DNA from: a virus
Direction: 5' to 3' (one strand)
Length of the DNA: 64,000 bases
IMG/VR virus record: IMGVR_UViG_3300036851_000321
Coordinates: 1-64,000 of that record
In this document: positions 1 to 64,000 of the stretch, piece after piece
How the letters are laid out: every line of letters begins with the position of its first letter
How positions within the stretch are numbered: the stretch's first letter is position 1
Translations under genes and position numbers: made by a program
The notes under the pieces: model-generated
What the model saw: only the letters and a program-made list of their open reading frames with translations
Database searches by the model: none
Told to the model about the DNA's origin: nothing

Positions 1-2
1 CC

Positions 3-347
3 GAGAGCGCCCGTGAGGTTGCCGAGCGGCGCCTGCGTCGTGCCGGCTACCGTGTGATCTCCGTCGCGAATCGGGGGGCCGCTCTCGAGGTGCTGATTCG
101 TCACCCGGTGGCGGCGGTCATTGCGGACTTCGAGCTCGGGCGGGGGCTGCCAAGCGGGCTCGACCTGCTCGAGCAGGTGGGCAAAAGACGAAAAGAATGC
201 GGTCGCGTGCTCTGGTGTGCGGATCCACATTGGTGCAACCTCGCGGCCGAGCGCGGGATCTCGTGCGTGCCGAAGGGCTCGGAATACACCGAGCTGCTAG
301 CTGCGCTTGAGCGTGAGCTCGGTGGCCCGCCACGTGGGGCCGCCTGA
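3..347 (+). CDS. Response-regulator receiver (CheY-like) domain protein, 5'-truncated by window edge
   Basis: Frame is open from nt 3: ESAREVAERRLRRAGYRVISVANRGAALEVL...VIADFELG...SGLDLLEQV...VPKG; has the phosphoacceptor Asp and conserved Lys of REC domains. Confidence 0.75.
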   Translation, partial: ESAREVAERRLRRAGYRVISVANRGAALEVLIRHPVAAVIADFELGRGLPSGLDLLEQVGKRRKECGRVLWCADPHWCNLAAERGISCVPKGSEYTELLAALERELGGPPRGAA

Positions 348-1093
348 TGGCCTCCGCAAAACTACCCCCGGAACTTCCGCGAGCCGCCCCCGTCGAGCGC
401 GAGCCCACCCTCGTCCGCGGCTTCCCGATGGCACCGGGCACGAAGCACCCGCTGCCCCCGCCGCACGCCCCCCGTTCTATGTCCCCGGGACGGCAGAATC
501 CCCCGCCGGTCGACGTCGATTTCGAAGAAACCCAGGAGAGCCCCGGCCAGGATGCCCGGAGCGGGCCTGTCACGCCTCCGATCGCACCGGTGGGCGTACG
601 CGGGGAAAGACGGCCTCAGGGGCAACTAGTCCGGATATTCACCCCGACCGACACCCCGGCCGTCCAGGACGCCACGAAGCGCGAGCTTGAGCGGAAGGGG
701 TACCAGGTTGAGCGGGCGCCGGAGAGCACGGTGTCGGCGTCGGTGGCCCCGAGCCCATCCCGCCGCGGTGACGCACCCTGGTGGCGCTCAGCCGATTCAT
801 TTCTGAAGGTTGCCGGCGGCCTCGCGCTGCTCGCTGGCGGTGGACTCGCCGGCAAGGCGGCCACGGGTGCCGACAAGCCCGCCCCCGGCGTGGCCGACGC
901 CCCCGCTCAGATCGCCGAGCTCCGCGGTGATGTAGCCCGGCTCCGTGACCGCGTGAGCTCCGCCGAGCGTGACTCCGACGAGGCCCGGGCCGACGCGCGC
1001 CGGACCGCCAGACGCCTCGAGCAGACCATCACCGAGCTCGAGACGATTCGCCGCGGCATGCCCAAAATCGAGGGCCAGATCCCGGCCCGGTGA
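347..1093 (+). CDS. Membrane-anchored protein, Pro-rich N-terminus and C-terminal coiled coil
   Basis: TGATG coupling to upstream gene; hydrophobic FLKVAGGLALLAGGGLAG followed by heptads IAELRGDVARLRDRV. Confidence 0.6.
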   Translation: MASAKLPPELPRAAPVEREPTLVRGFPMAPGTKHPLPPPHAPRSMSPGRQNPPPVDVDFEETQESPGQDARSGPVTPPIAPVGVRGERRPQGQLVRIFTPTDTPAVQDATKRELERKGYQVERAPESTVSASVAPSPSRRGDAPWWRSADSFLKVAGGLALLAGGGLAGKAATGADKPAPGVADAPAQIAELRGDVARLRDRVSSAERDSDEARADARRTARRLEQTITELETIRRGMPKIEGQIPAR

Positions 1094-1107
1094 TGACCCC
1101 AGCGATC

Positions 1108-1434
1108 CTAGCGGAGCGCGTGAGTTCGCGCGTCGACTAGGATCTTCCTGCGTACGAGCGGAATCACGTCGACGTCCAGCTCGTCACCAATCGCACCGAG
1201 GATCATCGTCCGGAGTTCAGCGGCGAGGCGAGCCATTGTTGGCGCATGATCCACCCGGAGCGGTTTCATCTGGTGGCGCCGGTACAGTACCGACACAGCG
1301 GCTTCGATGTTTGATGTGTAGACGAAGGCTTCCGGCGTGTCCTTCATGTGCTCCCAGCCGGGAGCCCATCCGCCGCCAAGGACGAGCCGGTTGCCCTGAA
1401 TCTCCAGCGTCAGATTCACCAGCGGTTTCTTCAT
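1108..1434 (-). CDS. Hypothetical protein
   Basis: 108-aa ORF, protein-like composition, GAAGGCG before ATG. Confidence 0.5.
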   Translation of the reverse strand: MKKPLVNLTLEIQGNRLVLGGGWAPGWEHMKDTPEAFVYTSNIEAAVSVLYRRHQMKPLRVDHAPTMARLAAELRTMILGAIGDELDVDVIPLVRRKILVDARTHALR

Positions 1435-1498
1435 CGCCTTCGGATCCTACCACGATGACCGCCCGGTGAACCGTTGCCAAAACGGAAAGAGTTGCCCC

Positions 1499-1524
1499 CG
1501 TCTCCCGGTAGTGGCCGGATTTGA
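1499..1524 (+). repeat. Left TSD (1499-1506) and left TIR (1507-1524)
   Basis: CGTCTCCC then GGTAGTGGCCGGATTTGA; GG-initiated end as in IS1 family. Confidence 0.92.
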
Positions 1525-1567
1525 AATCGTCCGAGGTGGTTAGGGTCTGAAGCCGTAGGGTCGCGTC

Positions 1568-1942
1568 ATGGCGATCCTGCGGGAGCGGAAGGTCTGGCGG
1601 CGAGCTGACCGAGACCTACCCGAGCGTAAGCGGCTGAACCCAAATCGTCTCCGGGATGGTGAGGTAACCTATGTGCGGGCCGCGCTCGACGTGCTCCAGA
1701 TCCGGTGCGGTAGCTTGCGCAAGCTGGCGGAAGTCATGCAGATCGGGCGCATGCGCGTGACCCGGGTAGCTTCTGGCTCGCGTCGCCCAGACGTTGCCTT
1801 CGCGGTACGGCTCGCGAGGGTTGCCGGCGTGCCGGTTGAGGACATTACCCAGGGTCGGTTTGTTCGGAGCGGAGCGTGTCCTATGTGCGGGAAGCCGGCC
1901 GCCTTGGTTCAGCGAAGGCGCAGGCGTTACGCGTCGGTCTAG
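1568..1942 (+). CDS. XRE-like HTH protein with C-terminal CxxC (IS passenger)
   Basis: SLRKLAEVMQIGRMRVTRVASGSRRPDVAFAVRLARVAGVPVEDI; CPMCG. Confidence 0.65.
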   Translation: MAILRERKVWRRADRDLPERKRLNPNRLRDGEVTYVRAALDVLQIRCGSLRKLAEVMQIGRMRVTRVASGSRRPDVAFAVRLARVAGVPVEDITQGRFVRSGACPMCGKPAALVQRRRRRYASV

Positions 1943-2703
1943 TTCTGGGGCTTGGCGCGCGGTGCGTCGTCCTTGTAGACGAGCGAGAAAATGCTCTCCA
2001 CCGCCGTCAGCCACGTCTTTCGATCAACGACGGGCCACGTCGCGCCGGACGGCGGAAGGGTCCTCAGGAGACCAGCGATCGCCGGATGGATCGGACCGTC
2101 ACCCCCTCCACCGCCGTCTTGCCGACGGGGCGGATCATCAACGGGGTTTGGTGACGCAGCGGGAACAGCCCTGGCAATCGGCTCGACCAGACGATCCTTC
2201 CCATGATTAAAGAACCCACTTTGCTCCGCTGAGCGCTCAAAGGCCTGGCGTGCCCTTGCTGACTGCTTCTTCGCAACCCCCAGACCAACCATCTCCCGCT
2301 CCAATGCCGCGGCCGGAGGCAGCATGTGCCCACGGTACTTTTCGTGGATTGCCTTGTAGAGCGGAACCCTGAGAAAAGCCTCAGTGCTGGACGCTGCGCG
2401 TTGCCCACTATCCACGATTCTCCGGCCCAGCTCGGTCAGGGTAACCGCGCCCTTCTCGTTTTCCGTGAGCCCAAACGTTCGCGCCGTAGACATCCGGATG
2501 CGAAACGCGCCACTGGTTGCGCTCTGCTTCATGTACGCCGCAAGCTGGTCCACCGTGCAGCTGACGCCAGCGTTCTGGTGAATTGCCTCGGCTACCGCGA
2601 GCGCGTCGTCGAGGTCCCCGTAGGGAAACTCGATCGTGCTTCGGTCGTAGCCCCGCTCCTTCTCGGAATCGGATGACTTAATGGGGACTGCCTTGCCTGC
2701 CAT
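1939..2703 (-). CDS. Hypothetical winged-helix-like protein (IS passenger)
   Basis: FPYGDLDDAL...SGAFRIRMSTARTFGL...VTLTELGRRI wHTH-like pattern; AAGGAG before ATG 2703. Confidence 0.65.
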   Translation of the reverse strand: MAGKAVPIKSSDSEKERGYDRSTIEFPYGDLDDALAVAEAIHQNAGVSCTVDQLAAYMKQSATSGAFRIRMSTARTFGLTENEKGAVTLTELGRRIVDSGQRAASSTEAFLRVPLYKAIHEKYRGHMLPPAAALEREMVGLGVAKKQSARARQAFERSAEQSGFFNHGKDRLVEPIARAVPAASPNPVDDPPRRQDGGGGGDGPIHPAIAGLLRTLPPSGATWPVVDRKTWLTAVESIFSLVYKDDAPRAKPQN

Positions 2704-3105
2704 GGGGGCTCCTTCCGCCGGCATAGCCGGCACGGGCACTCACAAGATACGCCCCCATCCGCATTCCCGCAACGCATCAAATGCGGATTTCGGCATTGTC
2801 TCAGATTCCGCATTTCATGGCATTGTACTTAAGGCGGCAGCGTGATAGCTTTCCCTCGCTGGCCACGAAAGGCCACGAATCTCGCCAAATATGGCAACGG
2901 CCGCCCAGTGGGGTCGCCACCGACGGCCGTTGCTCATGCCCGGGCAGGTAATGCCTGAGCGGTGTCCAAACGTTCCAGGTCCGGACGCTGCTCAGACTAC
3001 CGCACGCCGCCCGCCGGGGCAATCCATTCTCAGTGGCGCGCTCGGAGCGTAGTCGTGAAAATTCGCCGCCTTACAAAAGGCCATAAGGGCTGTAAGTCCC
3101 CGGAG

Positions 3106-3318
3106 CTAGCGTTCGCTGGCTCCGGGGCTGCCCCCGGCGCCGCGTTCCGCTTCGGCGAGTAGTGCGCGGCGTGCCCATTCAGACAGTCGAAGGCCGCCCT
3201 GCCCAGCTGCCCGATCGAGCATGCGGCGCTCGTCCTCTGTAAAACGGACGGACAGGAGGGACCCTTTCGCGAGTTTCCGGGCGATGGCCGGGCGCCCAGC
3301 GCTGCGCTGCCTAGTCAC
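3106..3318 (-). CDS. Ribbon-helix-helix DNA-binding protein (MobC/CopG-like)
   Basis: LLSVRFTEDERRMLDRAAGQGGLRLSEWARRALL; overlaps transposase stop. Confidence 0.75.
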   Translation of the reverse strand: MTRQRSAGRPAIARKLAKGSLLSVRFTEDERRMLDRAAGQGGLRLSEWARRALLAEAERGAGGSPGASER

Positions 3319-4156
3319 GGGTCACCCCGTCCAAGGTCGCGTCGAGCAGCTCACCGGTGCTCCAGAGGGTCTGGCTAATACCCGCGGCCATGGCCGGCGA
3401 TACCCGAATGGTCCCGTGACGACGCACGAAATTGTAGTGCGCGAAGTGAAGGGCCGTCGCGGCAACGTGGTTCTGAATCTTCTTGCTGAATGCGTTCGTG
3501 AGACGCGTGTAGCGCCTGACGCCCATGCGGACCGTCAAGTTCTGCCGCTCGACGTAGCTGGTTGAAACGAGGTCTTCTTCGGGCGCGCCAAAGATGGGCG
3601 TCTTCTCGACCTCGATCACCTTTGGCGGGCTGTATCGGCCGGGCCCGCTCGGCTCCGCCTCGTACGTTTTGTGGAGCTGCGCGTAATCAACACCACCGGG
3701 GCCGAACTCGGACCCGATGGCGTCGATGTACGAGCGCAGCCCGTCCGTCGAAATCTGCACGCGGTTTGCTAGTCTTCGCGCAACGTCAGCAATGAACGCG
3801 TGCGTGTGCGCCGCGTCGCGCTTGCCCACGAGAAACGTGGGAACGAGCTTGGTATCCGAGTCGATGGCCACGAACGTCCAAGTGTCCCCGACAGCCTGAC
3901 GATCGTCAGTCGCGGTAACGTGACGCTGCTTCTTGCCGACGAAGGCCCACAGCTCGTCTATCTCGAGGCGGTCACATTGGAGGTTCACCATGGTGCGGTC
4001 GAGTAGGTCGGCGCAGCCGTTGCCCACACGAACGAGCAGCGTTCCGATCGTCTCGCGGTTCACGCCCGTCATACGCTCGGTCGAGCGGATCGAGCAGCCC
4101 TCAACTAGGGCGTTGACGACCGCGATCTGCTTCTCTCGGGGGAGGTTGTTGGCCAT
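3311..4156 (-). CDS. IS1-family DDE transposase, single ORF with N-terminal HTH
   Basis: EGCSIRSTERMTGV HTH; IDELWAFVGKK, STDG, TSYVERQNLTVR...RLTNAFSKK, HYNF motifs. Confidence 0.9.
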   Translation of the reverse strand: MANNLPREKQIAVVNALVEGCSIRSTERMTGVNRETIGTLLVRVGNGCADLLDRTMVNLQCDRLEIDELWAFVGKKQRHVTATDDRQAVGDTWTFVAIDSDTKLVPTFLVGKRDAAHTHAFIADVARRLANRVQISTDGLRSYIDAIGSEFGPGGVDYAQLHKTYEAEPSGPGRYSPPKVIEVEKTPIFGAPEEDLVSTSYVERQNLTVRMGVRRYTRLTNAFSKKIQNHVAATALHFAHYNFVRRHGTIRVSPAMAAGISQTLWSTGELLDATLDGVTRD

Positions 4157-4397
4157 CTCTCAATATATGTATGACATAAATAGGGGGTCCGTCAAGGGAA
4201 TATTTGTATGACAGTTGGATGGCGCCTTGAGTCACCCGGGGACTCGGAGGGGACCGAAAACCTCGCTGGGTGACCCCACTGACTGGCCCGGCGGCCGACC
4301 TTCCGATAAAACACCCATGTGATGGTTCCATGGTCGACCGGTGGCTCGGGCGGGGGCTTGACGGCCGGGCGTCAGGCGCGAAAGAGTCACCCGGGAG

Positions 4398-4622
4398 TTG
4401 GCCGATTTTCGAAAGGTGATCGAGAACGCAGCGGCCCAGGGGATCGATCTCCAGGAGGTCGCCATTCATTACGAGGGCCTTACGCCCGACGAATTGAAAG
4501 CCGTAGGCGACCACCAGGAGATAACCCACGTGATTGACGAAGGACGCGTCCTGGCAAAGTTCCCCAAGGAAGGCCTCCCGCTCTATCCCGAAAAGGCGAC
4601 GGTCCATTACCTTGGAGCCTGA
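4398..4622 (+). CDS. Small acidic hypothetical protein upstream of trpC
   Basis: 74 aa, GGGAG before TTG, stop 4 nt before trpC ATG. Confidence 0.55.
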   Translation: MADFRKVIENAAAQGIDLQEVAIHYEGLTPDELKAVGDHQEITHVIDEGRVLAKFPKEGLPLYPEKATVHYLGA

Positions 4623-4626
4623 AAAG

Positions 4627-5541
4627 ATGTCGCCGCTGCTTCAAAGAATCGTTAAACAGACGGAGGCTCGCGCGGCAGCACGTGCCGAGCGCGTCCCGTT
4701 TGCTGAGATTCGTCGACGCGCCGAAGATGACACGGCGCCGCCCCCGCGTGGGCTAGCCGTCGCTCTGGCCCGTGGGTTTTCGGTAATAGCCGAGCACAAG
4801 CGTCGATCACCTAGCGGTGGCGCCATGAACGCTCGGAACGTCGCGTGCTGTCTGGACGTATACGGCGAAACCCCATGGATCTCCGCGATCTCTGTTCTCA
4901 CGGAAGAGGACAATTTTGGGGGCAGCCTGGAAGACCTGGTGATGGCTCGCAGTCGGTGCGGAAGCAAACCATTGCTTCGGAAGGACTTCATCACAACCGA
5001 GTACCAGGTCTATGAGGCTAGAGCGTTCGGCGCCGATGCGGTGCTGCTCATGGCGGCCATTCATCGGGACCCAAGTCGCTTGCTAGCGCTGTTTGAACTG
5101 GCTCGCGACCTTCGAATGGACGCGCTCCTGGAGATCGGTCACGGGGGCATGAGTCCACCCGCCATGCGCGGGATGATTCCGGAAGACGCTGCAATCTGGG
5201 GAATCAACTCGCGGACGTTTGATGGCAGGTGGGGAGCCCGGATGGCCCTCAGTAGGGTGGTCGCGGCTGTTACTAGCCACGATCTCAGAACCGAGACGAG
5301 CCGACATGCTGCGCTCCGCTCACTTGTTCCACATGGCAAGATCGCGGTGGCTGAGAGCGGCATCATGACGGCGGATGAATTGCGCGCAACGGCGGACAAT
5401 CGATACAACGCGGCACTCATTGGGACGGCCTTCCTAAAGTCGGCGCCAATCGAGGATGTAGTCACAAGTTTTGCCCGTGTGTTCGAGCAGTATGTACCGG
5501 ACGGTGCGGGGCGACGCGTTCCTAGTTCTGCGCCCGCCTGA
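4627..5541 (+). CDS. trpC: Indole-3-glycerol phosphate synthase homolog
   Basis: IAEHKRRSPS, ISVLTE..FGGSLEDL, PLLRKDF, EARAFGADAVLL, LLEI, GINSR, AESGI, ALIGTAF. Confidence 0.9.
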   Translation: MSPLLQRIVKQTEARAAARAERVPFAEIRRRAEDDTAPPPRGLAVALARGFSVIAEHKRRSPSGGAMNARNVACCLDVYGETPWISAISVLTEEDNFGGSLEDLVMARSRCGSKPLLRKDFITTEYQVYEARAFGADAVLLMAAIHRDPSRLLALFELARDLRMDALLEIGHGGMSPPAMRGMIPEDAAIWGINSRTFDGRWGARMALSRVVAAVTSHDLRTETSRHAALRSLVPHGKIAVAESGIMTADELRATADNRYNAALIGTAFLKSAPIEDVVTSFARVFEQYVPDGAGRRVPSSAPA

Positions 5542-5824
5542 ACTCGCCCACGATAGCGACCCTGACCGCCTCCGCCGGTCCAGTAACGGGCGGCGCCCCC
5601 AGCACCGCGTGGAACCTCCGCTTCCCGCCCGGCCCGCTCTCGTGGCTCCAAGCGTAAACGCGTGACGCCTTCGGGTGGCTAACCTCGAAGACCTGGACCT
5701 CGCCCTCCCAGACGATTTGGCCCTCGTGGGTCTCCTTCACCGGGACGGATTCAAGCCACGTCGCCTCCAGGCCGTGAAGGTGGCGGATAGCGTCTAGCAG
5801 GGCTGGAAGGCCGGCGGGGTCCAT
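5522..5824 (-). CDS. Small hypothetical protein at the IS right end
   Basis: SVPVKETHEGQIVWEGEVQVFEV.HPKASRVYAWS; recalled as a frequent companion of this IS1-like group (not verified). Confidence 0.7.
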   Translation of the reverse strand: MDPAGLPALLDAIRHLHGLEATWLESVPVKETHEGQIVWEGEVQVFEVSHPKASRVYAWSHESGPGGKRRFHAVLGAPPVTGPAEAVRVAIVGEFRRAQN

Positions 5825-5879
5825 GCGCTAGTCATAGTGACTAAAAACTCGCTGGTCACCGGGCACTGTCCTAGTTTCC

Positions 5880-5905
5880 TCAAATCCGGCCACTACCCGT
5901 CTCCC
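5880..5905 (-). repeat. Right TIR (5880-5897) and right TSD (5898-5905)
   Basis: Exact reverse complement of left TIR followed by CGTCTCCC. Confidence 0.92.
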
Positions 5906-5925
5906 GAGTGGAGTCGGGGTTTTTT
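5896..5925 (+). terminator. Rho-independent terminator that is also the IS target site
   Basis: CCCG.CTCC-CGAGT-GGAG.CGGG stem followed by T6 (5920-5925). Confidence 0.65.
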
Positions 5926-5980
5926 GTCGTTTGTGGTATGCTCAGCGCGTTGTCTGACAACGCCCGAGCCTCCGCGTCTC

Positions 5981-6169
5981 ATGTCGTTCAGCGAGCTCGT
6001 CGATCTGCCGCCAGCCGACCGCGTGAAGCATGAGCTGAAGATCCTCGATGGCCTGATGGCGCGCGCGGTGCAAGACAAGGACTGGACCGGTTCGCTCAAG
6101 ATCTTCGAGAGCGCCCACGAACTCCTTCGGCGTGCGCAGCCGGGATCAGGAAAGGTATCGATCCGATGA
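5981..6169 (+). CDS. Small hypothetical protein
   Basis: MSFSELVDLPPADRVKHELK...; ATGA overlap with ParB gene. Confidence 0.5.
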   Translation: MSFSELVDLPPADRVKHELKILDGLMARAVQDKDWTGSLKIFESAHELLRRAQPGSGKVSIR

Positions 6170-6711
6170 GTGAAGCTGCAGCCGCCGAGTGGTGCGACCC
6201 GAAGTCGCTGAAGCCCTGGGACAAGAACCCGCGCAAGAACGACGATGCGGTGAAACAGGTTGCCGACTCGATTCGACGATTCGGGTTCTCGGCGCCCATC
6301 GTGGCACGCAAAGAGAATCGCGAGATCATCGCGGGACATACACGCTGGAAGGCGGCGCGCTTGCTCGGGCTCGCGAAGGTGCCGGTGCGCATGCTCGACA
6401 TTTCCGAGCACGACGCACATCTTCTCGCGCTCGCGGACAACAAGCTCGAGGAGATTGCGGACTGGGACGACGCGGCCGTCGCGCACCTGCTTTCTACGGC
6501 CAGTTTCGGCGACGCCATGCTGGCCGGCTGGAGCGGAGATGAGCTCGGCAAGATGGCCGACGCGATCATCGGCGCGCCGAAGACTGACGATAAGCAAGTC
6601 GAACTAGACGAAGGCTTCTCGGTTGTGGTTGATTGTGCTGACGAAGAAGAACAACTTCGCGTGATCGCGTGGTGCCAGGAGCAGGACATCAAATGCCGCG
6701 CGTTGATCTAG
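6166..6711 (+). CDS. Phage ParB N-terminal domain protein
   Basis: LKPWDKNPRKND.AVKQVADSIRRFGFSAPIV...IIAGHTRWKAA...LALADNK. Confidence 0.88.
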   Translation: MSEAAAAEWCDPKSLKPWDKNPRKNDDAVKQVADSIRRFGFSAPIVARKENREIIAGHTRWKAARLLGLAKVPVRMLDISEHDAHLLALADNKLEEIADWDDAAVAHLLSTASFGDAMLAGWSGDELGKMADAIIGAPKTDDKQVELDEGFSVVVDCADEEEQLRVIAWCQEQDIKCRALI

Positions 6712-7814
6712 AGCTGAGTGTAGACATTCAGCGCACCCCTCGCGTCGCTCAGCTCGAGGGGATGTTCGATGTTCCAGAGGCGAAACGCCAGACCGTAAGT
6801 TTTCATTTCGATGCGCCTATTGACGAACGAGAGTGGCAAATCGGTCTGATTGTTGGACCATCTGGCGCGGGGAAGAGCTCGGTCGCTAGACATCTCTTTT
6901 CGGGATCCATTGTGAGCAAGTGCTCATGGGACGAATCACGTTCGCTTGTGGACTCTTTCCCGGGCGGCATGTCGATTCGCGAGGTGACGGCAGCCCTCAG
7001 CTCGGTCGGCTTCTCGAGTCCGCCGGCCTGGCTCAAGCCTTTTCACGTACTCTCCAACGGTGAGCAGTTCCGCGCGACTCTCGCCCGTGCACTAGTAGAC
7101 GATCGGCCCCTCGTGGTTGTCGATGAATTCACGAGCGTCGTGGATCGAACGGTGGCGCAGATCGGATCTGCGGCAGTGGCTAAGGCTGTGCGCCGCAAGG
7201 AAGGACGGCGGTTCGTCGCCGTCTCCTGTCATGACGACATCGTAGAGTGGCTGGGCCCCGATTGGATTTTAGAGCCTCACGTGGGCCGCTTCACGTGGAG
7301 GGAGCAAAGACAACGCCCGAAGCTCGAGCTGGAAATCCGCCGCGTCAACTATTCGTGCTGGTCTCTTTTCGCACCACATCACTATCTGACCGCCGAGTTG
7401 AATCGCTCCGCGGCATGCTTCGGCGCCTTCTGGCATGGACGAATTGTCGCATTCGACGCATGGCTGCCGTTCGTCGGCAGACTCAAGGACGACCGGAAGG
7501 CGCGGCGTGGGCATCGCACGGTTTGTCTGCCTGACTATCAGGGCGTAGGAATCGGCCGCGCCCTATTCGACACCGTCGCCAGCATGTGGTCCGGGCTCGG
7601 CTACAGAGCATTTTCGCGCACGGCGCACCCAGCAGAGATTGCGAGTCGCACCCGCGGCGGCAACTGGCGACTCACGGCTCACGGTTTTACCGCTCGCGAC
7701 ACTGGCGCGCAGAAGTCCCTGGCTAAGTCACGCACCGTGAATAGACGTGCGGCGTCGTTCGAGTGGGTCGGGCAACCAATGCCGAGAGATCAGGCAGAGG
7801 CGCTTGCGTCCTGA
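6693..7814 (+). CDS. ABC-type ATPase fused to GNAT (Mom-like) acyltransferase
   Basis: GPSGAGKS, LSNGEQFR, VVDEFTS, SCH; then FAPHHYL and acyl-CoA motif RTVCLPDYQGVGIG. Confidence 0.85.
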   Translation: MPRVDLELSVDIQRTPRVAQLEGMFDVPEAKRQTVSFHFDAPIDEREWQIGLIVGPSGAGKSSVARHLFSGSIVSKCSWDESRSLVDSFPGGMSIREVTAALSSVGFSSPPAWLKPFHVLSNGEQFRATLARALVDDRPLVVVDEFTSVVDRTVAQIGSAAVAKAVRRKEGRRFVAVSCHDDIVEWLGPDWILEPHVGRFTWREQRQRPKLELEIRRVNYSCWSLFAPHHYLTAELNRSAACFGAFWHGRIVAFDAWLPFVGRLKDDRKARRGHRTVCLPDYQGVGIGRALFDTVASMWSGLGYRAFSRTAHPAEIASRTRGGNWRLTAHGFTARDTGAQKSLAKSRTVNRRAASFEWVGQPMPRDQAEALAS

Positions 7815-7912
7815 GGAAGCGGCAAGATATTCGGGGGTGCAGCTGGTGGACTACGGCTCTCATCGAGGCCCAGGCGTTCTGCTCAGCTCCGGAGCCGGCA
7901 TCATGATGGCCA

Positions 7913-8348
7913 TCATGGACGCGGCGCCAGCGTTTCGCTGGTGCGCAGACGTGGATCGTGGTGGCAATGCGATGGACTTTGCCCTGCTTGAGCGTCGGGG
8001 CGCCAGAGCCCCAGCTTACCGCTCACAGCAAACGGCTTCACTGGGTGCGGCTTTCCGAGCACGAAGGCGAATTCCCCTCTAGTAGGTTCGCAGAGGGCGC
8101 GATCGGCATCGAGCTTGGTCGCCGGGCTAACGTCGAGCAGATCGACGACGCATAGCGCGACACCGACGGGCGTGTCGTCCCCTTCGATCCTGCGAACGCG
8201 TTGCCCATCGGGTGTTCTGCTGCGGCTGCTGCTAGCGCAGATCAATATCGGGCCTCGATAGTCCGTCCGCCACGTTCTCAGCTCGACCGTCTTGCGACCG
8301 CTCGCGATGAGCGAGGCCCAGGGGCTGCCTAACCGATAGCGCGCGCAT
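7913..8348 (-). pseudogene. ASCH domain protein with +1 frameshift after codon 9
   Basis: Removing one base from the G4 run at 8321-8324 gives MRALSVRQPWASLIASGRKTVELRTWRTDYRGPILICA...GKLGLW, the ASCH consensus. Confidence 0.8.
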
Positions 8349-8383
8349 CTGGCGCTTTCCCCCAGTCTCGATTGCTCGGCGGT

Positions 8384-8836
8384 TCACGAACCCATCACCT
8401 CGAGCACCGAGCGGTACTTCTTGCTCTCCGGACACACCACCAAGTGGTCGAGCAGGGGAAGGCCGACCGTCTTCGCCGCCGCCTGGAGCGCGCGCGTCAT
8501 CCCGATGTCCTCGCTGCTCGGCGTCGGATCGCCGCTGGGGTGATTGTGCGCGATGATGAGCGCACTAGCGTTGGCGACGATCGCCCCTCGTAGTGCGTCG
8601 CGCGTCGAGAGCGCGCACCCGTGAAGTCCGCCGCGCGCAATCATCTCCGCCCCAGTGACGCGGTTCTGCCCGTCGAGATAGAGCACGTGGACCTCCTCGC
8701 ACGGAAGGTTCGCCATGCGCTCGAAAAAAATCTCCGCAGCGTCGTCGGCCGATGCCGCCCGGGGGGGCGTCGTTCCCTCCGTGCCAGCATCGCGGACGAG
8801 GACGCAGCGGACGTTCGGCACCATGAAGGCGCTCAT
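8384..8836 (-). CDS. radC: RadC-like JAB domain protein
   Basis: EEVHVLYLDGQN, IIAHNHPSGDPTPSSED, LLDHLVV. Confidence 0.9.
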   Translation of the reverse strand: MSAFMVPNVRCVLVRDAGTEGTTPPRAASADDAAEIFFERMANLPCEEVHVLYLDGQNRVTGAEMIARGGLHGCALSTRDALRGAIVANASALIIAHNHPSGDPTPSSEDIGMTRALQAAAKTVGLPLLDHLVVCPESKKYRSVLEVMGS

Positions 8837-8947
8837 GACGCCACCGCGCCCAGCGTCGCCAGTCACTCGTGATAGATTGCTCATCGTCGAAGTCCTCTCA
8901 ACCAGGGTTTCGGCCTGAGCCCCGGACGTTTCAGCGTCGCGGGGCTC

Positions 8948-9000
8948 GTTCGATTCAGCATCGAACAAATCAACTCTAACGGACCACCTAGGCGTTTCAA
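8948..9000 (-). promoter_or_regulatory. Sigma70-like promoter with palindromic operator upstream of radC-ASCH
   Basis: TTGAAA (9000-8995), 16 nt, TAGAGT (8978-8973); GTTCGAT-N5-ATCGAAC at 8948-8966. Confidence 0.45.
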
Positions 9001-9102
9001 AGCCTTTTGCCGGCTTTTTCGGCGATTTATGCCGACGCATGAAACATGCGAGTTGCCGAGTCGACCGAAACAATAGGTCATGTACCGTTGCCCCCGCCTC
9101 CC

Positions 9103-9516
9103 TCACCGGAGCGCGGGGGTTTTCTTTTGCGCCCCGTCATCCAGCGTGATCCTGATCCAGTCGCTCCGGTTGCGGCGTGACCGTGCGGCGGCAGCGTCGT
9201 ACTTTGCTAGTCGCTCCGGATCGACCGTGATCGTGATCTGCTTGGTCACGCGCCGCCCGCTAGGTCCGCTCGGCCTCGGTAGCTCAGCAGTGCTCGGCAG
9301 GGCAATCCCGCGCTCGACGAGCCGGTCCGCGTAGGCCGCGCGGAATGCCCGCTGGTCCACGCCCGATTCGGCCATCGTCGGCACCCATGGCGCCTCCCGG
9401 AGTGCCTCGCGACGGCTGAGCGGCTCCTTGCGTGTCCGCCGCTTGTCGGCCGCCGACGCCGCGAGGGTGAGGGCGGCCGAGGCGAGGTCGAGGCGTGCAG
9501 AGGGTACGGCGCTCAC
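9103..9516 (-). CDS. CopG/RHH domain protein
   Basis: KQITITVDPERLAKYDAAAARSRRNRSDWIRITLD. Confidence 0.75.
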   Translation of the reverse strand: MSAVPSARLDLASAALTLAASAADKRRTRKEPLSRREALREAPWVPTMAESGVDQRAFRAAYADRLVERGIALPSTAELPRPSGPSGRRVTKQITITVDPERLAKYDAAAARSRRNRSDWIRITLDDGAQKKTPALR

Positions 9517-9719
9517 CGCTTGCGCCTCTCGGCGATTGCGTCTGGCTCTACCGCCTCGCCATCAGGCCCGACGAACCTGACGCCGTTTCTCCGCTCGACC
9601 GTGATCTCGATCACCTCGCCGCCAACACGCGCGAGTAATTCGTCTCCGTCGTGGCAGGCCGGGAACGTCTTGGACGGGCCGCGGTCGTCGTCGTCAGGGA
9701 TGACGTGCCACAGGGTCAT
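9513..9719 (-). CDS. Hypothetical early protein
   Basis: 4-nt overlaps with both neighbours. Confidence 0.55.
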   Translation of the reverse strand: MTLWHVIPDDDDRGPSKTFPACHDGDELLARVGGEVIEITVERRNGVRFVGPDGEAVEPDAIAERRKR

Positions 9720-9950
9720 CTTTCGATCGTCTCCAGATACGCTTCGATCACGGCGCGCGCCTTACGCCGAGCGCTCTCCGATGAATCAGAGCGAACGAGC
9801 ATCTGGTAGGCTGCGACCACGGCATGCTCACCGTCCTCGACGGAGGTCGTTGAACGCACGGTACATGTCGTCGTGCTCCGGGCCTGGCATCTCCCGCGCT
9901 TCACGATACCGCGCCTCGATCGCGTCGAGTTTGGCGGTCGCGGCGGTCAA
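9716..9950 (-). pseudogene. Small gene with probable +1 frameshift
   Basis: Coupled TTG start at 9950 and coupled stop at 9716 are in different frames; removing one base at 9842-9843 joins MTAATAKLDAIEARY...NDL to VEDGEHAVVAAYQML. Confidence 0.4.
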
Positions 9951-10276
9951 GCGACCTTCTCCCAGCGTGATGCCGCGTAGACCCATTTGATGCCGTCCCT
10001 GAAGTGCGCCACGTCCGAATAGATCTCGGCGTCTGCGTCGTCGCACTGGTCGATCCGGTCGAATAATGCGCCCTTCTTGACGAGCTTCACTTCCCAGATC
10101 CCCTCGTCGTTTTTCCCGTACCGCACCGCGAGCAGCGTTCCGTCGCTCACCACGATCAGGCACGATGCCGGGTCGTCGCCGTCATCACGATCCGGCGTGT
10201 GGTAGCTGACCTCGCCGCGATAGTCGCCCTCGAACTCGATCAGGTCGTCGCTCGCTCCGTAAATCTTAGTTTCCAT
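9947..10276 (-). CDS. Phage hypothetical protein
   Basis: METKIYGASDDLIEFEG...SDGTLL; TGATG coupling. Confidence 0.65.
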   Translation of the reverse strand: METKIYGASDDLIEFEGDYRGEVSYHTPDRDDGDDPASCLIVVSDGTLLAVRYGKNDEGIWEVKLVKKGALFDRIDQCDDADAEIYSDVAHFRDGIKWVYAASRWEKVA

Positions 10277-10908
10277 CACCGTTCCTTCCCATCCGTTGTC
10301 TCGGGGGCTTTCGTCTCGCGTTGCCGTAGTAATTCGGCGCCGCGGTCGAACGCAGATGCAACGGGTCCACGATCGGGAATGCCGTCCTCTGCGTTTCCCC
10401 AAATGCGCATCGCGCGCACGAGATCGCTCACGGTCGCCAGCGCTTCGTCCCGCTCCCTCTCCAGCTCCTCCACCCGTGCGCGTTCGGCGGCGAGGGAATG
10501 TGCGGCTTCGCGTCGCTTCCGGCATTCTTCTGCGAGCGTACGCACCCACCTAGCATTGGCCGCACCCCATCGTTCCGCGCGCTCCGGGTGCTCGTACTCA
10601 GCAAGGACCTCTTCGTCGCTCATAGCGAGAATGCGCTCCGATTCCAGGTCGGTCGCCTCGTCGATTGTCATCTTAGGCGTAGCGAGCATGACGGTGGCGA
10701 GCTCCGCTGCTGGAAGCGATGCAACAATCGGCGCAAGCACCCTCGCCCTCCGCTTCGGATCGAGTGCCTGGAGGACGGAGGTTAGGTCGCGCTCGGTGGC
10801 GGCCTCGTATTCGTCCAGCACGCGTCGGACGAAGAGGTTCACCGCGTAGGCGATTCCGCCGCGCCATTCGGTGAACCCCGGCAACGCCTTTTCTTGGTCG
10901 TCGGTCAT
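10276..10908 (-). CDS. Hypothetical early protein with coiled coil
   Basis: GAGAGG RBS, coupled overlaps. Confidence 0.6.
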   Translation of the reverse strand: MTDDQEKALPGFTEWRGGIAYAVNLFVRRVLDEYEAATERDLTSVLQALDPKRRARVLAPIVASLPAAELATVMLATPKMTIDEATDLESERILAMSDEEVLAEYEHPERAERWGAANARWVRTLAEECRKRREAAHSLAAERARVEELERERDEALATVSDLVRAMRIWGNAEDGIPDRGPVASAFDRGAELLRQRETKAPETTDGKER

Positions 10909-11216
10909 GGTGCCCTCTCGTCCTCAGCAAGTTCCCAATCCAGATCCTTTGGCGCCGGACCCTTGATCCTCGCGAGTTCCGCCTCTAGCTCCCGAATCCT
11001 CTCCCCGCGTTCGGCTGCGAGGCGGGCGGAGCGGAGGAGCTGACTCAGGTTGTTGCGCATCAGGACGACTAGGAGCTGATCGGGGTTTTGCTTCCCGTCG
11101 AGCTTCAGCGCCATGCCAGGAACTTGGATGCCGTTGCTCATGTGCCAAGGCGCTTTGGTCGCCTCGGCCTCCTTCCGCTCGAGGTCGTCGAGGGTCGATT
11201 CGGTGATGTCAGGCAC
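10905..11216 (-). CDS. Hypothetical early protein (Ead-like pattern)
   Basis: LDDLERKEAEATKAPW...RNNLSQLL...RIRELEAEL. Confidence 0.55.
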   Translation of the reverse strand: MPDITESTLDDLERKEAEATKAPWHMSNGIQVPGMALKLDGKQNPDQLLVVLMRNNLSQLLRSARLAAERGERIRELEAELARIKGPAPKDLDWELAEDERAP

Positions 11217-11436
11217 GGGGCACCTTCTTTCCGCCTTTGCCGTCGAAGCCGTGGTTGAAAGCCGTAACGAGTCCGGCGGCATCCATTGTGATTCCCGAGC
11301 CCCTGCCGACCGCTCCCGCCAGAGCAACGAGCAGAGTCATGACGATCTCTGGATCGACCTTCCCGGCAGAGCTCTCGACGAGGCGCCCTAGTTCAAGCTG
11401 CCATTCGTCAGATTCGATGTTGGGTACCGCGTGCAT
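11209..11436 (-). CDS. Hypothetical early protein
   Basis: TGATG coupling, protein-like composition. Confidence 0.5.
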   Translation of the reverse strand: MHAVPNIESDEWQLELGRLVESSAGKVDPEIVMTLLVALAGAVGRGSGITMDAAGLVTAFNHGFDGKGGKKVPRA

Positions 11437-11987
11437 CACCCCTCCCCGCCCTGGCGGGATTCGCGTTCGGCTTTCATCGTGATTCCTCGGTGCGGCGGCT
11501 CTTTGCCCGTGGCGGCCCATGCCCGAAGGCTCGCGGCGGAAACGGCGAGCGCGTAGAGGCGCCCCTGGGCAACGTGCGCGGCGTCGGTGGAATCGTGACG
11601 CCGCATTGCAGCCTCGCGCCGGTACTCTTCGTCGAGCCAGAGCGCGGCTTTCTCCAGCACAACCCTCGCCGACCTGTCAGTCATTGGGGACTCCTCGACG
11701 AAGTAGCCGCACGACTTTTGGGCGATCCCGTAGGCTCTCATATTGTGCCGGCGGACCTCCGCATTCAGTTCGACTAGGAGGCTTTCAATCGCGGCTCGCG
11801 CCTTACCCTTGTCGCCGAGGCACCGGACGACCGCGCGCCCCGCGATGTAATGCCAGTCCACGCGCTGGCCGGATACTCTGGCAACGCGCTGGACCCACGG
11901 CTCGGCAATCCTGGAAGGCGCCGCGAAGACAAAGATCGCTTCGCCCTTTTCGTACACCTCACGGTCGCACTTCTCGCGGTCAGCCAC
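11436..11987 (-). CDS. Hypothetical early protein, possibly two fused genes
   Basis: Internal GAGGAG-N7-ATG at about 11684. Confidence 0.5.
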   Translation of the reverse strand: MADREKCDREVYEKGEAIFVFAAPSRIAEPWVQRVARVSGQRVDWHYIAGRAVVRCLGDKGKARAAIESLLVELNAEVRRHNMRAYGIAQKSCGYFVEESPMTDRSARVVLEKAALWLDEEYRREAAMRRHDSTDAAHVAQGRLYALAVSAASLRAWAATGKEPPHRGITMKAERESRQGGEG

Positions 11988-12536
11988 CTACCCACCCTCC
12001 TTCCCGCGCCGTTTCTGGCGTTCGGTCCAGAGGGCTTCGGCTTCGGCGTAAGCGTTGGCGGCCGAATTGTTGTGGTAAGTCGAGTCATCCGGGCCACCGA
12101 TGATCGCAGCGTGATTCCGCATCGCCGCCTCATCCACGAACCGCTGCCGCTCCGCCTCGTCCGGCGTCTGCCCTGAGTCCTGGCGGTCGGGAGTGGCGGG
12201 GGTTGAGCGGGCCACAGAGCAAACCCCTTGCGTCTCCACCGGGATCTTCCGCTGAGCCGAGCATGCCGCTCCGCAGTATTCGGCGCCGGGATACGCGAGC
12301 GGGTTTGTGCAGCCGGGGCGCTTGCAGTGGGGCTCTTGCTGCCGCTCGTATCGGTCTTTCCCCTCAGGTGTCATCAGCGATGTGTCGAGGCCCGGTGGAA
12401 ACAACACTGTCTCTTGCGTGTCCTGGGGAGGCGACTCGAGGATGGCGATGACCGTGTCTAACCCAGGTGGTCGGCACAGCTGCGACCAGTGCTCGCGTAT
12501 AAACTCCACCGCTCGCTTGATTCGCTCGTCGGTCAT
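11988..12536 (-). CDS. Hypothetical protein with Cys4 zinc finger
   Basis: CKRPGC...YCGAAC. Confidence 0.6.
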   Translation of the reverse strand: MTDERIKRAVEFIREHWSQLCRPPGLDTVIAILESPPQDTQETVLFPPGLDTSLMTPEGKDRYERQQEPHCKRPGCTNPLAYPGAEYCGAACSAQRKIPVETQGVCSVARSTPATPDRQDSGQTPDEAERQRFVDEAAMRNHAAIIGGPDDSTYHNNSAANAYAEAEALWTERQKRRGKEGG

Positions 12537-12772
12537 CGGCTCAGCCTCCCTGCCGCGAATTCGCGGTGAGTCATGTCGGCGGTGATCCTGGACACCTCGG
12601 CAATCGTCAGCGTGGAGCCCTTTTCACGGGTCGCCACGGCCAAGAATGCAGAGAACAGGGCGCGCCCGATCATCCCGTTCGGCAACGGCGCGGCCCGCTC
12701 AATCGCGTCGCACAATTCCGAGGCCAGCCTCACGAACTGTAACGCGTCGTCATCCGAAAGTGTTTCGGTCAT
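12533..12772 (-). CDS. Hypothetical early protein
   Basis: ATGA overlaps at both ends. Confidence 0.5.
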   Translation of the reverse strand: MTETLSDDDALQFVRLASELCDAIERAAPLPNGMIGRALFSAFLAVATREKGSTLTIAEVSRITADMTHREFAAGRLSR

Positions 12773-13018
12773 CGCCGTTTGCTCGCTTTCTTTGCGGGCA
12801 TCGGGTTGAGGATCTTCAGGACTTGGATCGCCTGGAACGCTTCGAGCCCGTTCGAGCTGAACAGGTTGCCGTCGCGCTGAGTCCCGCACGTCCGGAGGGC
12901 CGCGAGTGCGCGCTTGATTCGCGAGCGTGACGGGTCGGTGGCTCTCACGACGAGAGCCTCTCGAATGCCCACGCGAACAGGTAGGCGCCGGTCAGCAGCG
13001 TCACGATGAACGGGTCCG

Positions 13019-13207
13019 TCACTTCCGCCTGCCCTTCGCCTTCCCGCGCTTCGGGGCGGGTTGGGTTAGGCGGTAGATGCGGCGGATGTCTGAGATCGCG
13101 ACGTTCATCGGCCACTGATTAGTGGCGCCTCCGCGACACTCCGCGCGCCTGGCTCCCAGGATCCGCCGTATCTCCCTGAGCCTCTCCGTCGGCGTGCGCG
13201 GTTTCAC
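13019..13207 (-). CDS. Small basic protein (MKPRTPTERL...)
   Basis: GTGA coupling. Confidence 0.5.
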   Translation of the reverse strand: MKPRTPTERLREIRRILGARRAECRGGATNQWPMNVAISDIRRIYRLTQPAPKRGKAKGRRK

Positions 13208-13395
13208 TTCACGCCCTCCGCGATCAGCTCGGTCTTTCGGCCGTGTGGAGTCAGGCGCCGCGTGATCTTCCACTTCGTTCCGGTGGGCAAGTGTCGAAGC
13301 GCTCTCCGCGCGTGCTCCTCGTCCACGTACGTTGATGGGCCCAGATTGTTGTAGCTCTCCAATTCGAGCCGGTAGGGTCGGGTGCGCGGTTTCAC
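13204..13395 (-). CDS. Small protein (MKPRTRPYRL...)
   Basis: GTGA coupling; bounded by 16-bp direct repeats. Confidence 0.5.
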   Translation of the reverse strand: MKPRTRPYRLELESYNNLGPSTYVDEEHARRALRHLPTGTKWKITRRLTPHGRKTELIAEGVK

Positions 13396-13637
13396 TTGGC
13401 CCCCAGGCGGTCGAGAGCTTCGAGGGCTGCCTTCACTTCGCTCATGCGCCGGCTCCCGTCGGCGGTGAGAATGAACTTCCGTACCGTCGCCACATCCTCG
13501 GCCCGGGCGGATTGGAGGGCGGCGATAATCTCCTCAGCCCATGCTTGCTGACCAGTGGTCAACGGACGCACTTCGCAGCCCGGTGTTGAGAAGTGCGCCC
13601 TCAGCTTCGCCTCGATTATCTCGCGCGTGCTGGTCAT
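13392..13637 (-). CDS. Hypothetical early protein
   Basis: Coupled overlaps. Confidence 0.5.
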   Translation of the reverse strand: MTSTREIIEAKLRAHFSTPGCEVRPLTTGQQAWAEEIIAALQSARAEDVATVRKFILTADGSRRMSEVKAALEALDRLGAK

Positions 13638-13825
13638 GCCGTCTCGATCCTTCCGCGCCTGATGTGGCCGAGTGTCTCCCCGGTTCCAGCGTAGTGTCCC
13701 GGGCTGCATGTTTTCCAGACTCGACCGTCTTTCGTCTTGTAGTAGCTCTCACCAGTGGCGCAGAGGTGGTCGCTCCACGTGCTGACGATACGGTTGCTGT
13801 CGTGGTTTTCGTCGCCAGCCATCAC
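13634..13825 (-). CDS. Small hypothetical protein
   Basis: ATGA overlap with next gene, GAGG RBS. Confidence 0.45.
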   Translation of the reverse strand: MMAGDENHDSNRIVSTWSDHLCATGESYYKTKDGRVWKTCSPGHYAGTGETLGHIRRGRIETA

Positions 13826-13831
13826 TTCGCC

Positions 13832-14719
13832 TCACAACGTCGAATACAGCTCATCAGCATCCTCGGCATCCCACGGGTGTTTCGGCTTCCCCTTGCGGTC
13901 GAAATCCGCGAGGGTTTGCGTATGCTTTCGTTGCATGGCGGCGCGGCGTTCGTCCTGCTCTCGGTACCAGCGCCGAGCCCCGTCACTGTGCGAAAGCTCT
14001 CGCGTGTGGTGCTCGTTGTGCTCCCGGTACGGATCTCGCCCCGGCGCGGGAGGCTGAGTGGAGCCTCGCAACGCGTCGCCCGAAGGCGAAGCGTCTGCCG
14101 TCTCACGATGGGCAGCATCCACAGAGACCCCGGCCGGGGCGAGTTTTGATTGGCGGGCGGCGATCCGCGCGAGGACGATCTGCTTGCCCGTAATGCCGCA
14201 CGCGTTGCACTTGTCGCCGTAGTTGCAAAGGTCGGTGCTTCCACACTTTGGGCACTCGTCAGCGGCGGGGAGGCGGCGGAGGGTTTTGCGGCGGGTGATT
14301 TCGGCGTCCACGTCTTCAGCTGAGCCGTGGCGTCCGGCGTCGCAGTACCACGCACGATCCTCGCTTGGCTGTCCCGGAATGTAGTGAGGACCTGAGCCGC
14401 GAAAGTGAACGCCAGCTCCGGCGTTTCCACAGAGACGGCACACGCAGTCGCCCTCGTACAACCGGTCACCATCCGGCAACGGATCGCGGACGGCGGCGTA
14501 GTAGGAGGACCAGGTAACCCACTCTGGCTTGATCCGTGCCGGCCTCTCCCCGCCTTCGCGATCATCCCGAAGACCAATGCCGATCCATCTGTCGGCGTCG
14601 TTGTCCCATTCCGCGTCCTGAACCAGGACGCCCTTGTCGTTGCTGCCGATGCCACAATCCCACCGGGTGCCTTTTGGCAAGACACGGGGAGGCGGACTCG
14701 GCGGCTTGTTTTCGCTCAT
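13832..14719 (-). CDS. Hypothetical zinc-finger protein
   Basis: CRLCG, CPKCG...CNACG; GGAGGG RBS. Confidence 0.6.
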   Translation of the reverse strand: MSENKPPSPPPRVLPKGTRWDCGIGSNDKGVLVQDAEWDNDADRWIGIGLRDDREGGERPARIKPEWVTWSSYYAAVRDPLPDGDRLYEGDCVCRLCGNAGAGVHFRGSGPHYIPGQPSEDRAWYCDAGRHGSAEDVDAEITRRKTLRRLPAADECPKCGSTDLCNYGDKCNACGITGKQIVLARIAARQSKLAPAGVSVDAAHRETADASPSGDALRGSTQPPAPGRDPYREHNEHHTRELSHSDGARRWYREQDERRAAMQRKHTQTLADFDRKGKPKHPWDAEDADELYSTL

Positions 14720-14722
14720 GGC

Positions 14723-14992
14723 CTAGCCCTCCCCTTCCCGAAGCGCCCCCGCTGGCAAGCACTCCTTCACGTCGGCGCTGGCGTCTGCAAGCAGAGCCTT
14801 CCGCTTCGCCTCGTACTTCGCCTCGATCGATTGCGGCGTCGTCAGGAGCTCGGCGTCGGTGTCGCGGCGGAGCTGCTCGAGGCGTCGGGCGAGCTTCGCG
14901 GCGAGGGTGTACTTGTCGGGGGCGGAACGTTGTTTCGGGTCGGGCGTCGGAGTGGGGGTGGGTTTTGACATGGGGGTCCTTTCAGAACTCAC
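14723..14992 (-). CDS. Small hypothetical protein
   Basis: GTGA coupling to recombinase gene. Confidence 0.55.
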   Translation of the reverse strand: MSSERTPMSKPTPTPTPDPKQRSAPDKYTLAAKLARRLEQLRRDTDAELLTTPQSIEAKYEAKRKALLADASADVKECLPAGALREGEG

Positions 14993-15783
14993 GAGACGAC
15001 CTCAGAGCCATTCTTTGCGCGCAGCGCCGCCTCGAGTGAGGCCGGACTCCCTGGCGTGAGCCCAGCTGGCACGTGCGAAACGTCCTCGCCGTAGGTGTCG
15101 ATCACCTCGTCGCTCGTGTGCATTCCGAGTGAGAGCTCCGGCGAGTAGACGCGGGTCCAGAACGCGGCGGCCCGGTAGCAGAGCATCTGCTCGGGCATCG
15201 TCAGCCACTTCGAGCCGTTCTTCTTCGTCCAGCCCTCGGCGTCGGCGAGCCGCATCGTGATCAGGGTGCCAACGCACTCCTCGCCGGTTGCCCTGTCCTT
15301 GGCGACCGCGCGGCATCCCCAGTCCGCTTTCCCTTCCTCGCCCTGCCAGCGGAACCGGAGCGGCGTGAAGCGCCCGCTTGCGTTCACCGTGGCGATCAGG
15401 AACGTCGACCGCCAGCTCGGGCGCCCGTGGATGATGTCCAGGTTTTGGGCGACCATCAGAACCGAGCAGCCGATCCGGCTCGCGAGCTCGATTGCGATCA
15501 GGGTGTTCGGGATGTTGTTCTGGTAGGCCTGGGGCATCAGGCTGGACGACGCGAGCGCTTTGGCCATGCGCTGGGCCGTCGTGAACGCCTCACCGCTTGC
15601 GAAGGCCGAGATCGCTCGCCCGGGCTCCTGGGCTTCCGCGATGGCGAGCGCGGCCGGTGGCTCGACGGGTGCAGCCGGTGCCGGGTCCGCCGGAGTGACC
15701 ACCGGGAGCGGCGTCTGCTCGACGGGCGGCGCCGGATTCTCGGGGAGTTGTTGCTGTTCGGTCGTGGGTGTTCGGGGAGGCAT
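14989..15783 (-). CDS. RecT-like single-strand annealing protein
   Basis: AKALASSSLMPQAYQ..., IHGRPSW, KNGSKWLTMPEQMLCYRAAAFW..YSPE; adjacent to exonuclease. Confidence 0.75.
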   Translation of the reverse strand: MPPRTPTTEQQQLPENPAPPVEQTPLPVVTPADPAPAAPVEPPAALAIAEAQEPGRAISAFASGEAFTTAQRMAKALASSSLMPQAYQNNIPNTLIAIELASRIGCSVLMVAQNLDIIHGRPSWRSTFLIATVNASGRFTPLRFRWQGEEGKADWGCRAVAKDRATGEECVGTLITMRLADAEGWTKKNGSKWLTMPEQMLCYRAAAFWTRVYSPELSLGMHTSDEVIDTYGEDVSHVPAGLTPGSPASLEAALRAKNGSEVVS

Positions 15784-15794
15784 GTTCGGTCCTT

Positions 15795-16601
15795 TCAAGC
15801 GGCCCAAAATGGCACTTCGATCGTCTGGATTGTCTCGCTGTACCCGGGCCAGCGCCCGGTATTCATGCAGTGCGCCAGGGTGTCGATGTCACGCCGCGCC
15901 GCCTGGTACCCGCGCCCGATCCCCTCCGCGTCGAGCGTGAACGGGGCGAGCGCGTAGGGTGGCGACTTCTCGACGGCGAGCAGAACGAAGTGCTGGACCG
16001 GCATGTCGAGTGACAGGGCGGCGGAGCGGTAGAGAGCGTCCTGGACGTGGTAGTCGTACTTCGCAACGTCACGACGGAACTCGTCCCAACTCGCGTCCTC
16101 CGTGGTCTTCACGTCCACGATCATCGCAAGGGATTCGACGTAGTAGTCGAGTCGGCTCTTGCACGAGAGCCCGGTCTCCTCGTCCTTCCAGGCTAGCGTC
16201 AGCTCCGGCAGACCGTCGTGGATCATCTGCGAAGCGAGCGGGTGTGCCTTCACGGATTCAACCATCGCCGTGATGGTGAGCAGGTCGTCCATCGGCATCG
16301 CATCGAAGTCAGCGTGCGCGGCCAGCCATTCGGCCTTGGCGGCCTTCATGCCCTTGCCCGAGAACTTGGGAAGCTTGACGTAGGCAGACGCGAACTTCTC
16401 GGGCTCCAGGAGAGCCATGTGGAACGCGCGCCCAAACGCTCGGGCGGGCGTGTCCTTGTCGGGCGCCGTGCCGTCGATCCAGGCCTTGTAGTGGGCCGGC
16501 GAGCGACGGACGTGCTTCAGCGCCGAGTTGCTCACGACGCCAAGCTCTCGCCGGTGGTATTCGGTGGCTGGTAGCGCCTTGTGGATTCCGGTCTCGATCA
16601 A
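15795..16601 (-). CDS. RecE/exonuclease VIII-like PD-(D/E)XK nuclease (DUF3799-like)
   Basis: SNSALK...SPAHY, FGRAFH, E...CKSRLD, IVDVKTT, YHVQDALY, AVEK. Confidence 0.85.
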   Translation of the reverse strand: MIETGIHKALPATEYHRRELGVVSNSALKHVRRSPAHYKAWIDGTAPDKDTPARAFGRAFHMALLEPEKFASAYVKLPKFSGKGMKAAKAEWLAAHADFDAMPMDDLLTITAMVESVKAHPLASQMIHDGLPELTLAWKDEETGLSCKSRLDYYVESLAMIVDVKTTEDASWDEFRRDVAKYDYHVQDALYRSAALSLDMPVQHFVLLAVEKSPPYALAPFTLDAEGIGRGYQAARRDIDTLAHCMNTGRWPGYSETIQTIEVPFWAA

Positions 16602-16698
16602 CGTCGCCTCCCGTCCGCAACCCCGATGGCGGATGCGCACACGATCAGCAAATAGACAAGAGTCCACCAGGGATGAGCATCGATGTACGCGAACATGC

Positions 16699-16974
16699 TC
16701 ACTTGGCCGCCCTCCACCTCTCCACCAACCGCAAGAACCTCGCGAGCTTCTTCGGCTGGTTGTCTTGCGCGTAGTCGAAGGCCGCGTTGTGTGCGACACA
16801 CCGGCTGGCCTCGTCACACCGACAGAGGCTCGGCGGGACCTCCGCGTCGAATGCCATGGTCCGGTCGATCGCCCGCGCGATCTCGCCGTACTTCTCCGGC
16901 ATGTTGCGCAGGATGTACTCCTCGGCGGTCAGCTCGCGCCATCCGTCGTCGGTGAGTTTGGTGTGCTCGCTCAT
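16699..16974 (-). CDS. Hypothetical early protein
   Basis: GAGG RBS, 91 aa. Confidence 0.55.
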   Translation of the reverse strand: MSEHTKLTDDGWRELTAEEYILRNMPEKYGEIARAIDRTMAFDAEVPPSLCRCDEASRCVAHNAAFDYAQDNQPKKLARFLRLVERWRAAK

Positions 16975-17055
16975 GGTTTCCTCGCGGTCAGGCCATCGAG
17001 TGAGCCGCGCGGCCTGCCGGGGGGAAGCAGTTGCCGCGCAGCTCGCTCCATGGAC

Positions 17056-17259
17056 TCACCGCTTCCTCGCCTCCTCCAGCACAACAATCAGCGCCCCGAC
17101 CTCGTTCGCGATCCGCTCGACAATCGGTCGCACAATGCGGAGCACCGACAGATCACCCGGTGCGTCCTCGAGCAGCCCCGCGCAAAGCCGAAGCTGGTCG
17201 GCCGGCTTCATCGCCTCGATTCGGGCGGCGAGTTCCTCGAGAGTCGAGTGGGGCGTCAC
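17056..17259 (-). CDS. Small hypothetical protein
   Basis: GGGAGG RBS; helical composition. Confidence 0.5.
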   Translation of the reverse strand: MTPHSTLEELAARIEAMKPADQLRLCAGLLEDAPGDLSVLRIVRPIVERIANEVGALIVVLEEARKR

Positions 17260-17404
17260 GGCATCCCTCCCACATCCCGCCGCCACGAATCGACGGGCTT
17301 GCGATCGCGTGCCGCGAGGTGGTGCCAGTGTCGGATCACGATGGCGCGGACGATGATGGCGGCGAAGACGATGGCGGGGGGGACGAGTATCCAGAGAAGC
17401 CAGG

Positions 17405-17659
17405 TCATGGTTCGAGCTCCGGTGAACGGTGGTCGCGATCGGGTGAGAGCCGTGGCTCCACGTCCGAAAGCAACCGGCCGAGCAGCTCTTTCCGGTCATG
17501 CTGGGCGAGCGCGAGAGCCAACGAGTTGAGGGCGTCACGCGCACGAAGCACCGCGTAGTCGTACGTAGCCTCACCGGCCGCCGTGAACCGTTGGGCGTCG
17601 GCGATGGCGCGCCAGGCGTCGGCGAGGAGGAATAGGTCGAGGGGGTTCTTGTCGGTCAT
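17405..17659 (-). CDS. Hypothetical early protein
   Basis: ATGA overlaps. Confidence 0.55.
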   Translation of the reverse strand: MTDKNPLDLFLLADAWRAIADAQRFTAAGEATYDYAVLRARDALNSLALALAQHDRKELLGRLLSDVEPRLSPDRDHRSPELEP

Positions 17660-18222
17660 TCAGTCACCACGTCGGCCTTCGCCCCGTACCCGTCCCCGTA
17701 CCCGTCCCCGTACCCGGACCCGTACCCGGACCCGTACCCGGACCCGTACCCGGACCCGTACCCGTACCCGGACCCGTACCCGGACCCGTCCCCGTACCCG
17801 GACCCGTACCCGTCCCCGGACCCGTCCCCGTACCCGTCCCCGTCCCCGGACCCGTACCCGGACCCGTCCCCGGACCCGTCCCCGGACCCGAGATCGATCG
17901 TGCCGCTCGCTACGCGCACGCCACGATCTTTGGCGTACTGATTTGGCGTGACCTCGCGCAGTAGACGAACGCGGCGCGCGACCACCTTGGTCTCCGTCGC
18001 GGCGTCACCGATGATGTCCTCTGCCTCCGCCTCGAAAAGTCGTGCGGCCCCGTCCCGCCACCAAGACTCAGGCGTCGGCGTGAGATGCAGTCCGCTCTCG
18101 CACATGCGGACGCTCGCCACCTCGTGCCAATCACCCGGCTTCCCTCCTGTCGGAAGGGACCACTGAAGCGACCCGCCGTGACAACTCCGACCGTCCTTGC
18201 CAAGGACCTTGTAGAGCTTCAC
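17656..18222 (-). CDS. Phage protein (DUF7666-like N-terminus) with Gly-X repeat tail
   Basis: KLYK...CHGG...MCESGLH...[13 protein letters not shown] then 34 GS/GD/GY dipeptides. Confidence 0.7.
17683..17886. repeat. 34 tandem hexamers CCC(GTA/GGA/GTC)
   Basis: Directly visible; only three hexamer variants. Confidence 0.95.
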
Positions 18223-18515
18223 TTCCACGGCCCCTCGTTCCACGCTTTCTCCGCGTCACTGGAGCACTCGAGAACAGATGTGATGTTGCGGAGCGTGATG
18301 TCTGCGGCGGGACCGATCTTGCAATTCTTATTTGGACCGGACGACGCCAAGCCCATGAAGCCGCGCAGCTCTTGGGACCAGTAGACACACAGGCGCGCCT
18401 TCTTCAGCGCGATCGTCTCGCCGTCCGTGTCGTCCGCGTAGCCAAAGAACACGCCGCGGTGGGCGGTGGTGACGACGACGGGGCGACTCTTTTTGCCATT
18501 CGACGTGGATTTCAT
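18219..18515 (-). CDS. Phage protein (DUF6948-like)
   Basis: VVVTTAHRGVFFG...LKKARLCVYW...GLASSGP. Confidence 0.7.
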   Translation of the reverse strand: MKSTSNGKKSRPVVVTTAHRGVFFGYADDTDGETIALKKARLCVYWSQELRGFMGLASSGPNKNCKIGPAADITLRNITSVLECSSDAEKAWNEGPWK

Positions 18516-18687
18516 TTGCGTTCCCTTCTTGCGACTCAACTCGGCCATCTGTCCTCCAGCTGCATGAGGTAATCGGCGTGAAAACTCGCGAGCTCCAACA
18601 CGAGCCCTTCGGGGTAGACGCCGCCGTGTAGGTAGCGGGCGAGGTCGAAGCACAGGCCTCGGAGGTGGGAGGCGTAGCGGGGGTCCA

Positions 18688-18954
18688 TTAGGAAGCCCTC
18701 TTGCGCTGAAGCGAAGCGCGCCTGTCATATTCAGAAATCACCATCTCCCTCGTCTCCCTCGAGGGCTCCCGACACCCGGCAAGCGCCGCGTACGCCGCCC
18801 AGTCAGCCGCGTGAAACAGCCGGAGCCAGGCAGCGATCACGTGGGCGTCGGCGAGGATGTCAACGCGGGCTTCTACGCGCTCGCGGTCGATGGCGGAGAT
18901 GAGGGCGCGGGATTTGTTGAGGCGGGCGATGCGCTCGAAGTTGTTGGCGCTCAC
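18688..18954 (-). CDS. Hypothetical early protein
   Basis: GTGA coupling. Confidence 0.6.
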   Translation of the reverse strand: MSANNFERIARLNKSRALISAIDRERVEARVDILADAHVIAAWLRLFHAADWAAYAALAGCREPSRETREMVISEYDRRASLQRKRAS

Positions 18955-19151
18955 GGCTGCACCTCTGCCGGTTTGATGTCACACTTCCGGTCGATCGCGA
19001 TGGTGAGCGGGTTGCGCGTCGCCGTAAGGACGACGGGCATCCCAGTGGCCGTCTTGCGTCGCACCCAGGCCGGCAGCCACTTGCCGCCGAACAGGATCTC
19101 GACGCGCTGCCGCACGCTGTAGGCGTCTTGCCAACGGGCGCGTACCTTCAT
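18951..19151 (-). CDS. Small hypothetical protein
   Basis: AGGAGG RBS, ATGA coupling. Confidence 0.55.
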   Translation of the reverse strand: MKVRARWQDAYSVRQRVEILFGGKWLPAWVRRKTATGMPVVLTATRNPLTIAIDRKCDIKPAEVQP

Positions 19152-19303
19152 GGTTCCTCCTTTTCGCAGCAGTCGTCACAGACGTTGTCGTCCGGATGTC
19201 CCGGCTCGAAGTCCTCGCCGCACACGTCGCACGTGTAGATGTCAGCCAGATCCTCTGATTCGCTGTACTCAGCGTCCGCTCCTCCGAAATCCCAGTCGGT
19301 CAT
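19148..19303 (-). CDS. Small acidic zinc-ribbon protein
   Basis: CDVCG...CDDC. Confidence 0.55.
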   Translation of the reverse strand: MTDWDFGGADAEYSESEDLADIYTCDVCGEDFEPGHPDDNVCDDCCEKEEP

Positions 19304-19743
19304 GGCGACGCCTTCGGCGCGTGAACGAAACCGGCTGCACGAATCCGCCGAACGCACTCGGGGCACGTGACGAAGGCCGCCTCCCGGCTTTTCTTGCTCT
19401 TCAGCGTGGCGAAGGGGTGGAGGCCGCCGCTCGCCTCGTGCGCGTCCTCGAGCCCACGACCACAGACGAGCTCGACCTGACCGCTCCTGAGCTTGCGCTC
19501 CTGGTAGACACGGCGACCGGACCAGCAACTATCGCCGCCAGAGAAGCCCACGAAGGTCGCCGAGCGCGCATGGATCGGCTCGGGCTCGACGCTGGCGATC
19601 CGAGCGTCGTCGCCATTACGACGAGCCTCGGCCTGGAGCGCGATGCACTCCTCCTTCGTGCCGCGCCCGCTCTCGAGGAACTCGCCACGAACGAAGACGA
19701 GTACCCGGTGGGTAGCAGCCACTATGGCGACTGCGGCGCTCAC
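19300..19743 (-). CDS. Hypothetical early protein
   Basis: GTGA/ATGA coupling; C-terminal TCPEC. Confidence 0.5.
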   Translation of the reverse strand: MSAAVAIVAATHRVLVFVRGEFLESGRGTKEECIALQAEARRNGDDARIASVEPEPIHARSATFVGFSGGDSCWSGRRVYQERKLRSGQVELVCGRGLEDAHEASGGLHPFATLKSKKSREAAFVTCPECVRRIRAAGFVHAPKASP

Positions 19744-20192
19744 GATCCAGCCCTCCCGCACATCGCCCCAACCCCGCCAAACAACTCCGCCCGATCCCAC
19801 ACCCAAAACGTCTGCCGGAATCCCGACCCCGTCATCCCGGTACGGTTCCGGCTCGCGCATTCGAGGTCGGCCGCCTCACGGGTCGCGTGCTCGCCGTGGT
19901 GCGTCGTGGCGTTGAAGCCCGGGTGGTCCTCGACGACAACGAAGCGGGAGGCCAGGCGGTTCTCGATGATCTGGTGCGCGCGCTTGATCTCCGAGGCGGT
20001 CGGGTAGCCTGAGCGAGAGAGCGCCAGGAGCTCGCGGGAGAGCGAGGGGGAGGCGATCGGGCGGACGGGGGCGAGCGGGGGGAGGCCTTCGACCAGGGAG
20101 ATCGTTGGGACCCGGGGCGGCCGAAGGGGGCTCGCTACGGGGGTGAGGTCGGTCGGGAGGGCTGGAACGGTTGGGGTGGAGAGGGTTTGCAT
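19740..20192 (-). CDS. First gene of the leftward early operon
   Basis: ATG about 20 nt downstream of left operator/promoter. Confidence 0.55.
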   Translation of the reverse strand: MQTLSTPTVPALPTDLTPVASPLRPPRVPTISLVEGLPPLAPVRPIASPSLSRELLALSRSGYPTASEIKRAHQIIENRLASRFVVVEDHPGFNATTHHGEHATREAADLECASRNRTGMTGSGFRQTFWVWDRAELFGGVGAMCGRAGS

Positions 20193-20212
20193 GGGGTGCT
20201 CTGTGCTGACTC

Positions 20213-20245
20213 GTAAAGGTAAACATACCTTGACCGTCTTGGCAA
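20213..20245 (-). promoter_or_regulatory. PL/OL-like promoter-operator
   Basis: AAGGTA-N4-TACCTT (20216-20231); TTGCCA-N18-TACCTT on - strand. Confidence 0.7.
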
Positions 20246-20285
20246 AGAGAAATCGACCTACGCGGTGCGTTATTTCACCCTAGGG

Positions 20286-20645
20286 CTACCCCGTGGGCTT
20301 GTGGCTCGGGCGCTCTTCGGACTCAGGAGCGACGCTGTCTCCGCGTCGCTTCCTGGCGAATTCCATGACCTTTCGGTCGCGGTACTCCCGCCCTTGCCGC
20401 TCCCACCACCCTAGCGCGTCGTCCAGGATCTGGCCCGGCGATCTGCCGTCTAGTTTGGCCAGGCGGATGAGCGTCCACACTCCGCCTCCGGGTTTCCCCG
20501 TTCGGATCTGCGAGACCTGGGCCTTGCTGACCCCCGTGCGTCGCTGGATCTCTGGTCCGTTGATGCCAGCGCGGTCCCAGTTCTCGAGCAATAGCCCGAG
20601 GTACCAAAAAAGAGCTTCCCCCCGGTCGTCGTCCGGGTTTGCCAT
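20286..20645 (-). CDS. CI-like HTH repressor
   Basis: GPEIQRRTGVSKAQVSQIRTGKPG..TLIRLA; divergent from cro-like gene and flanked by operators. Confidence 0.7.
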   Translation of the reverse strand: MANPDDDRGEALFWYLGLLLENWDRAGINGPEIQRRTGVSKAQVSQIRTGKPGGGVWTLIRLAKLDGRSPGQILDDALGWWERQGREYRDRKVMEFARKRRGDSVAPESEERPSHKPTG

Positions 20646-20698
20646 TGGGCGCGCGACACACTCTAGCGTCAAGCCGACCTTACGCTAAAAGAAAGTAC

Positions 20699-20733
20699 TT
20701 GCACGTTCCGGTAAAGGTATGCTTACCTTGACC
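20699..20733 (+). promoter_or_regulatory. PR/OR-like promoter-operator
   Basis: AAGGTA-N4-TACCTT (20714-20729); 19/21 identical to left site when each is read on its transcribed strand; TTGCAC at 20699. Confidence 0.7.
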
Positions 20734-20737
20734 CGAG

Positions 20738-21061
20738 ATGAGCGACGCCGAGTTCCCGGGCCCGGAGCTGTTTGAGGGGTTCCTCACGGCTCATGACATC
20801 AAGCGGGAGGCGGCCGGCGAGGCGCTTGGCGTCTCCAGAATGACCATCTGGTCCTGGATAAACCGCGAGTCGGTTCCGTCTGAGCAGTCGCGCCACGACA
20901 TCGGAATTTGGACGAATGGCGCGGTACCGGCCGAGAGCTGGCCCCCGTCTGCCGATCGCCGGAAGAGGGTCGTCGAGGTGGCGCCGTTTGAGCCGAAGCC
21001 GTCGGACGACGATCCGCCCGCCTCCGAATCAAAGCCAAACGGACACGAGGGGGCGGCTTGA
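20738..21061 (+). CDS. Cro-like HTH protein
   Basis: REAAGEALGVSRMTIWSWINRESVPS...TNGAVPAESW. Confidence 0.75.
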   Translation: MSDAEFPGPELFEGFLTAHDIKREAAGEALGVSRMTIWSWINRESVPSEQSRHDIGIWTNGAVPAESWPPSADRRKRVVEVAPFEPKPSDDDPPASESKPNGHEGAA

Positions 21062-22011
21062 GACGCCTGGCGCGCCCCACCACCGACACCGAACGCGCCG
21101 AGGGCTCGCGGTATGGCCGCTGGGTGCTCGTCGAGCGAGCGTCCGGCATGAAGGTTCGCGCCCGTTGCGACTGTGGCAACGAGAAGGTTGTTTACTTCTT
21201 CAATCTCCGAAGCGGAATGTCGCGGTCGTGCGGCTGTCTCGCCCGCGAGGTGTGCAGCGCGAATGCCCGCACCCACGGCGGCACGGGGACAGCCATCTAC
21301 CGGATTTGGGCGGGCATGAAGGCCCGGTGTCACGGATCGCCAAGGCTGAAGCAGTTCAAGGACTACGGCGGGCGCGGGATCGCGGTCTGTCCGGAGTGGC
21401 TCGGCGATGGAGGATTCGAGCGCTTCGTAGCGGACATGGGGCCACGTCCGTCGCCGAAGCACTCGCTCGATCGCTATCCCGACAACAACGGGAACTACGA
21501 GCCGGGAAACTGTCGGTGGGCGACCGACAAGGAGCAGGCGCGCAACACTCGCAGAAACGTCTGGCTCGAGCACGGCGGTCGCCGGATGCTCGCCACCGAC
21601 TGGGCGACGGAGCTCGGCATCTCGCGTCAGGCCATCGAGCAACGAATCCGTTGGGGCTGGTCGGAGGAAAAAATCTGTACGACGCGGGGTCCCAAGCTTG
21701 CAGACGTTCTGCGCGGGCGCGTTCCCGGAACACGTAAGCTTGTGTGCAACGGAGTCCGCGACACAGTCGCGGGCTGGGAGCGACGGACCGGCGTCAACCA
21801 CCGAACGATACTCACGCGTCTGAAAGCCGGTCGCTCGGTTGAGGAAGCATTGACGGTTGGCCGGCTTCCGGTGCGCCGCCGCCCGCGCGAGGCGGTTCCT
21901 CGTGTTCGGTATGACCATCCGCGCCCTCCGCGCAAACGTACCCAGTGCAGCCGATGCGCCGGCTTCGGCCACAACAAGGCCACCTGCGAAAACCAGATCA
22001 AGGCCGCCTAG
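21058..22011 (+). CDS. HNH-type homing endonuclease-like protein
   Basis: CDCG, SCGC, YGGRGI.VC.EW, HSLDR.PDNNGNYEPGNCRWAT.KEQ.RN; two HTH-like repeats; zinc knuckle. Confidence 0.8.
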   Translation: MRRLARPTTDTERAEGSRYGRWVLVERASGMKVRARCDCGNEKVVYFFNLRSGMSRSCGCLAREVCSANARTHGGTGTAIYRIWAGMKARCHGSPRLKQFKDYGGRGIAVCPEWLGDGGFERFVADMGPRPSPKHSLDRYPDNNGNYEPGNCRWATDKEQARNTRRNVWLEHGGRRMLATDWATELGISRQAIEQRIRWGWSEEKICTTRGPKLADVLRGRVPGTRKLVCNGVRDTVAGWERRTGVNHRTILTRLKAGRSVEEALTVGRLPVRRRPREAVPRVRYDHPRPPRKRTQCSRCAGFGHNKATCENQIKAA

Positions 22012-22139
22012 CCCATGCGCACTCTCGCCCGCACCACCCTTCTCGTCACCGTAGCCGTCGGCATCGTCGCGGTCACGGTGGCTGGGTTTGCGTTTGAGCG
22101 TCTGTATCAGGTGTTGGAGAAGAAGCCGAAGGAGGACGC

Positions 22140-22445
22140 TTGAGCGCCCACACCTCTGAGCGTCCGTCGGGACCTGGTCTCGCGAAGTGTCCATCATTCT
22201 CCGAGGACGAGAACAGCAACTTGCGCGCCAAGGTTCAGTTCGAGGCGCGCATCGTCGCGGTTGGTCTCGGTGGCCGCTCTGTTCGCTGGCTCGCCGACAA
22301 CGTGTTCAAGGTCCCGCACACGACACTGGCGGAGCGCAGATCTCGCCGTCGTCTCGATCTGGCGCCGAAGGAAGAATGGTTCCGCGCGCTGAACGAGTGG
22401 GCGGACTGGCAGCGGCTCGGATCGAAGTTTGGAGCGTCGCGCTGA
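22140..22445 (+). CDS. Putative HTH protein (CII position)
   Basis: SVRWLADNVFKVPHTTLAER; AGGAGG RBS. Confidence 0.5.
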   Translation: MSAHTSERPSGPGLAKCPSFSEDENSNLRAKVQFEARIVAVGLGGRSVRWLADNVFKVPHTTLAERRSRRRLDLAPKEEWFRALNEWADWQRLGSKFGASR

Positions 22446-22581
22446 TGGTCTTTTTTTTGGCCCCACCGTGTCCGCGTACAGCAATCTTTGCGCACGATCG
22501 CCAAACCACGCAACGCGCGTGGGTGAAGGTTCGCTCAGGGTCCACGAATGTTGCGCGTCGCGTATGTTCAGGGGGTGAGTC

Positions 22582-22923
22582 GTGATCAGCACCCGTCAAC
22601 GCGAGGCCCTCTGTGCCCTCGGCCGTGATGAATGGGTCGTCGCGTCGGAGGTAGCAAAGCGCGCCGGGATGTCTTCCGCCTATGGCCCGCTGACGCGACT
22701 GATGCGCATGGGCCTGGTCGAGCTCGACGGCTCAACGTGGCCGCATCGTTGGCGACGCACTGGCGCGAACGTTCGCTTCAACGACGGCGGCCCCCCGTGG
22801 GAAACCGCCTGCTCAAGTTTCGAGCCTGGCGACGAACTGACTCCGTTACCGGACGACATCTGCGGCGCGTGCGGGCGATCCCACGCAGAGCACGCGTCCA
22901 CCCTTTCAGCCGGAGCCGCGTAG
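22582..22923 (+). CDS. Winged-helix protein with C-terminal Cys/His motif
   Basis: ASEVAKRAGM...LTRLMRMGLVE; C...CGACGRSHAEH. Confidence 0.55.
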   Translation: MISTRQREALCALGRDEWVVASEVAKRAGMSSAYGPLTRLMRMGLVELDGSTWPHRWRRTGANVRFNDGGPPWETACSSFEPGDELTPLPDDICGACGRSHAEHASTLSAGAA

Positions 22924-23031
22924 CCGAATGCCTTCCCCGACTACGCGCACACGTGTCCCCGCTGGTGGGATCCAAATGCACTGGGAATCCTGCCGTATCG
23001 GCATGCCCGCCTTGAACTGCAACGGAGGTGG

Positions 23032-23253
23032 GTGATGGGTCGCCCGTTTCTCGCCCAGCTCGTCATCGACATCGCCAAGAACCTTGGCGCGCACGTCTGC
23101 GTGTCATGCGGCACGTGGTCGTTTCGCTCGTGGGAGCGGTTGCGCGAACGCGGCTGGTGGCACGGGACGTGGGGCGCCCCGCCCTACGACGGGATCACGC
23201 TCTGCGATGACTGCCACCAAAACAGCGAGGGCGCCGATGTGCCGCTCGGGTAA
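23032..23253 (+). CDS. Small zinc-finger protein
   Basis: CVSCG...LCDDCH. Confidence 0.5.
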   Translation: MMGRPFLAQLVIDIAKNLGAHVCVSCGTWSFRSWERLRERGWWHGTWGAPPYDGITLCDDCHQNSEGADVPLG

Positions 23254-23629
23254 GACCATGCTCTGCTACGTACCGATTCCCGGCAGGTTGAGTCACACCG
23301 GCGAGCGTCGGTGGTCGTGGAAACCGGTGGACTGGTGCATCGCCGAACTCGTGTGCGAGCTCAACCGAGCGGGAGAACTCACGGCCGGTTCGTGCTGTGG
23401 CCATCGGCGCGGCGCACCGGGTTCCGTTGTGTTCCACGACGGGCGGGATCTCACCGTCAAGGAGGCGACGGGGCTTCTTTCGACCCACGGCGTTGTGCTC
23501 CAGAAGCACATCCATCCGGCCGATCCATCGCGCGGCGACGGCACGGGTTCGGTCTACTACCCAGAGCGCGATCAGTTCCGAGACTTCTCGCGGCCGTCGC
23601 ACCGCGCGCGCAGCTTGGGGGAAACGTAA
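23237..23629 (+). CDS. Phage protein with TYW3-like motif
   Basis: VDWCIAELVCELNRAGELTAGSCCGH. Confidence 0.55.
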   Translation: MCRSGKTMLCYVPIPGRLSHTGERRWSWKPVDWCIAELVCELNRAGELTAGSCCGHRRGAPGSVVFHDGRDLTVKEATGLLSTHGVVLQKHIHPADPSRGDGTGSVYYPERDQFRDFSRPSHRARSLGET

Positions 23630-23860
23630 GCCGATGTCTCTCTCGATGAACGCCCCCCTAACCCGACTCGACAGAAACGGCCACCACTCCCTAGCCGCGC
23701 CGCTGTCCCGCACTTCCCAGCTCTCCCGCCTTCTGCTCGAGGCCGCCATCGTCTTCGCGATCGTCGGGGCTGCTCTCGTGTACATCGGGTGGTTGGCCGA
23801 AGGGTTTGTGCCGGTGTGGGTGGAGCGGGAGAGCGGGGACGAGATGCGAACGGAGGAGCC

Positions 23861-24088
23861 GTGAGCGACGAAGCCAGGATCCTGATTCTCGGCTTGGCGA
23901 TCCCGATCTTCGCCTTTGCTGGGCTTTGGTCCGGCATGCGCCGCGGGAAAATCGATGCCTGGGACGCCACCACCACCGCGATCGAAAACGACAGGTGCGC
24001 CCTCCGCGGTCTCGTGCTCCTCCGTGGCCAAGCCGGCGAGTTCGTCTGCGTGCAGCCCGGGGCGGAGAAGTATCGGGGGAAGCGGTGA
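23861..24088 (+). CDS. Small membrane protein
   Basis: ILILGLAIPIFAFAGLW; GGAGGAG RBS; GTGA overlaps. Confidence 0.5.
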   Translation: MSDEARILILGLAIPIFAFAGLWSGMRRGKIDAWDATTTAIENDRCALRGLVLLRGQAGEFVCVQPGAEKYRGKR

Positions 24089-24381
24089 GCCTCCCCGTCG
24101 TCCTGATTCCACACCCTCACGTCCGAATGGACGCGAGCGTCATGAACGGGAGCCCGTACGTCGTCGGTTCGCGCGTTCCGGTGCGTCGGATCTACGGGTT
24201 CTTCAAGGGCGGATCCAGCTTGGAGCGCATCGTCAAACGTTACCCGCAGCTCGGTGCCGCCAAGGTGATCGACGCGCTCGCCTTCGCGCTCGACAACACG
24301 GACCTGTTGGAGGCGGACATCGCTCGGGAGCAGGCCAATATCGACAGGGTGACAAGGGGCACGGAGGCGCCGAAGCCGTGA
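24085..24381 (+). CDS. DUF433-family protein
   Basis: MNGSPYVVGSRVPVRRI...GSSLERIVKRYPQL...VIDALAF. Confidence 0.8.
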   Translation: MSLPVVLIPHPHVRMDASVMNGSPYVVGSRVPVRRIYGFFKGGSSLERIVKRYPQLGAAKVIDALAFALDNTDLLEADIAREQANIDRVTRGTEAPKP

Positions 24382-24532
24382 TGCGCCCCACCCTCTTCAC
24401 CATCCGCGCAATCCGCGCCTACTCCCGCCCGCCACGCATCTGGCTCACGTACGGGCTCGATGGCGCGGTCCGGCGGTTGCGGAGGGAGCAGAGGCGGAGC
24501 GACGAGCGGCGAACGGATTCAAGCGTTGGGAG

Positions 24533-24715
24533 GTGGTGTTGAAACTACCCGCCGACCTCACCTTCGCCGAGCTCCGGGAGATCGTCCGTGGCATCGTCCG
24601 TGAAGAGCGCGCAGCCGAGCGTAAGCTCCGGTCCGTGAAGGCACCGACGCGCAAGGCTTCGCCGAAGCGCGTCGCCCAGGTCCGCCGCTCACTTCGTCAG
24701 TTGGGGGTCGGATGA
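24533..24715 (+). CDS. Small basic protein preceding integrase (possible excisionase)
   Basis: ATGA overlap with int; ELREIVRGIVREE; position. Confidence 0.45.
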   Translation: MVLKLPADLTFAELREIVRGIVREERAAERKLRSVKAPTRKASPKRVAQVRRSLRQLGVG

Positions 24716-25989
24716 GGCGCCAGGCCGCCACCGTCGAAGAGCACCCGAGGGGATCGGGGCGGTTCCGCGTGCGAGCTCGCGTGAAGGGCAAGCGCCCGGT
24801 CATCGCGAGGGGCCTCGGTGAAGCAGAGGCGCACGAGATCGCTGATGCCTATCACGTGGTCCGCCACGAAACCGACCAGCAGGACCGGCTCACCCTGGCG
24901 GAGTTCGGTGAGAGCTTCCTGAAGCGCCGCGAACGATCCGGCGTCCGCGCTATCCGGACGGATCGGTCTCGCTGGAGCAAGCACATCGCGAAGGCACAGA
25001 TTGGTGAACTCCCGGTGGCTCAGCTCCACAGCCGCGATGTTTGGGGGTGGCTCGACGGCCTGACGGACCTCGCGTACCGCACCCAGCTCCGCCTCCTGAA
25101 CCTGCTCCGGGTGGCCCTCCAAGAAGCCGTCCGCCGGCGCGTGGCCGAGACCAACCCGGCCCGAGACGTGGAAATCCACAAGGCGGCTGCCGCTCGAGCG
25201 ACGGACGACCTGGAGGGCATCCTGAACCCCGCCGAGCAACAAGCTCTAGTTGCCGCCGTACCCGTCCGGGAGCGACCCACCGTCGTCTTTGCTCTCTGCA
25301 CCGGCCTCCGTCAGGCCGAGCAGTGGTGGCTCAAGTGGGAGGACGTGAAGCCCGACCGGGTGGTCGTCTCCCGCTCCGCCGATGGCCTGCCGACGAAGAG
25401 CGGGAAGCCTCGCCCGGTGCCCCTGCTGCCTCCAGCGCTCGCCGCCCTGGAGGCCCTCCCGCGGCGCTCCCCGTGGGTCTTCCCTGCCCTTCGCGGGTCA
25501 CGCCGAGCGAACGGCAAGCCGCCTCGCGGCTGGGCGAAGTGGGTCAAGGCGGCCGGTATCAAGCGCCCGATCCGCTGGCACGATCTCCGGCACACCTGCG
25601 CGACCTCGCTCCTAGCGGGTTGGTGGGGACGGAAGTGGTCGCTCGACGAAGTTTGCTCGCTGCTCGGACACTCGTCGGTGCAGGTGACGGAGCGGTACGC
25701 GCGGAAGCTAGACAGCACGCTGGAGGCCGCAGTCATTGGGACCACTGGTCCCACGGTCCCGACGCTGAAAGCGTCTAACCACTTGAGCCGACTGTCGGAT
25801 TTGAACCGACGACCTGTGCTTTACGAAAGCGCTGGAGAGGGGAAGGAAAACGCGAGGGTAGGTAAGCCGGTGGTCACACCCAGTGACCTCCATGACGACG
25901 CCGACTACTCCTTCGAGTGGGCCGCCACCCTAGCCGAACACCAAGAGCGGGCTGAGGCCTTCGCCGCCATCGGGGGAGGGTCGAGGTGA
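24712..25989 (+). CDS. int: Tyrosine integrase
   Basis: Catalytic set TGLRQAE, TKSGK, HDLRH, LGHS, ERYA. Confidence 0.93.
   Translation: MRRQAATVEEHPRGSGRFRVRARVKGKRPVIARGLGEAEAHEIADAYHVVRHETDQQDRLTLAEFGESFLKRRERSGVRAIRTDRSRWSKHIAKAQIGELPVAQLHSRDVWGWLDGLTDLAYRTQLRLLNLLRVALQEAVRRRVAETNPARDVEIHKAAAARATDDLEGILNPAEQQALVAAVPVRERPTVVFALCTGLRQAEQWWLKWEDVKPDRVVVSRSADGLPTKSGKPRPVPLLPPALAALEALPRRSPWVFPALRGSRRANGKPPRGWAKWVKAAGIKRPIRWHDLRHTCATSLLAGWWGRKWSLDEVCSLLGHSSVQVTERYARKLDSTLEAAVIGTTGPTVPTLKASNHLSRLSDLNRRPVLYESAGEGKENARVGKPVVTPSDLHDDADYSFEWAATLAEHQERAEAFAAIGGGSR
25785..25834 (-). other. attP: attP core: 3' half of tRNA-Thr(CGT) inside int
   Basis: Minus strand reads CAGCGCT-TTCGTAA-AGCAC-AGGTC-GTCGG-TTCAAAT-CCGAC-AGTCGGC-TC: anticodon arm, T arm, acceptor 3' strand; no D arm or 5' strand. 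Confidence 0.88.
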
Positions 25990-26729
25990 GCCAACTGGTC
26001 CTCTCCCTGTTCCCCGGCGCCGACCTGCTCGGGATGGCCTTTGAGCTCGAGGGCTTCTGCGTGGTCCAAGGTCCCGACGTTCAGTTCGGGCGGGACGTAA
26101 AGGACTTTCATCCGCCGGCGGGAAGGTTCGACGGGGTGATCGGGGGGCCGCCCTGCCAGGCGTTCTCGCAGCTTCGGACCCAGCACCCAGGGCGCGCGCC
26201 GGCGTGGAACGGGATCCCCGAGTTCGAGCGTGTCGTCGCGGAGGCGCGCCCGGACTGGTTCGTCATGGAGAACGTCCGACAGGCGCCGCTACCAGTGGTC
26301 ACCGGCTACGCGACGACCGCCGCACTCTTTCAGAATCGCTGGCTCGGTGAGGAGCAGAGCCGTCTCAGACGCTTCACGCTCGGAGCTCGCGGCGCCAGTA
26401 CCCCCCCCTCGCTCTACTCGGCACTGACGCACGACTTCGTCGTCTTCGAGAACGTCGACAAGGCCGGGTGCTTCACGGCGAACGGTTCACAGTGGGAGCC
26501 CGGCATCGACAACGGCAACCGAAAGGGTCGCTCCCGCTCCGTCCGTACCGACGCCGAATTCCGCCGCGGGTGCCGGCTCCAGGGCTTGCCCGAGACGTTC
26601 CTGGAAGACGCACCGTTCACCGTCGAAGGCAAGATCCGCCTCGTCGGCAACGCTGTGCCTTTGCCCATGGGTCGGGCCGTTGCCCGGGCGGTGAAGCGGT
26701 GTCTTGGCCTGGAAACGGAGGCCGCATGA
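25986..26729 (+). CDS. C5 cytosine DNA methyltransferase
   Basis: LSLFPG, GGPPCQ, MENV, QSRLR, RLQGLP, VGNAVP. Confidence 0.92.
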   Translation: MSQLVLSLFPGADLLGMAFELEGFCVVQGPDVQFGRDVKDFHPPAGRFDGVIGGPPCQAFSQLRTQHPGRAPAWNGIPEFERVVAEARPDWFVMENVRQAPLPVVTGYATTAALFQNRWLGEEQSRLRRFTLGARGASTPPSLYSALTHDFVVFENVDKAGCFTANGSQWEPGIDNGNRKGRSRSVRTDAEFRRGCRLQGLPETFLEDAPFTVEGKIRLVGNAVPLPMGRAVARAVKRCLGLETEAA

Positions 26730-27244
26730 CGCAGCACGCGCTCTTTCTCGACCCGTCGGAGCCGTCGTGCGCGCTCTCTGCGTGCGGACGTTACCGCTAC
26801 ACGCTGCGCATTCCGCTCACCGCCGATCGTCGCGGGGTCTGCCTGTTCGTGATGGCCAATCCGAGCACCGCGATCGTCACGGACGGCGTCTTTGCGTCCG
26901 ACCCGACCGTCACGCGCTGCATGAACTTCGCGCGACGCTGGGGCTGCGGGACGCTCATCGTGGAGAACGTGCGGGCGTGGCGGGAAACGGACCCGGACAA
27001 GGTGCCGCCTGACCCGTTGGCAATCGGACCGGAGAACGACGCGCGGATCCGGCGCTCTGCCAAGGAGGCCGACATCGTGGTTTGCGGTTGGGGAAAGCTC
27101 GGTGGTGAGCGAGGCCGCGCAGTCCTCCGAATGCTCGCCGAAGTGTGCGCGCCGACGGCGCTGAAGCTCAACGGCGATGGGAGCCCTGCGCACCCGCTCT
27201 ACCTCGCGGCTGACCTCAAGCCGTTCCCGATGGGGGCCGCATGA
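26726..27244 (+). CDS. DUF1643-family protein
   Basis: YRYTL, MANPSTA, DPTVTRC, GPEND, GWG, PAHPLY. Confidence 0.88.
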   Translation: MTQHALFLDPSEPSCALSACGRYRYTLRIPLTADRRGVCLFVMANPSTAIVTDGVFASDPTVTRCMNFARRWGCGTLIVENVRAWRETDPDKVPPDPLAIGPENDARIRRSAKEADIVVCGWGKLGGERGRAVLRMLAEVCAPTALKLNGDGSPAHPLYLAADLKPFPMGAA

Positions 27245-27492
27245 GCGCCAAGGTCATCCCGATTTCGGACCGCGTCGCCCGCCTCCTTTCCCCACCCACC
27301 GGTGGCGTCCGCTTCGAAGCCGTCGTGGGCGGCGGCATCTGCTTCACCTGGCGGAACGATGACGGGGAGGTCGACCTCTACTTCGGGATCGATGAGGCGG
27401 CGGGGCTTGCGCGGCAGCTTGCCGACGCAATCGACCTCGCGGCGGAGTTGGTGAGGGCGGAGCGGGAGGAGAGGGGCGGGTGTGAGACGTGA
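27241..27492 (+). CDS. Small hypothetical protein whose 3' end (27433-27492) is a recoded copy of 28699-28752
   Basis: ATGA/GTGA coupling; DLAAELVRAERE matches DLATELLKAERE downstream of tnpB. Confidence 0.75.
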   Translation: MSAKVIPISDRVARLLSPPTGGVRFEAVVGGGICFTWRNDDGEVDLYFGIDEAAGLARQLADAIDLAAELVRAEREERGGCET

Positions 27493-28667
27493 CCAGGAGC
27501 CAGTCCCTGTGCCGCGCCATGCGATTCCGCGTCTACCCGACGGTGCATCAGGAGCGCCGACTTTTGGCATGGGAGTCGGCGCTGCGCTTCGTCTGGAATC
27601 TGGCGAACGAACAAAGGCTGATGGGCCTCGCTGGGCCATGGGGCGAGCGCGTCTTTCCGTCTGAGTTCTCTCAATCGCGCGAGGCGACCGAACTCCGCGC
27701 TGTGCTGCCATGGCTTTCGGACCTTCCGCGCGAGTCGATAACGTTTGTTCTGCGCCGGCTCCACGACGCCTGGCGTCGCTGTTTCTCACGCGTCAGCAAG
27801 CGCCCAGGCTTCAAGGTGAAGAGGCGCGACGTTGTGAGCATCGGGCTCAACCACCGGTACTGCCGCATTGAAGGCCAGACGGTGAAGCTGCCGAAGCTCG
27901 GCCCGTTGCGCATCGTCGCCCACCGCCCGCTGGTTGGGAAGTCGCGCGCGGTCTCTCTCGTTCGCGAAGGCGACCAGTGGTTCGCGGTGTTCGTTCGTGA
28001 GATAGAGGCGCCGAAGCCCGCTCGCCTCCCCGGCGCTGTCGCCCTCGACCGCGGCATCGTCTCCCTGGTCACCGACTCCGACAGCAAGACGATCGAAGGC
28101 CCCCGCTTCGCCGAGCGCTCCGCTCGCAAGCTGAAGCGGGCACAGCGCGCTCTCGCGCGCACCAAGAAAGGTTCTAGCAACCGAGCGAAGGCTCGGGAGC
28201 GACTGGCGCTGGTCCACCGAACGGTGAGGCGCCAGCGGGCATGGCTCCAGCATCAGATCAGTCACGACTACGCCAATAGCCACGGCACGGTCGTCATTGA
28301 GAAGCTGGAGACCGCCCGGATGACCCGAAGCGCCAAGGGTTCCGTCGATGCACCCGGACGGAACGTCAAGGCGAAGGCCGGCTTGAACCGAAGCATTCTC
28401 GACGCCGGATGGTCCGGCCTTGCGGAAAAGCTCCGGTACAAGCTGGAAGAGCGAGGTGGCGAGCTCGTCGAAGTTCCGGCCGCCTACAGCTCGCAAACGT
28501 GCTCCGCGTGTGGCGTCGTTGACGCTGCCTCGCGCCGCACACAATCCGCGTTCTGCTGTGTTGCTTGCGGGCACCAGGAGAACGCGGACACGAACGCTGC
28601 GCGGGTGATTCTCAGCCGGTGGAACCCACCGGTTCAGCCTGTGGAGGCATGCGATGGCGCGGCCTGA
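27489..28667 (+). CDS. tnpB: TnpB RNA-guided endonuclease (IS200/IS605 type), RuvC triad intact
   Basis: FRVYPT, RFVWN, RuvC ALDRG / VIEKL / NADTNAA, zinc ribbon SQTCSACG...CVACG. Confidence 0.95.
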   Translation: MTRSQSLCRAMRFRVYPTVHQERRLLAWESALRFVWNLANEQRLMGLAGPWGERVFPSEFSQSREATELRAVLPWLSDLPRESITFVLRRLHDAWRRCFSRVSKRPGFKVKRRDVVSIGLNHRYCRIEGQTVKLPKLGPLRIVAHRPLVGKSRAVSLVREGDQWFAVFVREIEAPKPARLPGAVALDRGIVSLVTDSDSKTIEGPRFAERSARKLKRAQRALARTKKGSSNRAKARERLALVHRTVRRQRAWLQHQISHDYANSHGTVVIEKLETARMTRSAKGSVDAPGRNVKAKAGLNRSILDAGWSGLAEKLRYKLEERGGELVEVPAAYSSQTCSACGVVDAASRRTQSAFCCVACGHQENADTNAARVILSRWNPPVQPVEACDGAA

Positions 28668-28718
28668 GAAGCAGGAAGCGGAGCGATCTGCGGGTTACGA
28701 CCTGGCAACGGAGCTCTT
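28614..28718 (+). ncRNA. Predicted omegaRNA (scaffold about 28614-28698, guide from 28699); 5' end uncertain
   Basis: Hairpin CCGGTGG/CCACCGG, GCCTGTGGAG...GAAGCAGGAA motif, pseudoknot AACCC(28623)/GGGTT(28692), terminal TTAC. Confidence 0.72.
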
Positions 28719-28752
28719 AAAGGCCGAGCGCGAGGGGGGCGAAGGGAAATGA
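28699..28752 (+). pseudogene. Orphan 3' end of the 27241 gene, at the omegaRNA guide position
   Basis: DLATELLKAEREGGEGK-stop; its TGA overlaps the next ATG (ATGA 28749-28752). Confidence 0.75.
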
Positions 28753-29177
28753 GCGACCTTGTCGTAACCGTTCCGAAGCCGATCTGGCTAGACTGGATCT
28801 ACGAGGGCGATGCCGCGGGCGAGCCGGCCACCGGAGAGGAGTGGGGCTTCTTCCTCGGTGGAGCACGCCCCGCCGCGCTTCCAGGCGACCGACTTTACAT
28901 CGTGGCTCACGGCCTGCTCCGTGGCTACGCACCGATCACGCGTATCGCACGCACGGAGCGCGGCTGGGCAATCTGCCGGAACCACGGCGCCCAAGCGGTA
29001 ACGATTGCGGGCGAGATCCACGGCTTCCGCGGGTGGCGAAAGCGCTGGTGGGACCGGGCGCAAGAGATCCCCTTCCCCGATTGGAAGATCGCGGGGGTGA
29101 AACCGCAATCGCGCGAGGACCAGTACACGCTCGACCGGCTATTTCGAGAGGCCGTTTCGTTGCCGGGGGCGGAATAG
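28749..29177 (+). CDS. Phage protein, possibly PUA/ASCH-like
   Basis: Trp-rich; PGDRLYIVAHGLLRGYAP...GFRGWR. Confidence 0.6.
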   Translation: MSDLVVTVPKPIWLDWIYEGDAAGEPATGEEWGFFLGGARPAALPGDRLYIVAHGLLRGYAPITRIARTERGWAICRNHGAQAVTIAGEIHGFRGWRKRWWDRAQEIPFPDWKIAGVKPQSREDQYTLDRLFREAVSLPGAE

Positions 29178-29584
29178 TGAGCGCCCCCATCCGCTTCCAG
29201 CTCTCCCGTCGCAAGGGCTACCGCAAGCCAGAGGGTGGCGTCGTGTGTACGCGTGCGAGCCGATGGGGCAACCCGCACAAGGTAGCGGACGTGTTTCTCG
29301 AGATGCTTCGCGCGATTCCAGAGAGCGAGCGACCGAAGTATCGAAGCATTGACCACGGGAATCTGCTTCTTGAGGCCACGCGCGCCGCGATCAATCGATT
29401 CAGCGCCGACCTCTACGCCGGCAAACTCCGGGTGACCGTTGATGACGTGAGGCGTGAATTACGGGGAAAGTCGCTCGGCTGTTTTTGCGCGCTCCCGGCC
29501 GAGGGACAGTTGGACTTGTGCCACGCGGCGATCCTACTTGAAATCAGCAACCAGGAGGACGACGGCGGTGCCGAAGAAGCTTGA
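29177..29584 (+). CDS. DUF4326-family protein
   Basis: RFQLSRRKG, RASRWGNP, LRGKSLGCFC, CHAAILL. Confidence 0.85.
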   Translation: MSAPIRFQLSRRKGYRKPEGGVVCTRASRWGNPHKVADVFLEMLRAIPESERPKYRSIDHGNLLLEATRAAINRFSADLYAGKLRVTVDDVRRELRGKSLGCFCALPAEGQLDLCHAAILLEISNQEDDGGAEEA

Positions 29585-30194
29585 GCTATCTGGCATGTCA
29601 TTCGGCAGGCTCTCTGTCATCTCTGAATCTGGCCGTGACAAGCACGGAGCCACGCTGTGGGCTTGTCGCTGCGCTTGTGGTGCCACGTCCGTTGTGCGTG
29701 GCGCAACCCTGGCAAGCGGTCGCGCTCGGTCTTGCGGGTGTGGTGTTCTGGAAGCAGCCCGGCTTCCAAAGAAGCATGGCGCAACCAAGTCAGCGCTCTA
29801 CCGCCGTTGGCAAGCAATGAAGGCCAGGTGCGGCAACGAAAAAGGCTCCGAGTTCCACAACTACGGCGGACGTGGGATAACTGTGTGTCCGCGCTGGCTG
29901 CATTCGTTCGAGAACTTTGCTGCCGACATGGTGGCTGAGTTCTCAGAAGACCTGGAACTCGATCGCGTCGACGTGAACGGCAACTACGAGCCGGGCAACT
30001 GTCGCTGGGCGACCCGCAAAGTTCAACAGCGAAACAAGCGCGACAACCACTTCGTCACAATTGGAGCCAAGACCCAGACCGTTCAGGATTGGGCTGAACA
30101 ACTAGGGATCAAGCCCAATACCATTGTGACCAGGTTGCGCCGCGGGTGGGACGTTGCTGATGCATTGAAGGTCGCGAACGGAGGCGAGCCATGA
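29568..30194 (+). CDS. Second HNH-type homing endonuclease-like protein
   Basis: FGRLSV, CACG, SCGC, YGGRGITVC, LDRVDVNGNYEPGNCRWAT. Confidence 0.82.
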   Translation: MPKKLELSGMSFGRLSVISESGRDKHGATLWACRCACGATSVVRGATLASGRARSCGCGVLEAARLPKKHGATKSALYRRWQAMKARCGNEKGSEFHNYGGRGITVCPRWLHSFENFAADMVAEFSEDLELDRVDVNGNYEPGNCRWATRKVQQRNKRDNHFVTIGAKTQTVQDWAEQLGIKPNTIVTRLRRGWDVADALKVANGGEP

Positions 30195-30340
30195 CCACCC
30201 TGACCCGCCTCCGCATCGCCCCCTACTTCCTCGCCGGCCACACCTTCCGCGGTTGCGCCCGAAAGTACCGGTGCACCGTCAGGCAGGCCGAGGAAGCTGT
30301 CCGCGTTACGTCGCGGGAGATGCGCGGGAGGAAGCGGTGA
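30191..30340 (+). CDS. 49-aa HTH micro-protein resembling the DUF433 helical half
   Basis: MTTLTRLRIAPYFLAGHTFRGCARKYRCTVRQAEEAVR...; coupled at both ends. Confidence 0.5.
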   Translation: MTTLTRLRIAPYFLAGHTFRGCARKYRCTVRQAEEAVRVTSREMRGRKR

Positions 30341-30651
30341 GCGAAACCGAGATCTCCCTCAACATCCGCCGAGCCCTGAAGCTGGCCGGCTTCTGGTGCG
30401 AGCGTGTGAACAGCGGGAAGGTGCCGACGCGGGGCGGGTTCTTCCAAGGGGCAAGCAAGGGCACGCCCGACACCGTCGTCGTCTCCCCGGTGTACGGCTG
30501 GCTCGAGACCAAAACGCCCGAGGGGAAGCTCAGCGACGGGCAGCGCAAGTGGCACGCGAAGGCAAAAGCCCGTTGCGTTCGCATCGCCGTCGTCATGAGC
30601 GCGTCAGAGGCGATCGCGGTGGTTAGGGGATGGCGGAGGGAGGCCACATGA
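30337..30651 (+). CDS. VRR-NUC domain nuclease
   Basis: SETEI, GTPD, WLETK, LSDGQ..W. Confidence 0.8.
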   Translation: MSETEISLNIRRALKLAGFWCERVNSGKVPTRGGFFQGASKGTPDTVVVSPVYGWLETKTPEGKLSDGQRKWHAKAKARCVRIAVVMSASEAIAVVRGWRREAT

Positions 30652-30860
30652 GTGAGCTTCGTCGCAGCGTCGGCGCACTCGTGCTCTTCCACGGGGCGAC
30701 GATCGAGCGCGCGCTCAGGTTCTCCGCTTCACAGATGGAGCTTGCCGAGCGCTCGGAGGCAACTGATCCGGAGCTCCGTGACGCAGCGGGGGAACAGCTA
30801 GCCAAGATCGACGCTGCACTCGAGGCGTTCCTGGCGCTCGGGAAGGAGCTGCAGAAGTGA
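30648..30860 (+). CDS. Small hypothetical protein
   Basis: GGAGG RBS; coupled. Confidence 0.5.
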   Translation: MSELRRSVGALVLFHGATIERALRFSASQMELAERSEATDPELRDAAGEQLAKIDAALEAFLALGKELQK

Positions 30861-31654
30861 TGGCTGAGGGTAGCTTGCGGGCGGTGGTGGAGGGGGAGGC
30901 AACGTGGGCGATCGTGCATGGGGATTGTCGCGAAGTGCTCGCCACGCTCCCGGATCGCTCCGTCGACCACGTGATTACGGATCCGCCGTACGACGAGCAC
31001 ACCCAGGCAAACATCTCGTCCGGTACCGCGTTCAAGCGGCAGCTCGACGGGTTCACGTCAGGCTCCGGGATCCCACGCGTCGACCTTGGGTTTGCCCCGC
31101 TTGAATCGTGCGACTTCGCCCGGGACCTCGTCCGCGTTTCTCGCCGCTGGACCATCTGCTTTTCCAGCATCGAGAACATCGGCGCCTACCGCGACGCCGT
31201 TGGCTCCGAGCACTGGGTGCGCGGTGGAGTTTGGTACAAGCCGAACTCGATGGGTCAGCTCACGGCGGACAGGCCGGCGAGCGCATGTGAGTTCCTGGCC
31301 ATCATGCACGCCGCGGGTGAGAAGCGGTGGAACGGGAAGGGCTCATATGCGCACTGGGTGTTCAACGGGACCCGCGGAGAACTCGAGCGTCACCCCTGCC
31401 AAAAGCCGCTCGATCTGATGCTGCGCCTCGTCGAGCAGTTCACCGATCCGGGTGACGTGATCCTGGACGCGTTTTGCGGGTCCGCCGCAACCGGGATCGC
31501 CGCGCTCAGGCTCGGGCGTCGGTTCATCGGCATCGAGTGTGATCCGCCATGGGTCGAGCTCGCGCGTGACAGGTTGATCGCGGAGACCGAGAACTCAACG
31601 GTTGCGGCACGAAGAGCAGGGCAGGTCGCGCTCTTCTCGGAGGTCCCCCAGTGA
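30857..31654 (+). CDS. N6-adenine/N4-cytosine DNA methyltransferase (beta class)
   Basis: GDC, ITDPPY, HPCQKP, ILDAFCGS. Confidence 0.92.
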   Translation: MMAEGSLRAVVEGEATWAIVHGDCREVLATLPDRSVDHVITDPPYDEHTQANISSGTAFKRQLDGFTSGSGIPRVDLGFAPLESCDFARDLVRVSRRWTICFSSIENIGAYRDAVGSEHWVRGGVWYKPNSMGQLTADRPASACEFLAIMHAAGEKRWNGKGSYAHWVFNGTRGELERHPCQKPLDLMLRLVEQFTDPGDVILDAFCGSAATGIAALRLGRRFIGIECDPPWVELARDRLIAETENSTVAARRAGQVALFSEVPQ

Positions 31655-32718
31655 GCGCGCAACTCCTCGCCCCGTACCCCTACTTCGGAGGCAAGCGCGA
31701 CGTCGCGCCCATGATCTGGTCTCGCCTCGGACGCCCGAAGCACTACATCGAACCGTTCTGCGGGTCCGCTGCCGTTCTTCTTGCGGCACCCGAGCCCGCT
31801 TCGCTTGAGGTCATCGGCGACATGAACGGCTTCATCGCGAATTTCTGGCGCTCGGTTGTTCACCAGGCCGCCGAGGTCGCGAAGTGGGCTGACTACCCGG
31901 TCTCGCATGTGGACCTCGGTGCGCGTCACGGGTGGCTGATGGAGCAGCGTGGCGCCATCGAAGCGGGCCTACAAGATCCGAACTGGCCGGGTGACGCGAA
32001 GGTCGCCGGTTGGTGGCTCTGGGGTCAATGCTGCTGGATTGGCTCTGGGTGGTGTGATTGGGACAAGGGCGAGCGGCGCTCGAAGTGGGACCAGCGACCG
32101 CACATCACGACTCCAGGCATGGGAGTTCAAGCGAGTCAGCGACGCCGGGAGGGGGATTCAGGCGACCGGGCAGGTGCCGACGTCACCTCCGCCGGGATGG
32201 GCATTCAAGCCGCCGGCAAGGTGCCACACGTCAGCGACGCCGGGAGGGGGATTCAGGCGACCGGGCAGGTGCCGCACGTCGGCAACGCCGATCCTAGCTT
32301 CTGGACCTCCTCCGGAGCCGTCGCACATCGCTGGCTCGGAATCTTGGCGACTCGCCTCGAGCGCGTCCGCGTTGTGCACGGCGAGTGGTCACGGTGCCTC
32401 AACAACCATTACGGCGCTGAGCGGACCGCAATCTACTTCGACCCGCCGTACGAGAGCTTCGAAGGCATCTACGGCGTCAAGAACAGCGTCGCCCAAGACG
32501 TCGCCGATTGGTGCCGAGAGCACGCCGATCTCGCGATTGCGCTGTCCGGCCACGTTGGCGACTACGACCTTCCTGGATGGGACGCTGTCCAATGGGAGCG
32601 CTCCGGTAACACCTACTCGGGCAGCGGCACGAAGGACCAGGAGATGATTTGGTTTGCTCCCGCGTGTCTGCCAGCGACGCCGCCAGCTCAGCGGTCGCTT
32701 TTCCAGGAGGTCTCCTGA
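31651..32718 (+). CDS. Dam-like (D12 class) DNA adenine methyltransferase with internal 16-aa repeats
   Basis: PYFGGK, YIEPFCGSAAV, YFDPPY. Confidence 0.88.
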   Translation: MSAQLLAPYPYFGGKRDVAPMIWSRLGRPKHYIEPFCGSAAVLLAAPEPASLEVIGDMNGFIANFWRSVVHQAAEVAKWADYPVSHVDLGARHGWLMEQRGAIEAGLQDPNWPGDAKVAGWWLWGQCCWIGSGWCDWDKGERRSKWDQRPHITTPGMGVQASQRRREGDSGDRAGADVTSAGMGIQAAGKVPHVSDAGRGIQATGQVPHVGNADPSFWTSSGAVAHRWLGILATRLERVRVVHGEWSRCLNNHYGAERTAIYFDPPYESFEGIYGVKNSVAQDVADWCREHADLAIALSGHVGDYDLPGWDAVQWERSGNTYSGSGTKDQEMIWFAPACLPATPPAQRSLFQEVS

Positions 32719-32994
32719 TGCCCGCCAAGCGCCAGGGGTGGAGGGGTGGGGTTGCCAGCGCGGGCGGAGGTGTGCTCAATGGAGGATGTCCGGGCGAGAG
32801 CCTGGTCCGTCGGCTCGGGCTCGCTGTAGTAGGCAACGCTCGAGCCGACGTTTTTTGTCGCAATCTTCCTTGTGATCGCTCACCCGAGCGGGTTACATTA
32901 CGACGTTCCCGGACCTACTACCGGGAGACATCGTCCCCACTTAGTGGGCGAGTGCTGCTTCGCGATGGCGGGGCGGGAAGGCGGGAGTGTGTCC

Positions 32995-33459
32995 ATGGAC
33001 GGTGACGGTCGCAAGCCCATCACGATGCGCGAAGTGTGCCGCGGGTGCTCGTGCCCCGATGGCTACATCACCGAGACTGGCGCGCAAGACGTGGTCCGTT
33101 GCGTGGATTGCGATCGGTTTTGCTACAACGCGCCGCGCACGGAGACGGGTAAGAAAGTCCGCAGCGTCCAGACTGTGCACGAGGCGATCAAACCCAAGCT
33201 TCGGGCACGAGTGATCACTAGTGCCAATGGGCGCTGCCAGCTCTGCGGCAAGGGGCCTGACTCCGGCGCCACGATGCACGTGGCTCATATGGTGAGCGTA
33301 AAACAAGGCCTAGAGAGCGGCATGACGGACGCCGAAATGAATTCGGAAGCGAATCTCATTTGCGCCTGTGACGAGTGCAACCTGGGGATCGGTGAGGACA
33401 CGATCCCGCTGCGTCTCGCGCTGGCGATGATCATGGCGAAGACGAGGGTGAAGCCTTGA
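32995..33459 (+). CDS. HNH endonuclease-like protein with N-terminal zinc ribbon
   Basis: CRGC..CVDC; CQLCG...HVAH...NLICACDECN. Confidence 0.75.
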   Translation: MDGDGRKPITMREVCRGCSCPDGYITETGAQDVVRCVDCDRFCYNAPRTETGKKVRSVQTVHEAIKPKLRARVITSANGRCQLCGKGPDSGATMHVAHMVSVKQGLESGMTDAEMNSEANLICACDECNLGIGEDTIPLRLALAMIMAKTRVKP

Positions 33460-34436
33460 TCATTGTGAAGGAAGAGTTCCTAAGTAGCGTCAAGACGAAG
33501 CTCGCGGTGCGCCTCGGCGGCTGGCAGGCGATCGCTGTGTGGCTCGCGCTCAAGGGCTACGTCTCACAGAGCAACTCGGGCGGCTTTATCCCCGACGACG
33601 TGATCGACGATCTGCCCGGCATACCGGAGGCGTGGGGCCGCGCAATGAACGGACTACTTGGCTGCGGCAAGATGCGCGACGACGGCACGCGGGGCCCCGG
33701 GCTCGTGCTGAAGGTTGAGCACGGGTACCGACTGCATGACCACGACGACCACGGCACGGCGGTCGAGGTTGAGGAGTTCCGGCGGCGCAAGGCGAGGGAG
33801 CAGAAGCGGCGACGGCGCGAGGAGCTGAAACGCTTACTCGAAGCCGGACAGTCCTGCGGACAACAACCGGACACGGCAACGGACGGTCCGTCGGACACAG
33901 CAACGGACGGAGACGGACAGTCCGAACCGGACAGTCATGCGGACAGCCCCCGCGCGCGAGCGGGCACACGCCCGCGCGAGCACGCCCACGCGCGCGCTCC
34001 CAGCCCAACCCAGCCCCCTCCGGAGGAAGAAAATCCCCCTACCCCCAAGCCGAGGGACCGGATGCTCGAGAGCCTAACCGGGAACGCGCCGAAGCAACGG
34101 GCGGACGTTCTGGCCCTCTTCGAAGCCTGGAAAGCGACATTCGGTTTCACCGACGCGAAGCTTGGCGTCGGTATCTGGAACAGCGACGCCGAAACCCTGG
34201 CTGAGTGTATCGATGCGCACGGGGCGGAGGCGTGCGACCTGGTTCTGAAGCACGCGATGGGAGACGGCATGGTGAACGGGCGAGACGACGACAAGCGTCA
34301 GGCGCACGACTCGATCGCGTACATCTTCGGAAACCAAAACGCGTTCAACCGGATACTTCGCGTGGCACGCAAGGCGGCAATATCTGGTGCGCTCACTCCC
34401 GCCGAAAAGATCCGCCTCGCCGGAGAACTTCGATGA
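33456..34436 (+). CDS. Phage replication initiator-like protein
   Basis: N-terminal AIAVWL...GFIP..GYRLHD, basic helix, repetitive linker carrying iterons, position before helicase. Confidence 0.65.
   Translation: MIIVKEEFLSSVKTKLAVRLGGWQAIAVWLALKGYVSQSNSGGFIPDDVIDDLPGIPEAWGRAMNGLLGCGKMRDDGTRGPGLVLKVEHGYRLHDHDDHGTAVEVEEFRRRKAREQKRRRREELKRLLEAGQSCGQQPDTATDGPSDTATDGDGQSEPDSHADSPRARAGTRPREHAHARAPSPTQPPPEEENPPTPKPRDRMLESLTGNAPKQRADVLALFEAWKATFGFTDAKLGVGIWNSDAETLAECIDAHGAEACDLVLKHAMGDGMVNGRDDDKRQAHDSIAYIFGNQNAFNRILRVARKAAISGALTPAEKIRLAGELR
33845..33945 (+). repeat. Iteron array, probable replication origin
   Basis: CGGAC at 33845, 33857, 33868, 33880, 33892, 33904, 33914, 33928, 33940. Confidence 0.7.
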
Positions 34437-36367
34437 TCATCACCCTCTGGAATCGCCTCTTCGACCCAAGCGGAACAGAGCGCGAGCTCACGTGGAACGA
34501 ACTCGAGCTCATGCTCTCGACGCGGGCAGAATTTCTCGGCGGCGACCACCATCCGGGGTGGAGCCCGACGCGCTTTGAACCATGCCAGCGCGCGAAGGAG
34601 AACGCTCGCGCGGTCTGCGCCGCATGCTTCGACTTCGACAAGGGCGAATCGATCGCCACGGTGCTCGACCGCGTCCGTCCGATTGCGCGCGGCCTCTTGC
34701 ACACGAGCCGAAAGCATCGCGAGCAGGGGCATGGTGACCGATTCCGCGTGGTCTTCCCGCTCTCCCGCTCGGCTTCGTGGTTTGAGTTCGAGGAACTTTG
34801 GAAGCGCCTCGCGCCAGCCGTTGGGAACGTGGATCCGGCACCGAAGGACGCGAGTCGCTTCTGGTACCTCCCGGGCACGGTGAGCGGAGCCGAGTGGCAC
34901 GCGGAGAGCTGGGACGGTCCGGACATCGACGTCGACGCATGGCTCCGAAAGCCGGATCCGACGGTGCGCGCGCTGCCCGTCGTAGTCTCGCGCTCTGAGC
35001 GAACCAACACCGAGGAGCGAGCTCGCAGGTACATCGCGAAGATGGACCCAGCGGTTTCGGGCCAGAAGGGTCACCAGTCAACGTGGGACGTTGCGCTCGT
35101 GCTCATCCGTGGGTTCTCGCTCAGCGAGGATCGCGCGTACGCGTTGCTCTGTGAGTACAACACGAGATGCGTTCCGCCGTGGAGCGAGCGTGAGCTGAAG
35201 CACAAGATCAAGGGCGCTCTCGCGTCCGAAAAGGTGCCGCGTGGATTCCTGCTCGATCGCCCAGACGAGTGGAAAACCTACAAGAGCAGCATGCCCGCGA
35301 TGCCGCCCGACGACGGGCACGTGCTCGAGCCGCCGAAGGACTGGGAAGACCGTTACGCGGGCCCAGAAGAGAGTAACGAGGGTGCCCACGAGTCCGAGTC
35401 TGAGCGCGAACCGGGTGCCGACGAAGGCGAGACCCAGGGCTACGTAAGCGCCGAGCAGCGGTTCGGCGTGGTGGACATCCGGACGCTTTGCTTCGAGGTG
35501 CTCTCGGCCGTGAAGAGCGGCGTTGCTGCGCGCGGCCATACGACGGGACACGCTGACATCGACGCGCTCCTCTGCGGCCTTCGCCCCGGCATGGTCTCGC
35601 TCGTCGCCGCGAGTACGAGCTGGGGCAAGTCGAGCTGGGGAATCATGGTGGCCGACGAGAACCTACGCCGCGGCGTGCCGGTGCTCGTGGTGAGCGTGGA
35701 GGACGCGCAGCTCACGTACGGGAAGCGCATCGTGGCTCGCCGCTCCGGCGTGAACGCGATCCGTATCCGCGACAACACATGCGACGAGGGAGACATCAAG
35801 AAGATCGAAAGGGTCGCCATGCGGGCACCCAGTGATCCGTTTTACCTGAACGCAATCGGAAAGACCGTGGAGTGGTGCGCGGAGGCCATCGGAGCGATCT
35901 GCAAAGAGCGATCGATCGGTGTCATCGTGTGTGACTACGCCCAGCGCTTCCGGACGAAGAAGAACTTCGGAAGCGATCGGCGCTCCCAGGTGACCTACGT
36001 GGCGGAAGTGTTGAGCGACGCCGGTCGCGTCGGTGGTGCGCACACACTGATCCTTTCGCAGCTCAAGCGCATCGAGGGACGCGAGCCGATGATGGACGAC
36101 GTGAAGGAATCGGGGGACCTCGAGAACATGGCGGATCATGTGCTCCTGGGTCACAAGTTGCCGACCGGCGCGCGTTACTCCGAAGGGGAGGAGAAGCCAA
36201 TGAAACGCGTGATGAAGGTCCACAAGAACAAGGACGGCCCAACGTTCACGGACGCTTGGATCGACATGCCGTTCGACCTGGTGACCGCGAGTTTCGTGAC
36301 CGTAACGGGTGAAGAACAAATCAACCGCGCGCACGACGACGGAGAGCGCGCACTAGGGAGTTACTGA
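34433..36367 (+). CDS. Primase (Prim-Pol-like + PriCT) fused to DnaB-like helicase
   Basis: FDFD, HTSRKH, RFRVVFPLSR, YNTRCVPPWSERELKHK; STSWGKS, DYAQ, LSQL, ESGDLENMAD. Confidence 0.85.
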   Translation: MIITLWNRLFDPSGTERELTWNELELMLSTRAEFLGGDHHPGWSPTRFEPCQRAKENARAVCAACFDFDKGESIATVLDRVRPIARGLLHTSRKHREQGHGDRFRVVFPLSRSASWFEFEELWKRLAPAVGNVDPAPKDASRFWYLPGTVSGAEWHAESWDGPDIDVDAWLRKPDPTVRALPVVVSRSERTNTEERARRYIAKMDPAVSGQKGHQSTWDVALVLIRGFSLSEDRAYALLCEYNTRCVPPWSERELKHKIKGALASEKVPRGFLLDRPDEWKTYKSSMPAMPPDDGHVLEPPKDWEDRYAGPEESNEGAHESESEREPGADEGETQGYVSAEQRFGVVDIRTLCFEVLSAVKSGVAARGHTTGHADIDALLCGLRPGMVSLVAASTSWGKSSWGIMVADENLRRGVPVLVVSVEDAQLTYGKRIVARRSGVNAIRIRDNTCDEGDIKKIERVAMRAPSDPFYLNAIGKTVEWCAEAIGAICKERSIGVIVCDYAQRFRTKKNFGSDRRSQVTYVAEVLSDAGRVGGAHTLILSQLKRIEGREPMMDDVKESGDLENMADHVLLGHKLPTGARYSEGEEKPMKRVMKVHKNKDGPTFTDAWIDMPFDLVTASFVTVTGEEQINRAHDDGERALGSY

Positions 36368-36849
36368 TGGCCGATGGACTCAACAGATGTATGCTTCTTG
36401 GGAATCTAGGCGCTGACCCGGAACTCAGGATGACGAGCGGCGGACAGGCCGTTCTCAAGTTGCGGCTTGCCACGAGCGAGACGTACCTCGATCGCAACAA
36501 GGTCCGCCAGGAGCGCACGGAGTGGCACAGCGTCGTCATCTGGGGGAAGCGCGGCGAAGCCCTGGCGAAGATCCTCGCCAAGGGCTCGCGCATTTTCGTC
36601 GAAGGTGGGCTCAGGACATCGAGCTACGACGACAAGGAGGGTCACAAGCGCTACAAGACCGAGGTCGTGGCGAACAACATCATCCTTTCGGGTGGTGCGC
36701 GCGGTGGTGACAAGGGGCCTAGCGAATCGCCGACGACAGCAGGCGGCGGATACAGCGACGAGGACTACGGGGTGAAGCCACCGGGGAGCGACGATGAAAT
36801 CCCGTTTGCCTTCGTGACATACGGTAGCCGCGAGGCGTGGTGGCCATGA
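36367..36849 (+). CDS. ssb: Single-stranded DNA-binding protein
   Basis: LNRCMLLGNLGADPE, TEWH, VEG.LRT, DDEIPF. Confidence 0.95.
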   Translation: MADGLNRCMLLGNLGADPELRMTSGGQAVLKLRLATSETYLDRNKVRQERTEWHSVVIWGKRGEALAKILAKGSRIFVEGGLRTSSYDDKEGHKRYKTEVVANNIILSGGARGGDKGPSESPTTAGGGYSDEDYGVKPPGSDDEIPFAFVTYGSREAWWP

Positions 36850-37373
36850 CGAGACGAAAAAACATCGAGGAAGCTAGACCGGGTCGTCATGACGATCTTG
36901 TGGCAGAGCTTCTGAAAAACTCGAACGCGGTTGTGCAAGCTGCCGGTTGGGCGAGTGCACCAGGTAAGCCTTTGATTGTAGTGGAGAGGCCGTGCGGGAA
37001 GGGACACATCGACATCTGCATGTCATGGAAATGTCGTCTCTGTGCGGAGCACGACAAGGCAATCGGTTTCCGAGGAATAATAGTCGAAGTAAAAAGCGAG
37101 CTGGAGCAGTGGTCGGCGGGCGACGTTATCCGCCAACTGAAGGGGTACAAGAAAAACTTCGACCAGAGGTCGACCGGTTGGTTCTACGACGACGAGGGAA
37201 CCAGGATAGGTGACACGTCAGAATGCTTCCGCTGCAAACTGCGCGAATCAACGCTGGCTTTGTTTTCCGGGCGCGCCCTGACTGAATCGGAGAGGCTGCT
37301 TCTGCGCCACGAGCGCGTATTCATAGTCGAGCCGAAGTGGCGTGCCGTGGAGGGGATAGCGCATGCGAACTGA
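36846..37373 (+). CDS. Putative PD-(D/E)XK nuclease
   Basis: E...HIDI...IVEVKS...RQLKGY. Confidence 0.55.
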   Translation: MTRRKNIEEARPGRHDDLVAELLKNSNAVVQAAGWASAPGKPLIVVERPCGKGHIDICMSWKCRLCAEHDKAIGFRGIIVEVKSELEQWSAGDVIRQLKGYKKNFDQRSTGWFYDDEGTRIGDTSECFRCKLRESTLALFSGRALTESERLLLRHERVFIVEPKWRAVEGIAHAN

Positions 37374-37708
37374 CATTCCGCCCGACCTCGCCCGCAAGGC
37401 CGCGTCCGTCGATCCAGCGCTCCTCCGCTGGCTCGAGACGGCCTATCCGACCGACGAGGAGCAGGCCGAGCGCGAGCGACGTCGACGCGGACAGCGCAAC
37501 CAGCTCCCGATCCGCTTCCCGAAGAGCGCAGCATGACCCCCGCCGACCCCAACCCCACCCGTACCCGCCGCCCCCTCCACGGCGCCTTCAACCCGAGGCC
37601 ACGCTCCGGGACGCTTTCGGGGGAGAGGGTGGCGATGCCGGGGAGGACGGTGCCGGAGTTGGCTGAGTCGATCAGAAGGCCAGCGTTGCCGCCGCATAGG
37701 AGGCGGAA

Positions 37709-38089
37709 GTGATGAGTCACTCGGATTTGATCCGCAGAATGATGGACGGTGTCGAGCGGCATACCGCCAAGATGTTCGAGCGCTCATGGTGGTGCGCCGA
37801 TCGCCTGGAGCGACGGGCGCGGCTACAGACGATCGTGGAGCTGTCCGTCGAGCTGACGAAGATTCGTTCGGTGAACATGTTCTCGACGCTGCTCGGTGAG
37901 GCCGCGATCGGTGACGTGATCGAGGGCGACTGGGACGGTTTGAAGATGTGGATCGACCACTTCACGTTCGCCGACGAGGGCCCGGAGATCCGTGAGGTGT
38001 ACGCGCCGATCTGGTCGCACTTTCGAGACCTGCTCGCCGCGGCGCACGGGTCGGCAATGGCGAGGACGAAAGGACAACTGAAGTCATGA
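37709..38089 (+). CDS. Hypothetical protein
   Basis: GGAGG RBS; protein-like composition. Confidence 0.6.
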   Translation: MMSHSDLIRRMMDGVERHTAKMFERSWWCADRLERRARLQTIVELSVELTKIRSVNMFSTLLGEAAIGDVIEGDWDGLKMWIDHFTFADEGPEIREVYAPIWSHFRDLLAAAHGSAMARTKGQLKS

Positions 38090-38356
38090 CCCACCCTCCC
38101 CCTCCCTCCCGCCTCTGCAACCGGCCGTGTCCGCGAAGGGGGATGCGGTGAGCGAGCAGCAAGACGTGTTGTGGGCTATCTACATCGTGAGCGATCGCGG
38201 CACCCGCGTCGTCAATCGACGATTCACCGTGCGCAGCGAGGCGGACATTCTCTACGCGAGCGAGCGCGCCCGGCTTTACGAGAGGGCTAGGTGGCACGTG
38301 GAGATGGATCGCGAAGTGTGGCGTGGGAGCGAGATGATCTCGACGGAGAACGTGCT

Positions 38357-38917
38357 TTGACCACCAACGGCCCCCCCACCCAGTCCCCGCCCCCAGAGGC
38401 TCCCCGCGAACCCACCATGCGCATCTTCGTCGAAGTGAGCACGCCCGAGGGCATGCGCGAAGTTTGGGATCCGGACGACGAGATGATGGGGGCGCTCGGG
38501 TGGGAACGAAAGCCTGTGGTGCCGCCGGGCGATGCCGTTGTGCACGGGGACGACAAGACCGGCGCCTACACGAACGGCTACACGCTCAGCGACGATGAGC
38601 TGAGCCGCGCGGCCGAGGCGAGAGGCGACGACGAATTCGGCAAGCTCGTAGAAGACACGTGCTCACCCGAGGAAGCAGAGAGGCGGATCGCGTGGGCGAA
38701 GCGTGAGCTTCAGAGAATGAGCGACGATCCGCCCACCGGCGAAACCGAGCACGGGGACAAGGTGTACAGCGTGAAGCCGGCGGGGAAGCTCCCGAGTGAT
38801 CGCCTGGACGAGATGCGAGCTGAACGCTTCCCGCGCCATGACCCGGACGCCTTCGAGGTGCTCGCACTCATTGGGTCGTACCTCGACGAACAGGCGCGGG
38901 AGAGGAGCGGAGGGTGA
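38357..38917 (+). CDS. Acidic hypothetical protein
   Basis: TTGA/GTGA coupling. Confidence 0.5.
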   Translation: MTTNGPPTQSPPPEAPREPTMRIFVEVSTPEGMREVWDPDDEMMGALGWERKPVVPPGDAVVHGDDKTGAYTNGYTLSDDELSRAAEARGDDEFGKLVEDTCSPEEAERRIAWAKRELQRMSDDPPTGETEHGDKVYSVKPAGKLPSDRLDEMRAERFPRHDPDAFEVLALIGSYLDEQARERSGG

Positions 38918-39104
38918 TGAAAGCCACCATCGGCGACATCACCCTCACCAGCGCGAACGGCTACGAGTTCGACGCCTTCGTGATCGGCTGGTGCTTCTGG
39001 CGCTGGTTCCGTTGGTGGATGAGCGAAGAGCGCGGGTGGGTGACGGTGACAGCGGCTGACGGCGGCGAGAGGAAGATTCTAGTTGTGAGAACGAAAGGCA
39101 AGTC

Positions 39105-39545
39105 ATGAGCGAGCAGGCGATCCAAACGGTGAACCTCGAAGACGCGGCGAAGCAGCTTCGGGAAAAGATCCGACTCGCGTTCGTTGATCTCATTCCACCC
39201 GAGCAGTGGGACGCGATGGTGAAAACGGAGCTCGAGGCCTTCACCAAACCGCGTCCGCCGGAGCGCGATCAGTGGGGACACGTTCGCGTAAATGAGCGCC
39301 CGAGCGTGTTCCACGAGGTGGCCGAGCAGGTGTATCGAGAGCACCTGAAAGAGCTGGTCAAAGCGGAGCTACAGAAGCCGGAGTGGTGCGGGCAGTGGGA
39401 CAGCTCCGAGGGGCGCTACGTCTTCGGGGAAAAGGTGAACGCGTGGCTCACGGAGAACTCGGCGGCGATTATGCACACGATGCTGCGGGAGATGTTTGGA
39501 GCGGTGGCGCAGGGGATGGTTGAGCGGCTACGAAACGGAATGTGA
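39105..39545 (+). CDS. Hypothetical protein
   Basis: KIRLAFVDLIPPEQWDAMVK; ATGA coupling. Confidence 0.6.
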   Translation: MSEQAIQTVNLEDAAKQLREKIRLAFVDLIPPEQWDAMVKTELEAFTKPRPPERDQWGHVRVNERPSVFHEVAEQVYREHLKELVKAELQKPEWCGQWDSSEGRYVFGEKVNAWLTENSAAIMHTMLREMFGAVAQGMVERLRNGM

Positions 39546-39776
39546 GAACGAAAGGCACCCCATGACCAAGAAGCAGACCAAGAAGAAACCGAAGGCGCGG
39601 AAGAGGACGGGGCGTACCAGCCGAAGCGTCGCCAGCACAGCGGGTAAGCTGCTCGCCGAGCTGAAGAGCGGGAAGCGGATCTACCTAGCGGACGGTAAGA
39701 AGCCGTGGCGCGACATTACAGACCGGGCTGAGCGGGTGTTTGCGAGCGCCTTGGTGCAGCGGGAGAGTCGGGCGAA

Positions 39777-40130
39777 GTGAGACTTCCAGACCACATCCGC
39801 GACGCCCAGAACGAAGTATTTGGGCAACAGATTGAGCTCTGCGGGTTGCTAGCGGCGGCGTTCTGGCAAAAGTACGGAAGCGTGCGGATGACCGTTCGAG
39901 AGTCCGGAGATGGCGAATCGTGCATCCACGAGCCAGTGCCGGCGGAGCCGGTTGTTTGCGCCGAGCCACTCGTGTGGAAGGCGCGCGCCGAGCAGTACCG
40001 GCGCGTCTGCGACATCCCGCCGGAGGAGTGCGTCGTCGTCACTCGGTACCTTGCGGGCGGCCGTGGGACTGTTGGTTTCGAGCGCAAGAGGATGCCCGTG
40101 TTGCTTGGGCCGATACCGGAGGCGAAGTAG
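39777..40130 (+). CDS. Hypothetical protein
   Basis: Coupled overlaps. Confidence 0.5.
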   Translation: MRLPDHIRDAQNEVFGQQIELCGLLAAAFWQKYGSVRMTVRESGDGESCIHEPVPAEPVVCAEPLVWKARAEQYRRVCDIPPEECVVVTRYLAGGRGTVGFERKRMPVLLGPIPEAK

Positions 40131-40588
40131 TGCCGCGGGAGAAGTGGCCGACACACGAGTGGGACGCGTACGAGGCCGCGGAGCCGAAGCTCCGTCTGCT
40201 AAAGCCGCAGATCCGGGTGACCGAAGCCGTCGGCCAACGCTTGCTTGCCATGCGTCGCATCGAGTTTGAGCACAACCACATGCTTCTCCTGATGTTTGAC
40301 TCCGGGTTCGTGGCCATCGAGTCGACCCAGGAAGACGAGGCGTTCCACGAGGTCTGGACTGGGCTATCCGACTTGGACATGGACGCACGGGACTCGCTCA
40401 ATTGCCTAGCTGAGCTGGTTGGCCTCGGCGTCATCGATGAGACCGAAGCAGAAGACTGGCCGCCCAAGTGGCACGCTTGGAACAAGGACGGCCAGGCATA
40501 CTTCGATCACCGAGACGACAAGCGGTGGCTCGTCGGCTTTCGGGAGCGGAATGCCGCGCGGCGGGAGGCCCAAGAAAAAGCCCGCTGA
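40130..40588 (+). CDS. Hypothetical protein
   Basis: TAGTG coupling; followed by a hairpin. Confidence 0.55.
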   Translation: MPREKWPTHEWDAYEAAEPKLRLLKPQIRVTEAVGQRLLAMRRIEFEHNHMLLLMFDSGFVAIESTQEDEAFHEVWTGLSDLDMDARDSLNCLAELVGLGVIDETEAEDWPPKWHAWNKDGQAYFDHRDDKRWLVGFRERNAARREAQEKAR

Positions 40589-40644
40589 CCTTTCGGCGCG
40601 GGCTCCTTCCGGTTCCTGGCGGGACTTGGAAGGAAGTTAGCACG

Positions 40645-41379
40645 ATGGCCGATGGTGAAGCTACCGGGCTGGACCCGGTGACCGATTCAAAGACCAAACG
40701 ACCCCGAAAAGCACCCGAGGAACACTACGACTCGGACGCCGAATGGCTCGTGCTGATGGGCGACACGGCGATGGGGGAACGCGGGACGCTCGCGAGCACC
40801 GTTGCCCAACTCGAGCACGGCGGGCCGTTCACGGGCATCCCCAACACGGACCCGTACTCGGATCAGCAGGTCGGCTGGGGGAAGACCCAGATCGGGCTCG
40901 TGGAGAAGCATCGGCACCTGACGGTCGCGCGGCAGCTCGTCACCCCTGAGTGTTGGGCGGACCTCGTGCTTCGCTACACCGCACCGCCCGCGGTGCTCCG
41001 CTCGGACGAGGGCTTTGGTGCCCGCGACGCCTGCCCGACCGCCGAGGACATCGAGCACAACCGAGCGATCGAGACGCAGAAGCCCACGGCCTTTCACACC
41101 AGGCGTGGCACAGAGGCCCAGCTGGGGGCTTTCGCGGCCCTCGCGCTCCGGCATTGCGACGACCCGGAAAAGCTCATGGTGGCCTGCCTGGACCCGCAGA
41201 AGGGCCGACACTCGCGGGTCATCAACGCCGCCCTCGAGAAGGCCAAGAAGATCAGTGCGGCGCGTCACACGGAGTGGCGAGCGGCGAAGGATCTAGCGTC
41301 ACGCCCGCGGCGAATCGGCGAGCGCCGAGCGCTCCTGCCGGCGCACGTTCCGCATTTGCCGGAGTCCGAGGTCGAATGA
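40645..41379 (+). CDS. Hypothetical protein, possible late regulator by position
   Basis: 244 aa, strong GC3 codon usage, precedes packaging genes. Confidence 0.55.
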   Translation: MADGEATGLDPVTDSKTKRPRKAPEEHYDSDAEWLVLMGDTAMGERGTLASTVAQLEHGGPFTGIPNTDPYSDQQVGWGKTQIGLVEKHRHLTVARQLVTPECWADLVLRYTAPPAVLRSDEGFGARDACPTAEDIEHNRAIETQKPTAFHTRRGTEAQLGAFAALALRHCDDPEKLMVACLDPQKGRHSRVINAALEKAKKISAARHTEWRAAKDLASRPRRIGERRALLPAHVPHLPESEVE

Positions 41380-41801
41380 CCGAGCCCCGCGCGGACCGGT
41401 GGATCCGCCTGTACGACCTCGGCGTGATCCTCCGAAAAACCCACACGGACCTACAGGGCTTGTCGCGGCGAGTGCTCCGGCAGCGCGTCTACCGAATCGT
41501 GCGCACGGCCGAGAGTTTCCATGAGCGCCGGTTCACAAAGCTCTGGCGAGGGAGGCTCTACGTGAGCGTCAACGCGCTCGACGAGATCAAGCCGCCCGAC
41601 GATCAGCGGCTCGGCCAGATCGAGATCAACCAGGTGGACGCTCGTACAAAAATCGCCCGTCTCGAGCGGCAAAGTAATTCGCACGGTGCAAGAATCCGCA
41701 ATCTCGAAAAGTGGCGCGAGCTTACGCAGCAATATATGGCCGACGTTGCGGCCCTCGAGTGCGCCGAGAATGACTCAAAACTGCACACCAGGTCCGGGTA
41801 G
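41376..41801 (+). CDS. Hypothetical protein with C-terminal coiled coil
   Basis: ATGA coupling. Confidence 0.55.
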   Translation: MTEPRADRWIRLYDLGVILRKTHTDLQGLSRRVLRQRVYRIVRTAESFHERRFTKLWRGRLYVSVNALDEIKPPDDQRLGQIEINQVDARTKIARLERQSNSHGARIRNLEKWRELTQQYMADVAALECAENDSKLHTRSG

Positions 41802-42379
41802 GGTGTAGGGGCTCGCGCGGTACCAGGAGAAATCCTGAGGGCCGCCCAGACGCCCCGGCCATCCCAACGGTTCCGGCCCGCACCGGCATGACCTACCAGC
41901 TCGACACCCGCCGCGACTCCCTGAAAGCGAAGCGCGAGCGGACACGAGCCCACGGGTGGAACGTCTCCTCCCTCCGCTCCGAGTCAGCATCGCCGATCGC
42001 CTACGGGTGAAGGCGGAAGCGGAGGATGAGGCGGGGGACAGGGCGGATGAAGTGCTGAGCCAGGCGGGGATGTCAACGTGACCGTCGAGCCGGCCACGGA
42101 GTTCTTCACGCTGCTCAGGTACGGCGAGGACGACCGCTGGTACGTGCTCGGGGTGGCCACCGACGACGCGCTCCTGGTGCTCGCGGTGATGCTCGGCTTC
42201 GGCATGGCGTTCGAAAGCCTGAAACAACAGATTTGGCCGGCAGGGCTCACGCCCGAGTGGAGTCGTTCGCGGCTCCCGCCGGTTGCTAAGCGGTTCCGGG
42301 AAAGGCCGGCTGCCAGTTCGAGACTGGTGAATCGCACCTGGACCTACATGCGGGGACCGAACGCCCATAGAGACCGAAC

Positions 42380-42874
42380 ATGACCACGGCCGACGAAGAC
42401 CGGATAGCGGCCAGACGAGCTGAGGCGATTCGGCTCCGGGTGCGCGGCAAGACGATTCGCGAGATCGCGGACGCGCTCCAAATCGGGGTGGCGACGGCGC
42501 ACGACGACGTTCGAACGGCCATGCGAGAGACGGCCAAGCAGGCCGAGGACGACGTGCAGGCCGAGCTTGGCCTCGAGCTTCGCCGGCTGGAACGGGCGCT
42601 CGACATCGTCGAGAAGGTCCTGACTGGCGGCAACTCCGCGGACCCCGAAGACGGTGACGAGCTGACGCTCAAGGCCCTCGATCGCCTCGTCAAAATCCAA
42701 GATCAGCGCGCGAAGCTGCTCGGTCTCTACGCTCCCGAGAAGCGTGACATCAACGCGAAGGTCTCGGCGGTCGGACTCGATGAGCTCGACGAGATGAGGC
42801 GCGGGGCGGAAGCGAACGCAGCATGCCCGCCGACGGAGCCGGAACCGACAGACGACAGCGAGCCGAGTTCCTAG
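42380..42874 (+). CDS. terS: Terminase small subunit
   Basis: RRAEAIRLRVRGKTIREIADALQIG HTH; RAKLLGL; overlaps terL. Confidence 0.75.
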   Translation: MTTADEDRIAARRAEAIRLRVRGKTIREIADALQIGVATAHDDVRTAMRETAKQAEDDVQAELGLELRRLERALDIVEKVLTGGNSADPEDGDELTLKALDRLVKIQDQRAKLLGLYAPEKRDINAKVSAVGLDELDEMRRGAEANAACPPTEPEPTDDSEPSS

Positions 42875-44349
42875 CCTGGGCGCTCGCCGACTTTCGACGG
42901 TTCTGCGGCTTACTTCAAATACAGCCCAAGGGCGGCGGCGGGCGGATTCGATTCGCGCTTTCGCCGATTCAGCGGCAGTACGACGCGCAACGCACGGCGC
43001 GGGACATCATCCTCAAGCCGCGCCAGGTCTACATCACGACGCTCGAGGCGGCGCGTGACCTCTGGTTCTTTGTTACTCGTCCCGGCGCCCGCGTTGTCGT
43101 GGTCTGCCAGTCGCAGACGGACGGCGCGCCCTTCAAGGACATCGCGGACAAGTTCCGCTTGTTCTTTGATTCGCTGGCCCGCGCCGGGCTTCGGCTCGAC
43201 TTCGGGCGTGAGGCCGTCGGCGAGTGGTCGCTCCCGGCGCGCGACTCGACGATGCGCATCATCCAGGCCGGCGCATCCGAGGCAGCGGCGGCGAAGAAGG
43301 GGCGCGGCGGCACGGTCAACCGACTCCACGTCACAGAGGCCGCGTTCTTCGAGCGCGCCGAAACAACCTTCAACTCCCTGTTGGAGTCGGTACCCGGACC
43401 CGAGCACGGCTCCGAGATCGTGAACGAGTCAACGCCCAACGGCGTTGGCGGGTTCTATTACGACCAGTGGCAAGCGGCGATCCGCCACGAGAGCGGCTAC
43501 CGCGCGCACTTCTTCCGCTGGTGGGACCACCCGGAGTACACGCTTGAGCTCGACGTTGGCGAGGCCATCACGCCAGCGTCCGAGCAGGAAGAAAAGCTCG
43601 TCGCGCTTGGGGTCAACCCGGCGCAGCTGAAGTGGTACCGGCGCAAGGTCGCCGAGAAGGGGAAGGCCCTTACCACTCAGGAGTATCCGAGCGATCCGGA
43701 AACCTGCTTCCTCGTTTCCGGGCGCGCGTTCTTCGACGCCGAGGTGACCGCGGCGCTCGGCACGAAGCGAGCTGCGCCGATCGAACTTCGTGAACGCGCT
43801 CGCGTTCGGTTGTTTCGTCGGTACGAGCCCGGCAAATCCTACATCCTCTCCCTCGACACTTCCGAGGGCGGCGGCGGTGACCCGAGCGGCGGCATCCTTC
43901 GGGAGCGTTCAACCGGCGAGCACTGCGCGACGATCGTCGGCCAGTACCAGCCGTGGGAGCTCGCGAAGTCCGCGGCCACAATCGGCCGCGAGTTCGGCGA
44001 CGCACTGATTGCCGTTGAGCGAAACAATCACGGCCACGCCGTGCTCCAGGCGCTCGAGCGTGAAGAGAAGTACAAGAAGATTTACGTCCACGCGGACGAA
44101 AAGCCCGGCTGGCCCACCAATGCGGTGACGCGGCCGACCATGCTTGACGCGCTCGAGGACGCGCATCGGCGCGGTCTTTGGAAGACGCGCGATGAGCTGG
44201 TGCTTGAGCAGTTCCGCACCTTCGTGATCACCGACTCCGGCAAGGCCGAAGCGCAGCACGGTGCACAAGACGACCTCGTGATGGCCGAAGCGATCGGCTG
44301 GGCGGTCCGGCAGATCCCAGTGTTCAGCTACCGCCGCGTGCAATCGTGA
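42823..44349 (+). CDS. terL: Terminase large subunit
   Basis: ILKPRQ, LHVTEAAF, ESTPNG, QEYP, LDTSEG, VERNNHG, DDLVMA. Confidence 0.93.
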   Translation: MPADGAGTDRRQRAEFLAWALADFRRFCGLLQIQPKGGGGRIRFALSPIQRQYDAQRTARDIILKPRQVYITTLEAARDLWFFVTRPGARVVVVCQSQTDGAPFKDIADKFRLFFDSLARAGLRLDFGREAVGEWSLPARDSTMRIIQAGASEAAAAKKGRGGTVNRLHVTEAAFFERAETTFNSLLESVPGPEHGSEIVNESTPNGVGGFYYDQWQAAIRHESGYRAHFFRWWDHPEYTLELDVGEAITPASEQEEKLVALGVNPAQLKWYRRKVAEKGKALTTQEYPSDPETCFLVSGRAFFDAEVTAALGTKRAAPIELRERARVRLFRRYEPGKSYILSLDTSEGGGGDPSGGILRERSTGEHCATIVGQYQPWELAKSAATIGREFGDALIAVERNNHGHAVLQALEREEKYKKIYVHADEKPGWPTNAVTRPTMLDALEDAHRRGLWKTRDELVLEQFRTFVITDSGKAEAQHGAQDDLVMAEAIGWAVRQIPVFSYRRVQS

Positions 44350-44413
44350 TCATCTTCAAGAGTCGCAGCGCCGGACCGAGCATGAGCGCGCTGATCTGCT
44401 GGGGACCCCCAAC

Positions 44414-45985
44414 TTGCCGACCTACGCCCAGCTCAACCAACGTCACCCGAGCCACAACGAAGCGCGACGCGCGGAGCTGTGCGGACTCTACGAGGGTGCC
44501 GAGAAACTCGAGCGGCTCTACCCGACGCTGCTGCCCCAGCGCGAGCGTGAGCGCCCGCAGCGATACGCCACGCGCCTGAAAGAGGCGCAGTATCGCAACT
44601 ACCTCGGCCCGATCATTGACTACTTCGCCTCGATGCTGTTCGTCTCCCGGACGGTCAGCAAGGCGAAGCGAGACGAGAAGCCGGTCGAGTCGCCCGGGGA
44701 TTACTGGTCTGAATTCCGTGAGGACTGCGACCGCGGCGGAACCGACCTCGACGACCTATTCAAGTCGCTCCTCACCTCGGCAATGGTCGAGCGCTCCGGG
44801 TGGCTCCGGCTGCACCAGCCGACCGACGGCGGCCCGACTCCCGAAAGCGCCCTCGACTTTGAGGCCCGCAAGCTCGGGGACTGCTGGGTCGAGAATCTCG
44901 ACGGCTGCGACGTGCTCGACTGGGACACCGGCGAGGACGGGCGGCTCCTCTGGGCGGTAACGCATCACGAGGAGCGGAAGCGCCAGGGGCTATCCGGCGA
45001 CCGGAAGCGCGTCGTCGAGACCTGGCACTACCTCACGCCCGAGAGCGTCGAGACCTACCGCGTCGAATACGACTCGGACAAGAAGCCTCACGCGGACGAC
45101 GAGATCGGCCGCTTCGGCGAGCCGATACCTCACAACTTCGGACGAGTGCCGCTCGTCTGCCTCGACCTCCCGCCCGCGCTCTGGGTGGCAAACCGACTGC
45201 GTTCCCCGCAGCTCGCGCACTTCCGGAAGGTAAACGCGCTCTCGTGGTCGCTCGCTTCGACCTGCTACGCGATGCGCGAGTACTTCGTTACCAGTCCCGA
45301 CGACTTCGAGAAGCAGATCAGTGGCGCCGGGTACGAGATCGTCCTCCACAAGGACGACAAGACGGCCTGGTCCGCCCCTCCCGGCGATCACTTCGCCGCA
45401 CTCGACACCGAGATCAAAGCCGAGAAGGACGAGATTTTCCGCATCGCGCACCAGATGGCGCTCGGCGTGGAGAACAACGCCGCGGCCGTCGGGCGCTCCG
45501 CCGAGAGCAAGGCGAGCGACGCCGAGTCAACGCGGGTCGTGCTCGTCGCGTTCTCCCACATCGTCCGCGAGACCATCAAGTACACGCTCGACCTCATCAG
45601 CCGGGCGCGCGGGGAAGACTTCACGTGGTCTGTTGAGGGACTCGACGACTTCGCGGCGCTCGACGCGGCGGCATTCATCGAGAACCTGAAGGCGCTCTCC
45701 GAAGCGGGGCGCACGATCCCGAGCAAGACGTTCCAGGTCGCGATCAACGAACGCACCGCGGAACTCCTGCTCCCTCACATGGACGAGCAGCTGAAGACGA
45801 CCGTCCGCGAGGAAATCCAAGCTGGCACAACTGACCCCGCGGAAGATGCCGAACGGGAGCGCGAGCTCGCCGCAGAGGTTTTCGGCAAGCGACCGGGAGA
45901 AGCACCGAGCGGCGCTAAACGGCCTGGCAAGGTTGCTCAGCCACCAAAGCCACCCTCGGGTGGTGATAGCGGGCGGGCCCCGTAG
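44414..45985 (+). CDS. Portal protein
   Basis: 523 aa directly after terL; HNFGRVPLV, RSAESK. Confidence 0.8.
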   Translation: MPTYAQLNQRHPSHNEARRAELCGLYEGAEKLERLYPTLLPQRERERPQRYATRLKEAQYRNYLGPIIDYFASMLFVSRTVSKAKRDEKPVESPGDYWSEFREDCDRGGTDLDDLFKSLLTSAMVERSGWLRLHQPTDGGPTPESALDFEARKLGDCWVENLDGCDVLDWDTGEDGRLLWAVTHHEERKRQGLSGDRKRVVETWHYLTPESVETYRVEYDSDKKPHADDEIGRFGEPIPHNFGRVPLVCLDLPPALWVANRLRSPQLAHFRKVNALSWSLASTCYAMREYFVTSPDDFEKQISGAGYEIVLHKDDKTAWSAPPGDHFAALDTEIKAEKDEIFRIAHQMALGVENNAAAVGRSAESKASDAESTRVVLVAFSHIVRETIKYTLDLISRARGEDFTWSVEGLDDFAALDAAAFIENLKALSEAGRTIPSKTFQVAINERTAELLLPHMDEQLKTTVREEIQAGTTDPAEDAERERELAAEVFGKRPGEAPSGAKRPGKVAQPPKPPSGGDSGRAP

Positions 45986-46331
45986 CGGAAAAAGTCACTT
46001 GGCTCAGAAGATCGCCGCGGGCCGCATGGTCCACGACGGCGAGGAGCTAAAGGGCATCGAGTGGTCCGCCGGCTCTGAGAAGGCTTCACGCTGGCTCGAT
46101 GTGCCGGGACCCTGGGTCTGCGAGAACGTCGCGATGGCGCGGGCCCTTCGAAAGTGGTTGCTCCGTAACCCCACGGGGTTGCCGGCCGACCTCTTCATCC
46201 AGCTCGACACGCAGGTGGCCGAGCGGGTCCCCGGACAGGAAGCGATGGCCGTCGGCTGTCGGACCGTCTGGGATCAGATTGAACCCGAGCTTGTCAGGCG
46301 CGGGGCGAAGATTTTGAGAGCGAGACTTTAG
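45846..46331 (+). CDS. Small P-loop kinase-like protein (start uncertain, overlaps portal end)
   Basis: VVIAGGPRSGKSHLA, WVCENV. Confidence 0.6.
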   Translation: MPNGSASSPQRFSASDREKHRAALNGLARLLSHQSHPRVVIAGGPRSGKSHLAQKIAAGRMVHDGEELKGIEWSAGSEKASRWLDVPGPWVCENVAMARALRKWLLRNPTGLPADLFIQLDTQVAERVPGQEAMAVGCRTVWDQIEPELVRRGAKILRARL

Positions 46332-46332
46332 G

Positions 46333-46779
46333 ATGAGCGGAAGCTGGGATCTTAGCGGCACAAGCCCCGCCGCAGCCAGCACGGTTGCTGGAGCGTCGGC
46401 GTCAGGCCTTTCGAGCTGCCTAGAGCTCATGGTCGAGGCGCAGCTCGTTGGCGCAACGGGCGGCACGCTCGACGTGTGGCTTCAACGCAAGGTCGGCCCG
46501 AACCTTTGGGTTGACTGGGTCCACTTTCCCCAGCTTGCGGCCGGCGCTTCAGCGATCCGGTACTCGTTCGCGGTGAAGAACGCGGCAACGGCGACCGGGG
46601 CACTGACCGCCGTCACGACCGTCGGCACGGATGCGGCGCCTGCGGTTGGTGCAGGCGTAGGTCTCATAACCAACGGGCATCCGGGCGACTTCGTGCGCGT
46701 CGTCTACGTCGCCGGCGCGAGCACATCAGCCGGGGCACTTGCCAGGATCATCATCACGGGTATCGGCCCGAGCCGCTAG
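46333..46779 (+). CDS. Ala/Gly/Thr-rich beta protein, probably virion-associated
   Basis: GTLDVWLQ...WVDWVHFPQL; within head cluster. Confidence 0.55.
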   Translation: MSGSWDLSGTSPAAASTVAGASASGLSSCLELMVEAQLVGATGGTLDVWLQRKVGPNLWVDWVHFPQLAAGASAIRYSFAVKNAATATGALTAVTTVGTDAAPAVGAGVGLITNGHPGDFVRVVYVAGASTSAGALARIIITGIGPSR

Positions 46780-47306
46780 ACGCTGATGCGTGACGGCTTC
46801 ACGGCCCGCAGAACGAACGCCAGCTGCGCATCGTTCTCCCAGATTGTCTCAGGCTCGAAGTCGGCCCGGTAGAACTCACGGAAGTCGCTCATCGGGGTCT
46901 TTCCGATCTGCTTCGTGTACTCGGCCTGCGAGAGGAACACGAGCGTTGCGGACGAGATGATCCGAGTGTGTGACGGGTCGCCCCAGGCCCAAACGGATTT
47001 CCACGAAGGACACGTGCCGCAGAGCAGGCCGCCCGGCTTCAACACCCGCCAGTAGTCGGCGAATTGGCCGAGCAGGCAGCGGGCGTCTCCTTGCGGGCCG
47101 AGGTGCTCCAAAACCTCGTACGCGTGCAATTCGTCGAACGAATCGTCGTCGAACGGCAAGCGCGGCTCTCGCAGATCGTGAAGCACGTCGGGCTTGTGCG
47201 TCGCGACGTTGTCGAGCGTGACGAGCTCGCCCCACTCCTTGCGGCCACCCGCCGCAATCACTCTCTCGCGGCGCGTGCCGCAGCCAATCAATAGGTCACG
47301 AGGCAT
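46776..47306 (-). CDS. Class I SAM-dependent methyltransferase, antisense to head genes
   Basis: LIGCG, LPFDDDSFD, EVLEHL, WRVLKPGG, DPSH. Confidence 0.85.
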   Translation of the reverse strand: MPRDLLIGCGTRRERVIAAGGRKEWGELVTLDNVATHKPDVLHDLREPRLPFDDDSFDELHAYEVLEHLGPQGDARCLLGQFADYWRVLKPGGLLCGTCPSWKSVWAWGDPSHTRIISSATLVFLSQAEYTKQIGKTPMSDFREFYRADFEPETIWENDAQLAFVLRAVKPSRISV

Positions 47307-47455
47307 CTGCTGAGTGTACCTGAACACCCGGGAGACCGGGTGCGCGGGATTCCAGGCCACCCGTCAACGGCCCGGCGAGACGCCGATCGCAACGGCGCGC
47401 GGTGACACCGACCGGATCGGTGCGAGGCCCCCTGCCAAGGGCCGGAAGGATTGGC

Positions 47456-48259
47456 ATGCGTACGTTTGGAACCACCATCCCCCTGTTCGACAAGGCCGGA
47501 GACACCGGCACCGGAAGCGGCGGCGGTGACCCCGCGAAGCCCTTCACGGACGAACAGCAGGCCGCCATCGGCGCGGCCATCAGTGGCGCGCTCAAGAGCG
47601 AGGGCAAGCGCCTCGTTTCGGCAGCCGTTGGCGAGGCCGTAAAGGCAGCACTCGGCGACCTGAAGATCGGCGAGCAGATTGCGGCCGAGGTCGCGAAGCT
47701 CAAGCCCGAGCCACCCGAGCCGAAACCCGGCGACAAGAAGCCTGACCCCGAGGTCGCCGCCCTGAAGGCGAAGCTCGAAGAGGTCACGGCGAGCCTCAAT
47801 AACGAAGCCGAAGAGCGGCAAAAGGCCGTTCTGCTCGCGCGCGACGAGAAGGCCATGGCGACGCTGAAGAGCGCGCTTGCGCCGCTGGTTCGCCCCGAGG
47901 CGCTCGAGATCGCCGCGTCTCATCTCTTCGTCGCGCAGAAGCGCGTCACGTTCGACGAGCAGGGGAACCCGCTCCTGACCGTTCGCAAGGCGCCGTACGC
48001 AGGCCAGGCGGAAGAGGACCTCCCGCTGCCGCTCGCCGATGGCGTCCAGCATTGGGTCAAGTCGAGCGAGGGCAAGTTCTTCGCTCCCGCCCCGACCGGT
48101 GGCGGCGACACGAAGGGCGGAGGCGCACCGCGCCGCGTGCAGGCCGGCTCCGACGGGATGCCTCGCTACGACGCCGAAGCCGCGAGCGACGACGAACGCG
48201 ATCGGCGCGCCGAAGAGCGCGTCGCTGCCTACAAGCAGCGCTTTCCGAATCTCACCTGA
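47456..48259 (+). CDS. Capsid scaffolding protein
   Basis: Low-complexity helical/coiled-coil protein just upstream of capsid gene. Confidence 0.7.
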   Translation: MRTFGTTIPLFDKAGDTGTGSGGGDPAKPFTDEQQAAIGAAISGALKSEGKRLVSAAVGEAVKAALGDLKIGEQIAAEVAKLKPEPPEPKPGDKKPDPEVAALKAKLEEVTASLNNEAEERQKAVLLARDEKAMATLKSALAPLVRPEALEIAASHLFVAQKRVTFDEQGNPLLTVRKAPYAGQAEEDLPLPLADGVQHWVKSSEGKFFAPAPTGGGDTKGGGAPRRVQAGSDGMPRYDAEAASDDERDRRAEERVAAYKQRFPNLT

Positions 48260-48363
48260 GCTCGCCCGTTTCCCCACGCTCAATGACGAGCTGGGTGCTG
48301 CGCGCGGGCGACCAACAACGACCGTCCGAATAGCCCGCCGCGCGGGAGAGAAAGAGCAGACCC

Positions 48364-49371
48364 ATGGCTGATACGCCGCAAACCCTTGCCCTCATCGTCC
48401 AGGCCCAGGAATACCGGGGCCGCATCGTCCAGAACATCAACCGTCGGACGGTGCTCCTGAAGACGCTTCCGATCGTTCGCGGCGGAGGGAAGAACGTCTC
48501 GTGGGTGGCGCAGTCCTCTGGTCACATCGCGGAGAACTACACGGACGGCGCAACGGCCGCGAACTTCGGGAGCGACGCGCAGGACGACGCGATCCTGTCG
48601 TGGGCGCTCTACCGCGGCAACATCCACGTCACCAAGCTGGCGATGGACTCGGCCGCGACCTCGAACACGCCGGCCGGGAACAAGCGCCTCTGGGTGAAGA
48701 ACCAGGTCGACGCGATGAGCACGCTCGCCGCGCTCGTCGAAGACGAGCTCTTCAACGGGCTTGGCACCGGCACGCTCATCGCCGGGCTCGACGTTGCCAT
48801 CGGCGACGACACGAACACCTACGCGACGATCGATCGCACGACTTCGACGTACTGGAAGCCGTACGTGGTGGATCCGGGCTCCCTCACGGCGCCCACGATC
48901 GCTCTCATCCGCGCGGATCTCGGTGCGATCTACGACTCGTGTGGCGAAACGCCCGACATGGCGGTCTGCCCGACTGCCGTGTTCAACAAGATCGCGGGTC
49001 TCTTCGACCCGAACCGCCGTTGGACCACGATGGACACGTCGCGCGGTCGCATCAGTCTCGATGCCGGCTACGAGGGCATCCAGATCGACAACTGCATGTT
49101 CCTGAAGTCGAAGGACGCGACGGCGAACCAGATTTACTACATCAACTCGAACTACGTTCACATCGAGACGCTACCCGACTCCGAGGTGCCGCTCGAGATC
49201 CAGGACGCGGTTCCGGCAACGGACGGCTACGGGTCGGTCCCGCTCGACATGAAGTTCCATCCGCTTGCCGAGGTCGGCCCGGCCAAGCGCGCCGAGGTTC
49301 TGGCGAACTGCCAGCTCATCGTCGAGAAGCCGAAGAGCTGCGGCGTCCGTAAGAACGTCGCGACCACGTAA
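48364..49371 (+). CDS. Major capsid protein
   Basis: 335 aa after scaffold; EDELFNG.G...GL, YATIDR..YW. Confidence 0.8.
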   Translation: MADTPQTLALIVQAQEYRGRIVQNINRRTVLLKTLPIVRGGGKNVSWVAQSSGHIAENYTDGATAANFGSDAQDDAILSWALYRGNIHVTKLAMDSAATSNTPAGNKRLWVKNQVDAMSTLAALVEDELFNGLGTGTLIAGLDVAIGDDTNTYATIDRTTSTYWKPYVVDPGSLTAPTIALIRADLGAIYDSCGETPDMAVCPTAVFNKIAGLFDPNRRWTTMDTSRGRISLDAGYEGIQIDNCMFLKSKDATANQIYYINSNYVHIETLPDSEVPLEIQDAVPATDGYGSVPLDMKFHPLAEVGPAKRAEVLANCQLIVEKPKSCGVRKNVATT

Positions 49372-49397
49372 GCCTGAAAGGGCTCCGGGAAACACCC

Positions 49398-49934
49398 ATG
49401 GCATACACCACGCGCAATTTGCCCGACGAGATGATCTTCTCGCTCGTGGCGGCCCACAATCTGCGACAGGAAGAGGCGGTCGCGTCGTTCTTCCACGCGG
49501 ACACGACGCAGGTCACGAGCGGCGACTACCGCGCGCGAACCGTAGCGGACGACACTCCGGCCCTGAGCATCGGGGGTAACCCCACCGACTCGACGACCGT
49601 CATTTCGTTCACGAACGGCCTCAGGAAGCTGATCAACCGGCATTTCGCCGACACCCGGGCGCACAACACGGCCGTCAGTGCCGCCACGGCCGCAGCGGTC
49701 GCCACTGATCTCACCACCGCCATCACGGCGATGAACCTGATGAAGGCCGAGTACGGCACTCACCTCTCGGCGTCGAACGTGCACTTCAACAACGACGGCA
49801 CGAACACGATCGCGGCGGCCGACGCCACGAACCAGACGACCGCCATCACGCTCCTCACGGAGATGCGGACGGACGTTGGTGCGCACGTCGTGAGCGCTCC
49901 GCTCGGCGCGATGATCCAACTCGTGGACGCCTGA
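49398..49934 (+). CDS. Virion structural protein (possible decoration)
   Basis: Ala/Thr-rich with repeated His motifs; follows capsid gene. Confidence 0.55.
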   Translation: MAYTTRNLPDEMIFSLVAAHNLRQEEAVASFFHADTTQVTSGDYRARTVADDTPALSIGGNPTDSTTVISFTNGLRKLINRHFADTRAHNTAVSAATAAAVATDLTTAITAMNLMKAEYGTHLSASNVHFNNDGTNTIAAADATNQTTAITLLTEMRTDVGAHVVSAPLGAMIQLVDA

Positions 49935-49935
49935 C

Positions 49936-50460
49936 ATGCGGTTCTACAACCAGGGCAAGAACGCGCTCTCGTGGGACATGGGAGGCGAACGCTTCTCGTG
50001 CGAGCCATGGGGCGCGGTCGAAATACCGGATGCCCTGGTGCCAGCCGTGCGCTCGCGCGGTCTCCCGCTCGACGTGACCCCGACGGCGCCCGAGCTCCGG
50101 GCGCAGGTTCGGGTTGCTGACGAGCGGGCGGCTTCCGACGCGGCGCCGCTTCTCGCCTTGCGAAAGCAGGCGGACGACGCGGCGGCTGCGGAGCGCGCGG
50201 CAAAGGCAGAGGTTGAGGCCCTGAGCGTCGAGATTTCTGCCGAGCGCGGTAAGCTACGCGACGCGCGCGAGCAGATCGCGGAGCTGACGAAGAAGCTCAA
50301 GGCGGCGGCATCGGACAAGGACGCGGCCGAAAGGCTGCTCACCGAGGCGAGCGCACAAGCGACCGCGTCGGAGGAGCGCGCGATCAAGGCCGAGGCACTG
50401 CTCGCTGAGCGGACGAAGGGCGGCAAACCCGAGAAACAGAAGTCTGCCGAGCCGAGGTAG
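49936..50460 (+). CDS. Coiled-coil protein in head cluster
   Basis: Position and heptad repeats. Confidence 0.55.
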   Translation: MRFYNQGKNALSWDMGGERFSCEPWGAVEIPDALVPAVRSRGLPLDVTPTAPELRAQVRVADERAASDAAPLLALRKQADDAAAAERAAKAEVEALSVEISAERGKLRDAREQIAELTKKLKAAASDKDAAERLLTEASAQATASEERAIKAEALLAERTKGGKPEKQKSAEPR

Positions 50461-50463
50461 CCG

Positions 50464-50868
50464 ATGGCCTTTACGGCTGCCCAAGAGGACCAGATCCGGC
50501 AGTACCTCGGATTCGCGGCTGGGTTTTACGACCTCAACACGCGATTCGAGAGCATGCTGGACACGATCGGCGCCGACGCGGTCGCACAAGCGAGCGTCGA
50601 GGCCATCATGGCCAAGATCGTACTCGCCGAGGCGGCAATCGCGGCGGGCGGCACGAGCTCGAGCGCAACCGGATCGCTCAAGGCGATTGTCGGTGACGTT
50701 GAGTGGTACTCCGTCGGTGAGAGCGAAGGCGCCGTCACCACCTCGCGCGACTACGGCCGCATCCTGATCAATCGCCTCGCCGCTCGCTTCGGCTTCACTC
50801 GTGAAGAGCTCCCGAGCGACTACTTCGGCGAAGGCGGCTGGCGCGGGGGGGAGATGGCGCTCGGATGA
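50464..50868 (+). CDS. Probable head-tail adaptor
   Basis: MAFTAAQEDQIRQYLG; position. Confidence 0.55.
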   Translation: MAFTAAQEDQIRQYLGFAAGFYDLNTRFESMLDTIGADAVAQASVEAIMAKIVLAEAAIAAGGTSSSATGSLKAIVGDVEWYSVGESEGAVTTSRDYGRILINRLAARFGFTREELPSDYFGEGGWRGGEMALG

Positions 50869-51506
50869 CCTTCAGTCCCTACATCGCGACCCCGACCCAC
50901 GACGCCCGTGTTCACGGCGTCTACATGGTAGGCGTCATCGCGGCTTCGCACACGTTCGAGGGTTGCGACTGGGCCATCATCAACGGGACGGGGCTCATGC
51001 GGCAGCGTGACAACCTCGTTGCGCGGTTCCTGGACGGCAAGTGCTCGCACCTCCTGTTCGTGGACTCGGACATCGGGTGGTGCCCGGCCGACGCCCAAAG
51101 ACTTTTCGATACTGGTGAAGATTTCGTTGGCGGCACCTACTGCCGCAAGTCCCCCGGCAAGGCTCCTACCGCCATTCTGCTCCCCAATCGGAAGGGTGAG
51201 CTCTACGAGGCAACGCACGTTGGTACCGGGTTTCTGCTGATCTCCCGCTCCGCCATCGAGCGCATGGTCGAGCGGTTCGCCGCGGACACCTACCAGAGCG
51301 CCGGAGAGAGCTACGCGGCGCTCTTTCACCAGACTATTCACGAAGGCACCGAAGACCTCGCGTTCTGCCGGAAGTGGCGCGAGTGCGGCGGCAAGGTGTG
51401 GATGCACACCGGAGTCGTGCTCCCTCACTACGACGGGAACACGCCCTACGTCGCCGACGTGAGCGAGCTTCGAAAGCCGGTCGAGGCTGAGCGAGCGGCG
51501 GCGTGA
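50865..51506 (+). CDS. GT-A fold (GT2-like) glycosyltransferase
   Basis: IATP, RDNLV, LLFVDSD, VGTGFLLISR, EDLAFC. Confidence 0.8.
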   Translation: MTFSPYIATPTHDARVHGVYMVGVIAASHTFEGCDWAIINGTGLMRQRDNLVARFLDGKCSHLLFVDSDIGWCPADAQRLFDTGEDFVGGTYCRKSPGKAPTAILLPNRKGELYEATHVGTGFLLISRSAIERMVERFAADTYQSAGESYAALFHQTIHEGTEDLAFCRKWRECGGKVWMHTGVVLPHYDGNTPYVADVSELRKPVEAERAAA

Positions 51507-51949
51507 CTCTCGCCGACGACCTTCTCCCTGTTGTATTTGACGCACGGTCGATTGCTGGTGACCTCGGCTTCCGCCCGCATTCGGTGGCGGTGGTCATCGA
51601 GTACGCGAACGAGACGACTGGGCAGGGCGGGATCACCAGCGAGCGCACCCCGATCGTCGAGGCGCAGAGCCAGAATCCGCGGATCGTCTGGGAGAAATCC
51701 GACGACGTGCCGTTCGGCAACGCGCCATCAAACATCATCATGGTCGGGCCGGTCACCCCGAGTGACTCGCTCGACGAGATCTTTACCCGTGAGCTTGGGG
51801 CCGGCGAGAGTCGGCTCCTCATAGTCACGGGACCGAACAACCCGGACGGCGAACGGTTCGCGATCGTCGACTACGACGCCTCGCGTCCACTGCGCCGGAT
51901 GATCCGCGCGCAAGGCATGGAGCAAGCGCTCCAGGGCTTCACCACCTGA
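51503..51949 (+). CDS. Probable head closure protein
   Basis: Position and size. Confidence 0.45.
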   Translation: MTLADDLLPVVFDARSIAGDLGFRPHSVAVVIEYANETTGQGGITSERTPIVEAQSQNPRIVWEKSDDVPFGNAPSNIIMVGPVTPSDSLDEIFTRELGAGESRLLIVTGPNNPDGERFAIVDYDASRPLRRMIRAQGMEQALQGFTT

Positions 51950-52425
51950 TGCCGCTCTTCGGGGATTTCCAGACGCTCAAGCGCTGGGAAAAGAGCATCG
52001 GGCAACTCGCGTCGCGCGGACTCGCGTTCGATTGCGCCAACGAGATGGCGGAGGCGCACCTTCGTCAGGTGGCGCGCGAGTTCGAGACCGAAAGAGACCC
52101 GTTTGGCAAGCCCTGGAAGCCAAAGAAGCGCCCCGACGGCCGCAAGATCCTTCGCGGCAAGACCGGAAACCTTCGGCGGTTCCGCAAAGCCACGATCAAT
52201 CAGCGCGGGTACAAGATCGGCACGACGGCGCCCTACCTCCGGTTCCACCAGTCGGGGACGAGTCGAATGGCGCAGCGCCGCGTGCTCCCCGGCAAACGAC
52301 TCCCGACGCAGCTCGCCTCCGAGTTCCGCTCGATCTTCACCAAATACTGCCGGCAACGGCTGAGGCTCATCGGTGGCGGAATCCGAGTTTCGGGCACTGG
52401 TTCAGGCGGTACACGCGCAGCTTGA
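51949..52425 (+). CDS. Virion morphogenesis protein (Mu gpG-like)
   Basis: FETERDPFGKPWKP...ILRGKTGNLR...IGT.APY..FHQ.GT..M..RR.LP. Confidence 0.8.
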   Translation: MPLFGDFQTLKRWEKSIGQLASRGLAFDCANEMAEAHLRQVAREFETERDPFGKPWKPKKRPDGRKILRGKTGNLRRFRKATINQRGYKIGTTAPYLRFHQSGTSRMAQRRVLPGKRLPTQLASEFRSIFTKYCRQRLRLIGGGIRVSGTGSGGTRAA

Positions 52426-52969
52426 AACGATCCTGACGGCCGAAGGGCGCGCGGTTCCCGAGCTCGTGCTTGAGCGCAAGGTCTGGAACGACGCGATCGA
52501 TCCCTCGCCACCGCGCATCTGCTGGATCGAAATGGGCGGGAGGTTTGCCCGTACGGCGAACCCGGTCGTGCCAGCCACGCTGACCGAGCCAATCGCGCCG
52601 CAGCCCACTTTCCTCGGTGCGCGCGAGGCGCTCGCCGGCATCAAGATTTGGCACACGTCCGAGGAGCACGCGACAAGGGTGCTCGATCGCCTCTGGATGG
52701 CGGCCGACCGTACCTACCCTGACCGCTTCATGTGGGACGCGGCGGGTACGGAGTACGAGTTCCGATCGCAAGTGGTCGGCCCGGGAATGCGCCACGGAGT
52801 CGAGGTCGTCACCGTCAAGGTACCGATCTGGATCCCGGTGGCCAAGAACTACGACGGCGAGTTCGAGATCGTCACCGTCGAAGGCCACCAGCTCCGCGTC
52901 GGCATCGCGAATCCTCCTGACGAAGCGGACGCGACGGTCGAATTCGATCTGAACCGCTGGTCCGGCTGA
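52373..52969 (+). CDS. Probable tail terminator/completion protein
   Basis: Position before sheath. Confidence 0.45.
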   Translation: MAESEFRALVQAVHAQLETILTAEGRAVPELVLERKVWNDAIDPSPPRICWIEMGGRFARTANPVVPATLTEPIAPQPTFLGAREALAGIKIWHTSEEHATRVLDRLWMAADRTYPDRFMWDAAGTEYEFRSQVVGPGMRHGVEVVTVKVPIWIPVAKNYDGEFEIVTVEGHQLRVGIANPPDEADATVEFDLNRWSG

Positions 52970-53036
52970 GCGCGCCGTCCCGCAAAAACAAGCCACTTCC
53001 TCACCGCAGCTCCCGCGCTGCCGAGGCCGAAGTTTC

Positions 53037-53552
53037 ATGAGCGACGAAGCGAAAGCATCGACGAAGGCGGAGAAGTCCACTCCGCAACCCGCGACGGCAC
53101 CTGCCGCCACGGAGAAGCGCAGCCCGCGCGAGTGGGCGCTTGCCCTCGGTCACGGCCCGAAGCCGAAAAGGCCGCAACTTGTCGACGAGGGCACGGTCCA
53201 GATGCTTTCCAGCCTGCTGGGCTCAGCCAAGCACGAGGCCGCGAAAGCGCTCCATGGCTGGGACGACCACGAGCACAACGAGGGCGCGCCGATCGAACTC
53301 ACGAGCGAGGACTACCTCGCCGCGCTCGCCGCATCTCACCCGGTCGACGTGTACCTGAAGAAGGGCACCAAAGACGAGCGCACGCCCGACGCTGAAGAGG
53401 CGGCGCGCGACCGGTGGGGAAACCCGGTTCTTCACCCGAAATTCGACGGCACGCCGAAGCCGCACCCGGGCGCCCTGTCCAAGCACAAGGGCAACAAGGT
53501 GCGCGTCGGCAAGGACGGCCGCGAATACCGCATCGGTGAGAAGGCGAACTGA
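53037..53552 (+). CDS. Hypothetical tail-region protein
   Basis: TGATG coupling to sheath. Confidence 0.55.
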   Translation: MSDEAKASTKAEKSTPQPATAPAATEKRSPREWALALGHGPKPKRPQLVDEGTVQMLSSLLGSAKHEAAKALHGWDDHEHNEGAPIELTSEDYLAALAASHPVDVYLKKGTKDERTPDAEEAARDRWGNPVLHPKFDGTPKPHPGALSKHKGNKVRVGKDGREYRIGEKAN

Positions 53553-55045
53553 TGTCCTACCCCGCGCAATTCGACGTCCAGATCGCAGACGGCGGCCTCG
53601 CCCTCGGCGCCGAGCCGGCGGAAGTCCCGCTCGTCATCGGCTGCTCGAGCGCCGGCACGGTCGCGACCCTCTACGACTTCACGAGCGCGAGCGCCGACGA
53701 CCAGACCACGGGCGTCAAGGCGACGCTCGGCTACGGGGCCCTTACCGAGGTCGGCATGCCCGTCCTCAGGGTGGCGGGCCGCGCGCTCTTCCTGAAGCTC
53801 ACTGGCTCCGTCGCGGCCACCAATTCGGCCGTCACCGCGACTCGTATCGGCACCTCGGTCGGCACGATCACGCTCTCCGGAGCGGCAACGCGCGACTTCC
53901 GCGGTACCGTCGAGATCACGGCCACGACGGCCGCCCTGGGCGACGGGAAGTTCCGCTTCTCACTCGACAACAGGAACACCTGGTCGGAGGAGATCACGAT
54001 CCCGAGCGGCGGGACGTACCTGATGCCCAATTCCGGCATCACGCTCACGTTCAACCTCCAGGCCGGAACGCCGGACTTTGAGGACGACGACCTGCACACG
54101 TTCACGTGCACGCAGGCGCACTGGAACACCACCAACCTCTCCGACGGCATCACGGCGCTCCTCGCGTCGGCACTCCTCATCGGCAAGAAGATCCGGAAGG
54201 TCTACTTCACGGGCATCCCGCTGGACGCGGCGGCGGCGGCCACGAACGCGGCGGCAATCGCTACCCACATGGCGACGCTCGAGGGGTTAGACCACTTCGC
54301 GCGGGCCATCATGGATTGCGGGTCGCTCGACACGACCACGAACGTCCTAGCGAACTACGTCGCCGCCTTCTCGGATACTCGAGTCGCCGCCTGTTACGGC
54401 CGCTGCGAGATGACGAGCGCGCTCCCCACCGTGGGATTCGGGCTCCCGTTCGTCTCGATCATGCAGCCGGTCGCGGTGCGCGCAAGCGAGGCCGAGATCA
54501 GCGAGAACCTCGGGCGCGTGAAGTCGGGTGCCCTCCGCAGCGTCAAGACGACGACGCTTTCGCACGACGAGGGCCGATCAACGGCGTTCTCGGCGAGCAA
54601 CAAGATCATCACCCTGATGACCCGCCGCAACCAGACGGGCGGCGCGTACATCACGACCGGCTTCCTGAAGAGCGGCGTCGGCTCGGACTTCCTCTTCTGG
54701 GATTACGGCGTCATCACCGACGAGATGAGCACCCAGATGGTCATGGCGGCCGACAACTGGGTGAACAGCAAGCTCCGGGCGCTCACGGACGGCTCGGGGA
54801 ATCTCCATCCCGTGGACGCGCTCCGTGTCCAGATGAGCCTCACGGGCCCGGTCAAGAGCAAGCTCGACCGGCCGACGAAGGACGGCTTGCCGAGCCACGC
54901 GAGCGGTTGGCAGATCATCGTACCGACCGACTTCGACTTTCTCACCTTGCGCGAGCTCCGGATGACGGGGCGCATCGTGCCAACGGTGCCAATCGAGGGC
55001 GGAACGATCGTCATCGGGCTCACTCGTCAGCTGGAGGCCGCGTAG
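53552..55045 (+). CDS. Contractile tail sheath protein (DUF2586-like)
   Basis: 497 aa; IADGGL, VIGCSSAG, LGYGAL, ENLGRVKSG. Confidence 0.78.
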   Translation: MSYPAQFDVQIADGGLALGAEPAEVPLVIGCSSAGTVATLYDFTSASADDQTTGVKATLGYGALTEVGMPVLRVAGRALFLKLTGSVAATNSAVTATRIGTSVGTITLSGAATRDFRGTVEITATTAALGDGKFRFSLDNRNTWSEEITIPSGGTYLMPNSGITLTFNLQAGTPDFEDDDLHTFTCTQAHWNTTNLSDGITALLASALLIGKKIRKVYFTGIPLDAAAAATNAAAIATHMATLEGLDHFARAIMDCGSLDTTTNVLANYVAAFSDTRVAACYGRCEMTSALPTVGFGLPFVSIMQPVAVRASEAEISENLGRVKSGALRSVKTTTLSHDEGRSTAFSASNKIITLMTRRNQTGGAYITTGFLKSGVGSDFLFWDYGVITDEMSTQMVMAADNWVNSKLRALTDGSGNLHPVDALRVQMSLTGPVKSKLDRPTKDGLPSHASGWQIIVPTDFDFLTLRELRMTGRIVPTVPIEGGTIVIGLTRQLEAA

Positions 55046-55046
55046 C

Positions 55047-55538
55047 ATGCCCGCGCAAGTTCAAAAGGCCGCGTTCGACTTCCAATCGCAGACCGTCACG
55101 ATCGACCTCTGTGTCATCGAGGGCGATCAGCTGCGTCTGCTCCTGTCACTGCCCTTCGCGGACGGTGTTCGCGAGTGCAACTACACGGACACGGCAGAGT
55201 TCGAGGCCATGTACGGTTCGAATCGCCTACCTCAGGATTTCACGGACAGCGTGTTTTCGTTCGAGGGCTCGCTCACGTTCGAACGCTATTGGACCAACTA
55301 CATCGAAGACGTGCTCGAGGACTTGGGCATCGGGTACGCGATGGCGCGACTCAATATCGCGTCGAACCTTTACCGCGGCGGCAGCATCCCCGCGCGCCAA
55401 GACGTGCTCTGGAGCTGCAAGGTCAAGAGTTGGGAGTCTGCTTTCAAGCAGGGCCCCGAGGCCATGATGGTCCCACTCAGCCTGACGCCGCTCAACATCT
55501 ACCGGAACGGGCGCGACCCGTTCGGGAACACGCTCTGA
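55047..55538 (+). CDS. Tail tube protein
   Basis: 163 aa directly after sheath; beta-rich. Confidence 0.7.
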   Translation: MPAQVQKAAFDFQSQTVTIDLCVIEGDQLRLLLSLPFADGVRECNYTDTAEFEAMYGSNRLPQDFTDSVFSFEGSLTFERYWTNYIEDVLEDLGIGYAMARLNIASNLYRGGSIPARQDVLWSCKVKSWESAFKQGPEAMMVPLSLTPLNIYRNGRDPFGNTL

Positions 55539-55582
55539 CGAACAAGTAGACGCAATTTAGCGCCTACCACGGAGGCACACAC

Positions 55583-55945
55583 GTGGCAGACGAACAAACC
55601 CCCAGTCCATCCCCAGAACTCACGCCCGAAGAGCGGCGCCAGGTCGACGAGCTCAAGAAGAAGCACGGGCTCGTCCGTCCGATGCGGATCCATGGACGCC
55701 TCACGGTGTTCCGGAAGCCGACTCGCGCGGAGTGGGCCAGGTTCGAAGGCGAGCCGCGCAAACACCCGCCCGGGCGCTTCGACGAGTACACACACGAGGA
55801 CAATCTCATCCTCGCGATGTGTTGCGTCGGCGACGCGACGGCCATCCTCGAGGAAGCCCCGGCTCTCCACGACCTCTTGTTCCAGGCGGTGAAGGATCTG
55901 GCTTTCGGCCAGAGGGTGGACGTTCAACTCCTGGGAAAAGACTAG
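55583..55945 (+). CDS. Tail assembly chaperone (gpG-like)
   Basis: Between tube and tape measure; ends in slippery G GGA AAA. Confidence 0.75.
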   Translation: MADEQTPSPSPELTPEERRQVDELKKKHGLVRPMRIHGRLTVFRKPTRAEWARFEGEPRKHPPGRFDEYTHEDNLILAMCCVGDATAILEEAPALHDLLFQAVKDLAFGQRVDVQLLGKD

Positions 55946-56127
55946 AAACGGCCCGAAGCGACCTCCTAGAGGGCGCTCGGGCCGTTTTGGCTTTGTCGGG
56001 TACGTACGAGCGCGACGAGTACGGCGACCCCACCGAGGACGCGCTGCTCGGTGCGCTGATGGTGGCCGACGATCAAGCCACGAACGCGACGATCGCGCGG
56101 CTCATACACAAGGCCTGGTTCAAGTAA
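55933..56127 (+). CDS. -1 frameshift extension (gpGT-like)
   Basis: -1 frame open from slippery site to stop 1 nt before tape measure start. Confidence 0.72.
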   Translation, partial: GKRLETARSDLLEGARAVLALSGTYERDEYGDPTEDALLGALMVADDQATNATIARLIHKAWFK

Positions 56128-56128
56128 C

Positions 56129-57643
56129 GTGGCAGCCGACACCGCAGACTTCTACCTACGCCTGCATGAGCAGGTGAATGCGCCGGCGCGACGCGCAGAG
56201 GCGGCCGTGCGCCGTCTGTCGGGTGGGCTCGTCACGTCGCGACGGGAGCTCGGCCGCACGGAAGCGGCGATGCGCAAGCACTTCGCGCTGGAGCAGAAGA
56301 ACGCGGGCGACGTTGGGCCTGTTTTCGGCGGCAAGCTGTCCGCGTATGGCGTCGCCGCGATCACAGGCGCGGCACTTGCGGCCACGGCAGCAGTGGCGGC
56401 CATTGGCGTCTCTTTCGCCACCGCAACGGCGCACGCCCTCGACTTCGGCCAACGCTCCCGCCTGGCCTTCGGCTCCCTCATGGGCGACGCCCGCCTGGGG
56501 CGCGAGGAGTTCAACTTCGTCCGCGGCGAAGCGCAGCGGCTGGGCCTCGACATCGAGGATACGACCGACGACTACCGGAAGCTCCTCGCTGCCCAATTCG
56601 AGGTAGGCCAGGCTCGCGAGCTGCTCCGCGCGTCCGCCGACATGCAGGCGCTCGGCGCCACGGCCGACGACGTGAAGGGCATCCTTCGCGCGATCAGCCA
56701 GATCAAGATGAAGGGCGTCCTCCAGGCGGAGGAGCTCACGGGGCAGCTCGCCGATCGCGGCATCTCGGCTGAGCTCGTTTACCGAGAGCTAGAAAAGCGG
56801 CTTGGCAAGACTCGCAAGGAGATCCTTGCGATGCAGAAGGGCAAGGAGATCACCTCCGAGTTCGCCATCCCCGCGATCATCCAAGCGATCAAGATCAAGG
56901 CTCACGAGGAGAACGTCGGCGACATAGCGACCAAGTTCGCGAGCACGAAGATCAGCGGCATGCTCGCCCAGATGAAGGGGGCGATCAAAAACACCCTCAT
57001 CGACATCGGGAGCGAACTTGAGGCGCCGACGACGAACCTCGTGGCGCGCATATTCGAGGACTTCCAGCGGGACCTCCCGATCATCAAGAACACGATGAGC
57101 GTCGTCGCCAACGAGATGTTCTTCCTGCTCTCCGCGGGTGCCGACAAAGTCAAAAACGACATCGGGGGACTGGGCAACGTTGCGCTCTTCCTCGGCGAAG
57201 CCTTCTTCTTCGCAGAAGACGCCGTGCGGGCGCTCTTCTACGCGTTCTCGCCCCTCAAGGTGGTGCTCGCCGGTATCGAGGCTCTCGTGTTCGCGATTCA
57301 GGGTGATTTCGACATGGCGGCGAAGGCCGGGAAGGCTTTCATGACGGGCCGCTCGGACGTTTCGCGCTGGAACATCGCCACCTCGGAGGAGCGCATCGCT
57401 GAGCGCATGGATCTGAACACCCGCGCGGAGGCGCTCAGGCTCCGCGGCACGACCGCTGGACTCGAGAATCGCGGCGTGGCGTCAGCCCCGGGCGCGGCTG
57501 GCGGCAAAGTCGTCAACATCGGCACCCTGAACCAGACGACCAACGTCGAAGCGGTCGATCACAAGGGCGACCCGAACGCGGCCGGTGAAGAGGTCGGCGC
57601 CGCGGCCCTCAAGAAGTTTCTCGGCGCGATCGAGACCGCCTGA
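56129..57643 (+). CDS. Tape measure protein
   Basis: AISQIKMKGVLQAEELTGQLADRGI tape-measure motif; helical, Ala-rich. Confidence 0.85.
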   Translation: MAADTADFYLRLHEQVNAPARRAEAAVRRLSGGLVTSRRELGRTEAAMRKHFALEQKNAGDVGPVFGGKLSAYGVAAITGAALAATAAVAAIGVSFATATAHALDFGQRSRLAFGSLMGDARLGREEFNFVRGEAQRLGLDIEDTTDDYRKLLAAQFEVGQARELLRASADMQALGATADDVKGILRAISQIKMKGVLQAEELTGQLADRGISAELVYRELEKRLGKTRKEILAMQKGKEITSEFAIPAIIQAIKIKAHEENVGDIATKFASTKISGMLAQMKGAIKNTLIDIGSELEAPTTNLVARIFEDFQRDLPIIKNTMSVVANEMFFLLSAGADKVKNDIGGLGNVALFLGEAFFFAEDAVRALFYAFSPLKVVLAGIEALVFAIQGDFDMAAKAGKAFMTGRSDVSRWNIATSEERIAERMDLNTRAEALRLRGTTAGLENRGVASAPGAAGGKVVNIGTLNQTTNVEAVDHKGDPNAAGEEVGAAALKKFLGAIETA

Positions 57644-58383
57644 TGAAGCTCACGCGGCGGGCGTTCCTTCTGGCGCCACTCGCCGCCTTCGTCACCACCG
57701 AAAACACCCACGCAATGGCCGCCACCGAACCCGCCGGCACGCCCGCATGGGACGGCTCGCACGCGAATTCCAAGGACTGGGACAACCCCATCCTCGGCGA
57801 AGCGAAGCTCCCGGGCTTCTGGTCCGTGCAGGGCCTCAAGCTCGCCATCGAGGTGCAGACCAAGAAGGCGAAGGGTAGCGACCAGCCGACGAGCAAAGAC
57901 CTCGGCTCGGAGTCGTCGAAATTCAAGCTCGTCGGCGAGATGAACACGAGCCACCTCGCGGCCTACGAGGGCGTGCTCACACAGATCAATCCGCGGCGCC
58001 CAGGTCGTGAACGTGCGCCGGTCGGCATCATTCACCCCCTTGTAAACCTTCACGGCATCGTCGCCGTCCGCATTCTATCGATCGATACCGACCAACCGAA
58101 AGCCGGCAAACCCTGGGTCGTCACGATCCACCTCGAGGAGTGGTTCGACGCACCCAAGGAAACGAAGAACGTGAAGAAGCTCCAACCGCCCGCGGGCCGC
58201 GGATCGATGACCAATCGCGAGGCGGCAAACGTCCTACTAGCGGACAAGCTGGCGCGCGATGCGATTGAGCGGAATCGAAGGGACGGGCTGAAAAACTTGA
58301 GTGCGATGCCCGACAACCCCGAGACGGTCATGGACAGCTTCAACGACGACGATCTCGGCGCTGGCGGCGGCAGAGGATTCTAG
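57643..58383 (+). CDS. Probable tail tube initiator/baseplate protein
   Basis: Follows tape measure; alternative start at 57715. Confidence 0.55.
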   Translation: MKLTRRAFLLAPLAAFVTTENTHAMAATEPAGTPAWDGSHANSKDWDNPILGEAKLPGFWSVQGLKLAIEVQTKKAKGSDQPTSKDLGSESSKFKLVGEMNTSHLAAYEGVLTQINPRRPGRERAPVGIIHPLVNLHGIVAVRILSIDTDQPKAGKPWVVTIHLEEWFDAPKETKNVKKLQPPAGRGSMTNREAANVLLADKLARDAIERNRRDGLKNLSAMPDNPETVMDSFNDDDLGAGGGRGF

Positions 58384-59964
58384 TTGGCGCTCTCACTCAC
58401 GCAGCGAAAGAAGATCGAGGCCGCGGTCGGCATCGCCGTCGAAAAGGCGATCCCGGCGGAGCTCTCGGCTCAGCTCTCGCTCGACGCTACAGCCCTCGCG
58501 TCACTCGGCGGCGCCCTCACCACTTCCGTTCGGTCAAAGCTTGCGGCCGAGCTCGGGATCGGCGCGGTCGCGACCGTCGGGACTGGTGTCGAGGTGACCG
58601 GCGCGGTGAGTCTGAATGCCTCCGTGTCAGCTGGAGCCGCTTCGCCCACGTTCGGAGTCGCCGCCGTCGGGCGCCTGCAATCGAGCCTAAACGCCAAGCT
58701 GACGGCCGCCATCGAGGCCTCGCTCCTCGGCATCGGCCTATCAACGTCCGAGCGAGAAGAGGCGCGCCGAACCCTCACGCCGAGGCTCACCGATGCCCTC
58801 GCGCGCGGTGTCCGCTCGGCCGTCGCCTCGCCGACCGCCTACCCGAGCGGCGCCGGGGCACCAGTTCTCGACGCCGAGGTGACGATGCAGCGCGTCGGCA
58901 CGTGGCACGCCGAGGTGACGCTCGATCTCGACGAGGAACAGGCGCCGAGCGGGCTTCTCGTCTTCCAGATCGATGGCATCGAGTTTCGCGGGACCGTTTT
59001 GCCGTCCCGCTCCGGCGCGCACGCAGGCAAGACGAAGGTCAAGGTCGTTGGTGGAGCCGGCGGTCTCCAGCGCGACCTCGACCCACGAAACTACGCGGGC
59101 GGCGTCACGCGCGTGCGGACGGTCGTGGCGGACATCCTCCGGGATGCCGGCGAAACGCTCTCCACCGAGTCGCAGGCGTCTGTCCTCGACGCCCAGATCC
59201 CCGCCTGGCAGCGCTCGAAGGGCCCCGGGCAAGTGGCGCTCACCAAGCTACTCGACCGGCAGGGCGCGACGTGGCGCACGCTCCGTGACGGCACCATTTG
59301 GGTCGGCGTGGACGGTTGGCCCGAGGTCACCCCGACCGGCGTCGTGACGGACGAGGATTGGGCTACGGGATCGATCACCATCGAACCGAACGAGCCCAGC
59401 ATCGTTCCCGGCGTCATCTGCCGAGGGCAGCGCGTCGAGTCCGTTACGCACCGGGTCGGGCGCCGCGGGTCCACGCAAGAGCTGAATGCCAACGGCGTGC
59501 GGTCAGCAATGGACGCGTTTCTCAGGCGCATCCGCTCCGAGACGGAGTATGCCTACCGGTACCGCTGCAAAGTGGACCGACAGAAGGCGAGCGGCCGGGT
59601 CGACGTCACGGTCACGGACGACCGCATGAAGGGGCGCGGCGTCGGTGACTGCAACGTCCGCGTCGGCATCCCGATCGCGACGCTCAAGCTGCTCCCCGGT
59701 GCGACTTGCTTGGTTGGCTGGGAAGATGGTGATCCGGCGATACCGTACGTAACGGGTTTCGACCAAGGGGCGTTCGCGACGAGCATTCAAGTCGGCGACC
59801 AGGCGCGCGGGGCGGCTTACGTGGGTGGCACAGTCACGGTCCCCTGGCCGCCTGTTTTGCCATTCTCGGGCACGGTTGGCGGCGCTCCCGCGGTGGGCGT
59901 GATCACGGTCGTAGAGGCCGGCGTTGGCATCATCGAGACGGGCTCTGACCAGCTCTTGGTGTAG
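58384..59964 (+). CDS. Baseplate hub fused to spike-like domain
   Basis: WRTLRDGTIWVGVDGWP hub-like segment; PGATCLVGWEDGDPAIPYV gpV-like segment. Confidence 0.65.
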   Translation: MALSLTQRKKIEAAVGIAVEKAIPAELSAQLSLDATALASLGGALTTSVRSKLAAELGIGAVATVGTGVEVTGAVSLNASVSAGAASPTFGVAAVGRLQSSLNAKLTAAIEASLLGIGLSTSEREEARRTLTPRLTDALARGVRSAVASPTAYPSGAGAPVLDAEVTMQRVGTWHAEVTLDLDEEQAPSGLLVFQIDGIEFRGTVLPSRSGAHAGKTKVKVVGGAGGLQRDLDPRNYAGGVTRVRTVVADILRDAGETLSTESQASVLDAQIPAWQRSKGPGQVALTKLLDRQGATWRTLRDGTIWVGVDGWPEVTPTGVVTDEDWATGSITIEPNEPSIVPGVICRGQRVESVTHRVGRRGSTQELNANGVRSAMDAFLRRIRSETEYAYRYRCKVDRQKASGRVDVTVTDDRMKGRGVGDCNVRVGIPIATLKLLPGATCLVGWEDGDPAIPYVTGFDQGAFATSIQVGDQARGAAYVGGTVTVPWPPVLPFSGTVGGAPAVGVITVVEAGVGIIETGSDQLLV

Positions 59965-59967
59965 CCC

Positions 59968-60501
59968 GTGGCCGCCACCTACGTAGCGGGCGGCTCAATC
60001 GGGACGCTGCTCCCGATGACGATGCAAGGCGTCATCGCGCTTGAGTCATCGACGGCGCTGATCCTGCCACAACTGGCGGCAAAACTCGCGGGCGCCCTCA
60101 AGTCGCAACTCGCGCTGGTGCTGAAGCCGCCGGGCGTCGTCGCAAGCATCGACGTTGCGACCCGCGTCCTGGCGAGCTTGAACCTAGCCATCACGGCACC
60201 GGGCGCCGTCGTGGACTTTTCCGCGATTGCCGCGTTGATCGCTGAAGTGGTCGCCGCGATTGCAGGACTCTCGGCGTCGGCAGCCCTGGCTGTCGAACTC
60301 ACCGCCACGCTAGGGCGCGCCGGAATTCATCTGATCACGCTCGAGGGGCGCGTCGGTGACTGGTCGAATGATCTCGGGACCATCACAAACGGTGGCCTTC
60401 CCGGCGGAACCGCCGATGACCAAGGCTTCGCGCTCGTGCTCGCTTGCGGAGCTGACCCGGGCACGATCGCGACCCTGAAGCTCGTCGCGGGTCTCGCGTG
60501 A
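59968..60501 (+). CDS. Hydrophobic Ala/Leu-rich tail-region protein
   Basis: Position and composition. Confidence 0.55.
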   Translation: MAATYVAGGSIGTLLPMTMQGVIALESSTALILPQLAAKLAGALKSQLALVLKPPGVVASIDVATRVLASLNLAITAPGAVVDFSAIAALIAEVVAAIAGLSASAALAVELTATLGRAGIHLITLEGRVGDWSNDLGTITNGGLPGGTADDQGFALVLACGADPGTIATLKLVAGLA

Positions 60502-61481
60502 CCGACTGGGCCGAGGTCGCCGGAGCGATTGAGGCGCAGCTTCCGAGCGAGACGGGCTTCCGTGTCCCGCACGGCGAAGCGCTCGCGGACAGGCTGCGAA
60601 CGTACGGCGCTTTTCGCGACGAGCTCGAGCGGGAGAAGGCATACGACGAGGCCGTTGCGGCGACGCAGGCGATCGATCCTATCGAGCCGACGCCCGCCGT
60701 TTCGGCGACGCTCACGATCGGCGGGCTCACCCTGACCGCCCGTCCGCCCGGGGCGAGCGGCAACGGGATCGCGGTCACCGTAGCGAACGGAGCCGCCGCA
60801 TCGTTCACTGTCGCGCCAATCGATCCGGACATCGCCGAGCAGCACCGGCAATCGGCCATCACCGCGCTATCTGGCACCATTGAGCATCTCTCCACAGACC
60901 CGGCGCTCGCTGCGTTGCAGCAAGAGGCCGCCGCGTACCTCGGATCACTCGATCCTGGGACGCGCGCCCGAGCCGAAGAGATCATCACCGAGCGGTGGCC
61001 AGACTACCGGGTGGCACGAGCTGGGCTTGCCGTGCCTCGTGAGCGCAAAAAGCTTGAGGATGCGCTCGACTCCCTGGGTCTCGACGCCGAAGTGAAGACT
61101 TCCGCGCTCCAGACGTGGGACGCGCGCGATACGGCGTTTGCGGAAGCGGCTCAGCAGGTTTTCACGCTCACGATCTCGCAGGGCGAGGTCATCGAAACCT
61201 ATTCTGAGGTCGTGCCGGGCTACGACTTTCGGATTGCATCGTCGGTACTCATTCAATCGGCCGCGTGGGACGGGAACACGAGGCCTCCGAACGGAACCTA
61301 CGCTCTTGCCGCTGGCGTGAACGGAACGCCTGGCCGCGCCGGCAGAAAAGCGCCGAAGCCCATCGGGGAATACGTGTTTCACGTGGACTCCGAGCGGGTG
61401 TTTACTCTCGAGGAGCTTCGGGAGATCGTGGCTCAGGCGATCGAGGGTGGGCGGGAGTGGCTTGCTGGTTCCGGCGCGTGA
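60498..61481 (+). CDS. Hypothetical tail-region protein with sheath-like segment
   Basis: LTLTARPPGASGNGIAVTV...LAAGVNG. Confidence 0.55.
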   Translation: MTDWAEVAGAIEAQLPSETGFRVPHGEALADRLRTYGAFRDELEREKAYDEAVAATQAIDPIEPTPAVSATLTIGGLTLTARPPGASGNGIAVTVANGAAASFTVAPIDPDIAEQHRQSAITALSGTIEHLSTDPALAALQQEAAAYLGSLDPGTRARAEEIITERWPDYRVARAGLAVPRERKKLEDALDSLGLDAEVKTSALQTWDARDTAFAEAAQQVFTLTISQGEVIETYSEVVPGYDFRIASSVLIQSAAWDGNTRPPNGTYALAAGVNGTPGRAGRKAPKPIGEYVFHVDSERVFTLEELREIVAQAIEGGREWLAGSGA

Positions 61482-61581
61482 CGAAGTAAACGATCGCGAC
61501 GATGCCGGCGACCGGGGCGACGCACGCGGCAAGTACCACAAGGATCACGAGCAGCCAGTGAACCGCCGACAGTGTCCCCAT
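61402..61581 (-). CDS. 59-aa membrane protein with TatA-like N-terminus (not in ORF track)
   Basis: MGTLSAVHWLLVILVVLAACVAPVAGIVAIVYFVTRR...; TGATG coupling. Confidence 0.55.
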   Translation of the reverse strand: MGTLSAVHWLLVILVVLAACVAPVAGIVAIVYFVTRRNQQATPAHPRSPEPRSPEAPRE

Positions 61582-62531
61582 CAGAGAAAACTCACGTCAT
61601 CGACCCAGAGCTCGACGTCTGGGCCGCCTGAGACGAACATCACGCCGATCACCGACTCCACATCAAAGGCGCGCGGCTCACCCGTCGGCTGCGGCTTCAT
61701 CGGTGGCGTCCCGATCACCTGGTCGCCACGGAGTTCCTCCCACGTAACGCTCGCTTGGGTCCACGACTCTGCCGCGGCAAAACCCTTGCCGCGGGATTCT
61801 GCGGGAGGCCACGACGGGTCGACAACGACCACAACCCGAACCGCCGCGCCGCGGTATCGGAAGGTGAGCCCGGCATACGTTGAAACGTCGTACGGCTTTG
61901 GGGTGTCGCCGCATCGGTGCAAGTCGAATGCGACCCATGCCTCCAAGCAGTCGAAGCCCGAGGTTGTAGCGGCGAGATTCCCGTCCCCATCTTCTTCCGG
62001 CGTGAGCTCGCCGGTTGTCTGCAGGCACAGGCCCGGCGACGAGTTACCGGCCGACCAGATGCCGAAGCGAGCGGGCGGCTCCGGGTCGCGCTCCCCGTTC
62101 CCCACGATACCGTCCCCGTCCTCTAGATCGTCGATTGTCTTGTAGCCCGGCGAGCCGTAGGCAAGCCCGCACTGCTCGGCACCAGCCGCCCCAGCGGTGT
62201 CCATGCCCGCCATGCCCGCCATGGGCTCTCCAGCTGAGCCACCGCTTCCACCCATGGGCGGCTCTCCCCCGGTGCCAGCGACATCACCAGCGCGGCCGCC
62301 ATTGCCCGCCGCGGTCTCTCCGGAATTACCCGCGCCACCGGTTGAACCGGCGCCGGCCATCTGCGCCCCGCCGCTCCCCGCCTGCTCTCCCGCGGTACCG
62401 CCCGCACCGGCGAGACCGGCACTACCAGCGAGGCCTTCGCCCGCTGAGCCCGCTCCACCACGTGGTCCGTCTCCCGCGCTGAAGGATGAGCCGCAGCCGA
62501 GCAGGAAGAGTGCTGTACCCAGCAGCCTCAC
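61581..62531 (-). CDS. Lipoprotein with Gly-rich linker and carbohydrate-binding-like domain
   Basis: MRLLGTALFLLG-C lipobox; GGSAG linker; IDDLEDGD...YDVSTYAGLTF...LWVDDVSF (CBM11/CIA30-like). Confidence 0.75.
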   Translation of the reverse strand: MRLLGTALFLLGCGSSFSAGDGPRGGAGSAGEGLAGSAGLAGAGGTAGEQAGSGGAQMAGAGSTGGAGNSGETAAGNGGRAGDVAGTGGEPPMGGSGGSAGEPMAGMAGMDTAGAAGAEQCGLAYGSPGYKTIDDLEDGDGIVGNGERDPEPPARFGIWSAGNSSPGLCLQTTGELTPEEDGDGNLAATTSGFDCLEAWVAFDLHRCGDTPKPYDVSTYAGLTFRYRGAAVRVVVVVDPSWPPAESRGKGFAAAESWTQASVTWEELRGDQVIGTPPMKPQPTGEPRAFDVESVIGVMFVSGGPDVELWVDDVSFL

Positions 62532-62935
62532 GTCAGGCTCCGGACGAACTCGCAGACGCGGCGCATCAGCGCGGCATTCACCGACGAGCCCATGAAACGC
62601 CGGTTCATTGCGGCGGTGCCGGGCCGGTCGACGCGACCGGCGCCGATGATCCGGAAGTGCCACCCGATCAGGGCACCATGCCGAACCTCGACCACACGGT
62701 CCGTGTCGCGGACTCGGTAGAAGGCCGTCTGCTCGTCACCGTCCTGAACATCGTCAAGGAGCGGCAGATCCCCAGTGGGAATACTGGGCTCACTCGCCTC
62801 CCACTCGGTCTGCTCAAGCTCAGCCTTCAGGCGCGCGCCGTCTATCTCCGCCGCCATGTTCTGCAAAGCATTGCGCGCCTCAGAGGAAGAGCGTCCGAAG
62901 TCGCGGCAAGCGTCCAAAAACTCGTCGCGGCTCAT
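62528..62935 (-). CDS. Hypothetical moron protein
   Basis: ATGA/GTGA coupling. Confidence 0.55.
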   Translation of the reverse strand: MSRDEFLDACRDFGRSSSEARNALQNMAAEIDGARLKAELEQTEWEASEPSIPTGDLPLLDDVQDGDEQTAFYRVRDTDRVVEVRHGALIGWHFRIIGAGRVDRPGTAAMNRRFMGSSVNAALMRRVCEFVRSLT

Positions 62936-63135
62936 TCGTAAAGCCCCCGAATACACCGCTCGCGAGCCCACTTCGTCGGCCGCTCCGCACACCTTCTGAC
63001 CGCGCGTTCCCAGCTCCACCGGTCTCCGTGGCTCTTCCACGAGTCCGGCATGGGCGGGATCACTACGTCGTAGGCGAGCGCGCTCCCGGCGCTCAGCGCC
63101 ATTGCAACCATGAACCCCATCGCTATTGTTCGCAT
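62932..63135 (-). CDS. Small secreted protein
   Basis: Signal peptide MRTIAMGFMVAMALSAGSALA; two Cys. Confidence 0.55.
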   Translation of the reverse strand: MRTIAMGFMVAMALSAGSALAYDVVIPPMPDSWKSHGDRWSWERAVRRCAERPTKWARERCIRGLYE

Positions 63136-63211
63136 GTCGGGACTAACTCTCCCGGCCGGGCCCGGGCTGCTGAACACAGTGCCGGGCCGACCTACATTCA
63201 AAGTGTAGCCG

Positions 63212-63667
63212 ATGGCCCGCGTTTTCTCCACGCAGGCCGAGATTTCGGCCGCAAAAGCCCTGCTCGCCTCGGGGGATCGCTCCGCCGCCGCGACGGTTGA
63301 CCTGTTCCACGATGGCGACATCACGCCCGAGTGCCCGGAAGTGGCCGGGCCGATCGCGCTTGCTCAGCGGATCGCGCGCCGACTCCGGACCTCCAACGGG
63401 TTCTTCCCGTGGTGGCCAAACGAGGGCCTCAACGTCTCCGACTACCTGCTTTCTCGTGCGCCAACCTGGCAGATCGAGAACCAGATCAAAGAAGAGGTGA
63501 AGCGCGATCAGGGCGTCGTCGACGCGGTCGTGATCGCGACGCTTTCCTCCGGCGGTCGCGATCTCCGCGTCGAGATCTTTGTCTCGTCAGTCTTTGGTCC
63601 GCTTGAGCTGACGATGACAGCAAGCGAAGCGAGCTCGAAGCTGCTCGACATCCGCCGCGCTGCGTAA
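63212..63667 (+). CDS. Baseplate wedge protein (gp25/gpW-like)
   Basis: LAQRIARRLRT..G...GLNV..YL...EVKRDQGV. Confidence 0.7.
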   Translation: MARVFSTQAEISAAKALLASGDRSAAATVDLFHDGDITPECPEVAGPIALAQRIARRLRTSNGFFPWWPNEGLNVSDYLLSRAPTWQIENQIKEEVKRDQGVVDAVVIATLSSGGRDLRVEIFVSSVFGPLELTMTASEASSKLLDIRRAA

Positions 63668-63672
63668 CCCCG

Positions 63673-64000
63673 ATGGCAAGTCTCAACTGGAACGACCTCG
63701 TCGAGCTCACCGAGGAGGAAGGGCAGCAAGATGTGCTTTCGCTCCTCGAAGATCAGGGGCTCACGGCGACGGCATGGCAGCCATTCTCGATCGCGCCGAT
63801 CGTCACATTCCTCGGCGCCGAGATCATGGTGCGCGGCTCGAAGGTCGGGGTGCTCATCAAGGAGTCGCACCACCCGGACACGGCGACCAATGACGCCCTA
63901 AAGCGGGTATTCAGCGGCTTCTATAACAAGGAGCACGAGCCGGCCGTCGAGGCTCAGCTGCTCGTCACGCTCTCGTGTCTTGCGACGAGCGGCCCACATA
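63673..64000 (+). CDS. Baseplate J-like protein, 3'-truncated
   Basis: MASLNWNDLV...GLTATAWQ...; frame open to window end; follows wedge gene. Confidence 0.6.
   Translation, partial: MASLNWNDLVELTEEEGQQDVLSLLEDQGLTATAWQPFSIAPIVTFLGAEIMVRGSKVGVLIKESHHPDTATNDALKRVFSGFYNKEHEPAVEAQLLVTLSCLATSGPH

Follow-up and report, generated by a model that had tools for sequence, protein, structure and literature searches.

A tnpB gene set near the 3' end of a small phage gene, with the displaced gene end at the guide position, hints at a cut-and-copy drive between related phages

How does a tnpB gene that has no transposase persist and spread? To our knowledge, this is unsettled for stand-alone copies. Many tnpB genes stand alone in this way, forming the IS1341 group (reviewed in PMC13565253). 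The question is raised in concrete form by a soil virus contig of 82.5 kb (IMGVR_UViG_3300036851_000321, estimated to be 82% complete), of which we analyzed positions 1-64,000; this whole 64,000-nucleotide stretch is referred to below as the window. Here, a small phage gene, X, is interrupted near its 3' end by tnpB, in a layout that suggests a cut-and-copy drive between related phages. The order along the plus strand is X, tnpB, an omegaRNA-like scaffold, a displaced X tail and gene Y, with the insertion point falling in frame between codons 64 and 65 of X:

27241-27492, plus strand: gene X, whole open reading frame (ORF), 83 aa (ORF list)
27241..27432, plus strand: X core, codons 1-64, an orphan phage gene (ORF list)
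27427..27432, plus strand: GCAATC, candidate TAM position, chosen for its place directly 5' of where the guide would match an allele without the cassette
27433..27492, plus strand: resident X tail, 19 codons and TGA, DLAAELVRAEREERGGCET then stop (sequence; fits the tail of the X family)
27489..28667, plus strand: tnpB, 392 aa from GTG (Pfam, structure match, invariant residues)
27519, plus strand: alternative tnpB start, ATG (JGI call, member P0134, 382 aa)
28540..28698, plus strand: omegaRNA-like scaffold, 3' part, ending in GGGTTAC (end of homology, covariation)
28678..28691, plus strand: terminal hairpin GCGGA-GCGA-TCTGC, just 5' of GGGTTAC (stem kept at two other loci, L009 and L014)
28699..28718, plus strand: presumed guide template, the 20 nt directly 3' of the scaffold (analogy with studied TnpBs)
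28699..28752, plus strand: displaced X tail, 17 codons and TGA, DLATELLKAEREGGEGK then stop (sequence match to X)
28654..28752, plus strand: 32-codon 'bridge' ORF (ORF reading)
28749..29177, plus strand: gene Y (ORF; start conserved in relatives)

The resident tail of X reads GAC CTC GCG GCG GAG TTG GTG AGG GCG GAG CGG GAG ... ACG TGA, and the displaced tail, which begins in frame at the base following GGGTTAC (28692-28698), reads GAC CTG GCA ACG GAG CTC TTA AAG GCC GAG CGC GAG GGG GGC GAA GGG AAA TGA. On the sequence, both tails end as the preliminary description had stated, with the TGA of X overlapping the tnpB GTG at 27489 and the TGA of the displaced tail (28750-28752) overlapping the Y ATG (28749). 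The bridge ORF, which has equivalents in L014 and L009, runs from an ATG 11 nt upstream of the tnpB stop through the scaffold and the displaced tail into the ATGA of Y, and stop/start overlaps extend through X, tnpB, the bridge ORF and Y. A scan of 26400-29600 found no promoter-like sites, no terminator-like sites from the scaffold to Y, and two terminator-like sites inside tnpB, a count no higher than in shuffled sequences. The further statement that deleting 27433-28698 restores the gene holds as arithmetic only: the segment measures 1266 nt, or 422 codons, and is in frame.

Compared codon by codon, the two tails are identical at 26/36 nucleotides and 9/12 amino acids, reproducing the match first noticed. 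None of 19,339 random 36-mers of the window reached 26/36 anywhere in X, the best attaining 25. The best ungapped match of the 54-nt remnant, that is, the displaced tail, to an X segment scores 18 and starts at remnant nucleotide 1 and at 27433; when random 54-mers were compared with X, 0/3,482 drawn from the plus strand, which is gene-dense, and 2/3,871 drawn from the whole window reached this score. Coarser alignments were not significant, with 8/300 mononucleotide shuffles aligning as well in a nucleotide local alignment and 116/200 shuffles doing so in a translated local alignment of the upstream and downstream flanks over 9 frame pairs, so that significance rests on the nucleotide match and the exact position of the junction. 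These results, together with the high G+C content, which raises chance matches, speak for a fortuitous resemblance or an assembly artefact, an explanation that nonetheless appears scarcely credible given the position-specific controls and a match that opens in frame directly at the scaffold end and lies on the conserved tail of a protein family. Against an artefact, moreover, a 6,384-bp contig from a second assembler is identical over 25781-30500, although this assembler probably used the same reads, making the agreement a check on assembly and not an independent sample.

The scaffold overlaps the 3' end of tnpB, and its homology with L009/L008/L010 and with L014 stops right after GGTTAC, giving a right end that agrees across three independent contexts. 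Together with the covarying pairs, this end of homology bears out the earlier placement of the scaffold end at 28698. Compensatory changes were found in 6/48 predicted pairs among three sequences, the MFE z-score is -2.17, and the stem of the terminal hairpin is preserved in L009 and L014 despite altered bases and loops. No Rfam family matches the scaffold, and no intron-like RNA family was detected. In every IS605 TnpB studied, the guide is templated by the DNA lying beyond the right end; by analogy with them, the displaced gene end would be the guide template, as had been proposed for this locus. The only match of the 20-nt guide in the window at up to three mismatches is its own template, and the scaffold end preceding this self copy, GGTTAC, differs from the candidate TAM, GCAATC.

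The TnpB protein matches PF01385 (72.7 bits), PF07282 (74.2 bits) and PF12323 (27.2 bits), all above cut-off; the Pfam domains are HTH_OrfB_IS605, OrfB_IS605 and Cas12f1-like TNB, and the protein matches the ISDra2 TnpB structures 8bf8 and 8h1j over its full length (E about 5e-23). As the preliminary description had read it, the RuvC D/E/D triad is intact: D187/E271/D367 and the zinc-finger residues C338/C341/C357/C360 are invariant in 13 sequences, and the triad falls on the D, E and D columns of the alignment with 8bf8/8h1j. Judged by these residues, the protein looks catalytically competent. The JGI start lies at codon 11, and the conserved R9-A10 favors the upstream GTG. A domesticated TnpB, either non-cutting or directed at the host, for example, regulating the X-Y operon or a host site, with the duplicate tail being incidental, is a very improbable alternative. 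Such a role would suit a single-copy gene embedded in an operon without a transposon left end, and phage TldR proteins, reported to be domesticated TnpB relatives, offer a precedent (10.1101/2023.11.30.569447). It is at odds with the intact and invariant RuvC triad and zinc finger and with a guide whose only match in the window is its own template. TldR proteins have an inactive RuvC, and a TldR-like repressor was rejected in view of the intact triad.

The locus also departs from a canonical insertion sequence. No tnpA was found, in agreement with the earlier report: PF01797 has 0 matches in the 82.5-kb record (82% complete), whereas control genomes do match, and the record holds a single copy of tnpB. 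Upstream of the tnpB start, the window and L009 share nothing beyond ACGTGA, and three TnpBs that are 82-85% identical (P0003-P0005) diverge before codon 9; the more distant relatives L011 and L012 do share a leader. The lack of tnpA, the single copy, the missing upstream homology with L009 and the variable N-termini make canonical TnpA-driven movement unlikely; an insertion sequence with TnpA in cis was considered, none was found, and it was rejected. The TnpB clade occurs in at least three flank contexts (the window, L009 and L014). A metagenome scan yielded 7 loci; among these, L008, L009 and L010 represent a single element in a single context, and the contigs of P0003, P0004 and P0005 do not appear. 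There was no match to the clade in GTDB genomes and, in IMG/VR, nothing but a 28% relative. The TnpBs of phages (544 records) and plasmids (1,699 records) are all <60% identical, too distant to help in delimiting ends or a TAM.

Any explanation has to accommodate what is observed here: the anatomy of the locus, the place where it ends on the right, catalytic residues that are intact, and a cassette lacking both tnpA and a conserved left end. We give an even chance to the reading that the cassette is an RNA-guided version of the 'mobile ORF' hybrids of fungal mitochondria, with the remnant doubling as the guide template. As to the origin of the tail duplication, we infer that a cassette of tnpB and omegaRNA lacking a transposase entered X, where a substitute tail (27433-27492) would keep X whole, while the original tail (28699-28752) would have been pushed behind the scaffold, exactly where TnpB takes its guide. 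The operon transcript would then yield TnpB and an omegaRNA with the old tail as its guide. In a cell shared with a related phage or prophage devoid of the cassette, TnpB would cut the X tail of that genome beside the TAM, and the break would be repaired from the cassette-bearing genome, either by the phage RecT/exonuclease pair or by the host, so that the substitute tail, tnpB, scaffold and remnant would be copied together. RecET-like genes had been noted on board, and the contig does encode RecT-like and exonuclease VIII-like proteins according to PHROGs, with Pfam RecT scoring below cut-off and Pfam YqaJ without a match on the contig. The carrier would be spared because its remnant is preceded by the scaffold rather than by a TAM, and because the tail in use differs from the guide at 6/20 positions, three of which lie in the half nearer the TAM. 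A remnant located at the guide-template position would, accordingly, be a working part and not debris. More tentatively, the locus may be a natural 'home-and-rescue' phage gene drive, in which the substitute tail is guide-resistant and the displaced native tail is kept as the guide template.

The need for a substitute tail is suggested by the relatives of X. Although X has no Pfam or PHROG family, a profile search, and only that, reached 9 relatives (76-88 aa, 37-47% identical) with a conserved tail, in which A67 is invariant and L60 and D62 are nearly so, and the resident tail aligns with it. This conservation would be the reason a substitute is required.

The differences between the two tails allow more than one history. 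The six mismatches between the first 20 nt of the guide and the resident tail lie at positions 6, 9, 10, 16, 18 and 19, exactly as originally listed. The claim that the changes are mostly at wobble positions stands as a count, with differences on codon positions 1/2/3 numbering 3/1/6 (5 of the differing codons being synonymous and 3 conservative), but the third-position excess is weak (P = 0.045). The stronger claim, that the carrier is self-immune through recoding, was an over-reading: beyond the length of the guide, the tails continue to diverge, differing by an indel of one codon and in how they end, which fits a diverged allele that was carried along better than a selected escape. In a 10-residue comparison with the nine X-family tails, these relatives being distant, identity is 20-60% for the remnant and 20-50% for the resident tail, whereas the two tails are 70% identical to one another, compared with at most 60% to any X relative; being mutually closest, they may have arisen by duplication in place followed by drift. 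The remnant also holds a TTA codon, which accounts for 0/178 leucines in seven reference genes, a hint of neutral drift that would also take the guide away from its targets. At 0.76, the GC3 of the remnant is level with the 0.77 of the reference genes and gives no sign of foreign origin.

An alternative history follows from these features, namely, that the duplicate tail is a fossil scar left over from a single entry into X, whether by transposition, illegitimate recombination or unequal recombination of two phages, with tnpB now idle or kept for another reason and the guide lacking a live target. We regard this as rather unlikely, yet it draws on the mutual closeness of the tails, as expected after duplication in place, on the otherwise avoided TTA codon, on the reported commonness of mosaic joints beside nuclease genes in phages (PMC10448857), and on the outcome of our searches for a target. 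On the other side, tnpB and the scaffold are intact, in a conserved clade with covarying RNA pairs; the remnant has kept the reading frame and begins precisely where the scaffold stops; and the changes between the tails lean synonymous, unlike what a dead copy alone would produce.

The searches for a target returned nothing. The preliminary description had looked to relatives without tnpB whose gene matches the guide; none turned up in IMG/VR, INPHARED, the protein collection, GTDB or the window. Specifically, X retrieved no relatives from IMG/VR or INPHARED phages and found itself alone in a word-indexed collection of 5.8 billion proteins; its relative P0124 retrieved nothing from IMG/VR, and the X family nothing from GTDB genomes. 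In IMG/VR, a degenerate 36-nt pattern spanning both tails revealed no allele, and the exact 20-nt guide had no match. With at most 60% identity to the remnant, none of the nine X-relative tails is a plausible target. No joint across the cassette was present in the one DNA run carrying the locus, probably the source sample, at the level of contigs, where rare variants are invisible. In the same run, read depth rises by about 10 in the bin 28673-28839. Among the sequencing runs listed for the locus, none is an RNA run.

The lack of a target in any collection searched also weighs on a further alternative, in which TnpB and its guide would cut the X tail of rival related phages or prophages and destroy them, without the cassette being copied. 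The same anatomy would serve such a weapon. Precedents exist in an intron endonuclease of phage PhiPA3, reported to act in interference competition (PMC11620839), and in homing endonucleases, which are described as killing competitors whose sequences have diverged too far to be converted (review PMC13565253). We consider it improbable, as the RecT/exonuclease genes and the homology on both flanks, provided by the X core, the remnant and Y, would favor repair from the carrier.

Further evidence on the proposed cut-and-copy movement comes from the contigs on which relatives of X and of TnpB reside. The X relatives P0137 and P0141 and the TnpBs P0004 and P0003 occur on same-sized contigs of 71,136 and 70,033 bp; other X relatives are on contigs of 61,228 and 101,147 bp, sizes unlike any of the 120 TnpB contigs listed. 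TnpB identities are star-like, at 83-86%, whereas the X core of the window is only 44% identical to those of P0137 and P0141, which share 69% with each other; thus, TnpB similarity does not follow X divergence. This pairing of contig sizes with untracked divergence may be counted as indirect support for the initial interpretation and argues against the fossil scar. A weak hint of tail exchange may be seen in P0137, the core of which is nearest to P0124/P0135/P0136 (83-86%) and the tail to P0138/P0139/P0141 (80-90%).

Gene Y contributes no empty sites. It has no Pfam or PHROG family and no match in INPHARED, and a PUA/ASCH/EVE-like fold is a lead only. Five IMG/VR relatives open with the same N-terminus, but the genes upstream of them are unrelated and X is absent, so they do not represent cassette-free alleles. 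The gene downstream of the L009 cassette likewise has no match in INPHARED or IMG/VR.

L009, where the TnpB clade occurs in an independent setting, has no duplicate of a gene end, and when L009 is considered as a split gene, neither half has a PHROGs family. At each tnpB locus of a set made up of L009, L012, the locus in the window and six phage loci from GenBank, we also aligned the translated upstream flank with the downstream one. This method is insensitive, in that the duplication in the window itself falls within the null (the 116/200 given above); by the same insensitive measure, 5/200 shuffles were as good for L018 and 3/200 for L020.

Among known systems, the closest likeness is to the mobile-ORF hybrids reported for atp6 of Allomyces macrogynus and for atp6, atp9, cox2 and nad3 of Glomus (PMC3630166). 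As described there, and likewise here, a native core is followed by an in-phase inserted C-terminus, an endonuclease and a native remnant. The inserted and native C-termini of these hybrids differ by 19-36% at the nucleotide level, that is, they are 64-81% identical, compared with 72% here, and their carry-over is attributed to endonuclease-driven transfer (PMC3630166). The mitochondrial endonucleases are reported as protein-only enzymes that recognize DNA themselves, whereas recognition here would be RNA-guided, and the host is a bacteriophage instead of an organelle. With TnpB in a phage in place of LAGLIDADG or GIY-YIG in an organelle, the locus would work like the mobile ORFs without being a member of that class.

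Homing by IS200/IS605 TnpBs, as described, shares the guide taken from the DNA after the right end and the cutting of element-free copies, with repair copying the element (PMC11870625, PMC13565253, 10.1101/2023.03.14.532601). The present cassette differs in having neither tnpA nor a conserved left end, in being single-copy and translationally embedded in a phage operon, and in bringing the interrupted gene a replacement end. In plasmid populations, TnpB has been shown to drive spread without TnpA (PMC11870625), and spread of TnpB into co-infecting phages is presented as only theoretical in a 2026 review (PMC13565253). The T-even nucleases SegF, SegB and Mob, as that review describes them, are similarly encoded by genes wedged between conserved phage genes; in their intronless homing, a relative lacking the nuclease is cut and flanking markers are co-converted, as proposed here, and self is told from non-self by how the sequence of a conserved gene close by differs, likewise as proposed here (PMC13565253). 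Here, unlike in T-even homing, recognition would use an RNA guide and a TAM, and a duplicated gene end is present, a feature not described in the review's passages on the T-even cases (PMC13565253). IStrons, that is, IS605/IS607 elements fused to group I introns (PMC10690162), are also TnpB elements that spare the gene they interrupt (PMC10690162, PMC13565253). They are reported to mend the message by splicing; here, the repair would be made at the DNA level, by a spare tail. In the literature searched, no TnpB cassette that brings along a replacement gene end was described.

Engineered 'cleave and rescue' and 'home and rescue' drives are synthetic Cas9 constructs in insects, and prophages such as phage 21 and e14 in icd, or those using tRNA attP sites, bring a replacement 3' end. 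The locus would resemble both in targeting a needed gene while carrying a diverged, resistant replacement for the disrupted part; the prophages rely on site-specific recombinases, whereas the agent here would be a nuclease with a guide. The locus thus presents a concrete, small and testable natural design, in which a gene is interrupted unharmed by means of a spare end and in which service as a guide template would explain why the displaced end was retained. It ties RNA-guided nucleases to the mitochondrial puzzle of C-terminal duplications borne by endonucleases. If the proposed mechanism is true, it would provide one propagation route for many stand-alone TnpBs without TnpA, and the cassette, spreading among co-infecting relatives by recombinational repair, would stand beside the mobile-ORF hybrids of mitochondria as their RNA-guided counterpart.

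Gene X, an orphan gene of 83 codons, is followed on the plus strand by tnpB, then by gene Y and an HNH endonuclease; three DNA methyltransferase genes flank the locus.
14989–15807, minus strand: RecT-like annealing protein (PHROG 561)
15795–16817, minus strand: exonuclease VIII-like gene (PHROG 412), its end overlapping the RecT-like gene
24712–25989, plus strand: tyrosine integrase
25986–26729, plus strand: C5 DNA methylase, the first of the three methyltransferases
26468–27244, plus strand: DUF1643 gene, directly before X
27241–27492, plus strand: gene X, 83 aa, ending DLAAELVRAEREERGGCET
28749–29177, plus strand: gene Y
29454–30194, plus strand: HNH endonuclease (PHROG 374, E 1e-68)
30857–31654, plus strand: N6/N4 DNA methyltransferase
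31651–32718, plus strand: D12 class DNA methyltransferase
After the methylases, plus strand: DnaB-type helicase and SSB

The anatomy of the locus is solid. The TGA of X overlaps the GTG start of the 392-aa tnpB frame, whose stop stands at 28667; 31 nt past that stop, at 28698, the omegaRNA-like scaffold ends in GGGTTAC, and the sequence continues in frame with DLATELLKAEREGGEGK and a stop, the TGA of which overlaps the ATG of Y. X thus has a tail in use (the resident tail, 27433–27492) and a second, displaced one (the remnant, 28699–28752), and the stretch 27433–28698 measures 1266 nt, a whole number of codons. Over their first 12 codons the two tails are identical at 26 of 36 nt and 9 of 12 aa, with differences at codon positions 1, 2 and 3 numbering 3, 1 and 6 (five codons synonymous, three conservative), and the presumed guide mismatches the resident tail at positions 6, 9, 10, 16, 18 and 19. 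The tails, overlaps, GGGTTAC and six mismatches listed in a preliminary description are all present in the sequence.

None of 19,339 random 36-mers from the window reached 26/36 anywhere in X (maximum 25). The best ungapped segment between the 54-nt remnant and X, with a score of 18, starts at remnant base 1 and at 27433; random 54-mers equalled that score in 0 of 3,482 cases when drawn from the gene-dense plus strand, and in 2 of 3,871 when drawn from the window as a whole. A gapped nucleotide alignment of the tails was not significant against mononucleotide shuffles (8 of 300 as good), nor was an alignment of the translations in nine frame pairs (116 of 200 as good), which involved a large search space and high-G+C frames with much Ala, Arg and Gly. 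We take the homology of remnant and X tail as real, because at nucleotide level the match is strong, has its first base exactly at the junction, keeps the frame and involves a tail conserved in the X family. That the likeness is due to chance or artefact, as the last two alignments would allow and the ungapped match would not, deserves hardly any weight.

X belongs to no Pfam or PHROG family and has no word-sharing relative among 5.8 billion proteins. A full HMMER scan yielded a single true relative, P0124 (79 aa, E 2e-8), besides matches to giant repetitive proteins. A profile of X, P0124 and the remnant recovered eight further relatives, all of 76–88 aa. In the family tail, ...LADA[IL]-[DE]-[LM]-A-x-[EG]-F-[LVA]-[KR]-E..., A67 is invariant, and both window tails fit it; truncation at codon 64 would therefore lose conserved residues. 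Over ten residues from the start of the tail, the two window copies have 70% identity, and neither exceeds 60% identity to the tail of any relative.

The tnpB product has the three Pfam domains of its family, all over cut-off. Its RuvC D/E/D residues were rightly described as intact: D187, E271 and D367, together with four zinc-finger cysteines, do not vary when the protein is aligned with 12 relatives (65–85% identity), and a full-length alignment with the solved ISDra2 TnpB (8bf8, 8h1j; E about 5e-23) matches these acidic residues to its catalytic positions. After the RuvC glutamate, at residues about 270–304 (28296–28400; TARMTRSAKGSVDAPGRNVKAKAGLN), the clade is ~15 residues longer than ISDra2 TnpB, and the extra stretch also occurs in the 540-aa 'Transposase' of PDB 9j09.

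Among metagenome loci with TnpBs of this clade, L008, L009 and L010 represent one element in one context (TnpB 70% identical to that of the window), and the TnpB of L014 is 83% identical over its available part. Similarity between these loci and the window extends across the tnpB 3' end into a short stretch beyond it and ends directly after GGTTAC, past which the flanks are unrelated; in more distant relatives the end reads GTTTAC. These comparisons define the right end of the element well. A consensus fold of three close sequences contains 48 pairs, among which 6 show compensatory changes, and retains the stem of the terminal hairpin just before GGGTTAC despite changed bases and loops. The single-sequence scaffold fold has a z-score of -2.17, and an Rfam search of the scaffold returned no family. 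The 20 nt after the scaffold do not occur a second time in the window, even at 3 mismatches.

We give roughly an even chance to the reading that the locus is an RNA-guided homing cassette that carries a gene tail and no transposase and is, or recently was, active. The remnant after the scaffold would be read as the guide of TnpB, and a cassette-free copy, in which the X core runs straight into a remnant-type tail, would be cut and then repaired from the cassette-bearing copy. The earlier proposal that the resident tail was recoded for immunity goes further than needed: the two tails also differ past the guide length, by an indel of one codon and in how they end, and the third-position excess among the changes is marginal (P = 0.045), so recoding is unneeded and a diverged allele carried along suffices. 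The remnant contains a TTA (Leu) codon at 28717–28719, a codon absent among the 178 leucines of seven window reference genes, which hints that the remnant is drifting freely; a drifting template implies a drifting guide.

Neither tnpA, whose absence had been pointed out before, nor a second tnpB was found in the 82.5-kb IMG/VR virus record, which has 65% G+C, is an estimated 82% complete and begins with the 64 kb of the window. Before the start of tnpB, L009 and the window have only ACGTGA in common, and the closest TnpBs (P0003, P0004 and P0005, 82–85% identical) have unrelated N-terminal residues before a conserved R-A-x-R-F-R at codon 9. Given unrelated upstream DNA and N-termini, the element is without a conserved left end of the kind that TnpA requires. 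The more distant relatives L011 and L012 do have a leader in common.

In L009, too, the stop of the upstream gene overlaps the tnpB GTG. Within 26400–29600 of the window no promoter-like site was found, and the two terminator-like sites, a count not above shuffles, both fall within tnpB, on either strand. A bridge ORF of 32 codons (28654–28752) starts from an ATG that lies 11 nt ahead of the tnpB stop, passes through the scaffold into the remnant and ends on the ATGA of Y. L014 has a comparable 42-codon frame (458–586), also ending on ATGA, and in L009 a comparable frame (7145–7864) continues into the downstream gene, a gene that lacks a nearby start of its own. Such a read-through frame is thus present in three of three independent contexts, with a chance of ~1 in 3 each and about 1 in 27 overall; this is at most a suggestion that the element is made to preserve translational coupling from one side of the cassette to the other. 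Some other domesticated role for TnpB, with which retention in an operon would agree and the position of the remnant would have little to do, is quite improbable.

The upstream ORF of L009 (5747–5992) encodes an 81-aa coiled-coil protein that ends ...QMGAT+SKGDGT and a stop, and, within the frame that begins inside the element, a downstream Cys-rich ORF (7193–7864) resumes with ATVPACDAC...; there, a single gene may have been divided by tnpB. No family was found for either half. A duplicated gene end was not found in L009, which has a 6-nt CGCCAC repeat on both sides (CGACCT in the window) and weak off-junction similarity only.

TnpB is common in phages (544 INPHARED records). The RecET-like genes reported earlier were recovered by PHROGs as the RecT-like and exonuclease VIII-like genes; in Pfam RecT the former scores 15 bits only, under cut-off. 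The HNH endonuclease begins ~280 nt past Y, so that two mobile-type nuclease genes lie within 3 kb. The Y family is mostly viral and has no Pfam model; its predicted fold comes near PUA, ASCH and EVE domains (TM 0.54–0.55; protein atlas), and a cluster named DUF3850 is also listed, which may serve as a lead only.

The locus is present in one public run only, a soil metagenome that is probably the source sample. In its contigs (run X1), many start or stop at 25781–25831 with dissimilar continuations, and the summed depth of contigs goes up from 46.9 to 56.5 in the bin 28673–28839 (scaffold end, remnant and Y start) and in no other; another contig of at least 80% likeness is present there. No joint across the cassette was seen in this run, whose contig data are blind to rare forms.

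The X relative P0137 and the TnpB P0004 (83% identical to the window's) are both recorded on 71,136-bp contigs, and the X relative P0141 and the TnpB P0003 (85%) on 70,033-bp contigs; these equal sizes imply that a further two contigs of phage size carry both X and a TnpB of the clade. TnpB identities among the window, P0003 and P0004 are star-like (83, 85 and 86%), whereas the X core of the window is 44% identical to those of P0137 and P0141, which are 69% identical to each other. This mismatch fits horizontal tnpB movement among X-bearing phages, but might equally stem from unequal rates or from ordinary mosaicism. The core of P0137 groups with P0124, P0135 and P0136 (83–86%) and its tail with P0138, P0139 and P0141 (80–90% versus 40–60%; ten residues), a hint of tail exchange exactly where the window junction falls, for which retention of an ancestral tail accounts equally well. 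A weapon against competitors that cuts without conversion, a use which this anatomy would also serve, we judge improbable.

P0124 (61,228-bp contig) and P0142 (101,147-bp contig) may be cassette-free relatives, neither size being among the 120 TnpB contigs listed. Neither IMG/VR nor the metagenome scan yielded these two contigs or those of 70,033 and 71,136 bp. The preliminary description had looked to tnpB-free relatives matching the guide: no cassette-free allele closer to the guide than the resident tail was found in IMG/VR, the INPHARED phages, 5.8 billion proteins or GTDB genomes, and none of the nine X relatives has a tail close enough to serve as target. A fossil scar of a past insertion would accord with this result and less readily with the invariant catalytic residues, and is a possible, if tentative, explanation.

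We favour the homing cassette for the order of its parts, the remnant at the guide-template site and the known biology of TnpB. DNA after the right end templates TnpB guides, and element-free copies are cut by TnpB and repaired from the element-bearing copy, according to PMC13565253, where spread to co-infecting phages is considered theoretical; TnpA-independent spread has been demonstrated in plasmids (PMC11870625). TnpB homing and C-terminal carry-over by homing endonucleases are already known, and the literature searched describes no combination of TnpB with a spare gene end. What would be new is the combination, in a phage operon and with no transposase, of an RNA-guided nuclease, a spare gene end and a displaced end as guide template; this is one locus, and the idea can be tested. 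Mobile-ORF gene hybrids of fungal mitochondria show the same succession of parts: according to PMC3630166, Allomyces atp6 and Glomus atp6, atp9, cox2 and nad3 have a foreign C-terminus in phase with the gene, next an endonuclease ORF, and last what remains of the native C-terminus, with 64–81% identity between inserted and native ends. In contrast to those hybrids, the window has a TnpB as endonuclease, and its remnant occupies exactly the guide-template position.
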